In this document: in pieces, positions 1-64,000 of the stretch | Numbering within the stretch: the first letter of the stretch is position 1 | How the letters are laid out: the number at the start of each line of letters is the position of its first letter | Source: Asterias rubens | Taxonomy: Eukaryota | Reading direction: 5' to 3' | Length of the DNA: 64,000 nucleotides | NCBI RefSeq assembly: GCF_902459465.1 | Contig: NC_047083.1 | Location: forward strand, 3,286,001-3,350,000 | Translations under genes and position numbers: made by a program | Notes under the pieces: model-generated | What the model saw: the letters and a program-made list of their open reading frames with translations, nothing else | The model's database searches: none | What the model was told of the DNA's origin: nothing

Positions 1-12611: not shown

Positions 12612-13257
12612 CTCAAGAGAAAGATTATGAACGAATAAAACTAAAACTATTAAAATGAACAAAGATGGCGCTCTGATCGAGTCAAGACGATCATTTTAAT
12701 GGAACGTTACAGAATTGGTAAGAAACAAAAATCGTGAAGATCACAGATTAACATAAAACTTACACGGTCTAATGATGATGATAGTAGAAAACATCCCTTG
12801 AAATATATCTGTCTGAAATGTCATATTGTGTTGAGAAATAAATAATCTTATTTCGTGTTTGGAGTTTATCGCTCAGTGAGCGTTTTATTCATTTTTCCTT
12901 TAACATCGATGTCATGCAAAACATTGTGAATCGGTTTTTCACTATTCTCTCGGGACCCAGATGGCCGATCGATCTCAAACTTCTACAGGTTTGTCTGCTT
13001 ATCTGGTGGATTACATAAAGCGCATACACTGACATCTGACGTCACACTTCGAGACTCGTGAAAACGCCAGAGATTTGCCCCTAGCCCTGGCAAGGTCATT
13101 TTCAAATTTCACCTGAATTCATATGCGGACGACTAGGGCCAATCAAAACACAGATACAGTAGTTCCATGCACGTTTATCCAATGAAATCATTGTATCCAA
13201 TGAAATCATTGTATCCAATGACATCACTTATTCTGAAAAGCAATTACCTGTCTTTAA

Positions 13258-13612
13258 AGGAACGTTACAGAATTGGTAAGAAACACAAATCGTGAAGATC
13301 ACAAATTAACATTAAACTTACACGGTCTAATGACGATGATAGTAGAAAACATCCCTTGAAATATTTCTGTCTGAAATGTCATATTTTGTTTGGAGTTTAT
13401 CGCTCAGTGAGCGTTTTATTCATTTTTCCTTTTGCATCGATGTCATGCAAATTAATGTGAATCGGTTTGGCACTATTTTCTTCGGGACCCAGATGGCGGA
13501 TCGATCCCAAACTTCTACAGGTTTGTCAGCTTATATATCTGGTGGATTACATAAAGTGCTTATACACTGCCAGCAATTGTTTTGTCAGCAAAACCAATTC
13601 TGTAATGTTCCT
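13258..13612. mobile_element. Kolobok-type MITE family C (TIR AGGAACGTTACAG); truncated copy at ~12698-13030, relative at ~34604-34770
   Basis: TTAA-flanked TIRs. Confidence 0.85.
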
Positions 13613-13799
13613 TTAACCTTGGGGATGCAGACGAGACCAGTCTACGGAGCGCTCAGATCATCTCCACATCAAGAATGTGACACGTCCAAACGTTGAGGCC
13701 CCCACCCCCACCCCCCCCCCCCAGTCGTGCAGTTTCTTGACAAGAACAGCATATATTATTGATACCGTTCTAAGGTCAATCTTTGTTGCAAACCCTTAA

Positions 13800-14283
13800 A
13801 GGCACTGGATGGACACTATTGGTATATTACTCAAATAATTGGTACAAACTTACTTTACTTGCGTAACGAGCAATCTTTTTGAGGTATGGCGGACACCATA
13901 GGAGGGGTGTACTGTTTGGTATGGGTAATACACAACACGTTTGCCCAAACCTTATATTATTGTTGTAGTTGGCTTATGTGGAGCGGTTGATAGTATTAAA
14001 CAAACGGCTCCCTCTAAAGTAAGTAAACGTAGTTTTTGAGGAAGAAGTAATTTTCCACTAAAAATACTATAATTGAATTAGAGACCCCAGTTGAACGCGT
14101 CTCGAATCCAAGCATTTGAAAGCACACAACTTCGTGTAACAAAGGTGCTTTTTCTTTCATTTTTTCTTGCAACTTCGAGGATCGACCAAAATGAGTCAAC
14201 ATTTTCACAAGTTTGTTATTTTATGCAAGATACACCAAGTAAGAAGACTGGTCTTTGTCATTTACCAAAGGTTTCTAGTGCCT
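13800..14283. mobile_element. Kolobok-type MITE family A (degenerate)
   Basis: TTAA-AGG...CCT-TTAA with family-A internal sequence. Confidence 0.75.
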
Positions 14284-14958
14284 TTAAAACGATCTGTATA
14301 AGTTGTTATCACGGGAAGATATCAATCATGGATAAACAATCCAACAAACTGGATGAAACCAGTTTCTCTACCGATCAAACAACTCTTTGTAGTAAACATA
14401 ATTTTTGGTAAACATGAGGTAGACGGACTTTGAAGCCACTTTGTTTACGATCACATGTTGAAACTTGGAACAGGGCTTTGGGTTCAACGGTTTCATATCA
14501 ATGGTACAACGAACTCTTACTATAAACTTAACGACAGCGCTTTGGTCTTGGGGGGGGGTAGACTTGTGGACAAGTCGTTAAATCGGCCCCACGCGCTGAG
14601 ATAGTGCTCTCGCGAGATCACTGCTCTCGCGCGAACTGATGGCTCCCCGATTTCGTTCAGTTCGCGACTATTTTAGCGGGTGGGGCCGATTTAACGACTT
14701 GTCCACAAGTCTAGGGGGGGGGGGGGGTAAGCTCATACTCACTGCGTACACAGCTTGCGGATATCAGAGTGCGCATTGTGTACTGAAAGCAATGCGTAGT
14801 CGCTCGTGCATCCGACAACAACGAAATAATAAATGAAAAAACAGGGGCTCATACTTTCGTAGAGTTCTAAGGCACAGATAAAAGACAAGCACGGCTAACT
14901 TTATGCTTACTGGAAAAGATAAACAGGTTTTTATTTTATTAAACAATCAAACGGTTAA

Positions 14959-15346
14959 AGACACTGGACACTATTGGTAATTGTCAAAGACCAGCCTTCA
15001 CAGTTGGGTGTATCTTAACATAAATGCATAAAATAACAAACCTGTGAACATTATTGAGCTCAATCGGTCATCGAAGTTGCAAGATAATAATAAAGAAAAA
15101 AAAAAAACCCTTGTCACACGAAGTTATATGTGCGTTTAGATGGTTGATTTCGAGACCTCAAGTTCAAAATCTGAGGTCTCGAAATCAAATTCGTGGAAAA
15201 TTACTTCTTTCTCAAAAACTATGGCACTTCAAAGGGAGCCGTTTCTCACAATGTTTTATACCATCAACCTCTCCCCATTACTAGTCACCAAGAAAGGTTT
15301 TATGCTAATAATTATTTTGAGTAATTACCAATAGTGTCCATTGTCT
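14959..15346. mobile_element. Kolobok-type MITE family A
   Basis: TTAA-flanked with family-A internal sequence. Confidence 0.85.
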
Positions 15347-15467
15347 TTAAAGATTGATGACAACTGTGGCATAATTATTTTATGAGATTAGTTATAATTA
15401 TGACAAGTCTTGAGATTTAAATTATATATTGTGATTACATGAAGTCATAAATAAGCTTGATGTTGTT

Positions 15468-15648
15468 ATAGACCTTATGCATGCATATATGGCGACATTT
15501 CAGTAGGGCGCCCTCATCTAGAGGTCAAAAGGCGGTTGTTCATTGGCCAATACTGTGCGCCGCGCGTACAAATCTGTGCGTCTCGAATGTTTCGTCACCG
15601 TTTTTCCTCTAAGATGGCGGCTGGATGACGTCAATGCATAAGGTCTAT
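15468..15648. mobile_element. MITE with TIR ATAGACCTTATGCA; second copy at 59819-59980 in the opposite orientation
   Basis: TIRs and two copies. Confidence 0.75.
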
Positions 15649-16445
15649 ATAAATGTAGATACAATCAAACTAACCTGTGAAAATTTAATTTTAAAATGTT
15701 GGCGTTTTGAAGATTTTTGCCGAAATAATTATGAAGCGGTTAGGTCAAAACAGAGTAACTGATTGTACTTCTTAGTGATTATTTATAACTTCAATTATTT
15801 ACCACATGCGAAACCAACCCCAAAAAATGTTAGAGACGAAGTTGTGTTGCTAGAGTAAGTAAAACAATAACGAAGCATGAAATACTGTATAATTCTTCTC
15901 AAATAATTCTAGTAATTTTTTTAAAGTTCACACGATCGTCGATATTCTATACACTTTATATAACACTTAAAATAACATTAAATTTAGGTAATGAGATATG
16001 CAATATAAGATATAAATATAGTATATAAAATTTATTTAAAAAAATCATTATAAATATTGCAAGTGTTTACCCTGATCAAATAATGGCAAATAATTAGACT
16101 TTATGAATAAGTACATTCATTTCAATCAATCTTCAAATCAATGCTTTAAGAACCCCGCCCCAGCCTCCTCCAGCACCACCACCACTGCCTTCCAAACCAG
16201 AATACAAAAAAAAAAAAAAAACAGTTTAAAAATAGAGGATTTGTTTACAATTGTTCAGGAATCATATTACTTATTAATAAAACGCATGGGCTTAATACCT
16301 GTACTGGGTCCAACACATAGTCTGCGTGTTAGATTGTGACTGCAATTGGGCTAAAACATAGCGTCCAGAAACCGTTTGACCGTATAGAAAATTGTTCCCT
16401 GTCGCAACTATCTAGATACAAAGAGCTCTGATTCTGCCACCATAG

Positions 16446-19400
16446 TTAAAGTCTTTCGACGCTGTACAGCTTTTCCCGGAGCACACGTATACGAGATCGG
16501 ACTTCGTCCCAGTCAATGTAGCCTCCTTCTAGCAATCGGCCACTTCCACTTTCAACCGTAAAAGAGTTGCGCCCATGCAACAGCCGTCTGTTGTTGAAGG
16601 TTATCACTTCACCTATAATGGAGACAAAGTGTGTGTCTTCATAATAAAAAATAATAGCCCGTTTTTATATAGCGCTTTTCACGCCCGAGCGGTGTCTCAA
16701 AGCCCTTCTGACATTATTACCCCTGGTCACTGGGCCTTAAATCATTATCAGCTCCCTGGGGAGTATACAGCCTGTGCGCAATATATGCGCTACTCGGCTA
16801 AACCAATCACAAGAACCATCTCTGCCCTCACAGGTACCCATTTACCCCTGGGTGGAGAGAAGCTATTATAGTTTAGTGTCTTACTGAGTGACACAAGTGT
16901 CACGACCGGGATTCGAACCCACACTCTGCTGAACAGAAGCATCAGAGCTTGAGTTCGGTGCTCTTATCCACTCGGCAACAGACCGAACTCAAGCTCTGGT
17001 ATTTCTGATCAGCAGAGTGTGGGCCGGGTCTGACCTTGGGTGTGATAAAACGCTACCAAATAATCAACTACTGTTGCATGACTCTATTATTAAATCTGTG
17101 AGTCTTGAGTTTTGAAGTGCAGGAAAATATTGTAAGTTTAAAGCGCCTTGAGCATCACTGAGTGACGGATGAGCGCTATAAGAAGCCTCTCTTCATAACC
17201 GCAGTATTAAGAATTTGTATACACATTGTATTATACTATTCACATCTGCTGCAATTCTTTTAACATAGTTTTTCACTCACATTAATTTTTAGAGTTTAAC
17301 TATTACCAACCCAAAACACACCCTTATGAGAGAGTAATAGGCGCTATAACTACCAAAAGTATACGTTGCCTTTAAAGGGAAGGTACACGTTTGGTAGTTG
17401 TCAAAGACCAGTCTTCTCACTTGGTATATCCCATCATAAGCATAACATAACAAACCTGTGAACATTTGGGCTCAATCAGTCATCGAAGTTGCGAGAAAAT
17501 GATGAAAGAAAAAACACCCTTTTTGGACGAATTTGTGTGTTTTCAGATAGGAATAAAAGACTTCTAGCTAGAAGTCTTTTATTATTTTAGTGAGAAATTA
17601 CCTCTTTCTCAAAAACTACAGTACTTCAGAGGGAGTCGTTTCCCACCACCTTTTATATTAATCAACAGCTCTCCAATGCTCGTAACCAAGTCAGTGTTTA
17701 AGTTAATTTTGTTTTGAGTAACTACCAAACGTGTACCTTCCCTTTAAAACAACTTTGGTTGATGTTGGCGCTTTATAAGTTCCCTTTGATTGATTGAAAA
17801 CAACTTAAAATTTAAATGATAGTGTTCCTTACAAAAAGACCTTTACCTTCAGATAGACGATGATGGACAACATTTTCTGGGAGATAAATGATGCGGTTAA
17901 ACTCTTTAATGGCCCTGTACATGTCAGTCACTCGGTCTACCGGCATTAGCATGTATGAAGCACGTATAGGATCGTTGTAGCGCATGCATAGTTCTCCACG
18001 AAGATCAAAGCTAAGAAAGAATACAATAAAGACATTGGACACTTACGGTAAACAGTATTGTCCAAGGCCCACACTTCGTGTATCACAACTTATATATAAA
18101 ATAACAAACCCTGTGAATATTTAGGTTCAATTGGTCATCGGAGTCGGGAGAAAATGACGGGAAAACATACCCTTGTTTCGTTTCGCCGTGTCATGACATG
18201 TGTTTAAAATAAATCCGTAATTCTCGATATCGAGAATTGATATTGTTTTAATATTTTCTCAAAAGTAAAGCATTTCATGGGATAATATTTCAAGGGAAGT
18301 CTTTCACCATTACCTTCTGTAAACCCTATAAGTTATTTGTAAATCTGTGAACTTTTAATTTGTGTTCTGTTCAGAAAGTGTCCAATAGCTTTAAAGGGAA
18401 TGATACCTTTAAAACTAACAAGCGGAAAGAAGTCGCGGAAGACTTCCGCCCAGCCACGGTAACTTATAAGGGCAGCTAAAAAGTCCAATCGGAACAGCTC
18501 CGCGCTGTAAACCTACCGCAACCGCGCTGTAAAAACGCTATGCAAACGTTGCGGAATTTAAGTCCAGGGCCTAGCTGTAAGTAGAAAATACTGCTTACAA
18601 TTTTTCATCAGCTTTTAAAGCAGAAAAGAGCAGACACCAGTCGCAAACTGTAAATGCGACATGGTAGTTTGACTGGTAACCTTATTCAGATAATCATAAT
18701 GTTGTTGTGCTTAGCTATTTTTTGTGCCTAAGCAGCTCTATGACATTGGACCCAGTTCGGAACGCACGGTAGAATTACACCAAAGTCAGTTACAGTAACG
18801 TTTCGTGTGGCACTGGCAGTGGTAAAAGAAAGTCCATTGAGAACAAAACTTACTCAATGTTTGGTCGAGCAAACTTCATATGAAACGGGTACCTATCAAT
18901 TGCAGCAGATCTTATATCCTTTACACCAAAGCCAGTTACAGTAACGTTCCGTGTGGCACTGGCAGTGGTAAAAGAAAGTCCATTGAGAACAAAACTTACT
19001 CAATGTTTGGTCGAGCAAACTTCATATGAAACGGGTACCTATCAATTGCAGCAGATCTTATATCCTTTGCACCAAAGCCAGTTACAGTAACGTTCCGTGT
19101 GGCACTGGCAGTGGTAAAAGAAAGTCCATTGAGAACAAAACTTACTCAATGTTTGGTCGAGCAAACTTCATATGAAACGGGTACCTATCAATTGCAGCAG
19201 ATCTTATATCCTTTACACCAAAGCCAGTTTACAGTAACGTTCCGTGTGGCACTGGCAGTGGTAAAAGAAAGTCCATTGAGAACAAGGCTTTAAACTTACT
19301 CAATGATTGGCCGAGCAAGCTTCATATGAAACGGGTACCTATCTGTTGCCGCATTCTTGTAATCGACAGGCACTGTGCTAAGCATCTTGTAGAGATCTGG

Positions 19401-21483
19401 ATACTCCTCCTTAAGTTGCTTCACTATCTTCCAGCCATCCACAAACTGATTCTCACCTCCTTTGCCCTTGGCTTGTTCAATACAGTGGAGAAGTTGCACC
19501 TGTGTATACAAAGGGAGATTTCACATGTTGATTATAACTGGGGTTGAACAAAGAAACATTGACCAGAGCGGAAATTGAAGCAACAACCCCCCAGACCAGA
19601 CATTAAACCCTGTCGGGGGCTCTACCAATATTGAGCTATATTTTTACCCTATTTTGTCAATATCTTAGTTCGGGGTGCCAGTCAGAAGCCATACAACATG
19701 AACTACCATGAACGCACATTGTCAGATCTGGGTCGACCTGGAAAAGCAACACACTTTATCAGACCTGGGTTGACCTGGGGAAGCTACTTGAACGCACTGG
19801 GTCAGACTTAGGTCAGACCTGGGTCGACTTGGGGAAGCTACTCGAACACACTGTTGTAGGACCTGCATGGGTCCACCTGGGAAAGCTTCTCAATTGCACT
19901 CGGTCAGACCTAGGTCGACCTGGGGAAGCTACTCGAACGCACTGGTGTCAGACCAGGGTTGACCCAGGGAAGCGTTTGAACGCACTGGTGTCAGACCAGG
20001 GTTGACCCAGGGAAGCTACTTGAACGCACTGGTGTCTGACCAGGGTTGACCCAGTGAAGCTACTCGAACGCACTGGGTCAGACCTGGGGAAGCCACTCGA
20101 ACGCGATGAGGCCAGACCTGGGTCGACCCTAGGAAGCAAACTCGAACGCACTGGGTCAGGCCTGGGCGTCGTCCAGGGGAAGCTAATCGAACACACTGAC
20201 TGGGTCAGACAGACCTGGGGTAACTTCAGGATTGGGGTCAGACCTGGGTCGACCCGGGAGGCTACTCGAACCCTTTTGTCGGACATGGGGAAGCCACTCG
20301 AACATTGGGGTCAAACCTGGGTTGAAATTACTTGAAAGGACTGGGTCAGACCTGGGTCGACCCGGGAAAGCTCCTCGAATGCACTAGGTCAAACCTGAGT
20401 CGACTCATGAAGCTAATTCAACCCCCTAAAAAGAACAGGCAGGGTCTACTTACATCTGGTGGGTGCTCATAGTAAGGCAAGTCCGAGTGAAGAACCAAGA
20501 ACTTTGACGTGTAACCTAGACTGCTAACATTGGATGGCCTACTCTCTACCTGAAATTCTTCTCTGAAATCAAGAAATAACGATTAATAAATTATTATTTT
20601 GTTGATCAAGCATCAAATGTATTAAGTTCTAGTGGTTTAGTAATTGGGGTGTGGGTTCGAACCCAGTCATGACACCTGTGCTCTGGGCACTACACTTCAC
20701 AAACAGTGTAAGGGTACAGGGAGCTGACAGCTGCGGGGTCAAACGGTGGTTTGTCAGGTCCTTTAGTTTTAAAATTGCATTTTGCCTTCGCGAGAAATAT
20801 TGAATAATTAATAGGGCCGAATGAAAAAATATACAGACACCAATGTTTGTATATGAATGACGATATACTAGTTTCTAATTTCATTGGCCTTTAAAACATC
20901 AAACAAATTTAAAATATAATAGCAAAAGGTTTAATTTGAATTACCCATAAATTGTTCGCCTGAAGAAAGCTACCCTGTCAGCTAACTTGCGGCATACACC
21001 CTTCTCAGTTGGAGCACCTCGCACCAAGGCAAGCCCTGTCGTCTGAATCGTTCGCAGCCACCCATAAAACTCTTCATCCGTTGCCAAGATAGCGTTGTAA
21101 TCAAACGCCTTGATGTTACCATTCATTTCAGCGCCCCACACATTAAACTCTGGGAAGCTAACCGGATCGACTTCAGACTCCGAGAAGCGCTGAGCATCCA
21201 GCCACTCAGTTTGAAAGGTGCTTCGGTGTTGATCGGGCCAAACAACCTCGAAACTCTTCCCATCCTTGGCGACCGACTCCGACGCAGGCACGATGTCTAC
21301 GTCAAGGTTAACAATCAGGGTTTCACGTTGAAGACACGAGGTGTTGTAACATGCTGCACATCTGCAGTTGTCCTTCAGCCAGACGTACGGGTACTTTCTG
21401 CTCTTGCCGTTTGACATTGTTACCTCGTACCATTTGTTGTCGTCATTTCGATGACAAACTTGAAGAAGAGTGTTATTGGCCAT
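16446..21483 (-). CDS. BBOX1: Gamma-butyrobetaine dioxygenase-like paralogue A
   Basis: Exons 20945-21483, 20454-20562, 19300-19499, 17847-18010, 16446-16612, phases consistent. Zn site WLKDNCRCAAC...WPDQH; Fe ligands HSD and LLHGR; GRLLEGGYIDWD. Confidence 0.9.
16625..16980 (-). mobile_element. tRNA-derived SINE, near full length
   Basis: B box GGTTCGAATCCC, central CTCTCCACCCAGGGGTAAATGGGT domain, and an AAGCGCTATATAA..ATTATT tail on the - strand. Confidence 0.8.
17376..17743. mobile_element. Kolobok-type MITE family B (TIR AGGGAAGGTACAC); other copies at ~10318-10683 and 49652-49957
   Basis: TTAA-flanked TIRs; internal similarity to family A. Confidence 0.85.
18781..19347 (-). repeat. 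146-bp tandem repeat made of the 3' end of BBOX-A exon 3, its donor and the start of the intron
   Basis: Period 146 (18785, 18931, 19077, 19223). The copies carry GTAAGT donors at 19145, 18999 and 18853. Confidence 0.92.
19711..20422. repeat. 43-44 bp minisatellite (about 15 degenerate units) in BBOX-A intron 2
   Basis: Unit approximately CAGACC(A/T)GGGT(C/T)GACC(C/T)(A/G)GGGAAGCTACT(C/T)GAACGCACTGG(T)GT. Confidence 0.9.
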
Positions 21484-21724
21484 GGTGTCTACAGAGTGGG
21501 CAAACTGCTTTTAAAAGAAAGGCCATGAATTAGGTAAACTTTAGTTCACTTTAACTTGTTTAAAACGTCACTGTAGTTAAGATTTAACATGCATGAGGGA
21601 AACAATTCCATCTGAAATACTCGCATAGCAGAAAAAGGGTTCATAAAATAAGTAGGCCTATTTCTTTGGTCCAGAGCAAGTATGGCTTTGTGTACCATCC
21701 AAAGGAAGCAGCAATAATTGTTAA

Positions 21725-22100
21725 AGGCCACTATCGCCACTATTGGTAATTACTCAAAATAATTGTCAGCATAAAACCTCAATTGGTAACGAGTAATGGG
21801 GTAATGTTGGTATATAAGACATTGTGAGAAACGGCTCCCTCTGAAGTGACGTAGTTTTCGAGAAAGAAGTAATTTTCCACTAATTTGATTTCAAGACCTC
21901 AAGTTTAGAATTTGAGGTCTCGAAATCAACCATCTGAAAGCACACAACTTTGTGTGACAAGGGTGTTTTAAATATTATTTCATAGTTATCTCGCAACTCC
22001 GACGACCAATCGAGCTCAAATTGTCACATAGTTGTTATTTTAAGCATGTTCATATACACCTGCCCAAGTGAGAAGACTGGTCTTTGACAATTACCAATAG
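21725..22100. mobile_element. Kolobok-type MITE family A
   Basis: TTAA-AGG left end with family-A internal sequence. Confidence 0.8.
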
Positions 22101-22769
22101 CGTCCTCTGTCTTTATTAAGTGTCTTGCTTTTCAACCTAACAACACTAGAGTATCGTCTTGAAGTCAAGACGGTAATTGTTAAGCGCGGTGTGTAGTTAC
22201 AGCGCGGTGTAGCTACGGGGACGATACACACACCCTCGATCCCAGTATGTGTGTGAGTCAGTCGCGCTACCACGACTGCATCGCACTGTGACTGTTGCAT
22301 GAACGGCAAACAAATAGGCAGCGCCTAACGACTTGTCATCAAGTCTAACTAGAGTGAGGACTAGGACTCAAACCCCGACTCAGAACTATCAGGCAGTACC
22401 AGAGCTCGAGTCTAAAATATTACAAAAAAGGCTCTGAATTCTGAGCACACATAACCGGGGAGGTTCTGCTACTATATACCCATTGATCTATCCACTTGGA
22501 TGAAGTCTGGTGTATTTGGCCCTTTTTATTCAAAGGGGCTAAAGCCATTGAGTACGTAGCCCTCTCCTACTCTAATGTATATAGGCCCCACACCCTCACC
22601 ATCCCCTGTGCTTGTTCCTACTGACACAGTTCAGTGAGTACACACCCCCCCCCCCACACACACACTACCCAAGGCTCCACAGAGCCACGCATCATCGAGT
22701 TCAACTTCCCGCCTTCGAGCATCACCAAGCTGATCCGCCGCCCAGTACTTAAGCAGCATGCAGCATCAG

Positions 22770-22935
22770 CATTCTCCAGAAGACGATCAGAGCATACTGA
22801 TCGAAACGTCGAGTTAAACCAACGGTTCTTTTCAGAACCACCTCAACTCATTAAGAGATCATTACTTGGTGTTACCGCAAACTCTTCTATATCTTATCTC
22901 CACCATGCAAAGTTTCAAATCCTACTAATACTCTA
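22770..22935 (+). mobile_element. Penelope-like element fragment with a minimal hammerhead-ribozyme-like motif
   Basis: CTC-CAGAAGA-C-GATCAG-AGCATA-CTGATC-GAAAC-GTC-GAG at 22774-22813. Confidence 0.6.
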
Positions 22936-23054
22936 ATGTAGTTGGGGTTTGTTTAGCAATCAATCATCTCAGTCCACGTTCGTGGAGAGTCGAGCTGACT
23001 ATTAGTGATCGAAATGGCCAACCTCTCATACTATGATTCATAGTCATACTTTAA

Positions 23055-23430
23055 AGGCAGTGGACACTATTGGTAATTACTCAAAATAATTATTGCCATA
23101 CAACCTTTCTTTGTGACGAGTAATGGGGAGAGGTTGATGGTATAAAACATTGTGAGAAACGGCTCCCTCTGAAGTGCCATAGTTTTCGAGAAAGAAGTAA
23201 TTTTCCACGAATTTGATTTCGAGACCCCAGATTTAGAACTTGAGGTCTCGAAATCAACCATCTAAACGCACAACTTCGTGTGACAAGGGTTATTTTTCTT
23301 TCATTATTATCTCGCAAAGTCGATGACCGATGGAGCTCAAATTTTCACAGGTTTGTTATTTCATGCATATGTTGAGATACACCAACTGTGAAGGCTAGTC
23401 TTTGACAGTTACCAATAGTGTCCACTGCCT
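23055..23430. mobile_element. Kolobok-type MITE family A, full length
   Basis: TTAA at 23051-54 and 23431-34; TIR AGGCAGTGGACACTATTGGTAA. TTAA target duplication with AGG termini is the known Kolobok/T2-MITE signature. Confidence 0.88.
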
Positions 23431-25089
23431 TTAATTTTAAAGCAATAAAGTGCGACAACTTATAGTTTATTTAATTCCAAAAGTAATTACATAATAATTA
23501 TAACTGGAACAGTTTATGGCGCCACCACTTTATTTACCTCAATAAATTTCCCCTTTTTGTAAAAATGAGAGTAAAAGTTGTGGTGCCTTACGGAAAGTTA
23601 TCCAGTAAAGGAACACGTTGCCTTGGATCGGACGAGTTGGTCTAAACAAAACTTTGTAACCGTTTCTTATAAAATGCATATGGTTGGAAAGATGTTGTAA
23701 AAGTAGAATACAATGATCCACACAAGTTTGCCTCGAAATTGCGTGGTTTTCCTTTTACTGTGCGAACAACACGGTCGGCCATTTATGGGAGTCAACAATT
23801 TGACTCCCATATGGCCGACCGTGTTAGTCGACGAGGTAAAAGGAAAACCTTATAATTTCGAGGCATGTTTGTGTGGATCATTGTATTCTACTTTTACAAC
23901 ATCTTTCCAACCATATGCATTTTATAACAAACGGTTAAAAACGCTTTTCAAAGACCAACTCGATCGATCCAAGGCAACGTGTTCATTTAATTAATGGGGA
24001 GAGAATTTACCTTTTAAGCCCTTCTTGATGACCTACCAAAGGTACGTCGACTACAGCAACAATCGTACAATTATGGAGATTCGAGTGTAGACACTACCGT
24101 ACATGCATTGGCTGCTGTATATTGCAATGCATTGGGGGGGGGGGGGGTTGCGTAACACTGTGTGAACACACACGAAACGCGGGTCGAAGGTTCAAGGTTC
24201 ATTTCAATTTCACAGCGTCGATATACAAACTCAAAACACTATACAACTTTACAGCATAGCCTACAGCAGCAATGACCTTGCTCCATGTGTTTACACTGCA
24301 GTATATTTCAAGATGAAAAAAGGTCTACCTCCATACGAACACGTTGCCTTGGATCGGACGAGTTGGTCTATAAAAAGCGTTTGAAACCGTTTGTTATGAA
24401 ACGCATAATATGGTTAGAAAGATGTTTAAAGATCCACACAAGTATCATTCAACATTGCACGGTCTTCGATTTACATCGCGAACTAACACGATCGGCCATC
24501 GATAAATGGACGACCGTATTAGTCGACGAGGTAAACAGAAAACCACGCAATTGCGAGGCATATTGTCTAGATCGTTGTATTGTACTTTTACAACATCTTT
24601 CTACCCATATGCATTTTTTAACAAACGGTTACAGAACGCTTTTCAAAGACCAACTCGACCGATCCAAGGCAACGTGTTCCTTTAATATAGAAACAGGTGC
24701 CAGAGCTGCGCAGGGGACCGAGGGTCCAGTAGCCCGCTCTCTTGAGCCCGTCCTCTAGGTCCCTGGATTTCTCCAGGGGCGAAGCACTTGGGGGCTGAGG
24801 GGCGTATCTCCTCTGGAAGCTTTTGAGGTCACTATAATAGGCAACTTTCAATTGCCTATAGAAAACTCCCCTTGTTGAAATAAAAATTAACATAAAATAA
24901 TGTTTGATCATAAGGTCATCCGTCCATGGATAAATAATAATTGCCTTTGACAAGCATAATGACTATAACTTTTTATAAGATATCGCGAGCAGCAGTGCAC
25001 CCAGAGCTAAGCTGACTTAGGGTGCAGATTTGTTTAGCAAGCGCCATGAGCGCCTGCATTGGCGGATACCGGCGCTATACAAGACTTCG

Positions 25090-25130
<41 letters not shown>

Positions 25131-25885
25131 GTAAAGGTATGCCGATCTAATTTATGTCCATGCCAGAAGTTTATTTATGATTGTGTGTTATTAACGTGTA
25201 TTGCATTGCATGTATAGGCTAGGCCCTATGGATAGTAAGTATTTCCTCCATGGATGGTAGACCATTAAAGTTGAACTGAATTGAATTGAATTGAATTAAG
25301 GCCACATAACAAAACATTGTTTATCGTCCCCGCCCGACCGTTCAAAACCCCCGACCCATATTTTCGTTTTATTTTATTTTTTTATTAATCATAAAAAATA
25401 TTTCTGGATATCTCTTTATACTTTTACTGCCCAGATTTTTCAGCTGATATTTCTTTTCAAAATGTACTGGTTTGAAAATATGTTTATATTTATGTTTGCA
25501 AAGCAAGAACAATTCTTCAATATTATTTACTTGGGCTACACTGTGCTTAGTTGTTTGAAAACGTTTACAGAAAATGTAATCTATGAGTTAAAATTTGTTT
25601 TTAAAAACAACTATTGAAAACATCAAAAACACACAAACCCTCTGTTTTATAGTGATTGTGATGATTTCTTTATTCTTGATTTCATATTTGACATGTCAAC
25701 AAAACTTTAACATAAGGTCTTAACCCTTTGTAAACACGTGCATAAAAATAGCTATGCTCCAGGGTTAAAGGTAGGCAAGTCCTTTACAGATGACCTTGGT
25801 TGCGACATTGTTATTGAATGTATGTGTACGTCGTGCAATCGGGAACTGTATACAGAGCCTATAGCCACGAATCAAAACAAAAAAC

Positions 25886-28800
25886 ATGGCCCTTTCGGCT
25901 GTACGATGTTCGGCTGTAATAAATGCCAGTAAGGCCCTACGGATGCGCTGCACAACAGACTTTGTAAGAAGAGCCACGGTCCCTGCTGAACGTTTGACTG
26001 AGAGAGTTGTCGGTAGAGTCAAGTTCCTCGGCCTAAGACAAATATATCCTAGTTTTCTGCAACGCTTTTCACCATGGTTAGGGCGAGATTGTATGTTTTC
26101 TACAAGGCCCGCTCGATATTCAACTCAATCTACCGAGCAGGATAAACCGTCGCCTCTAAAATTCAACGAAGTGACGAGGGACGATTCAGCCCGATGGTAC
26201 CGGATGGGAGTAGACAGCGGGTATGAGGGTAGATACCCATACGTCTGGTTGAGGGATAACTGCCGATGCTCTCAGTGTTACCACCCATCGTCCTGGCAAA
26301 GGTCTTCTGAAGTGGCTGACTTGGATCCAGACGCGATACCATCAAGCGAGGAGCTAACCGACGATGGCAGAGTCTTGAGGGTCATCTGGCCCGATGGGCA
26401 CCGCAGTGAGTTCAGCGCCGAGTGGCTAAATCGCCAGCGGTTCTCGGAGTCCGAGAAAGACGTGGTGAGTAGTCCGGAGTTGCAAACATGGGCAGGAGAA
26501 TTGAACGGGAACATACCGACTTTTAAGTTCGAGGAACTGATGAATGAAGACGAGGAGTTGTACAACTGGCTGAATGTTCTGAACACCAAAGGGCTAGCAG
26601 TTGTCAGTGGAGCGCCAACGGAAACAGGTGTCGTCCAGAGCTTGGCTGAGAGGGTAGCATTTGTGAAGACGACAATTTACGGGTAAGAAGTTGAGTTCGT
26701 TGTATCCTTTACTCTGTGTATCGTGGCTGTATATAATGTGCCTAAAATTGTAACATCTCGTTTCCAGGCGATGTTAGAACTATGTTATCAAAACACTATA
26801 AATCTGATCTAATGTGGCCGAGTATTTTTTTCCAGTTTTATTTTGTTTACGTATTTTTAATTATAATTTATTGTATTATTTTTTATAAAGCCCACAAATT
26901 GTGTTATTTTACATTCTAAATTTGTATGTTACCATTTTTTTTTCACCTCATTTTTAATTATTATAGTTCAACTGTATTAACCGTAGTTTAATGGGCCTGC
27001 CTTTATCCATGATGAGTATCTCACAGTGCAAACTAGTGTTTAGTGTACCCGTACCCCGGCTAGGTCACTTTGCATTGTAGTTGCGATAACGTAACCCTCC
27101 TCCTGGCGGCCGTCGGGAGGAGGGTTACTTAATCGCAACTATTTGCATTGTAGGTAGCCCCTTTCATACATGCTTGTGGTATACGTAGGCCTACCACTCG
27201 TACGTATTAATTTGTTTGGGGTTGACGACCCATCCCTGGTTGCCTTTATAACCTTTCGTATTGTACAGCACGGAGGATGTATCCTTGTATAGGGCAATGG
27301 GGTCGACCAAGTTCCTTTGTGGCTCCATCAGGCAGTTACTGTATTATCGTAATAATAATGCTGACCTCTGTATTTTGTGTTGTTGCATACAGCCACTTAG
27401 CACTATTAATAATAGTTAATCAGAAAATGTGTTTCGTATACACCGATGTGTGTAAAGCTCTGAAGGCCCTAAAGCTATACACTCGGCCAAAATGCTTGTG
27501 GAGTTTCTTTGAAAACAACTCCACATGCATTGTTCGGGCGGGACTCGAACCCAAGACCCCTGGCATCCCAGCAACTAGACCACCGCGATTGCCCAGTTGC
27601 TATAAATATATTATTGGCTCTTTTTATCTCTGCAGCCGATTTCACGAAACGCGTTTGCTTAAAGACAATGGACACAATTGGTAATTGTCAAAGACAAGTC
27701 TTCTCACTTGGTGTAACTCAACATATGCATAAAAAGATAAAAATTGAGCTCAATTGATCGTCGAAGTTACGAGATAACAATGAAAGAAAAAAACACCCTG
27801 GTTACACGAAGTTGTGCTGTTTTATCCGGATAAATTTAATCAATTATCAATCAATCGATCAATCAGTCTAAAATTATTGTTGTTTGTTTTTGTTTTCAGT
27901 GATACATTTCAAGTGTTTAGCAAGCATGAAGCAAGTAATCTGGCCTACACCCCCAAATCCCTTTGTCTACACATCGATCTACCGTATTATAAATACACAC
28001 CGGGTGTAAGTATATCAAAACAAATAAAGCACAAGAGAACCATTATGCTTATAAATTAATACCTAGAGTTCTTGTAGAGCGCATTCAATCATTCTTGCAC
28101 CGGTATCCCGCAGGACGTTGTCTCCACGAGTTTTCTTTCTCCACTCTTGCCCATCTTGCAATCTTCGATATGCCAGGTAGAAGGTGCTGTTCATGATGAT
28201 GCCATTTTCCCCGCTCCGAGGCCTACCGAGGCCTACCCCGTCTATTGTTTCCAGTCACTTGTTCAAGTAGGATGCATTTTGGGAGTCTGTTGTTTGTCAT
28301 TCTCACTATGTGGCCAAAGCGCATTACAATAACAGTATCAATGCGCTTATTATTACTTAAAAGGTGCCTTTAATAATGTGGATTTCACAAAGAGTTATAC
28401 GACTATAGTCTGACGAGTTACTCGTCCAAACTTAGGACTAGCCTTAAGTTTTTAATAACTCCCAAAGAGTCCTGGCTAGGACTAGTCCGAAGTAAAGACT
28501 ATCGTTGTGAATCGACCACGGTTCTATATGATGGTCTTCCTCAGCTTCATGGGGAGTACATCCCATTGCAGCCAGCTGCCCTTTTTGGCGCTCCAGCGGT
28601 TTTTTTCCCACACGTTATCAAACTAAATCCTCGCCGGTACCCATTTATACCCCTATAGATAAAGAGAAGCAGTCATGGTATATTGTTTCATGACCGGGAT
28701 TCGAACCCACACTCCAAGGACTTAAAGGCACTGGATATCTACTGGTAAAGAAACGGCCCGGGCTGCCCTCTCTGAAATAATGTAAAAAAAAAAATTAAGG

Positions 28801-30542
28801 CCATTTCTCACTCAAATAATAAAAGTTCAGCTGAAGCCCAATACTTTTTAAATAGGCGGCTAGGCATCCCTAACTAACCGATTTGGCTTTTGTCTTGATT
28901 ATTACAGATCCAGATGCTTCACTGTATTGAGCAGGCAGACTGCGCTGGAGGTCAGAATCAGTTTGTAGATGGTCTCAATGTATCACTCCAGGTCAAGAAG
29001 GAGTTTCCCGATACTTACAAATTCCTTAGAACACACGAACTGGATTTCAGAGATGCTGGTGTGGACTACCGAACGTACCACATGAAGTATAGAAGACCCG
29101 TCATTGAGTATGTACATTATTTCATTCAGCGTGTTCTAATTAATTGGAACCCCTCCGTGATTTACACCCGTTTTTAGACAGGCGCTCCAGGAGTCGCGCT
29201 GAAAAAAATTATGGCTTAAACAGGCATAGAAGTCGACATATTGATCGACTGTTGCGGTCGTTCGGAACATTCATGTGTGAAACCAAAACTTAGTTGGGTC
29301 GACCAACTAGAGTCGCTTCTAATCTACATGTAGTTGGGTCGGCATGACTCTGGCGAGCCTAGCTGAAGCGGACTTGACACTGCCGCGAGCAACTGGCATC
29401 CTCTTCTCATGAATTTAGTTATGGAGAGAATTGATACGCTTCAGAAACTTAATGTAAGATATGAGCAGCCAGGGCAAGGTCGATTACCCGCTGGATTTTT
29501 GAATTCATAGACTGATCCGCTGTCTTAAGGGAATTCTCCATAGACGTACACATGCGAGCCTTGTGATGAAGATCAGGGTTAAAACAAAGTTAGGTCCCCA
29601 AAACAAACTATCTTAGATAATGAGATTGTCCATTTTAGGATATCAACTCACGCAGGGCATTGTACTATTGAGAAAACCATTAGGCATGTATAACGACTCA
29701 GTGTCATCAGCCTTCGCAAGATATTTTTTTAAACAACTCTCACGTGCATGAATGTTATGCAGGCACGACAAGTACGGTGATTTTCTGTGTGTAAATTACA
29801 ACGACCACGTGAGGGCGCCCTACATGAGTCTTCCGGTGGAGAAAGTGACTGAGATGTACAAGGCCATCAAGATTTTCAATCAAGTCATGTATCGACCAGG
29901 TAACTTCGTTCAGCATCGGCTTGCTGCAGGTACGTAGATTAGACAATAAAAAACACATGACCATCCACACCCCTAAGAGTTTCCCCATGTATGCCTGGAG
30001 GTCGAGAAGCAATTATGGTTAAGTTATTTTTTGTTCAGCAGCATGTGGGGTGTCGTGGCCTAGCGGTTAAGAGCACCGGACTCAAGCTCTTGTGTTTCTA
30101 ATCAGCAGAGTGGGGGTTCGAATCCCCAGCCGTGACATTTGTGTCCTTGAGCAAGACACTTTTAACCATTGCTTCGTCCTTCGGATGTTTTAACGGCTTA
30201 AAAGCCGTTGGCCCCGTGTGTTGAGTAACGCACGTAACAGCACGTGGTGCAAATTTAAACGTAGTCACACTTTCCATGGAGGAAATAATGTATGTTACAG
30301 CGCAAGTATAGCGTCACTACTGAGTTACAGATAAAAAGCCACTTTTAGTATTGTTTTCATATTTTTCTTTGCCAGGTGAAATAGCAACTTTCAACAACGG
30401 TCGAGTTCTTCATGGCCGGAGTGGCTTCACCATCACGAAGGCCGGCAACCGACATCTCGAGGGCACCTACTTTGACTGGGACGAAACGTATTCACGCATG
30501 CGTATTATTCGAGAGAAGCTATTTGGTGATGAGCGTCTTTAG
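25886..30542 (+). CDS. BBOX1: Gamma-butyrobetaine dioxygenase-like paralogue B with a long basic N-terminal extension
   Basis: Exons 25886-26682, 27900-28005, 28908-29107, 29763-29929, 30376-30542. WLRDNCRCSQC...WPDGH, HIDLPYY, VLHGRS, RHLEGTYFDWD. Confidence 0.92.
30046..30320 (+). mobile_element. tRNA-derived SINE; related pieces at ~61290-61432 (-), ~28540-28720 (-) and ~24990-25130 (tail)
   Basis: A box TGGCCTAGCGG, B box GGTTCGAATCC, followed by CCTTGAGCAAGACACT. Confidence 0.8.
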
Positions 30543-31269
30543 TTTTGGGTGTTTGTTTAAACCATTTTAATCGGCCTTTCCCACGGATATACGCCTTATC
30601 GCAAATACTCGGTAGGCGCGCTGTATGCGTTAAATGAGGTGCATGCAGCTAGTCTAGCTAGCGCCCAAATTGTGATGTGACTTGGTTGTCTATTTGTTCT
30701 GGTCTATTGTTCTGGTTAGCACAGTTTTGTTATACAAAGGTTAGCGCCGTTTTATTGTACTATGTTGGTGTGCTTAAGCAGCTCTATAAAATTGGGACCA
30801 GTTGGCCGACACACAAACAATGTCTGCGCTAGGAACCAACCTCGAGCCCAGTACAAACAGGGCCCAATTTCATAGAGCTGCTAAGCACAACAATTTGCTA
30901 AGCTCGAAATTTCTTTCTGGATTCAAACGGATTACCAAACAAAATGTTCACGTGATTTTCAGGATAACCAAACAACAGCTGATTACCAGTAACAAACAAT
31001 ATGCAGCAAATGGAAATTTAATTGGTATAGGCCTATTTTCCTATTTAAAACCGAGGAAGAAATTTCATGCTAAGCAATTTATTGTGCTTAGCGGCTCTGT
31101 GAAATTTGGCCCCGGTGAGATGTAATCCTCAGTTTCCCCACAAGTAAGCCATTCGATGTGCAATTTACACGTTTCATTATGGGACACTGCACACACTCAC
31201 TCGAACCCACCGGCCAACATGGCAATTAAGCTTTTAGTTAACATTAATTTCGTTTTTGTGTATATCTTG

Positions 31270-34000
31270 TTTGTTTATGTGAATGCATTTCTGGTTCGCA
31301 GTTCATGAAATCCCAGCAAATCAAACGTATTATATTGAAGCTGTATATTTCTAAACAAAGACACTGACTTTATGTCCTCAGTAAGTCAAAAAAGACTAGT
31401 TTAAACCTGTAGCGATTTGCATAAGTGAGAGACATATAAGTTGGTGAATTTAATTATCTTGTTTGTTAAAACGAATGCATCGCTTGTGATCAGTTTATTT
31501 TAAATCTTCGGACAGAAATTCTTTAAAGTTTTAAAAACTGTCATTAAAGCGATGTGCCCTCCCAGACCCCTGCAACAACAAACATACATTTTACAAAAAT
31601 ACAAAAAATAAAAGCATGAATTTTAAAAATGTAGATAATAACATGTAAAAGTACAAAACACCACATTAAATTAAAATCATTAAACACCGAGCTGGCACAA
31701 ACATTATGGCAAGATAATGACAAATAGACCAAAACTGAACGCTGGTAGATAAAACAAAATATCACCCATCAAATTATTAAGAAACAAACCAGGCAAAGTA
31801 AATACATGTACAACAAATATGGAACGAATGTTAAAATAGAGCGACATTATAAGAAAAAAAAACACTATTTATAGCAGCTGTGGAAGATGTGTAAGTTCAT
31901 GTACATTTCCACCAAATCAAAAGTACTCCATTGAAGCTGTATATTTCTAAACATTGGCATATGTAGCTTTATGTCATCACTAAGTTAAGATATTAAGGTA
32001 TATTTGTTATGATTTAAATAATTCCATTAAAGGAAAACGTTGCCTTGGATCGGACGAGTTGGCCTATAAAAAAGTGTTTGTAACCGTTTGTTATAAAATG
32101 CATATGGTTGGAAAGATAATTTAAATGTAGAATACAATGATCCACACAAGTTTGCCTCACAATTGCGTGGTTTTCCTTTTACTGTGCGAACTAACACGGT
32201 CGGCCATTTATGGGAGTCAAAAATTTGACTCCCATAAATGGCCGACTGTGTTAGTCGACGAGGTAAAAGGAAAACCGTGCAATTTCGAGGCATGTTTATG
32301 TGGAACATTGTATTCTACTTTTACAGCATCTTTCTACCCATATGCATATTATAACAAACGCTTTTCAAAGACCAACTCGACCGATCCAAGGCAACGTGTT
32401 CCTTTAAAACCTTGTTTGTTTAAATGAATGCATTTCTTGCGATCAGTTCATTTACAATCCCACTAAATCAAGGGTATTCCATTGAAGTTGTTTTATTTCT
32501 AAACATAGGCATAAGATTTCTGTCCTATTTTAAATCAGTAGCGATTAGCACATTGAGAGATATTTTTTATGACTGAAATAGTTGTTTAAATGAATGGATT
32601 GATTATGAGTAGTTTACGAAATCCCACCAAACCAATGGTCTTCTATCGAGCTTTAATTCTAAACATTGTACGCATAAATTAGCTTTGATGTCGTCAGTAT
32701 GTCAATAAAAACAAGTTTAAACCAGTAGCGATTTGCATATTGAGAGAGAAATAATTCGGTTAATTCCATTATAATCTTGTTAGCAGTTCATGAAACCCCA
32801 CCAAACCAATGGTATTCAATTAAAGCTGATAAGTTCTAAACATCGTAGGCTAAGCTATGTCCTCAGTAAGTCAATATAACAAGTTTAACCATTTAGCCAC
32901 TGGACCGCCCAGCCGCCTATCGATATACTGTATGTGGTAGGAGGAAACCTTGCTAGCTTGTGTTTGTAGAAAAAAAGGAACGTCAAAAGAATCCTCGATA
33001 GTCATTATTAAGCTAATGAAGCTAATGGTGATGAAATAATTTAGCTCTTACCCCATCAAAACGCTCATTAGTAAACACAAAGGAAACTGTATTTATTCAT
33101 CATTCATGATAATATTGTCGAAAACTCACGCCTTCGCATTTATTTAGTGTAATAATTGAGTCAGATAAAAGCCTTGAAAAGCTATTATGTGTCCATTTTA
33201 TCCTTACAAACAATAATTCGCCATAAAAATTACCGTAGCCGTTTAACGAGAGAGATTTATTGTTCTCATGCGAACTTGTACTTTTATACAAATATCAAGG
33301 TTCAAATTGAGCATAAAAGTTAAGCTGTGGCTATCTTTTAAAATTTGAACTACGATTCCAGTAATTAACTGCAAGAATCTTGACATATTAGTTTTCAGCA
33401 AACTCGGGCGGTGCAGGGACTACATGGTTAAACCTGTAGTGATTTGAATATCAAGAGGAGATATAATTTAGTGAATTCCGTTGTCTTGTTTGTTCAAATG
33501 AATGTATTTTTAGTGAGCAGTTCACAAAATCTTACCAAACCAATGTTATTCTATTGAAGCTGGATAGTTCCAAACTTTGTAGGCTAATAACCTATGCCCT
33601 CATCAGTAATTACTGATGAGGAAGTCAATAAAAAACAAGTTTAAACCTGTTAGTAGTGATTTGAATGTTTAGAGGAGATATTCGTGAATTCCATTATAAT
33701 AATGTTTGTTTAAATGAATGCTTTTCTTGTTGGCAGTTCATGAAATCCCACCAAACCGATGGTCTTCTATCGAGCTGTAATTCTGAACACATACGCTAAG
33801 TTATGTCCTCGGTAAGTCAATACAAAACAAGTTTAAACCAGTATCACATTGATTTGCACATTGAAAGAGATTTGATTTAAATATGTCCATTATCCCACCA
33901 GACCAAGGGTCTTCTGTCGGGCTGTAATTCTGAACATTGATACGCATTAGCTTTGTGTCCTCAGTAAGTCAATAAAAACAAGTGTCACGGCCAGGTGTTC
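31270..34000. repeat. Degenerate tandem array with a ~170-200 bp unit, interrupted by MITEs; an outlying copy lies at ~40390-40540
   Basis: Recurrent motifs CAGTTCATGAAATCCCACCAAACC, GTCCTCAGTAAGTCAAT and GTTTAAACC(A/T)GTAGCGATTTG. Confidence 0.75.
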
Positions 34001-35113
34001 ATAAAAAAACACCCCCGTTTAATTTTGGTTAATTCCTGTTTTGCGTAGCGCCCCCTACGTTCTCATTTGTATTTCCCGCCGTTAGCGTCATTCTTAAATT
34101 GGCCGAACTATCATCAACATCTCTGTTCATCCAATTTACAGGTATGATTCTTATTTATTTTATTACATCTTTATGCATTATTTCTTAAACTTTCAAGTCT
34201 TACCTATTTTATCAATAGAATGCATGAGAATTTATTGTTTCTTTACATCAACATATATTTGCGCTATTTAGTGTATTTTTAATCAACGTTCTTTTGGTAA
34301 ACATGAGATAATGTGAATCGCCAAGATGGCGACCGGGATTTAGTTTTATTTATTTTCCATTTAAGCTATTCATAATTATTGTTTAACTATTATTGTTTAA
34401 CTATTATTATTTTGCTTAATGTAATTCTTAAATTGGCCGAACTATCATCAACATCTCTGTTCATCCAATTTACAGATTCGATCTGACAATAAATCATATT
34501 CAAGAGATCTGCAAATCCAGTTTCCCCGTGCCTTATTAAACAGTGACTTCTATCACACAAGTTTAAACCAGTAGCGATCTGCATATTGAAAAATATTTCA
34601 TTAAAGGCCGGGTACAGGTCTGGTTTTTACTAACAAAACAGTTGCTGGGAGTGTAAGCACTTAATGTAAGCCACCATATACATAAACTGACAAACCTGTA
34701 GAAGTTTGAGATCGATCAGCCATCTGGGTCCCGAGAAAATAGTGAAAAACCGATTACACATTTTGCATGAAATCATTGAATAGCCACGCACGGTCCAGGC
34801 TTGCAAATTTCCCTGTATAGATTTTTGAATATCGCCCTCATGCGTCTCAGCGCCGTTGGTACACTCATTCCCATTCAGGCTTTAGGGCGGAGGTGGCCGG
34901 CCGTTTGCGGTCGTCTACTGAAAGGCCACTGAAGGGTCATCCGCATATATAATGAGCTCTTTCACGTACGGCCATGCAACTGCACGTCGTGTGTGTGTGG
35001 AAATGTGTATGTATTGCAAACTGCGTGTAGGTAGGTGTACGTGTATAGACCATGTTACCCTTGTACAGTCAGTCGGATGCATGACCGTTATCAATAAATA
35101 ATAAGCTTGGAGA

Positions 35114-35545
35114 ACATGTTTTCAAAAATTCATTTCGGGAAAATAAAACACTGTAACGAAAAAAAAACATCACACAACGAAGCGATAATGTTTTATTGTA
35201 CCTAGAAAATTAATAACACGATTTTTTGTGTTAAAAATACAGAAATATGAGACCAAAAACATCACGGATTTTGTGCAGAAATAAGGGTCTCCGTAAGTCG
35301 TTTTTATAATATTTAAAACACAGCTATTCGCTGCGTATCTTATGAGCTTCTGCTTGGAGGACACGTTTTCAAAAATTCATTTCGGGAAAATTAAACACTG
35401 TAACGAAAAAAAACATCACACAACGAAGCGATAATGTTTTATTGTACCTAGAAAATTAATAACACGATTTTTTGTGCTAAAAATACAGAAATATGAGACC
35501 AAAAGCATCACGGATTTTGAGAAGAAATAAGGGTCTCCGTAAAAG
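35114..35545. repeat. 247-bp tandem duplication (two near-identical copies)
   Basis: Copies start at 35114 and 35361. Confidence 0.85.
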
Positions 35546-37563
35546 TCACTTTCATAATATTTAACTAAATTGGGCAGAATAATTTTCCTTAATGAGTGTT
35601 AGATACACTATTCATCTAGTATTTTACTATGTTCGTTTTTCCTAAGGAAACCCAAAACAGTCAAAAACCTTTACAGAATATGTCTTCGTCAGCGTAATCG
35701 TTTGAATCAAAATGTCCAGCATGGCTAAAAAATGAGAGCCCGATTGTGATTGGTCAGACTGTACTACGTTGCCTTCTTGACTAATCAGCTGCTGCGTAAG
35801 AAAACGCTAGGCAAGTTGATTGTGTGCGGCTTCCTACTTACTACGAGAAATCTGAAAGCTGTGTTTGGTAAACAGTGAGGTACCAGACTATTTAGCGTCT
35901 CGTGGTTTCGTTGTGAAGAAAAACTTGTACCCCATTGCCAGTCAGCTACTGGGAAAACAGTTTTGTTTTTCTTACATTTGGTCTCACAAACTTTTCACTT
36001 TAACTTTTCACTCAACAAATAACAATTTTACAGCATTTTTCAGATGCTAAAAAAATCTCATTGGTTTATACTCTTATTTCAGATGCACTATTTTCTTGTA
36101 AGGCATCACCGTCACGAGCCCAATCCCACATATTCATTTATTTATTTATTTGCACCTCTTGTGGGGGTTCAGTAGTCAAATTAATAGTTTTTAATACCAA
36201 CAAAATGAAAACTCTGTCACACTTTTTCCTGTTTTATGGAAACATTTATTTGTTTTCGGTTTCTTCTTTCAGCAGCATGAATGTCTCACACAGTTACCAA
36301 CATTTCCATGTACACACAATTATATAAAACAGAAAAAATACAATTATATAAAAGATTTACACACAAGTATTGTGGCAGTACAATTAAAAGTAATTGCAGG
36401 GACACCCAAGTAATTAGGAGACCTGTTAATTACCCAAGTTAAAATACTTTCCACTTGATACTTATTTTCTTGCTTTTTGTAGTATCACATCCAACTTGTA
36501 ATACAACTGTTAGGACATTTTGGAATGTTTAGTATTGCATAAAATAAGTTAAATATTAATAATGAAAATCCTGTAAAGCAATCATATGAACATTGCTTTT
36601 TACCTTCAAGGTACATTTTTGTATTACACAGAATCGGTAAGGATACAAAAATGTTGCTTTATTTCAGCTTTGACAATGAAATTCATACCAGAGACATTCT
36701 TTTCTGTGAAAAACTTCCCTCTGAAATTAAGTCATGTTCGACAAAACTGAATCTGAAAACCTCAAGAAAAAAGAAAAAAGGCATTAGCTGATCCCATCAC
36801 ATTCACTACTACTATTTTGTCAGCTCTACCAATCCTGTATAGTACCTTAAACACAAAAATCAGACACCTAAGTCCATGTACCTTGCTATAATAAATAACA
36901 AATAACATTAAGGGACACAGATTGGTTTTTGTCTATGTGACAGCCAAACCAAATTTTTAAAAATATCACCATAATATGTTCACATAAACATAGAGTTCAT
37001 CAATGTTTAGCGCTACCAACCACATATCTGGCAACAGCGGAACGATTCATACATGAATCAAATTGTTTCTCAGCTTCACATATTTTCTGATGACCAATTG
37101 TCCAAACCATATCATTTCGAAAATAATCTTTTCTCAAAACTATCAACAGCTGCAGTGTTTCCTACAAAGTATCAAGTAACTTTTTTATGGTCATTATTTG
37201 TTGAAGTATTTACATATCTATGACACTACATTTCAAGGAAAATTTTTCCGATTTTGCAAGAAATATGTTGCTCCTGGCTGGGTTACAACATCAGGAAGAA
37301 ACCAGTCACTGTTTAAGTTCCTCGGCAAGTACCTCGTGAAGGAATCGCCCAATACTTTAACTTGAAAAAACGGTAGGTCATCAAGAGTGCTAGGCCTGAA
37401 ATTGGAGGGAAATAGAAACAATAAGATAAATTTTCATTTTACTAAACTGTTGTTTTAACCAAGCCACATTAGAAAAAAGAAAAAACTAACCTTTTCTCCC
37501 CAACCAAACTTACCATGATTCAATTTTCTTCAAACAAATTTACAATACAAAATAAGCATGACC

Positions 37564-37829
37564 GGGGCCTAATTTCATGGCTCTGCTTACCGCAGTATTT
37601 TGTGCTTGCGATCACCATTACTTCACTTACTGTGCATGCGCAGAATTTTTGCGCTAGCGGTGTAAGCGAATAATGACTAGTATTTTAGTAACGTCGAGTA
37701 CACGCGTGCACATGCAAAAATTCACTGTTAACCTGTTAAATACGCTTGACATACGCGCAGAATTCCCTGCTTAAGTAAGCGCTGACTCTTTGCTTACGTT
37801 ACGGTAAGCAGAGCCATGAAATTGGGCCC
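37564..37829. mobile_element. MITE with TIR GGGCCCAATTTCATGGCTCTGCT (Harbinger-like ends); relatives at 4274-4520, 30860-31113 and fragments near 53.4 and 54.2 kb
   Basis: TIRs and multiple copies; superfamily assignment tentative. Confidence 0.75.
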
Positions 37830-39977
37830 AGATACGAGCCAAAAATTTCATAAAATCTAAGTAAACTACTGTCTGATCTGATAAAACTGAACGCTGAAAT
37901 TTACTTGCATTTTTACACATCAATTTCAATAAAAAAGAAAACAAAGAAGGCTTAATCAGATTGGAGTACCTCGAGGTGAATTACTGAAACAAACTCTGAC
38001 TAAAAAGGCTTTAAGTAGTGACATCTTTCATCATAAGACTGCGGCAAAACAAAACAAAAATCAGTTACATGTATGTTTTCTTTTTTATTTATTTGTTTTC
38101 ACCTAAAAAAGCTACTTTCAACATGCATAAATTGTTTAAAGTGCACAAAACATTGTTCTACCTAAAGTATTGTAAAGCCCGGTTCATACTTCCTGGGAAT
38201 GCGAATGCGAAGCGAATGTTGACGTCACAAATTCGCAACAAATATTCGCGGAAGTTGGCCTGTGCTCGACTCTTGCAAATATTCGCAGCGAAAACAGAGT
38301 TGTGACGTCAAATTCACGCCATAGTCGCTTCGCTTTCGCATTCGTAGGAAGTTTAACGTACTCTAGCACTAGCAGGATGGCTGTTAGAAAAAGGTCAAGA
38401 TTAATTTCAACTAAAAAATGTCAGCCATTTTTTGTTTTTAGGTGGCCACTTTAGGAAGAAATAAAACTATTTTAAAAATTGCAAAGATTAATTTATTAGT
38501 CAATTTTATAATCTTTGCAATGCAAAAACAGAGAAGCATACTGAACTTACAATCCAGAGGAAATCGAGTCACTGTCTTCAAAGAATTCATCTTAACCGTT
38601 GGTAGTTCCCACAGGGTTGCTGAAAAAGAGAAAGCCACACCAATAAATTTCTTTAAAAAACTTTTTTTATAGTCTCGTCTTGTCATGTTAGATGCCTTGC
38701 AAATAAACTGCATTTACTCTGCCACATAACTATCTTTTGTTTTCCTTTTGTGATTGAGCTTTCACCTCAACCATCACATAACCTTTTAAAATAAATCAAC
38801 ACCTTTGAGTTTGACTTGTGTTTGATGAACCACCCTCGATAACCAATTAAAAAACATTCCTGGTTTCATCCATTTGATAGAGAAAATGTTTATCACAACT
38901 TGTTTTTTTGATACAAACATTACTTATCTTGGAAAGTCTAACACAAATCTGATAACTTACATTTTAATTAAAACAGAGGGAAGGGTTTGTTGTTCATGGA
39001 ACTCCTTATCCACAGGTGTTGAAACAGCATGGTAGAGTAGGCCTATCTAGATGCACTGCCACCACTAGGACTAAGTAAAATGTAGGAATAAAAAAATAGC
39101 TTATTTTCAGTGACTGACTGAACAAATTCACAGAGACAGAGGCCAGTCTCAGTTTTTGCCTGGCTTTTTTTTCAAGGCCCTAAAATTTTAACAAGGTGAA
39201 AGAGAAATAATTTCGTAAAACTGTCAAAATCATGAGTTCACAGAGATTTCAGAGTGCTTTTGACGTAGCTAAACTGTGACCAACGATACTATTATTAGTG
39301 GTATCGTTGGAATGCCACACGAAGATTTTCCGATTTGACGGTGAAGATTTTCTTATTGAAAAAAAAAAAAAAAAATCAGATGATGAAATGACAAGTTTGT
39401 TGGATTCTAAATTAAACAAAATACTCACTTCATTGGGCTTGAACTGGCCATAGTGCTGGTCTCAGGCATGACTTAGCTTACGTGTGTGTGTTCGTGCGTG
39501 TGTCTAGAGCAGCAACGTGGCCAACTCATCGACGTGAATAACACTACAACCTCGTATGCTTGGCTCATCTCCACGGAGGGTTAATTTGGTGCGCTTTGCG
39601 CGGCGAGATCGATCATCCTTGAGAACGACGTTTGCTGCGAACCAGTAACCGACCGTTCGCGAATTATTTACGCGTGCCGAATTGAGAAAACAAAATAACT
39701 ATTATTGGTCGTGTGAGGGCAGTATCTACGAAATTGATTCAAAAAATTAATAAAACGCTACCGGAGCGATAAAGTCCGATCGGAAAATTACTTTTCTTTC
39801 TTTCTCATCAAATATGGCATTATGGACGGAAATATTTCAAGGGATGTTTTCTACTATCATTATCATTAGACCGTGTAAGTATTATGTAAATCTGTGATCT
39901 TAGGAATTTTTTACGAGGTTTTTTCTTACCAATTCTGTACCCCCCCTTTAAGTGAATGCCATTATCCTTTTTGTTAA

Positions 39978-40356
39978 AGACAGTGGACACTATTGGTAAT
40001 TGTCCAAGTCTAGTCTTTATTTGGTGTATATCAACATAATGCATAAAACAACGAACCTGCGAAAATTTGGGCTCAATCGGTCATCGAAGTTGCGAGATAT
40101 TAATGAAAGAGAAACACACCCTTGTCACACGAAATTGTGTGCATTTAGATGGTTGATTTCGAAACCTCAAATTTCTAAGTCTGAGGTCTCGAAATCAAAT
40201 TCGTGGAAAAGTACTTCTTTCTCGAAAACTATGGCACTTCGGAGGGAGCCATTTCTCACAATGTTTTACACCATCAACCTCTCCCCATTACTGGTCACCA
40301 AGAAAGGTTTTATGCTAATAACTATTTTGAGTGATTACCAATAGTGTCCACTGCCT
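39978..40356. mobile_element. Kolobok-type MITE family A
   Basis: TTAA-flanked with terminal inverted repeats. Confidence 0.85.
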
Positions 40357-41167
40357 TTAAGCGAATACCATTATCCTTTTTGTTAAAATGAATGCATTTC
40401 TTGTGCGCAGTTCATGTAATCCCACCAAACCCATGGTATTCTATCGAATCTGTTATTCTAAACATTGTACGCTAAGCTATGTCCTCAGTAAGTCAATAAA
40501 AACAATTTTAAACCAGTATCACGGTGATTTGCATATTTATTTATGGAGATATGGTTTAGTGATACCATGAAACCTCTGAACCAAAGATAATAGCAAGATA
40601 TATTCCAAGGACAAAAGTGTTAAGGGGTTATTTTGAGTTGATGATTTAACCGTTCGATTGTTTCAATTCTAAAGAAAATGTAAATGGGGATTGTTTACAA
40701 ATAAACTAGATCGTGTGGAAATTTAGCTTTAAAGGCAGTGGACACTGTTGGTAATAACCCAAAATATTTGTTAGCATATAAACTTTTGGTAACAAGCAAT
40801 GTGGAGCTGTTGTTAGTATAAAACATTGTGAGAAACGGCTTCCTCTGAAGTGACGTCGTTTTCGAGAAAGAGGTAATTTTCCACGAATTTGATTTCGAGA
40901 CCTCAAATTTAGAATTTGAGGTCTCGAAATCAAGCATCTGAAAGCACACAACTTCGTGGTGACAAGGAGTTTGTTGTCTTTCATTTATATCTCACAACTT
41001 CACTGACGTCAGATGTTTAGAGCTACTGCTGTTGATTGCGGCGGCAGAGCTGTGGGTGGCGGTAGATGTGTACAGCGCCACCATGCGACAATGCACAACT
41101 ACAAGAAGAAACATAATCGCACACTTGGTCCTGAAAGTTCGATTACGCATGTGACTTTTACAGTCCA

Positions 41168-42166
41168 TTTTTAGCTGTTTCGTAGCGCTAGCTGTTTCGT
41201 AGCGCAGCGCAGCGAAACAGCTATTGTTTTTGTTCGGTTTTATTTGGTTGTTTCAAGATTATTCAGTACTCGCATTTTTTTGCATGGTTCCTAAAATTAA
41301 AGAGCAATTGCAATGAAACTTTCAGTGATGAAGTGCATTGGTGCAAGGAGGGTCCTAAAAGAAACTCGTCATGATGACGTTTATCACCGGTCACGTGACG
41401 TCATCTTAAAGGTGTTTTATTTAAATCTTTGAAAATCTATATCAAATCAACGACAAGAGACCGTAGCTTTCTGTTAACGGGACTGGGTAGGGATTAATTG
41501 GGTCTTCATTTTATTTCATGTGCGTGACCTCACATGACCTCTACTTCCGGTCGAAACTGGCCAAAAACGGTAGTGCCCTGTAACTCAAAAGTGGTAACAC
41601 TTACGAAGTTGCTTTGGACGTAAGTGTCTAGCGAGGGTGGGCAGTTCAAAAAAAGTTTGATGACGTCATAAATTGCAACAGCGCCCTCTAGTGGCAGGTT
41701 GAAATTTCTTCAAAATGGACTTTCACTTTAAATCACTTTAAATTGTACACACACGTTTACTGTCTGGCAGGCATCATATGTGTTAAGTTTCAGATCAATA
41801 ACGTCATCGGGAGTCACGTGACGCGGTATTAAAGGTGCACTTTTTGAAGTCGTATAACTCCCGGAGTGATAATGCGACTTTGTTGAAACTTGGTAGGTTG
41901 TTAGACATTGGCAAGTTCTTGTGAATTATGTGATGACGTTATAATGACGTCATCACATGATTTCTTACGATATTTTTCATTTGTTGCACCTTTAACTCAT
42001 TAATTGCTAACTGTACATGGTATAATCTAAATTATTTTGTTAAGTAGCCAGGATTGGTCATAACTGCTTTGTTTATTAAAATGTCAATTTCAGATGAGAA
42101 ATTCGAAAATGTTATTAACGAAACAGCTCTGCATTTGTGCACAAATGCAATCAGGTCTAAGTTTTT
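41168..42166 (+). mobile_element. Helentron-associated non-autonomous element (HINE/DINE-1-like)
   Basis: 5' TAGCTGTTTCG...CGAAACAGCTA inverted pair, 3' sub-terminal CGAAACAGCT (42119-28), hairpin TGCATTTGT-GC-ACAAATGCA and T-rich end. Confidence 0.7.
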
Positions 42167-44191
42167 GTTTAGTGCGTTAAAAACAGAACCTATCACTTAA
42201 TATTATTCAAAGACGCATGTAACATGTCATTGGGTCGTGCCGGAGTGTGTTCCTCCTGTCGTTGCCAACGTTTGTTGAAGTTGAAAGTTGAAGTTGAAAC
42301 GGTGTATTTGTTGCCATATTATTATTATGTGACCCAACCAAGGGTGTGACGCTGCCCGCAAGCCGTAATTCAATTGACATGGCAAAGACCAATGGTTGGT
42401 GTGGCAATTCAACGAAGCAAACTTCCCCCCCCCCCGCCCCCATAGACCTTTTCGCAAAATACTCAGTACTCGCACGTTAGGTGTGGGATGAGGTGCATGC
42501 TGGTCTATAGTGACCACGTTTGGAGTGCGTTTTGGCGACCCCAACCAAAGCCTAACCACTAACGAGTCGGTTACCGGTTGGTCTGAACCGCATTGTCACC
42601 GCGTTCAACCTAACGCGCGAACACGCCCAACCGATAACCAAAGTTTCTGGTTCGGTCGCAAAAAAAAAAAAGAAAAAAACACTCCTAGAGTGCATTTTTG
42701 ACATTTCGAAAATAACTCATTCCAAGTGGATATTTTGAGATAATTATTTGGAACACAGATGTGCACTGCCACCAGAGTTTACGTGGCGAACAATTACAGG
42801 TGACGCATGACTCTGTTATAACAAAACAATCAATTATCTTTTCGAGAGGTTTATATAATATGGCAAATGACACTTTCAAAAACACGTTTCACTATTTGAA
42901 GTGCACCAGCACGTGCACCAACAACAGTTTTAAGTAAAGTCACGAAACAAAATCAATGTTGACATCCCGGGCGCCAGATTAAAACAACATAAAATTAGTC
43001 CTACGCAATGTATGTGGAGCCATCGTACTTTAAGAGTAAAGGGGGGGGGGGCATGATAGGACGACCTATTTAGAAAAAAAAGGCTGGCCTAAATGTTGAT
43101 GCAGATCACTGACTGTCATCCACCCTAGCCACGTCAACTACATGGACGTGTTTGTTTGTTTGTTGCCCTTTGGAGTGTACCCCGTCTAATGTTTTTTTTT
43201 TTTTTTTTAACTTGCTCAAAATTGTATTTATTTCATGTACCTTTGTAGTCTCTTAATGTATTCCGGTTTTTGTTATTATGCAAACGTTTCAACTAGCAGA
43301 CCACTATTTGGGGAGGCTATTTATCAATATTGTTATTAAGTACTGGTTCAGGCTTTAATTATGCTGCGGCATTGTCTGGTTACACTGCGAGTCAAACCAT
43401 CGTCTTGGTTCCAAGACCATTGGTGTTGCGCGGTCACACACAACCAACGTTCCGATTATGCACGGCAAAAGCTGTACACGCTTGTAATGAACGAACGCTA
43501 GCGGGCGCTCTGTTTCTCTGATTTAGATCTCACTATGTCTAGAGTCTGTGCTCACCAAGGTCTTGGACATTTTGCAAATTGAAGGCGTGGCCAGACTATG
43601 TAAATGACTTTTAATGTATGCAATATTCATATCACGTGACGAATTGAAGATGACTATTCAACTAGATCGAGTCAAAGGTCAATATGATCGGCGCTCTATT
43701 TTTAATAGAAAACAGTGAAATTTCAAGTATAGACTACTAATTCAGATTATGGATACGTGACGATTTGAAATCGTAAATAATGGTCAAAATCGAACGTAAG
43801 ATAAGCAATCAGAGTGTCCGTGCATTAAACCATGGTTTATGATACAAAGTGCAGTTTGCACCACTACTTTTCAAGGCAATTATCGATCAATAATTAAATT
43901 ATCTGGAGTTTAGAAGTATTCAAAAATAGTTCAAAGGAATCAATTTAAATTGCGCATTATTATTTTGTAGCTCTATTGATCAGAATGCACTTTGTACAAT
44001 GGTTAAAACAAAGGTATGATGTTTGATCACCCGGGGGGGGGGGGCTGTTACAAATCAGCCATGTGATTGCTCGGGGAAAATAACATAAATGAAACATGCA
44101 TTGAACTTGCTTTATCATACACCGTATACTGCATGTCACACATCATATTCACTTCAGGTATAGCACAAAATAATCAGACACCTTACGGAAA

Positions 44192-47100
44192 ATGAAGACT
44201 CCGTGTTTTGTAAGCTTGACGAGGGACGATTCAGCCCGATGGTACCGGATGGGAGTAGACAGCGGGTATGAGGGTAGATACCCATACGTCTGGTTGAGGG
44301 ATAACTGCCGATGCTCTCAGTGTTACCACCCATCGTCCTGGCAAAGGACTTCTAAAGTGGCCGACTTGGATCCAGACGCGATACCATCAAGCGAGGAGCT
44401 AATCGACGATGGCAGAGTCTTGAGGGTCATCTGGCCCGATGGGCACCGCAGTGAGTTCAGCGCCGAGTGGCTAAATCGCCAGCGGTTCTCGGAGTCCGAG
44501 AAAGACGTGGTGAGTAGTCCTGAGCTGCAGAGGTGGGGAGGGGAGCTAAACCGCAATATACCCACCTTCGCCTTCAAGAAACTGATTCAGGATGACGAGG
44601 AGTTGTACAACTGGCTCAACGTATTGACTACGAAGGGTCTAGCAATCGTAAATGACGCACCACTAGAGACGGGAGCTGGTGAACAACTAGCAGAAAAAGT
44701 GGCTTATCTGAAAACAACCATTTATGGGTGAGATCCATTGAGATTCACACTTGGCTCTCTATGTTCCCTCAAGATACGTTTTCAATCCCTCAAAACACGC
44801 TTCTTTCCCTCAATCCGTCGAAATGTGCTTTTATTCCTTCAAAATACGTTTAATCATTGTTGATTTTTTTCAAGACACTGGACACTATTGGTAACTTGTG
44901 TCAAATACCAGTCTTCTCACTTGCTGTATCTCAACATACACATACATGTACAATAACAAACCTGTTAAGATTTGAGCTCAATCTGTCATCGATTTAGTAT
45001 GTGTACCCCCCCCCCCCCAACCCCCCCCCCCCCCCCATTTTGGGGGTATTTGTGTTGTGTTTATAGGACGATCTTTGGATTTCGAAGAAAAAATTACTCA
45101 TACACAAAATTGAAGTGATCCTGTTAGTTGTCTCTTGTGACAATAATTTAAACAAACCCACCCCAATCCCCACAATCACATGGTTAATTCATTGAATACT
45201 GTATTGATAATTCTTTGTAATTTCAGTAAGCAGTTTCAAGTGTCCAGTAAACATGATGCGAGTAACCTTGCCTTCACAAACATTGCTCTCGGATTACACA
45301 CAGATCTGCCGTACTACCATTACACGCCAGGGGTGAGTTATTTTTTTTGTATAAAAAGGTTGCAATAAATTATTTAAAAAATCTGCCTTTTTTATCAGGA
45401 AATTTTGAAAACACAGTCATGATTATACGGACGCGTGAGAGTATGCGTCAGAGCAGCGTACACTTATACACGCCGCTGATATTTTGTTTTCAAATTAATA
45501 TTAAGGAGCTTTCGATTCGGGACGGTAGGGCTACAAGACGGAATGTTACCGAACGCGGAGGTCCGGGCGCTCTCCCTCCCGACCTTTATTGTTAGCTGTT
45601 TCGATTACTAGCAGTGGACTAGACTGTCAGATCCAGTGATTTCATTGGATACAATGATATTGGATAAACGTGCACCCATTATTATTAATAGAATTTGACT
45701 ACGGGTATCTCTATGTGAAATTAATGGGGTCAAAGGTTAAAACACACGTCAGGTTTTGATGCCGGTCTCTGGCGTTATATATTCACGAGCCTCGAAGTGT
45801 GACTTCAGATGTTCAGGCTAGTTGTGGACCGGACGGTGACACGGCCACTGGATTACGGTTTAGTGCAGTGTGTAACAACTATAAAAACGTGTATTAGACA
45901 CCACTCGGTCGTGCTTCATTTACAGACAGAACGTTATTTCACCAAGAGACCATCCTCACACCTCTTCGCAGGACGGTTACATGTTTATAGTTCCACGCAT
46001 GCGCCGATAATTTTTTTTTTAACTCCGTGACCGTCCCCTCGATTCGCCTGCCGTTCTGAATCGAAAGCTCCCTATGCACGGCCGGGCGAAGGTTTGAAAA
46101 AATTCACAATTTTTTTTTTCTTCGCAATTGACAACTAGCTTTCATTGGGTGCGTTCGTTTAGCTTCCCTGGGTCGCCCCCGGTCTGCCCCGGTATGTTCA
46201 AATAGCTTTGACGGGGCTCATCCGGCCGGGTCAGCCCCCAGTGCCCCGCTTGTGGAGTGGGTCACTTGGGGGTGACCTGATGTGCATGCCGTCACCGCGA
46301 GAGGGCGAGTGTGGTCGTTTGATTAGCTCCTGTTAGGGGCTCACCCGAGTGAGAACAGCGGGGTCGACCCAGGGAAGCTAAACGAACGCACCCACATGTC
46401 TCAAAAATCAAACTTAAGGCAATGGTACGATAGTCGCAACAATAAATTAATCATTAGCTATCCTGGACATTAATGTACTAACCCCAGCTGATACTTGACC
46501 ATAGATTCAAATGCTGCACTGCATTGTCCAGGTAAACGGCCATGGTGGAGAAAACCAATTTGTGGACGGACTGAACGTTGCAGAGCAAATCAGAACAGAG
46601 TTCCCGGATGCTTACAAACTCCTCACGACGCAGAATGTCAACTTTCGGGATGTTGGTGATGATTGTCGAGCGTACCATGTAAAAACCGATCGACCAATAA
46701 TTGAGTATGTTAATATCGCTACATGTACTCTTAACCTAGAGATGTTGAGAACTCAGTGCGAGGGGGAGGGGACTCTAGCATTGGCAATGTGAGACTTTTG
46801 AACGCCAGGTGGCAGCAGACTTTACCAGGTAAAAAAACATGTTTTCGTAGTTCTGCGCACGCGCACGTATACCGAGAACAACTGATTTACCTGGTAAGTT
46901 TGCTGCCACCTAGCGTCTTAAAAGTCCCCCATTAATTAGACACAACTCAGATACCTCACTAGGCCAAGATTAACAAAGATGTAGGGCAGAAAATAATGCT
47001 TGACAAAATTTCTTTGCTAGCTAATAATGAGTCGCAATACTGTTCAACGAGTTTTTGAAAAAACACATTTCTGCACTAAACTATTTTCTTGCAACTTTGA

Positions 47101-48122
47101 TGACAAACATTGTGCTTAAATTAAAGGAACACATTGCATGCCTTAAATCAGTCGAGTTGGTCTCAGAAAAGCGTTTTCAACCGTTTGTTTTAAAATGCAT
47201 AATGATTAGAAAGATATTTTAAAAGTAGAATACAATGATCCACACAAACATGCCTCGAAATTGCACCGTTTTCCTGTTATCTCGTCGACTAACACGGTCG
47301 GCCATTTATGGGAGTCCCATAAATGGCCGACCGTGTCAGTTCGCAAAGTAAAAGGAAAACCACGCAATTTCGAGACATATTTGTGTTGATCATTGTATTC
47401 TACTTTTAAAACATCTTTCTAACCATATGCATTTTATAACAAACGGTTGAAAACGCTTCTCAAAGACCAACTCGACCGATCCAAGGCAACGAAAGACCAA
47501 CTCGACCGATCCAAGGCAACGTGTTCCTTTAATGTTCATAGGCGTGTTGTTTTATGCATGTTGGGATACAACAATTTGAGGATACTGATCTTTTACAATA
47601 CAACAGTATACCGTGTCTCATTATGGGTTTAAATAAAGCTATCGGTACCTTTTATGTACATTAATTTGCGATTAAATTAAAAAAATCCTATACAAATTTT
47701 CCGAGCATGCAGAGCGCCGCCTTTTTTCCGTATTAGAATACTTCTTGTTCCATTCGTTTATAATGTTTTATTCGAGGTACACCAAATCTGATGAATTTCA
47801 TCGCATCACTTACAATGACCAGGCGAGGGCGCCCTCTATGACTCTACCAGTGGAGAAGGTGACTGAGATGTACAACGCTATCAAGATTTTCAATCAAGTC
47901 ATGTATCGACCAGAAAATCTCGTTCAACACCGGCTCATTGCAGGTAGGTGGGTATACAAGCAGGAAGAGTAACGATGAGAAGCCCCGTAGACTTGACCCA
48001 AACCCCAATCCCGTGCCATGCCATAGCTAGAAAACTATTACTAAATAATATAATAATAATAATAATAATAATAATAAGACGTGTAATGCGCACATATCCA
48101 CCCTGCTGGGTGTTCAATGCGC

Positions 48123-48157
<35 letters not shown>

Positions 48158-49569
48158 ATAACACAAAGAAAAACAGACACAACAAAATTAATCCTTTAAA
48201 TAAGATGTTTTGAGAAGAGACTTGAATTTTTCAGTACAAAGACAAGATCGAAGATTAAGTGGTAGAGAGTTCCAGATGCGTGGCGCGGCTGAAGAAAAAG
48301 ACATGTCACCCCATGAAGGTCCAGACTTGGGTTCAATGAGGAGAGAGATGGAACTTGATCGAAGATTCCTTGATTCCTTATTGTCTTATGCATGCATTCT
48401 CCAACCTGGTCCGCACTCTTTGACGGCTTGTTTGCTAGTAATGCAGGACGTTTCACACCGCACGAGAAGGATGACTTGAATCAAGTCTAGAAGCCCCGTA
48501 AAGGAAAGTGCACGTTTCGAAATAACTGATGAAACCAAAAGATCCATGGTTTCGAGAAAAGCTCTAATATCGTCAGACCGGTGGCGCAAATTGCGCTGCG
48601 GTGTCCATTACAAGTCTACGCCAACCATCTCTATCCGCTGCTGATCTTGATGCAGCGGCCATCCCTGTCATGTAAACAAACTAAGGTACTTCATTAACCT
48701 GCTCCTGGTCAACTCCCACCTGCTCCTAAAATCCTCATTGGTGGACAAGAACTTAAAAACGTGGTGCACTTTGCCTATCTCGGCAGTCAACTTTCCCAGA
48801 AAGCCAACATCTCAGAAGTGCACGCGTTTATAATATCGTGTTGCTGACTGTACTTCTCGTGCATTTGTATAGCGCGTTTAATAGACCGATCCAGTAGGCG
48901 CCGCCCACGACGCACGTGTGAGCAAGAACACGTGGAGCTCTCCATGCTTTCTGCACAACTCTGCCGCGCGCGCCAAGATACGCGCACGCATGTCGGACCT
49001 TAGTGTCGGACCTTCGTTGCGTTGTGATTTCCTCAGTGCGAAGTGCTATGATTGCGCACATGACGTCATTGACCGCATGCTGTGATGACGTAAAGCGCAT
49101 GGTACGAGCTGCGCGCAACTCTCAGCCAATGATAGCCGTTCACTCGTGCACGCTTCATTTACAATGGCAGCAAATGCAAGAGAATAATTGTTTTTGCTAG
49201 CTCTCTTTGCAACATAAACTTCGGAATGCTAGGTGGCGGCAGACTTACCGGGTAATGTTCATTGTCGATTTAGTTCAGAGAGGACGCACATAATCCCGAG
49301 AGCAATGAATTTACCCGGTATGTTTGCTGCCAACTAGCATCTCAAAAGCCCCTCGTTACCGTATTATTATTGATTGTATTTTTGTTTTCTTTTAATTAAC
49401 AGGTCAGATAGCTACTTTCCACAACACTCGTGTCCTACATGGTAGAAGTGCCTTTAAAGTAGCAGAAGCTGGCCGGCGACATCTTGAATGTGGGTACATT
49501 GATTGGGACGAGGCTCATTCACGCATGCGTGTTCTTCGAGAGAAGCTTTTTGGCGACAAACGTCTTTAA
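44192..49569 (+). CDS. BBOX1: Gamma-butyrobetaine dioxygenase-like paralogue C; true N-terminus uncertain
   Basis: Exons 44192-44727, 45227-45332, 46505-46704, 47777-47943, 49403-49569, phases consistent. HTDLPYY, VLHGRS, RHLECGYIDWD. Confidence 0.88.
47125..47528. mobile_element. Kolobok-type MITE family D (TIR AGGAACACGTTGCC); other copies at ~23609-23986, ~24338-24681 and 32031-32403
   Basis: TTAA-flanked TIRs; internal hairpin ATGGGAGTC...CCCAT. Confidence 0.85.
48045..48590 (-). mobile_element. L2-clade LINE 3' fragment with (ATT)n tail
   Basis: The - strand encodes WGDMSFSSAAPRIWNSLPLNLRSCLCTEKFKSLLKT, typical of an L2/CR1 ORF2 C-terminus. Confidence 0.8.
48665..48810 (+). mobile_element. 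RTE-clade LINE reverse-transcriptase fragment
   Basis: KTKVLH*PAPG..PKILIGGQELKNVVHFAYLGSQLSQKANISEV. Confidence 0.7.
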
Positions 49570-50155
49570 ACATTTCTAAAGATGACCGTGAGCGCATTTT
49601 AGGGTTCGTTTGATTCATCACATTCCTTCCTTCTATTTTGGTCTCGCTATAAGGCACTGTGTACGTTTGGTAATTGTCAAAGACCAGTGTTCTCATTTCA
49701 TGTATCCCATCACCAGCATAAAATAACAAACCTGTGAAAATTTGGGCTCAATTGGTCATCGGGAAAATGATGAAAGAAAAAAAAACATGAGTTTGTGTGC
49801 TTTCAGATAGGAATAAGTCTTTTCTACGTTACTTCAGAGGGAGTAATTTCCCACAATGTTTTATTCTATCAACAGCCTTCCAATGATCGTTACCAAGTCA
49901 ATTTTTAAGTTAATACATGTATTTGTTTTGAGTAAGTACCAAACATGTACCTTCCCTTTAAACATGGGCTACATGATAATTTTAATATTTGAACTATATT
50001 GCCCCTTTTTGGCCAAATATACATCGTAGATACCGGTTTAGAACCATTTTACGCTTAAACTCGCCGCGTGGCTTTTTCTACCGATAGTCAAAACTGCTTA
50101 TCTATGATAATGATATGCAACGACTCCTCGACTTCGGGCCGAGTTGACAGATACA

Positions 50156-50350
50156 GGGGTGGATTTCACAAAGGTAGTCCTAACTTTGGACTAGTCCTAG
50201 GCAATGGTAAGAGATAGGACTGGTCCTAAGTTAGGACCAGTAACTCATCCTAACTTAGGACCAGTCCTCATCCTAACTTAGGACCAGTCCTATCTCTTAG
50301 CATTGCCTATGACTAGTTCTAAGTTAGGACTACCTTTGTGAAATCCACCC
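50156..50350. mobile_element. Palindromic MITE with TIR GGGTGGATTTCACAAAG and internal CCTAACTTAGGAC repeats
   Basis: Near-perfect fold-back sequence. Confidence 0.8.
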
Positions 50351-51705
50351 CTGGCAACCCAGTACCACAAAGCAATAGTTTTCTGATATTTAGGCTTCAT
50401 GTAACTTGTTTGTAGGAAGCATGTATCTTTTTATTTAGGACTAGGGTATGGGGTCAGGATTGCAAATTTAAAGCCATTGGACACTTTCGGTAAACAGTAT
50501 TGTCCAAAGCCCACACTTCGTGTATCACAACTGATATAAAAAATAACAAACCTGTGAACATTTAGGCTCAATCGGAGTCGGGAGAAATAACGAGGAAAAA
50601 CCCACCCTTGTTTCCACACGTTTCGCCGTGTCATGACATGTGTTTAAAATAAATCCGTAATTCTCGCTATCGAGAATTGATGTTGTTTTAATGTTTTCTC
50701 GAAAAGTAAAGCATTTCATGGAATAATATTTCAAGAGAAGTCTTTCACAATTACCTTCTGTAAACGCTGTAAGTTATGTGTAAATCTGTGAACTTTTGTT
50801 TCTGTGCCGAAAGTGTACGAGCGCTACTTATGAAGCCACTGTTATTATTGCTAGTACACAAATGTATTATTATATATTATTTTAATTATTATTGTTTGGA
50901 AATTAACAAAATAAAACATCCCCCAAAAACTGGTTATCTTTATGATTATTTTCCATTTCTTTATTTAAACCCACCCCCCAAAAAAAAAAAAAAAAAAAAA
51001 AAACACATACAAATAATCTTTAAAGTCATTGTATTCAAATATTATGTTCTGCAGCCAAATATTTGATCAAACATTCCAAGGTGTGAATAGTCTTGGTGAA
51101 AGCAATTCTCGTTTTCTTTTCACGCACAGCGCGGCCACATCGATCGCCCGTATACATGTACATGTACATGTACACTCGCCACCTAACCCCTGCGACCACC
51201 GGTGAGTGGGCTTAAGGCCGAGTCACACTGCAGCGATAACGGAAACGATAACGATCACGCCGCAAAGAGAACGCATTCTATTGGTTGAATGAGCGTGTGC
51301 GTATTCTGAGTGGAGCAGTTCAACCAATAGAATGCGTTCTCTCTGCGTTGTGATCGTTTTCGTTATCGCTTAAGTCAGGCGCGTGTATACGGCTGGTCTA
51401 CGTGCTGTTGGCGAGTTGGCCGCATTGTGCGTGAAAGGAAAACAAGTAGCGTCTTGCACCAAGACTAAGGTGTGATTGGTAAATAAATCATACAATTTTC
51501 CCCCTAAAGAGTGGTCTGCTTGCCAAATACCAAATCAAACACTGGAGGATCAGTCAGCATTCACTCAAAGCGGTTCAGCTAGTTCACTGTTGAAAGCGTC
51601 TCTGTTTAGTATCAAGTACAGACTGGACAAGCTAACTGATCCTGCTGGCCAGTCACTGTATACTTATCATGGCAAACCCTGTCGTACACATGTAGGTAAC
51701 CTTAA

Positions 51706-52083
51706 AGGCAGTGGACACTATTGGTAATTGCTCAAAATAATTACCATCACAAAACCTTTCTTTATTACCAGTAATGGGAGAGGTTTAAAGTATAAAACAT
51801 TGTGAGAAACAGCTCCCTCTGAAGTGACGTAGTTTTCGAGAAAGAAGTCATTTTCCACGAGTTTGATTACGAGACCTCAAGTTTAGAACTTGAGGTCTCG
51901 AAATCAAGCATCAGAAAGTACACAACTTCGTGTGACAAGGGTGTTTTTTTCTTCCATTCATGTCTCGCAACTTGTACAACCGATTGAGCTCAAGTTTTCA
52001 CAGGTTTGTTATTTTATGCATTAGTTGAGCTACACCAAGTGAAAAGACTGGTCTTTGACAATTACCATTAGTGTCCACTGGCT
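51706..52083. mobile_element. Kolobok-type MITE family A
   Basis: TTAA-flanked with terminal inverted repeats. Confidence 0.85.
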
Positions 52084-52124
52084 TTAACAGATCAATCCCT
52101 TCCATCTACATAAAAAAAAAAAAG

Positions 52125-52158
<34 letters not shown>

Positions 52159-53598
52159 AACTGTGCGCACACTTTTATTATCAAGCCGTTCTAGACTTGG
52201 TTCAACACCCCTCCCGAAACTAATAATCTTCCCATGATCCATCGTTAAAAGAGGGCGCACTCTCATCAAAACAGATGTTTCTCAGGGTGATGGGGGTTCA
52301 AGGCTGATGGCGCCCTCTATTGGCAACTCTATCAGCGTGATACATGTATATGCGAGTAAAGCTTTTTGGAAAATCAACAGGAGCGTCTTGAACCAAGACT
52401 AGCATATTGGACGGCTAGCAAGCTTTTAGTGGATTGGGTCCTACTGAACAGTGCAGGATCCAATAATTTTGAAAAGGAATAACATGGAGATAACAGGTGT
52501 TAGTTGCAAGATGAAAGGATGTTTTTATTTAGCTTCTTTCTTCACTGGAGCTTTCCCATGAAGGTACGAACACCATGCCTGACGTACTATTTTAATAATG
52601 CAACCATCATTAAACTAAAGCCAACAGGGCCAAAATTATGGCACTGCTGCTGACGGTTAATATATGTGCTCAGAACCATTGACAAAATAAAATAAAAAAA
52701 ACATGATAAAGAGAGTGCTGTGGCACATAATTTGTAGCGCCATGAATTGGTGCTCAGTTTTACAAAGACAAAGAGTAAAATACGTAAAATTACATTAAAA
52801 ACATCAATACTTATTATAACATGAATATTAATACATAAACTGTAGCATTTCTACTGTGTGCAGTGCGAGTCGTATGACAAAAAGGCAGGAGATGCAATTC
52901 ATTATACATGTAATAACTTCATTTTAGCTTGTTACAAAACAAATGAGCTATTTTTCATGCATGTCTGGAAATTTACACTCAGCAGCCAGTGATTTAGCGC
53001 GAGGCCAGTGAACTTAAAGACCGGACAACTCAGGAGTTCTTGTGTTATTGAGTAATAATACCCAACACCCATTTTCAATTGATCTACTCACTGTGTTTCT
53101 AGTCTTGTGAAGGCTTTGAGCTACAAAGCCCTGCAGTTTTGTGGTTGTTTTTCCCAAGTTCAAGCCTTGCCATAACACATTGTATACTTTGTACCTATGC
53201 ATTTTGTATCATTGATGCAAAACATGTGCCATGGCAGCGAAAAGGGGAGGATGGTTAAAAGCCAAAATATTTAAGTAAAAGGGGCTGTGTTATCATGATA
53301 AAAGCAGGCCAGTGGAGGAACATAGAATTTGATGAATTATCAGTCCGCTACTGCATGCACTTGCTCTCCCTCAGTACCAAATCTACGGAGGGTAAGCGCT
53401 GAATTCTGGTGATCGTAAGCGCAGAATTCAGCGTTAAGCAGAGCCATGAAATTGGGCACTGTTATGATCCTGACAGGACAGCCCCTTTAAATTGCTTTAA
53501 ACATCTTGCTTTATCGCTGATTAATCTTTTGATGTGAATCTATCAATGAACACATTTCCTCTAAAGCGCTGGGTCACCTAGTCTCACGTTCAAGCAGT

Positions 53599-56500
53599 CT
53601 AATCACGATCGTATGAGTCTCTTCTTGGAGCTGGACTGTGGTATGACCTGGAACGGCTGGAATGAAGGCAGGTACAAACAGTACGCATAAATTTTCATTG
53701 AAACCTTTAAACCTTTTTTTTCTCCAGTAAACTTGGAGGCAACCAACTGCGCTCCATGCAAAAGGAACACTTGGAATATTTCAATGTATGCATCAGTTCA
53801 CCTCTAATGATATTACATAATCCTTTAATCCTTAGGTCCAAAGACATCGCTCCACCAGGCAATGCACCTCAATGGAAAGCACAATTATAGAACAATAGAC
53901 CCATCTATGAAACATACTAATTACATTCACGCATACATACAGACCCTATTGGTTGGCAAACGCCAAAGAGATATGCACTCAGCAGAGGGGGGGGGGGGGG
54001 GGTCCAGGGGGGTCCCAAGAGCCATGTTTTTTACACTTAAGCCAAATATTGTACATGCTTTCATGGATGTGTACAAGTTATGGGATTCTAGGTGTACATG
54101 TATATGTATTTGGAATTGCTGTAACGTCGATTATGCACGCACAAGCCAATTTCCTGCTAACCGGTGAAATATGCAAGCTGAAACGCAGAATTTCCTGCTT
54201 CCGCAAGCAACGACTATTTGCTTACGGTAAGCAGAGCCATGAGATTGGGCCCAGATGTTTTACCAAGTCTATGTATACATGAGTGTTGGGAAAAACTAAA
54301 TCATGGATTTACAACCTACCTTCGGCTTCGGCTGCGACTACGGCTACGGGAACGATAACTCTTGTAGGAATTATTGCGACGAGTGTCGTAGGGGGACCTG
54401 CAAAAAGACAAAGAGGTACATTATATTCCAACAAAAAAATTATAATAATATTATTGAGAAACAAGGGATCAAATTATGAAAAAGGGTTTTGAGTCACTCT
54501 CGTTATTCAAATTTTTTTTCTAGCTGAGCAGCATTGAGAAGGGAACCGGTCAGAAAAGATTGTACATTTACATGACATTATGGCTGGTGACTTGAAGGAT
54601 TTTGGTACTTTTTCAAAATGTTCACAGATTTGCATTAAACTAACAGGGTTTAAAGATAATGATATTGGAAAGCTTCAAATATTATTTACTAAGGTTCGGT
54701 AGGAAAGAAATTTGTTTTACTCATTTCTCAAAAACTACAGCACCTCAGAAAGTAAAATTTCAAGTGAAGCTTTCTACTATCATTATCTTCAAACTGTGTA
54801 AGTTTAATGTTAATCTGTGGACACTGTGTTTTGTGTTAGGAAAAAGTGCATGACCCTTTAAAGACGATGCTCAGCAACAATTTTCTGTACTTAGCAAGTT
54901 TGTGTGCTTTGCCAGCTCTATGAAACTGACCCCAGGACAAGAACAAAGCTAAGTTATAGAAACAAAACTTTATTAAAAAGGAAGTGAAAGGTCACATTCA
55001 ATAACATTATGTACGCATTCCAATGTCTGCATGGAAGTGCATGGACAAATTTACAAATCTCTAGCTTCATATCATTAAACATACACCTCTTCGCAAATAC
55101 CCATTATGTCATCGCTAACTGTTGAATGAGGTGCATGCTGGTCTAGCTAGGGATCAAACTTAATTGCAAGCTAGACCAGCATGCACATCGTTCCACACCT
55201 ACCGCATTTGTACCAAGTATTTGCGATAAGGTTTATGGTCTAAATTGCCATGTGTATTCAATACCCTCCCAGTGCAAATAATATGGTCTCATCCAAAAAA
55301 TCTTGTTTAATTCTGAGTATAAAATAGGTTTTACACCAATATGTGATACAAATATATCTTTTTTTTTTTAATTAGAAATGTTTGATTACTCAACACTTTC
55401 ACTACCAATTTCTTAATATTCTTTTACACATTCCCGATGAGCGTACCTTACAGTGAGAGCTCATGTAGCAAATACTAAATATCTGCCTCGCAAAGTTGTG
55501 GTAGCCTAGCAGAAAAACCAGAATGCTAGAGGCAAGTAAACTGAGCACCTCGCAGATGTACGCACTTGCGGAAACTAGACGAGTCTGAATGTCTCGCAGT
55601 AAAGCTATCTTAGGCTACTGGTTTGCACTAGATGTGTGATATAACTTGTGGATAGCTTGTGGACAACTAGCATAAACTGGATAGCTTGATGTTGTTGAGT
55701 AGCAAAGGCTAGTGGTTTGAACTAGATGGGAGATATAACTTGTGGATAACTTGTGGGCAAATAGCAGATATTGTTTAGCTTGCCGAGTAGCATAGGCTAG
55801 TGGTTTGAACTTGATGATTGACATGATCTGTGGTAACTTGTGGACAACTAGCAGAAAACGGATAGGTTGCCGAGTAGCAAAGGCTAGTGGTTTGAACTAG
55901 GTGGGTGATACAACTTGTGGACAAATAGCGGAAACCAGATAGTTTGCTGTTGTTCGGTAGCGAAGGCTAGTGGTTTGAACTGGATGGACGAGATAACTCG
56001 TGGACATAATAGCAGAAACCGGATAGCTTTCTGAGCAGCAGAGGCTAGTGGTTTGAACCAGTGGGTTGTCCTAACTTGCCGATACATGAATACATGTAGC
56101 TAGTCGCAGTATTTTACGGCCGCAATGAGAAAGCTTGCAGGAATCAATTCCCCTGCTTAAGAGTTAGTTACGATATCCTGCAAATTAAAGTAAAATAGGT
56201 AGATTTAAGTGTATACAATCATTTAACTAATTGCGGTTTTACCATCCTTGCAGGTAAAACACAAACTAAAAATACTTTGAGATTGAATTGAAGGCCAGTG
56301 ATTTTAGCGTTGTCCCATCTGGTGGTCGACTGATTTAAAATGCAAACAAAAAAGACAAGATCAAAGGAGAGAAAGAGTAATTAGTGAATGAGGCAGGCTA
56401 AAATGGGGGATATCTGTGAAATAAATGCAGGCCGGATACTTCATGGAGGCAAAGAAGGCGATTGCCTCCATGCCCCCTTGTCATTATCTTGGGGCCCTTG

Positions 56501-57512
56501 AAAAGCTCCAGAAGAAATTTAAGATTTCCTCGTAGGGTGCCCTTTACCAAGATGCCTTTGCCCTTCTAAAAACAGGGCATTACACGCTGAAAATGCATCA
56601 TTTAATTAAAGATTACCTGGAGCGAGATCGTCTACGCTTGTCGTGAGAGTTGTGCGGGCAATCTCGTGCATAATGGCCACGTTTGCCGCACTCGTAGCAT
56701 TTATCATCGTTGAAAGAACGACGCTGCTGGAAACGACTGCCGCCACCACGGTCACCACTGTAACTGTAACCGCCACCACCACCACTTGAACGTCTACTGC
56801 CGCCCCCCCTTTCACGATCACGGCCACGACGTTTTTCACCGGTAGCATGCTCGACCTCAATACGTCTCCCACAGAGAGAACTGTTGTTGAATAAAATAAA
56901 ATGTATCTTTATAAGCACTGGAGACTTTTGGTAAACACTTAAAATAACTGTTAGCATAAAAACTCACTCAGTAACCAGCAATGGAGAGCTGTAATAGCAT
57001 AAAACATTGCGGGAAAGAAGTAATTTCTAACTTAAGTATTTAAAAATATGTTTACGATCTAAAAACAATTTTCTCTTTATAGAGACAACATTTATATTCA
57101 TTGCCTTTTTTCAAATTTCTCAAAAACTACAGCACCTGGGCAACCAATATTTCATGGGAAGCTTTCTACCATCATTATCTTCAAACCAAGCAAGTTTAAC
57201 GACAATCTTTGGCCATAGTGTTTTGTGTCCTACAAAAAGTTCTCATAACCCATTGACACTAATTCTTTGTCAATGATATAAACATTATGGGGTCTGAACA
57301 TACGTGTCATTGAGTCCTCTGATGGCTTGGCTGGCATCCCCAGGGTTTTCAAATTCGACGAAGGCAAAGCCTGGCGGATTCCTAGCGACCCAAACATTTG
57401 TCAATGCTCCGTAGGTACTGAATGAATCTTCGATGTCACGGCGATTGGCATCGTCTCCAAGGTTACCAACGTACACCTTGCAGGAAAGCGTTGAATCTCC
57501 ATAGCGTGACAT
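53599..57512 (-). CDS. SRSF7: Serine/arginine-rich splicing factor 7-like (RRM + CCHC Zn knuckle + RS domain)
   Basis: Exons 57304-57512, 56617-56880, 54320-54397, 53599-53656; all introns phase 2. [49 protein letters not shown]. An acceptor at 57526 before the ATG implies an upstream non-coding exon (donor AAG/GTAAGG at 59109). Confidence 0.92.
55447..56329 (-). other. Candidate poison (premature-stop) cassette exon in SRSF7-like intron 2
   Basis: CTAAT branch point, long pyrimidine tract and CAG acceptor at 56330; an in-frame TAG follows after about 21 codons. A second acceptor at 56178 gives an immediate TAA. Donor AAG/GTACGC at 55447. Confidence 0.55.
55611..56060 (-). repeat. Six degenerate 78-94 nt units with core GTTCAAACCACTAGCC and a repeated TCCACAAGTT motif
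   Basis: Cores begin (+ strand) at about 55613, 55707, 55795, 55882, 55965 and 56043. Confidence 0.85.
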
Positions 57513-57960
57513 AGTGAAGGAATCTCTGCAATGCAAATAACAAGAGGGTTAAAAAGTACCAATCATTGACATCTTGGGCCAAGACAAATAAATGTGAAAA
57601 AGCAAGATGGCGGCCGACGGTTTTGCTGTTTCGAGATAATTTTTTCATGAGAAAAAAACTTAATTTTTATTCCTAAATATGACCTAAAACTTTCGCAAAT
57701 TATCTTTGAACTGATATTTTACATGCTTCTTTTGTGGATTTTAAATGTATATTGGAGGAGTTGACGGCGAGTTGACAGCGCAAGTGAGTTGACGGCGAGT
57801 TGACGGCAAGTAGTAGGACCCCAAGTGTGGCTAAGGACGGTCGCAATAAATACCGACAATTCACGACCCCTCACGACAACTCACGACAACAATGTTTAAA
57901 TGCACTTTAACAAAACATTTGAACATAAGTCAACCGTTAAATATATACACAAGAGTCATA

Positions 57961-58447
57961 TGCATCTAAATCACTTTTAAACTGTTGAAAATTTTGTTCT
58001 TTTAACTGTAAAAAAGGTGTTTTTTACCCCGAATTTAGTAGCAAACGGAAATATTCGCCATGTTGTCTTCCGACGTACTTGGACGATTCTATAACACCGC
58101 AGGGGGCATGGGTAATTTCTGAGGGCTGAGTTGTATTTTTTCTTTTTGGTTTTAGCTGCTGTTTTTTTTCTTTCTTGTTAGTAACTAAGCAGACACTCTG
58201 GAATTCAATAAAAGGGAAGATTTAAATATAGTATTTTTAAAAACTCTATGGGGACTATGAGAGGCACATAAAATGGTAAATAATCATCTTGCATATGGTA
58301 TCACCCCTGCGGTGTAATGAAATCGTCCAATTACGTCGAAAGACAACATGGCGGATATTTCCGTTTGCTACTAAATTCGGGTAAAAAACACCTTTTTTAC
58401 AGTTAAAAATACAAATTTTTCAACAGTTTGAAAGTGATTTGGGTGCA
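57961..58447. repeat. Long inverted repeat (~145-bp arms, ~200-bp spacer), MITE-like
   Basis: 57961-58105 is the reverse complement of about 58304-58447. Confidence 0.85.
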
Positions 58448-59108
58448 TCCAAATTTGTTGGAATCTTAATTAATTATTTATTAACAAAACACAATTCCAG
58501 CTAACCAAAAGGATAACTTTCCATATGGCGCCACGGACAACTTTCCGTATGGCGCCACCACTTTTTCACTCATTTTTACAAAAAGGGATATCTCATTGAG
58601 GTAAATAAGATACTATATTATTTCATATCGAATGAAAAAGTGGTGGCGCCATACGGAAACTTTTCCGCCCGGTTTGAAAAAAAGGGATATCTCATTGAGG
58701 TAAATTAGATACTATTTTTTATTTCATTTTGAATGAAAAAGTGGTGGCGCCATACGGAAACTTTTCCACCCAAAATACACAAAGATTTGTCTATAAATAA
58801 AAAGAAAACCACGATGTAAAAAAGCCACGCTGTAAAAAACCCCAGTCAGGCCTGTTCAAGATCGATAAAAAGCCAAGCGCGCATACGAAGTTGATTTGGC
58901 TTTTTCACATCCAAGTCCAGTTCAGTATTTTGGGCTAGATTTAATGCTTATTTACACAAATTCCAATGATGCTCATCCCTTAATATTTCTTTATTATTAC
59001 GACAACACACTATACTTTTACAATTCAATGGTAAACTATCAAGGTTAAGCTCGTTTCTATCTTTAGAATTATTATAAAATTTTGACTTTTTCGCTGTCTC
59101 GACCTTAC

Positions 59109-59403
59109 CTTTTCCACACAATCTCCAAAGGTCGCGTGTTGTTGAATGGAAAAGAACAGCCGATTGGAACTGGTGTACTAACCAATACTTCGTTCAGTGA
59201 CTGTATTTTGCCTATTCAAAAATCGATGCTGCCGTGCACCAGCTAAATATAATTTTCGATGTTTCTAAGTTGGCCGCTAGAGGGCGGCATTATTTCACAC
59301 AGTATTAGCTACCAGCAACCTGCGTGCGTGTGGACAAGCTTTTTTTCTGGCAGAAAAAGGGGCCGAGTGTTGCCAATATTCTGTTTAATTCAAAGACCGT
59401 GAG
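59109..59403. promoter_or_regulatory. Candidate bidirectional promoter with the two non-coding first exons of the SR genes
   Basis: Outward-facing canonical donors at 59109 (-) and 59403 (+), a CCAAT box at 59163-59167 (-), and a locally GC-richer segment. Transcription start sites are inferred only. Confidence 0.6.
59274..59287 (+). promoter_or_regulatory. CTCF-like motif CCGCTAGAGGGCGG
   Basis: Matches the CTCF core consensus CCRSYAGRKGGCRS; motif match only. Confidence 0.45.
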
Positions 59404-60652
59404 GTGAGTTGAGGAGTTCTGTAGTATTAAAGATATATGATAGAAGGGATTCAGCTACATAAACTAAGCGTAACCATCCCATGAACAGAAATAAAACCAC
59501 TCGTGAACTGCGTGTTTGTGGTGTCACTGTCGGGGGTTTCTCCATCATTGGGCAATTTGGTTAAATTGTGTTCATGGTGCGCAAACCAATTCTGCACAGT
59601 CTTACAATTGCGCAAAAATTTCGGCATTTTACGCATTACATTGCTGTACTATCAGTAAATTGCGCAAAATATTCCTGCACGATAGGCGAATTTTACAAAC
59701 TGGGCACAATTTCGTAAGGTTTATCGCCATTCAGAACCGCAATGCATTGTGGGAAGGCATGTGGGGCAGTTTGCTATGGGGTGTATGTTGTCACGCACGA
59801 CTCGCGCACGCATCATCTATAGACCTTATATGCATTGACGTCATCCAGCTGCCATCTTTGAGGTCAAACGGTGACGAAACAATCAAAACGCACATAGATT
59901 GACCAATGAACAATCTCCTTTTGACCTCAATGCGGGGGCGCCGAACTGAAATGACGTCATGTGCATAAAATAAGGTCTATATCTTTGTCAACCATTGTCA
60001 ACAGCATCTCTTGATATTTTGCTATTTGCGATATCATGGCACTGCTCATCGCCAAATTCTCGGCTTACAAAGTTACATGTACTAACGTCACGATCATCAT
60101 AAAATAGCCGTCATTAATTAACTGCTAAGAAAGGTACAAGCACTAATTTTCTGGATAGCTGGCTGGGGCCGGTGGGTCATTATATGTAGAATGTAGACGC
60201 TGAGGTAGTAAGTAAGCTTGGAACCTTGACATTGCTCCTGCAAAAGTGCTGATTCCTTGCTTTTTATGCTACAGTACAATGAACAGATGGGCCCTGCACT
60301 ATATTATTTAATCTGTAAAGATCGCGCTATTGACCCATTTCACCTGACGTCATCATCAGAATAATCTTGGATGCGCCATTTTGGTGGTCAATGTCACGGT
60401 GTGTTATTCAGTGAAGTGCGCATTTTTAGGTGACGTGGCGTTTACACGTAAGCCTATTGACCACCAACATGGTGAGCGTGGCAGCAGCCGCCGCGTGTGA
60501 CGCGCGTGCAAGGGGTCTTTAGTTTAACTGGGAATTTTGGCTCGTGTTATTACAATACAAAGCAAGCGCCAAAATTCTGTGAGAGCCATGAAAATAAGCA
60601 ATGGCCAAATTTAATACAACATAGTATTCTTTACAGATTTTAAAATTTCGCC

Positions 60653-61710
60653 ATGGGGAGATACAGCAGTGATGACGATAATAATAGTGATGACGAACGG
60701 GAGCGTACTCGCATCTACATTGGTGACATCAACTCGGAGACGACCCGGACCGATCTGGAGAGAATTTTCAAGAAGTTTGGCTCGCTGTTTGAGGTCTGGC
60801 TTGCCCGTTACCCACCGCTGTTTGCGTTTGTCGCCTTCAAGAAAAGGCGAGATGCTGAGGATGCTGTCCGTGAGATGAACGGGGAGTAAGTTGAGAATGT
60901 TATGCCTATGTCTTAATCATAATAATAATAAAAATGGCTTTCTTGTAAAGCGAGCATATCTGTCACTCAGTGGCGATCAAGGTGCTTTAATATACAGTAC
61001 TTTCCTGCTTCATACAACACAGTACATGGCACCATGTGATGGTTTACAAGGTGCTGGGGCGCAACATGCTGCCAATTAAACCAGGAACACCAGGGCCAAC
61101 CCCTGACGTCTCTTTTCGATAAGTGCACTGCCATCAATTTCACCAAACTCTTCCTAACTAAAGATGAATCTTACATGTAGGACTTAGGACAAGCTTATTT
61201 CCGTATCCATGTTGGGACACAATGGACCCATCCTAAGTAAGAACGAGTTACTCGTCCTAACTCGAGATAGGATTAATCCTAGCACTTCGTGAAACAAATG
61301 GGCTGCTGGGCTACACAACACACGGGACCAACGGCTTTACAGGCCAACTCAAGGATGAAGCATCATGGTTAAGTTTCTTGGTTAAGGACACAAGTGTCAC
61401 GACTGGGCCGAACCCACACTCTGCTGATCAGACTTTTCTGAGAGAGGGTTTTACAATGGATTTTATTGCTTTGATGAAATCAACCCAAGTGCCTTTTAAA
61501 ACGTCCTCTGTTTTCTCCTACACCCCTCAGAACAATTAATGGGAGTCGAGTACAGGTCAATATCGCTCGTCCTCGTAACCGCGGACGGACCAGCTTTGGT
61601 CGTTCTAGTTTCCACGATCCGGAGATCCGATGCTACCACTGTCAGGAACGAGGGCATATCGCTCGCCATTGCACCAAATTCACATCCGGGTATCGGCGCC
61701 ATTTCAGCAG
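60653..61710 (+). CDS. Second SRSF3/SRSF7-family (Rsf1-like) RRM + Zn-knuckle protein; 3' exons lie beyond the window
   Basis: Exons 60653-60885 (TRIYIGDI..VWLARYPPLFAFVAF..DAEDAVREMNG) and 61531-61710 (SRVQVNIARPR..CYHCQERGHIARHC). Intron positions and phases match the SRSF7-like gene. Acceptor at 60636 before the ATG; non-coding exon donor GAG/GTGAGT at 59403. Confidence 0.88.
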
Positions 61711-62868
61711 GTATGTACACGTGTACCTTGTATGGCCTTATAGTATTACATTATTCAGTTGTTCACCTTGAGAGTAAACTTGAAGAGTCTGGGTACTGTT
61801 TGTAGAACACAAAACACAGTGTCCACAGATTCACATTAAAGGGTCTATGTAACTTTTGTAGGACAAAAAAACACAATGTCCACAGATTTACACTAAACTA
61901 ACACAGTTTGAAGATAATGATAGTAGAAAGCTTCCCTGAAAATATTACATGCTGAGGTGCTGTAGTGTTTGGGAAATGAGTAAAACCATGTCATGAAAAT
62001 AATTTTCGTCTCATGAGACGAAAATTATTTTAATCATTTACAAACGGAATTTCATGACATTGTTTTACTCATTTCTCAAAAACTACAGCACCTCAGTAAG
62101 TAATATTTGAAGGGAAGCTTTCCACTATCAATTTCCACTATCAGTAACTTCAGAGGGAGCCGTTTCTCACAATGATTTACTATCAACAGCTCCCCATTAC
62201 TCGTTAAACAAGTAAGGTTTTATGCTAATATTTATTTTGAGTAATTACCAGTAGTGTCCACTGCCTTTAAACTCACACAGTTTGAAAATGATGATGGTGG
62301 AAAGCTTCCCTTAAAATATTACTTACTGAGGTGCTGTAGTTTTTGAGAAATGAGGAAAACAAGTCACGCAAATAATGTTTGTACTTAAAGATGAAAATTA
62401 CTTTGCATGTAGAACATAATATTTTCGTACCATTGTTTTACTCATTTCTCAAAAAAATACAGCACTTCGGCTAGGAATGATTCAAGGTAAGCTATCTACT
62501 ACCATTATCTTCAAAGGGGTATAAGTATAATGTAAATTAATGTGTGGACGTGTTTTGTGTTACAAAAAGTACCCAAATCCTTTAAATAAACCCATCATGC
62601 GAATCCAATATGTTCAATCCATAGCAAAGTTTGTCAAAATTTAAACATTTGCACCATTTGATGGCAATTTACACCATTTGATGATACATGTACGTTATCA
62701 CGATCAAGTACATGTAGGTAGACCCTTGCAGGTTTTACATTCACAAGATTTCGGGTTTGAATCGTACCAAGCATACGCTGATTTCACAATGACTTGAACA
62801 AGTAATGCTGTCTAGTTTCTGAATCACAATCTAATGCACTAGATACAGTAGTCAGAAATAGACTTTAA

Positions 62869-63187
62869 AGCCATTATACACTTTTGGTAAACAGTATTGT
62901 CCAAGTCCCACACTTCGTGTATCACAACTTGTATATAAAACAACAAACCTGTGAAAATTTAGGCTCAATCAGTCATCGGTGTCGGGAGAAAATAACGGGA
63001 AAACCCACTCTTGTTTCCGCGCGTTTCGCCGTGTCATGACATGTGTTTAAAATAAATCTGTAATTCTCGCTAACGAGAATTTAAATTGTTTTAAAGTATT
63101 TCACCATTACCTTCTGTAAACCCTGTAAACTATTTGTACATCTGTGAACTTTTTTTGTTTTTTCTGTACCGAAAGGGTCCAATGGCT
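62869..63187. mobile_element. Kolobok-type MITE family E (TIR AGCCATTGGACAC); other copies at ~18030-18390 and ~50472-50825
   Basis: TTAA-flanked with shared internal sequence. Confidence 0.85.
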
Positions 63188-63525
63188 TTAAATCTTTGTT
63201 TATTGTAATGTATAAGAGTGATTACCAGCTTGGCGTTTGTGTCCCCCTGTACATTTTGGTGCTTTGCCAAGTTCCCTTGTTGGAAAGAGCACCTAGACAC
63301 AAACACAAAAATCAAAACAAAATACACACTGTACTACCAAAGGGTTTGGGACTAAGGTACAACACCTACATGTACATGTACGTAACTGTCTTTTTGTTGA
63401 ATAATTATAACAGGCTTACATAATACGTGTCATGTTTCATACCTTGCTTTTTCCATAGCAAATATTTTGAAGTGACCTTAATTTATATTTTCATAAATGC
63501 TGATATTTTATACATAATTTTATAG

Positions 63526-63804
63526 GCTGGTGTGTGGGCTTTTTGTTGATGGTAACCAATGGCAACGGTGTGAGTGGATATTTGGGAAAATATGTAAAAA
63601 GTGGCCGGCCATGTTAAGAGTGTGGGTATGGTGACCCAAAGTAGTATGGTGATTCTGATTGGTAGAATCAGCCACGAGAGGTTAGTTCTCCACTGTGATT
63701 GGTTGGGAGCTAAGGACGAGCCCTGTGATTGGTTGGTTGTGTGTTGGGAGTCTTGTTCCCCCGCGGTGATCTTTTTGCAAAGAGTGTGTGTTTAAAAACT
63801 GATG
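63526..63804 (+). other. Candidate GU-rich poison cassette exon of the Rsf1-like gene
   Basis: Acceptor TTTTATAG/ at 63525, in-frame TGA at 63632-63634, donor ATG/GTAAGT at 63804. Base composition shifts at both edges. Confidence 0.55.
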
Positions 63805-64000
63805 GTAAGTTTGTGTTCAAATCATTTGGTTGATTTGTTGGTATTTTTTTGTTCATTTGGAATTTTCGTTTGTCTTTTTTACATTAACTGAATGCACTTA
63901 AAAGTGAAGGTTTCGTTTTTCAGTACTGTACATTGTATTTATAAACCGAACAAAGTTCACTGAAAATAAAAGAAATTGAGCCTAAAGCCATAAACATAAA

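What the first reader, a model, noticed from the sequence alone, without database searches (positions are those of the whole stretch)
55447..56329. Candidate SRSF7 poison exon built from tandem CA-rich modules
Seen: strong unused acceptors (56330, 56178) give premature stops, a good donor lies at 55447, and six repeats of GUUCAAACCACUAGCC lie between them with UCCACAAGUU and ACAAC/ACAUC/UCAUC motifs. Several cores can fold as CUAGU-UCAAACC-ACUAG hairpins. Known: vertebrate SRSF3 and SRSF7 autoregulate through NMD-targeting exons at a comparable position, and the SRSF3-type RRM prefers (A/U)C(A/U)(A/U)C. Inference: here the sensor may be an expandable repeat of binding sites, so copy number could tune the feedback threshold.
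Basis: partly seen in the sequence, partly recalled or inferred. Interest (0 to 1): 0.78.

Follow-up and report, generated by a model that had tools for sequence, protein, structure and literature searches.

The report
Starfish SRSF7-like poison exon with repeats
A starfish splicing-factor gene carries an optional 731-base exon, used in part of its RNA, that stops the protein early; the exon is shared with distant starfish and consists largely of six tandem copies of one conserved element, so it is a further example of a known self-limiting device with an unusual repeat build.

Summary
On the minus strand lies an SRSF7-like gene (RRM, CCHC zinc knuckle, RS tail; 4 coding exons). Its 2.2-kb intron 2 holds six tandem units of 78-94 nt (55606-56120). 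The 16-nt core is exact in five units and has two mismatches in the sixth.

RNA contigs from four runs cover 55445-56180 at roughly 3-20% of mRNA depth. The intron just downstream of the 55447 donor has zero depth in three of the runs. A contig from a sister species loses alignment within 2-3 nt of AG|56177 and 55447|GT, the overhang being letters shared with the flanking exons. The exon is therefore 56177-55447 (731 nt), with UAA 7 nt in.

The acceptor and the first ~190 nt align to the same intron of Patiria and Acanthaster (z 18 and 13). NCBI's Patiria isoform X1 splices the zinc-knuckle exon onto the homologous exon. Both distant starfish have their own module arrays (150-185 nt), and the sister species has about one extra unit.

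Not supported: selected hairpins, and SRSF3/7 motif enrichment beyond base composition. Untested: NMD sensitivity, autoregulation, copy-number tuning. No E2-PE or PE-E3 junction read was displayed.

Verdict: a real, conserved poison-type cassette exon, a new member of a known kind. The repeat-as-sensor idea remains plausible and open. The scan had not found this before on other DNA.

The parts
57304..57512 (-). Coding part of exon 1 of the SRSF7-like gene (ATG at 57512; RRM N-terminal part)
   Evidence: Translation. RRM_1 hit 6.5e-16. RNA contig joint 57304>56880 in three runs.
56617..56880 (-). Exon 2: end of RRM, Gly-rich linker, CCHC zinc knuckle, start of RS
   Evidence: zf-CCHC 2.3e-7. 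2116-nt mRNA contig X2 record 16.
55447..56177 (-). Alternative cassette (poison) exon, 731 nt, AG|GAUAUC...CUGUAAG|GU
   Evidence: RNA contigs X2 55437-56374, X1 55683-56159 and X6 55445-56180 lie at about 13-23% of mRNA depth; X13 lies at about 3%. There is zero depth at 55281-55417 in X2/X1/X6. The acceptor and 5' part are orthologous to Patiria and Acanthaster.
56168..56170 (-). Premature UAA, third codon of the cassette, 721 nt upstream of the cassette-exon 3 junction
56012..56195 (-). Block conserved across starfish orders: polypyrimidine tract, acceptor, CUGCAAGCU..CUCAUUGCGGCC box, first repeat unit
   Evidence: Local alignment to Patiria L002 about 10163-10372 (score 75, z 17.9) and to Acanthaster L001 about 8343-8550 (score 62, z 13.4).
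55606..56120 (-). Six tandem units of 78-94 nt. Each holds GCUAUCCGGUUUCUGCUA, one or two (U)CCACAAGUU, and the core CUAGUUCAAACCACUAGCC
   Evidence: A 17-column invariant run across units 1-5, P<5e-5 by column shuffling.
55447..55605 (-). Degenerate repeat tail and 5' splice site (AAG|GUACGC); no poly(A) signal nearby
56178..56329 (-).
   Evidence: Depth falls about 10-fold (X1: 72.6 to 6.9) and about 4-fold (X13: 143 to 36.5) upstream of about 56160. X6 has zero depth at 56240-56376. It lies outside the conserved block.
54320..54397 (-). Exon 3 (RS domain)
   Evidence: Translation. Joint 54320>53656.
53599..53656 (-). Coding part of exon 4 with stop codon TAG 53601-53599

Best explanation
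The segment 56177-55447 is a genuine alternative cassette exon of a starfish SRSF7-like gene. It lies between the zinc-knuckle exon and the RS-domain exons.

Shown:
- It is present in RNA at a minority level.
- Its RNA boundaries coincide with AG|56177 and 55447|GU.
- Inclusion puts a UAA 7 nt into the exon, 721 nt upstream of the next exon junction. The product would lack the RS domain and the mRNA has the layout of an NMD target.
- The acceptor and the first ~190 nt are conserved in the same intron of starfish from another order. In Patiria the homologous exon is annotated as spliced to the zinc-knuckle exon.
- The six ~85-nt units are amplified copies of an element that is single-copy in that conserved part of the Patiria exon.
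- The 17-nt core stays invariant in five copies while the rest of the unit has diverged to 74-82% identity.

Inferred:
- The exon works like the poison exons of vertebrate SRSF3/SRSF7. An SR protein (the gene's own product or its head-to-head paralogue) binds the repeated C/A-rich, G-poor elements as a multivalent exonic enhancer.
- When the protein is abundant the exon is included, the mRNA is degraded or yields an inactive protein, and the level falls.
- The number of units would set the sensitivity or steepness of this loop.
For: Gene identity.

Canonical mRNA skips the segment: X2 record 16, joints 57304>56880 and 54320>53656.

Cassette in RNA:
- Depth is 13.2 versus 79.7 (X2), 72.6 versus 314-549 (X1), 143 versus about 4900-5900 (X13), and 25.2 versus 141-165 (X6).
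- The bin 55281-55417 is empty in X2, X1 and X6.
- Other intron contigs in X13 lie at 6-49.
- X6 record 26 (sister species) aligns only from 56180 to 55445. That is the exon plus the 'cag' and 'gu' letters it shares with the flanking exons, with 19 and 26 unaligned letters beyond.

Premature stop and closed frames. No poly(A) signal and no downstream RS ORF.

Conservation:
- z 17.9 and 13.4 for the 5' part.
- Within the 3.9-kb Acanthaster intron, nearly all Acanthaster-Patiria similarity falls inside the homologous exon, including its 3' part.
- Patiria isoform X1 (P0271) ends in a tail encoded at L002:10181-10297, which is the homologous exon start.

Synteny on both sides: paralogue head-to-head, GBBH/TauD gene convergent.

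Array properties:
- Single-copy in transcriptomes, unlike neighbouring intron repeats at depths of thousands, and absent elsewhere in the window.
- Core invariance P<5e-5.
- About 77 nt extra, roughly one unit, in the sister species.
- Independent module arrays in Acanthaster (3 x 176-184 nt) and Patiria (about 5-6 x 150-185 nt).

Literature: SRSF3 autoregulates via its stop-bearing exon 4, and SRSF7 via a poison cassette exon and transcripts carrying repeated SRSF7 motifs (PMC12179342). SRSF3 binds CA-rich/CNYC sequences and SRSF7 binds both GAY and CNYC (PMC9022966). Unproductive splicing of SR genes is widespread and turns over between lineages (PMC4379411).
Against: - No displayed read or contig spans the E2-cassette or cassette-E3 junction. 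The joint table was truncated and contigs carry no strand.
- X2's contig runs 197 nt upstream of the acceptor and 10 nt past the donor. X13's contig runs through the donor to 55140. Part of the signal is therefore intron retention.
- Contig depth is a crude measure of inclusion.
- In the window exon, WCWWC is at shuffle expectation (z -0.8), CNYC is depleted (z -3) and GAYGAY is absent.
- Profile searches with the window unit or the valvatid module find no significant match across orders. Homology of the arrays themselves rests on short shared words (CCACAAGU, AGUYCRAACC..CUAG, CUGCRAG) in the same order.
- Between the two close species, mismatches are not visibly rarer in the cores (3 of about 27 seen, about 4 expected). 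Register ambiguity weakens this count.
- No similarity was found in the sea urchin or brittle star intron.
- NMD, protein binding and feedback are all untested.
Confidence: 0.6

Rival explanations
1. The cassette exon is real and conserved, but the tandem array is a neutral minisatellite that expanded inside an exon tolerant of insertions. Copy number has no regulatory meaning, and only the unique 5' block and the splice sites matter.
For: - Known SR-protein words are not enriched beyond composition.
- There is no cross-order profile match of the units.
- The cores are not obviously more conserved than the rest between the two close species.
- Exon length varies freely: 731, about 807, about 1129 and about 1504 nt.
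Against: - The amplified unit derives from a segment conserved across orders.
- The 17-nt core is invariant in five copies while the flanks diverged (P<5e-5).
- Three lineages each keep an array at the same place in the exon.
Confidence: 0.22
2. The repeats act mainly in intron-retaining nuclear transcripts that bind and sequester the SR protein, like the architectural SRSF7 RNAs of vertebrates, rather than through exon inclusion and NMD.
For: X2 and X13 contigs continue from the cassette into flanking intron. Vertebrate SRSF7 transcripts with retained introns carry repeated SRSF7 motifs and build condensates (PMC12179342). Steady-state depth of 13-23% is high for an NMD substrate.
Against: Three runs have zero depth just downstream of the donor, and the sister-species contig stops at both splice sites. 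Patiria's annotated isoform is spliced. No localisation data exist.
Confidence: 0.1
3. The isoform exists to make a truncated RRM + zinc-knuckle protein lacking the RS domain (as with truncated SRSF3), not to destroy the mRNA.
For: The ORF ends 2 codons (window) or 38 codons (Patiria, Acanthaster) into the exon, leaving RRM and zinc knuckle intact.
Against: The tail peptide is not conserved in this species (RIS-stop), so the conservation is at RNA level. Two exon junctions lie far downstream of the stop. There is no poly(A) signal at the exon end.
Confidence: 0.05
4. It is not an exon: intronic transcription noise, an independent non-coding transcript, or DNA carry-over.
For: Contigs have no strand and no junction was displayed. 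Junction words are absent from JGI metagenomes (a weak test).
Against: Coverage is confined to the AG..GT-bounded segment while neighbouring unique intron is empty. The same bounds are seen in a second species. The orthologous exon is annotated in Patiria, and the acceptor is conserved across orders.
Confidence: 0.03

Closest known systems
Vertebrate SRSF3 exon 4 and SRSF7 poison cassette exon (AS-NMD autoregulation)
   Same: Same gene family (RRM, plus zinc knuckle in SRSF7, then RS). A long stop-bearing cassette sits between the RNA-binding part and the RS domain. It is included in a minority of transcripts, flanking intron retention occurs, and it is conserved above intron background (PMC12179342, PMC4379411).
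   Different: No sequence comparison with the vertebrate exons was made, so homology versus independent origin is open. This exon is built largely from 78-94-nt tandem units and changes length between starfish lineages instead of being ultraconserved. It has no second ORF for the RS half. Autoregulation and NMD are not shown here.
Repeated-site splicing enhancers, e.g. the Drosophila doublesex 13-nt repeat element bound by Tra/Tra2/RBP1 (own knowledge), and repeated SRSF7 motifs in SRSF7 architectural RNAs (PMC12179342)
   Same: Several spaced copies of one element inside or next to a regulated exon. In those systems the elements are bound by SR-type proteins of the SRSF3/7 clade.
   Different: Here the units are about 85 nt with three conserved sub-blocks, not a short motif. 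The binder is unknown, and known SRSF3/7 words are not enriched beyond composition.
hnRNP L autoregulation through a CA-rich cluster that controls a poison exon (own knowledge; hnRNP L binding to CA-rich elements is cited in PMC7547044)
   Same: A C/A-rich multi-site cluster coupled to a stop-bearing exon in the binder's own gene.
   Different: Different protein family. That cluster is intronic and made of simple CA repeats, whereas here it is exonic and made of complex units.
Silent intronic minisatellites noted elsewhere in this genome
   Same: Tandem duplication of a piece of gene sequence inside an intron.
   Different: That array showed no use in RNA. This one lies inside a segment present in RNA with splice-site bounds and conserved across orders.

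Membership tests
SRSF3/SRSF7-type SR protein gene | One N-terminal RRM, a CCHC zinc knuckle (SRSF7 type) and a C-terminal RS domain | tested here: met
   RRM_1 6.5e-16 and zf-CCHC 2.3e-7. RS-rich C-terminus in the 202-aa product. Clusters with starfish 'SRSF7-like' proteins at 96/98 support.
Poison (NMD-targeting) cassette exon | Alternatively included exon bounded by AG and GT and present in RNA | tested here: met
   Contig coverage and bounds in four runs and two species, and a spliced ortholog annotated in Patiria. Caveat: no junction-spanning record was displayed for this species.
Poison (NMD-targeting) cassette exon | In-frame stop more than 50-55 nt upstream of a downstream exon-exon junction | tested here: met
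   UAA at 56170-56168, 721 nt before the cassette-E3 junction; a further junction E3-E4 follows.
Poison (NMD-targeting) cassette exon | Isoform stabilised when NMD is blocked | not testable with these tools
   Needs cycloheximide/emetine or UPF1 depletion in starfish cells or embryos.
Autoregulatory SR-gene poison exon | Inclusion promoted by the gene's own protein binding in or near the exon | not testable with these tools
   Motif proxy only: WCWWC z -0.8, CNYC z -3.0, GAYGAY 0 in this exon. WCWWC z 2.9-3.6 in the valvatid exons.
Autoregulatory SR-gene poison exon | Conservation above the surrounding intron | tested here: met
   5' 190 nt z 13-18 versus shuffles. Acanthaster-Patiria similarity within the intron is confined almost wholly to the exon. 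No match in sea urchin or brittle star.
Orthologue of the vertebrate SRSF7/SRSF3 poison exon | Same intron position and detectable sequence homology | not tested
   Position after the zinc-knuckle exon matches what I recall of SRSF7. No vertebrate sequence was compared.
Structured RNA repeat (selected hairpins) | Stable stem with compensatory changes; folding energy below shuffles | tested here: not met
   A 5-bp stem with consensus energy -1.17 kcal/mol, 0 compensatory pairs, broken in 3 of 6 units. Whole-exon z -0.37. No Rfam or tRNA match.
Dispersed transposon-derived repeat / satellite | Many copies elsewhere in the genome or transcriptome | tested here: not met
   The core occurs only in this array within 64 kb. 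Depth is 13-143, versus thousands to hundreds of thousands for neighbouring intron repeats.

The most novel reading that the evidence does not exclude
Starfish SRSF7-like genes carry an ancient poison exon whose sensing part is modular. An ancestral tripartite element (CUGCRAG - CCACAAGU - AGUYCRAACC..CUAG) has been amplified independently in different lineages: 6-7 units of about 85 nt here and in the sister species, 3 to about 6 modules of 150-185 nt in valvatid starfish. Unit number would set the gain or threshold of the SR-protein feedback loop, or the valency of a sequestering nuclear RNA. That would make it a natural copy-number series for how autoregulatory set-points evolve.
Probability: 0.25. 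Interest if true: 0.68.

Novelty: new member of a known kind. Interest (0 to 1): 0.5.

Why it matters
Poison exons of SR genes are a central homeostatic device, but the best-studied ones are vertebrate ultraconserved elements. Those give little natural variation from which to learn what sets the feedback threshold.

Here the same kind of exon has a conserved entry part and a repeat part that differs in unit number and unit type between starfish. It differs even between two species about 4% apart. If the repeats are the binding platform, starfish offer a natural dosage series. They also offer injectable oocytes and embryos in which to test how site number shapes autoregulation.

If the repeats turn out to be neutral, the case would show how much insertion a poison exon can tolerate. 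In both cases it extends unproductive splicing of the SRSF3/7 clade to echinoderms, for which the held literature has no report.

Tried and rejected
- Looking up the two longest ORFs inside the cassette to fetch transcript contigs: not on record.
- Protein word search with exon 2 to find truncated products: nothing. The representative search was swamped by multi-zinc-knuckle proteins but did yield the Acanthaster orthologue.
- Exact junction words (E2|cassette, cassette|E3) in JGI metagenome contigs: none. This is a weak test.
- nhmmer with the window unit against other loci, and with the valvatid module against the window: no significant hits. I therefore do not claim that the arrays are alignable across orders.
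- 3' part of the window cassette against valvatid exons: not significant (z <= 2).
- tRNA/SINE or snoRNA origin, considered because the core resembles a B-box/T-arm: ARAGORN 0 and Rfam 0, and the stem register does not fit a T-arm. Rejected.
- Alternative terminal exon: no poly(A) signal within 60 nt of the exon end. Patiria does have AAUAAA 17 nt before its likely donor, so this is not fully excluded there.
- Split-ORF like vertebrate SRSF7: the native RS frame has a stop 12 nt before exon 3 and no AUG. Rejected.
- Acceptor 56330: no depth step, not conserved. Rejected as the main site.
- Königs et al. 2020 could not be read, so its content is cited through reviews.

Full report
**What is there.** Reading the minus strand and translating gives a four-exon gene:
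- exon 1: ATG at 57512, ends 57304
- exon 2: 56880-56617
- exon 3: 54397-54320
- exon 4: from 53656, TAG at 53601-53599

The 202-aa product has an RRM (6.5e-16), a CCHC zinc knuckle (2.3e-7) and an RS tail. Its nearest relatives among the proteins retrieved are 'SRSF7-like' proteins of the starfish Patiria miniata (62%) and Acanthaster planci (60%). In a tree it is sister to that pair with 96/98 support.

My tree fits a starfish outside Valvatida, but I did not verify the species. The loci are syntenic: an RRM paralogue lies head-to-head upstream and a GBBH/TauD gene lies convergent downstream, both in the window and in Acanthaster.

**The observation.**
- The 2.2-kb intron 2 holds a tandem array (TRF period 83-87).
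It occurs nowhere else in the 64 kb, and none is expected by chance.
- Aligned, there are six units of 78-94 nt (55606-56120) plus a decayed tail. Units 2-6 are 74-82% identical to each other.
- Each unit holds GCUAUCCGGUUUCUGCUA, one or two copies of (U)CCACAAGUU, and CUAGUUCAAACCACUAGCC.
- Both acceptors and the donor are present as described.
- Entry at 56177 gives UAA after two codons. Entry at 56329 gives a stop after twenty.

**Is it an exon?** I laid Logan contigs of four runs on 53500-57600.

The canonical mRNA (X2 record 16, 2116 nt) joins exon 1 to exon 2 and exon 3 to exon 4, and skips the array.

Separate contigs cover the array:

| Run | Contig span | Depth | mRNA depth |
|---|---|---|---|
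| X2 | 55437-56374 | 13.2 | 79.7 |
| X1 | 55683-56159 | 72.6 | 314-549 |
| X13 | 55140-56159 | 143 | about 4900-5900 |

- Other unique intron contigs of X13 lie at 6-49.
- The bin 55281-55417, just past the donor, is empty in X2, X1 and X6.
- Upstream of about 56160, depth falls ten-fold in X1 and four-fold in X13.

The most telling record is X6 record 26, from a sister species whose exons differ by about 3-4%.
- It aligns from 56180 to 55445 only. That is the 56177-55447 segment plus exactly the letters ('cag', 'gu') that the intron ends share with the ends of exon 2 and exon 3.
- 19 and 26 unaligned letters lie beyond those points.
- That pattern is what a spliced cassette contig would give.

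I could not see those loose letters, and no cassette junction appeared in the truncated joint table. The junctions are therefore inferred, not displayed. X2 and X13 also show continuity into flanking intron, so some intron retention accompanies the cassette, as is usual for SR genes (PMC4379411).

There is no poly(A) signal near the exon end and no downstream ORF for the RS half.

**Conservation.** I fetched the orthologous loci of Acanthaster (L001) and Patiria (L002).

- *Shared 5' part.* The window's acceptor region and first ~190 nt of the cassette align colinearly with the same intron of both species (scores 75 and 62; z 17.9 and 13.4 against shuffles). The shared features are the TTGCAG|GAYMTC acceptor, a CUGCRAGCU..CUCAUUGCGGCC box, and one copy of the window's unit (Patiria about 10318-10376).
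- *Annotated isoform.* NCBI's Patiria isoform X1 (P0271, 191 aa) ends in a 38-residue tail encoded at L002:10181-10297. The annotation pipeline therefore splices the zinc-knuckle exon onto the homologous exon. The peptide tail is not kept in the window species (RIS-stop), so the constraint is on the RNA.
- *Conservation island.* Between Acanthaster and Patiria, almost all similarity within the intron lies inside this exon, including its 3' part (score 82).
- *Other arrays.* Both valvatid exons carry their own arrays: three modules of 176-184 nt in Acanthaster and about five to six of 150-185 nt in Patiria. These modules share short words with the window unit, in the same order (CUGCRAG, CCACAAGU, AGUYCRAACC..CUAG). 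Profile searches across orders are not significant, so common descent of the arrays is suggestive only.
- *Outgroups.* The sea urchin and brittle star introns show no similarity. The brittle star has a C/A-rich block with a near copy of the core, which I record only in passing.

**The repeats.**
- The array is single-copy in transcriptomes, whereas neighbouring intron repeats reach depths of thousands. It is therefore not a dispersed element.
- Across units 1-5 a run of 17 columns is invariant, while only 17 of the other 70 columns are (P<5e-5 by column shuffling). This points to constraint or conversion focused on the core.
- The sister species' contig is about 77 nt longer across the array, about one extra unit.
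- Against a simple binding-site story: in this exon WCWWC is at shuffle expectation, CNYC is depleted and GAYGAY is absent. The exon is simply C/A-rich and G-poor relative to its intron.
- The valvatid exons do show WCWWC enrichment (z about 3).
- The proposed hairpin is a 5-bp stem (-1.2 kcal/mol), broken in three units and without compensatory change. The exon as a whole folds no better than shuffles.
- There is no tRNA or Rfam match.

**Mechanism.**

Shown: a minority cassette with an early stop, placed where inclusion removes the RS domain and leaves two junctions far downstream of the stop.

Inferred from the behaviour of SRSF3 exon 4 and the SRSF7 poison cassette (PMC12179342) and from the CA-rich/CNYC preference of this RRM clade (PMC9022966):
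- An SR protein, the gene's own or the neighbouring paralogue, binds the repeated elements as a multivalent enhancer.
- Inclusion rises with protein level.
- The mRNA is lost to NMD.

I put 0.6 on this package. The main rival (0.22) keeps the exon but treats the array as a neutral expansion. Sequestration by intron-retaining RNA (0.10), a functional truncated protein (0.05) and non-exon noise (0.03) follow.

**Novelty and score.** Unproductive splicing of SR genes is known to be widespread and to turn over between lineages (PMC4379411). A poison exon in a starfish SRSF7-like gene is therefore a new member of a known kind, and the held literature has no report of it. The distinctive feature is the tandem-unit build with lineage-specific arrays and a copy-number difference between close species. 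Whether that feature is functional remains open. Interest 0.5.

Noticed in passing
window 57512-61681 and L001:1-6001: A second RRM/zinc-knuckle SR paralogue lies head-to-head with this gene (tblastn hits at 60710-60880 and 61529-61681, + strand). The same arrangement is present in Acanthaster, so the pair is old and could cross-regulate.
   Followed up: partly
window 54185-54321, 54596-54869, 55007-55280, 56377-56650, 56925-57335: Intron stretches with contig depths of thousands to hundreds of thousands in every RNA run, i.e. high-copy dispersed repeats. 54614-54828 is a 64-nt inverted-repeat pair and 55113-55204 a 45-nt palindrome (MITE-like).
   Followed up: no
L004:4280-4814 (Amphiura filiformis SRSF7-like, intron after the zinc-knuckle exon): A C/A-rich block bounded by a good acceptor (ttttcag|G) and donor (CTG|gtgagt). 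It contains TTCAAACCAGCTAG, TCCACAAAG and CCTGCAAG, words close to those of the starfish cassette, so it is a possible brittle-star counterpart. A 103-nt x2 repeat lies downstream at 5189-5398.
   Followed up: partly
L001:10692-10762 and L002:13265-13344: A second small block conserved between Acanthaster and Patiria (71% over 80 nt) deeper in the same intron, outside the cassette. Its meaning is unknown.
   Followed up: no
window 11290-12613, 16449-17997, 29761-30539, 47745-49566: At least four GBBH/TauD-like gene copies on both strands in the window, against a single downstream copy seen in the fetched parts of the Acanthaster and Patiria loci. This suggests a local gene-family expansion.
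   Followed up: no
L002:11668-11673: Patiria has AAUAAA 17 nt before the likely donor of its cassette, so the exon might also serve as an alternative 3' end in that species. The window species has no such signal.
   Followed up: partly
window 56153-56159: C>A at 56153 and a 1-nt deletion at 56159 are seen in several runs and break the contigs there. They are probably common polymorphisms inside the cassette's conserved 5' part.
   Followed up: no

Follow-up and report, generated by a model that had tools for sequence, protein, structure and literature searches.

Bidirectional gene pairs are common in animal genomes, and in some of them, such as COL4A1/COL4A2 and histone H2A/H2B, related genes are joined whose products are partners in one complex and which are thought to be duplicates. 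The poison exons of the vertebrate SR-protein genes SRSF3 (SRp20) and SRSF7 (9G8) are ultraconserved. To our knowledge these two genes lie on different chromosomes and neither is paired with another SR gene, and we know of no zinc knuckle in the Drosophila protein Rsf1. Rsf1 carries a Gly/Arg/Ser domain, the 'GRS domain' (PMC4274639), and the SRSF3 and SRSF7 poison exons have been reviewed (PMC11791180, PMC12632421). SR proteins are dose-dependent and regulate one another, so it is of practical interest, and still open, how cells balance the amounts of one against another. An SR pair on one promoter, each gene with its own stop cassette, would suit the study of coupled transcription and separate post-transcriptional trimming. 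Our literature searches turned up no account of two SR genes placed head to head, which does not prove that there is none. Divergent gene pairs and poison exons in SR genes are familiar phenomena, and our finding on the pair described below is descriptive.

We analyzed a 64,000-nucleotide stretch of Asterias rubens DNA (the window) in which gene A on the minus strand and gene B on the plus strand encode proteins of 202 and 189 aa, each with an RRM, a CCHC knuckle and an RS tail. The first-pass annotation of this DNA had described two SR-family genes standing head to head, and the domain content and opposite strands bore this out. Our overall reading, which we consider probable, is that A and B are divergent SR genes on one promoter, co-expressed as housekeeping genes and each self-limited by a stop cassette, and that they form an old pair and are not recent duplicates. 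Pfam searches detected RRM_1 at 4.2e-16 in A and 2e-15 in B, and zf-CCHC at 2.3e-07 in A and 5.8e-05 in B, in both as the single knuckle that SRSF7-type proteins have between RRM and RS tail. Gene A has the RRM, CCHC knuckle and RS tail in the order of vertebrate SRSF7, and the best matches among solved structures for the RRMs of both A and B were SRSF3 and SRSF7. A protein atlas search returned generic SRSF7 and Rbp1 clusters only. The RS tail of A spans 58 aa (59% R+S, 20 RS/SR dipeptides) and that of B 64 aa (53% R+S, 17 RS/SR dipeptides). The definition of SR proteins that Manley and Krainer are said to have given in 2010 reportedly comprises one or two N-terminal RRMs, a C-terminal RS domain and splicing activity, the RS domain being at least 50 aa long, with an RS content above 40% and RS/SR repeats that are consecutive. 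The predicted A and B proteins both have an RRM and an RS domain of this kind. NCBI names gene B 'RSZ21A-like' or 'SRSF7-like', and the annotated protein P0001 is 100% identical to its first coding exon.

Every structural claim of the first-pass annotation on the two genes agreed with the sequence, including acceptors 13-16 nt before the ATG and phase-2 introns at the same RRM position and after the zinc knuckle. The ATG of gene A lies at 57512 (-), 13 nt downstream of an acceptor that starts the exon at 57525. This first coding exon (57304..57525) carries the RRM as far as its phase-2 intron, at 57304. The knuckle exon, read from 56880 to 56617 on the minus strand, completes the RRM, continues through a Gly-rich linker into the CCHC knuckle and also ends in phase 2; in RNA it is a single contiguous piece (56615-56880) whose loose end at 56615 matches the start of the next exon. 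The RS exon of A occupies 54320..54397 (-), on evidence that includes the loose end of an X12 contig, and the last coding stretch with the stop codon of the 202-aa product lies at 53599..53656 (-), in an exon that continues as 3' UTR. Gene B has its ATG at 60653 (+), 16 nt after the acceptor that starts the exon at 60637. Its first coding exon (60637..60885) encodes an acidic N-terminus and the part of the RRM that precedes a phase-2 intron, which falls at the same aligned RRM position as in A, and its knuckle exon (61531..61710, +) encodes the RRM end and the CCHC knuckle and ends in phase 2. Gene B was followed to the end of the window, and the remainder of the gene lies beyond it. The joint 61710>62463, seen in run X12, was considered as a poison exon and ruled out: it leads into a repeat-derived, in-frame alternative coding exon of 24 nt (62463..62486, +) that gives isoform X2 the peptide STSARNDS (P0151 versus P0001).

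The RNA contigs came from three independent studies of A. rubens, with four runs in all, one of them from a second species; they are unstranded, and their depth in the four contig sets is not a measure of expression. The coding joints 56880>57304 (A) and 60885>61531 (B) were found in all four runs, the second species included. Non-coding first exons, which the first-pass annotation could only predict, were seen in these contigs for both genes. The joint 57525>59109 of gene A, with CT..AC ends, occurred in runs X12 and X1, and the joint 59403>60637 of gene B, with GT..AG ends, in runs X10, X12 and X1. The first donors are thus at 59109 (-) for A and 59403 (+) for B, and the distance of 294 bp given earlier is confirmed by the RNA joints. 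The donor of A reads AAG/GTAAGG and is the sole strong minus-strand donor within 58900-59600. At its minimum extent the first exon of A covers 59109..59272 (-), at least 164 nt, all spanned by an X12 contig, and its 5' end may be further right. That of B covers at least 90 nt (59314..59403, +), as given by the joint 59403>60637, with 88 letters on the exon-1 side in X12. Intron 1 of A (57526..59108, -) is filled with repeats, among them a MITE-like inverted repeat (57960-58448) and 24-nt palindromic units (58511-58771). Intron 1 of B (59404..60636, +), delimited by the joints, contains interspersed repeats with very high depth in the RNA depth table.

The 5' ends of the A and B transcripts leave a gap of at most 41 bp (59273..59313), the core of the shared promoter, delimited by contig ends that bound the start sites and are not themselves mapped start sites. 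On our reading A and B are divergent from one compact TATA-less promoter, with 5' ends in RNA at most 41 bp apart. Of the ~300-bp promoter proposed earlier, the notion of a compact shared promoter stood, but the 294 bp between the donors are no promoter and turned out to be mostly the two first exons. Of the co-transcribed pair proposed there, divergent transcription was likewise upheld, as the RNA contigs place both SR-type genes on this one promoter. Lying on opposite strands, with no intervening gene and with 5' ends within 1 kb of each other, A and B form a bidirectional pair in the usual sense. The RNA depth ranks of the two genes agree in the four runs, an agreement that mostly reflects run size. 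With COL4A1/COL4A2 and H2A/H2B the starfish pair shares divergent related genes, a distance of well under 1 kb from start site to start site and a long-lived order; it differs from them in that A and B come from anciently separate clades and have no known physical partnership. This is a real yet fairly ordinary two-way promoter, and what is unusual is that both partners are SR proteins.

A CTCF-like motif, which the first-pass annotation had noticed midway between the donors, is indeed present as the 15-mer CCGCTAGAGGGCGGC at 59274..59288 (+), inside the gap, with one mismatch to CCASYAGRKGGCRSY (14/15 consensus positions). The whole window holds 3 CTCF-like sites against 0.15 expected. In a sea star and a sea urchin, no motif ranks above that of CTCF in constantly open chromatin (PMC13317027), and by analogy the presence of such a motif at the A/B promoter would fit a housekeeping promoter. 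No CTCF-like site at one mismatch or fewer was found in the intergenic DNA of Acanthaster or Patiria, and a block conserved between these two species, which holds GAGGGCGCT, shares only the GAGGGCG core with the motif. When the promoter and first exons of A. rubens were compared by blastn with the intergenic DNA of Patiria and Acanthaster, no alignable sequence appeared, and we therefore make no claim of promoter sequence conservation.

A short non-coding exon opens each gene, and we propose that transcription diverges from the shared compact promoter. By sharing it, the A and B proteins would probably be co-expressed as housekeeping genes. Like vertebrate SRSF3 and SRSF7, each gene may also hold down its own output by means of a conserved cassette with stops, presumably by NMD feedback. 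The candidate poison exon of gene A has its acceptor at 56177 (-), in the intron after the knuckle exon. Acanthaster has both this acceptor (TTGCAG/GAYATC) and a 31-nt block in conserved form, and entry in phase 2 leads to a stop after 3 codons. The candidate in gene B (279 nt, 63526..63804, +), also in the intron after the knuckle exon, is the sole alignable non-coding block; neither of its splice sites differs among three starfish, and in-frame stops occur in it in all three species. The comparison thus points to conserved stop-bearing cassettes in both post-knuckle introns, strongly for B and more weakly for A. The first-pass annotation had given each gene a poison exon and its own NMD feedback; the conserved cassettes with stops are there, and separate feedback of A and B would fit them. 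The cassettes resemble the vertebrate ones in being stop-bearing and in lying in a downstream intron, and differ in being conserved among starfish only, as far as compared.

The head-to-head order was retained in Patiria miniata (L001) and Acanthaster planci (L002), which belong to a superorder other than that of A. rubens (Valvatacea versus Forcipulatacea). This synteny supports the old linkage suggested earlier and dates the pair to no later than the divergence of these superorders. Acceptors lie 12-24 nt before the ATG in all three starfish species. It could be argued that the adjacency is functionless, two housekeeping genes with core promoters of their own having come to abut, and that their order persists in starfish only for want of space for a harmless breakpoint in a 40-bp spacer. 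The unalignable promoter DNA, a distance between the start codons of A and B that ranges between 2.7 and 8.7 kb depending on the species, and the general frequency of bidirectional pairs are all in keeping with this idea. It is nevertheless unlikely in our view, since chance would seldom make neighbours of two among a handful of family members, the pair has persisted across two superorders, and the GAGGGCGCT-core block conserved between Acanthaster and Patiria is flanked by divergent predicted donors. The proposed coupling of A and B under a shared promoter is testable in Patiria because its embryos can be manipulated. Within 10 kb of the SRSF7-like genes checked in Amphiura, Lytechinus variegatus and Strongylocentrotus we found no B-type gene.

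The first-pass annotation had taken the pair for an old inverted duplication, possibly of an activator and a repressor. In its full form this would mean an inverted tandem duplication followed by specialisation, A as a splicing activator and B as an Rsf1-like repressor, and the head-to-head arrangement together with the same domain order and phase-2 introns in A and B would agree with it. The tree weakened this explanation. A word search with the gene A knuckle exon returned two proteins only, and we searched with the Patiria orthologue in its place. In a tree of ~170 columns, with long branches in the B clade and Drosophila Rsf1 left out, gene A fell inside the SRSF3/SRSF7/Rbp1/x16 clade (35 rows, support 95/81) as sister to the starfish C paralogues and a Lytechinus gene (97/80). 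Gene B fell outside the clade of the vertebrate proteins, in a separate 17-row clade (100/98) with leech, copepod, rotifer and nematode proteins. An AU test rejected starfish A and B as a single clade (p 0.005), and the nearest paralogues of A are on other scaffolds. The phylogeny with SRSF3, SRSF7 and Rbp1 suggested in the first-pass annotation thus put A among them and B in a separate old clade, and the two genes are neither sisters nor a recent duplicate pair. The mirror architecture did not survive as a sign of duplication either. All the family members that we checked, a leech B-type gene among them, have the phase-2 RRM intron; being family-wide it is ancestral, so it gives no argument for an inverted duplication, and Acanthaster gene A has one extra intron. 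B-type genes also occur unpaired: around those of Helobdella (leech) and Lepeophtheirus (copepod), no SR gene lies within 10 kb. Either A and B were brought together later, in the echinoderm lineage, or theirs is a very old linkage that has been lost elsewhere.

The repressor part of the proposal relied on Drosophila Rsf1, a single-RRM protein related to the SRSF3/7 type, and on the claim that it antagonises SR proteins. Nematode members of the B clade, those of Trichinella, were named after Rsf1 by their depositors. Gene B differs from Rsf1, which we compared by description only, in keeping a full RS tail and a knuckle, and nothing that we found supports contrasting activator and repressor roles. 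Moreover, among the splicing events that Rsf1 shares with other SR proteins, 97.9% change in the same direction under both (PMC4274639). Duplication followed by such specialisation is very unlikely on this evidence, and we retain the reading of an old pair of non-sister SR genes.

Gene B belongs to a separate old bilaterian clade characterised by an RRM and a knuckle with an RS-rich or acidic N-terminal extension. A tentative suggestion, which we regard as possible rather than probable, is that B represents an unrecognised old bilaterian SR subfamily, with an RS tail besides these features, without vertebrate and seemingly without sea urchin members. In starfish a 40-bp shared promoter would have tied it to an SRSF7-like gene, giving a fixed ratio of the two proteins and perhaps cross-regulation through the poison exons. 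The starfish linkage would then have a rough age of ~200 million years. 'SRSF7-like' labels in invertebrates conceal at least two old clades. The protostome B-type proteins that group with B (100/98) include Helobdella XP_009025919.1, Lepeophtheirus 'SFRS7' CAB4066956.1 and Seison KAI3382570.1. They differ from the starfish gene in that those of Helobdella and Lepeophtheirus have no adjoining SRSF7-like gene and the copepod gene is intronless. In common with B they begin with Met-Gly-Arg, after which comes an N-terminal extension that is RS-rich or acidic; they also have a residue other than Gly in the RNP1 motif PPxFAF and an ARPR stretch before the knuckle.

Two divergently oriented genes were identified at 54000-64000 of the window from a reading of the sequence and the ORF list. 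On the minus strand, gene A has its start codon at 57512, preceded 13 nt upstream by an acceptor (exon start 57525). Its first coding exon closes two bases into a codon, at 57304, the second covers 56880-56617 and ends in phase 2, and two RS exons follow (54397-54320 and from 53656); spliced together, the exons give a 202-aa product. A second AG lies 9 nt downstream of the last acceptor with the frame preserved (53647-53656), a possible alternative acceptor that would remove three residues. Gene B, on the plus strand, starts at 60653 with an acceptor 16 nt upstream (exon start 60637), and its coding exons end in phase 2 at 60885 and at 61710 (second exon, 61531-61710). An exhaustive profile search with its first coding exon returned a single 100% match, the 189-aa protein P0001, which a word search identified as Asterias rubens 'RSZ21A-like isoform X3'; P0151 is isoform X2. 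Pfam detected RRM_1 and zf-CCHC in both proteins alike, and SRSF3 and SRSF7 were the best solved-structure matches for both RRMs. The two RRMs are 41% identical and the knuckles are alignable. Since each predicted protein joins an RRM to an Arg/Ser-rich tail after the knuckle (58 aa with 59% Arg+Ser in A; 64 aa with 53% in B), both qualify as SR proteins under the usual definition.

We mapped contigs from four public RNA runs, three from separate studies of one species (organism A) and one from a second species (organism B), onto 56550-62549. The coding joints of both genes were found in 4/4 runs, the joint 57525>59109 with minus-strand GT..AG ends in two runs, and the GT..AG joint 59403>60637 in three. 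The non-coding first exons proposed in the first-pass annotation are thus real; its acceptors 13-16 nt before the ATGs agree with the sequence, and the RNA joints confirm that the first donors are 294 bp apart. Unspliced contigs across the donors reached a few per cent of the spliced-contig depth. The same annotation had placed a ~300-bp promoter between the donors. Closely spaced divergent 5' ends were indeed seen, but the 294 bp are mostly first-exon sequence: a contig starting at the gene A donor extends to 59272, and another, carrying 88 letters of the gene B first exon, reaches back to 59314. The observed 5' ends are at most 41 bp apart; as the contigs carry no strand information and a contig end is not a mapped start site, this is an upper bound rather than a measurement. 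The gene A contig of organism B (run X3) extends 25 nt beyond acceptor 57525 into intron 1 (57526-57550), which may reflect either intron retention or, in that species, another 5' exon.

The gap between the 5' ends is occupied by a CTCF-like 15-mer (59274-59288); the first reading had noticed a CTCF-like motif midway between the donors. The window holds three CTCF-like sites against 0.15 expected; one is at 41680-41694 (0 mismatches) and one at 52309-52323 (1 mismatch), downstream of the gene A stop codon and probably within or just past its 3' UTR. The CTCF motif is reported to rank first among the motifs of constantly open chromatin in both a sea star and a sea urchin (PMC13317027), so such a motif at a housekeeping promoter fits the phylum.

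Gene B orthologues of Acanthaster planci and Patiria miniata are 74-80% identical to it, and identity drops to about 45% outside the three starfish. In both the Patiria (L001) and Acanthaster (L002) loci, an opposite-strand gene with RRM and knuckle lies immediately upstream of the B orthologue, and tblastn identified it as the gene A orthologue, so that the head-to-head linkage is kept. The start codons are 8.7 kb apart in Patiria, 2.7 kb in Acanthaster and 3.1 kb in A. rubens. Since Asterias belongs to Forcipulatacea and the other two to Valvatacea, the pair is at least as old as the split between these groups. An acceptor lies 12-24 nt before each ATG in 3/3 starfish, so non-coding first exons are probably common to all three. 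The promoter DNA of A. rubens did not align with the intergenic DNA of Patiria or Acanthaster, and the full CTCF consensus was not found in the A-B intergenic regions of the latter two. A single 50-nt block with GAGGGCGCT at its core is common to these two, and predicted divergent donors 300-570 bp apart flank it; the same donor scan on A. rubens returned only the two RNA-confirmed donors. Together these predictions suggest, without proving, that the promoter layout is kept among starfish.

An old inverted duplication had been proposed for the pair. In trees of about 50 family members and about 170 columns, gene A fell within a clade of vertebrate SRSF3 and SRSF7, insect Rbp1 and x16 and other echinoderm genes (95/81), its sister being a second starfish paralogue on other scaffolds with a Lytechinus gene (97/80). 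Gene B fell in a separate 17-row clade (100/98) with leech, salmon louse, rotifer and nematode proteins, one group of which carries the depositor name 'Rsf1'. Members of this clade begin with Met-Gly-Arg, are extended at the N-terminus by an RS-rich or acidic stretch, carry a residue other than glycine within the PPxFAF motif and have an ARPR stretch ahead of the knuckle. The label 'SRSF7-like' spans two old clades, a point added by this analysis. A single clade of starfish A and B was rejected by the AU test (p 0.005, to be read with care since the group was chosen once a first tree had been seen and branches in the B clade are long). The separate clades and this test argue against A and B as a duplicate pair. 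The phase-2 RRM intron occurs at the same position in A, B, urchin, brittle-star and leech genes and one further B-type contig; this makes it an old family trait, uninformative on a local inversion. The mirror-image architecture also holds only in part: both genes have the phase-2 introns, but in Acanthaster the RRM-end and knuckle parts of gene A, one RNA-confirmed exon in A. rubens, lie ~1 kb apart with an intron between (L002:5570-6797), so the mirror is inexact in relatives.

No SR neighbour was found within 10 kb of B-type genes in Helobdella and Lepeophtheirus, nor any B-type sequence beside the SRSF7-like genes examined in one brittle star and two sea urchins. A B-type first exon that shares 66-70% identity with starfish B and encodes an RS-rich N-terminal extension lies on a 1421-nt contig (L005, GCA_013332995.1); the tree places this sequence as the sister of starfish B (95/84), so it may come from a non-asteroid echinoderm. 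Two animal RRM and knuckle proteins whose annotation is SRSF7-like or uncharacterised, P0228 (Saccoglossus) and P0216 (Pomacea), clustered with plant RS2Z proteins (99/96) and not with animal SRSF3/7; both served as part of the tree outgroup, which makes this grouping provisional. Strongylocentrotus purpuratus has two near-identical SRSF7-like genes in same-strand tandem about 10 kb apart (L008:369-15367), with RRM exons differing at few residues. Echinoderm SR paralogues seem to occur in clusters, head to tail in this case.

The suspected poison exon after the knuckle has conserved, stop-bearing candidates in both genes. In gene B, the intron after the knuckle exon holds the only non-coding block alignable among the three starfish. 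Within this block lies a 279-nt candidate exon (63526-63804) with invariant acceptor and donor and, read in phase 2, in-frame stops in 3/3 starfish; in each it follows the knuckle exon and precedes the next RS exon. In the corresponding gene A intron, the acceptor at 56177 and a block of 31 nt are shared with Acanthaster, and the candidate cassette has a stop three codons in. The joint 61710>62463 (one run) was rejected as evidence of a poison exon: it leads into a 24-nt coding exon, in frame, that belongs to isoform X2. That exon is repeat-derived, from one copy of the SINE-like repeats at 61750-62350, where RNA contig depth reaches about two million.

Promoter sharing and conserved cassettes fit a scheme, both steps of which we infer, in which a common promoter would couple transcription of A and B and the cassettes would allow each to limit itself separately by NMD. 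Self-limitation by NMD is known for vertebrate SR genes, and we propose the starfish genes to be alike. The suggested activator and repressor roles found no support. Gene B encodes a complete SR protein, and Drosophila Rsf1 is reported to share its direction of action with other SR proteins in nearly all cases (PMC4274639). In the literature searched, no head-to-head SR gene pair was described. Both genes are already annotated by NCBI; bidirectional pairs and SR poison exons are each known, and this locus adds a new case of both.

Intron 1 of gene A contains a MITE-like element (57960-58448) whose inverted repeats form two pairs of arms, 70-95 nt long and 87-91% complementary. A 24-nt unit with GTGGCGCCA recurs at 58511-58771 in direct and inverted orientation, at a spacing of about 100 nt; RNA contig depth over these copies is very high, so they are an abundant repeat family.
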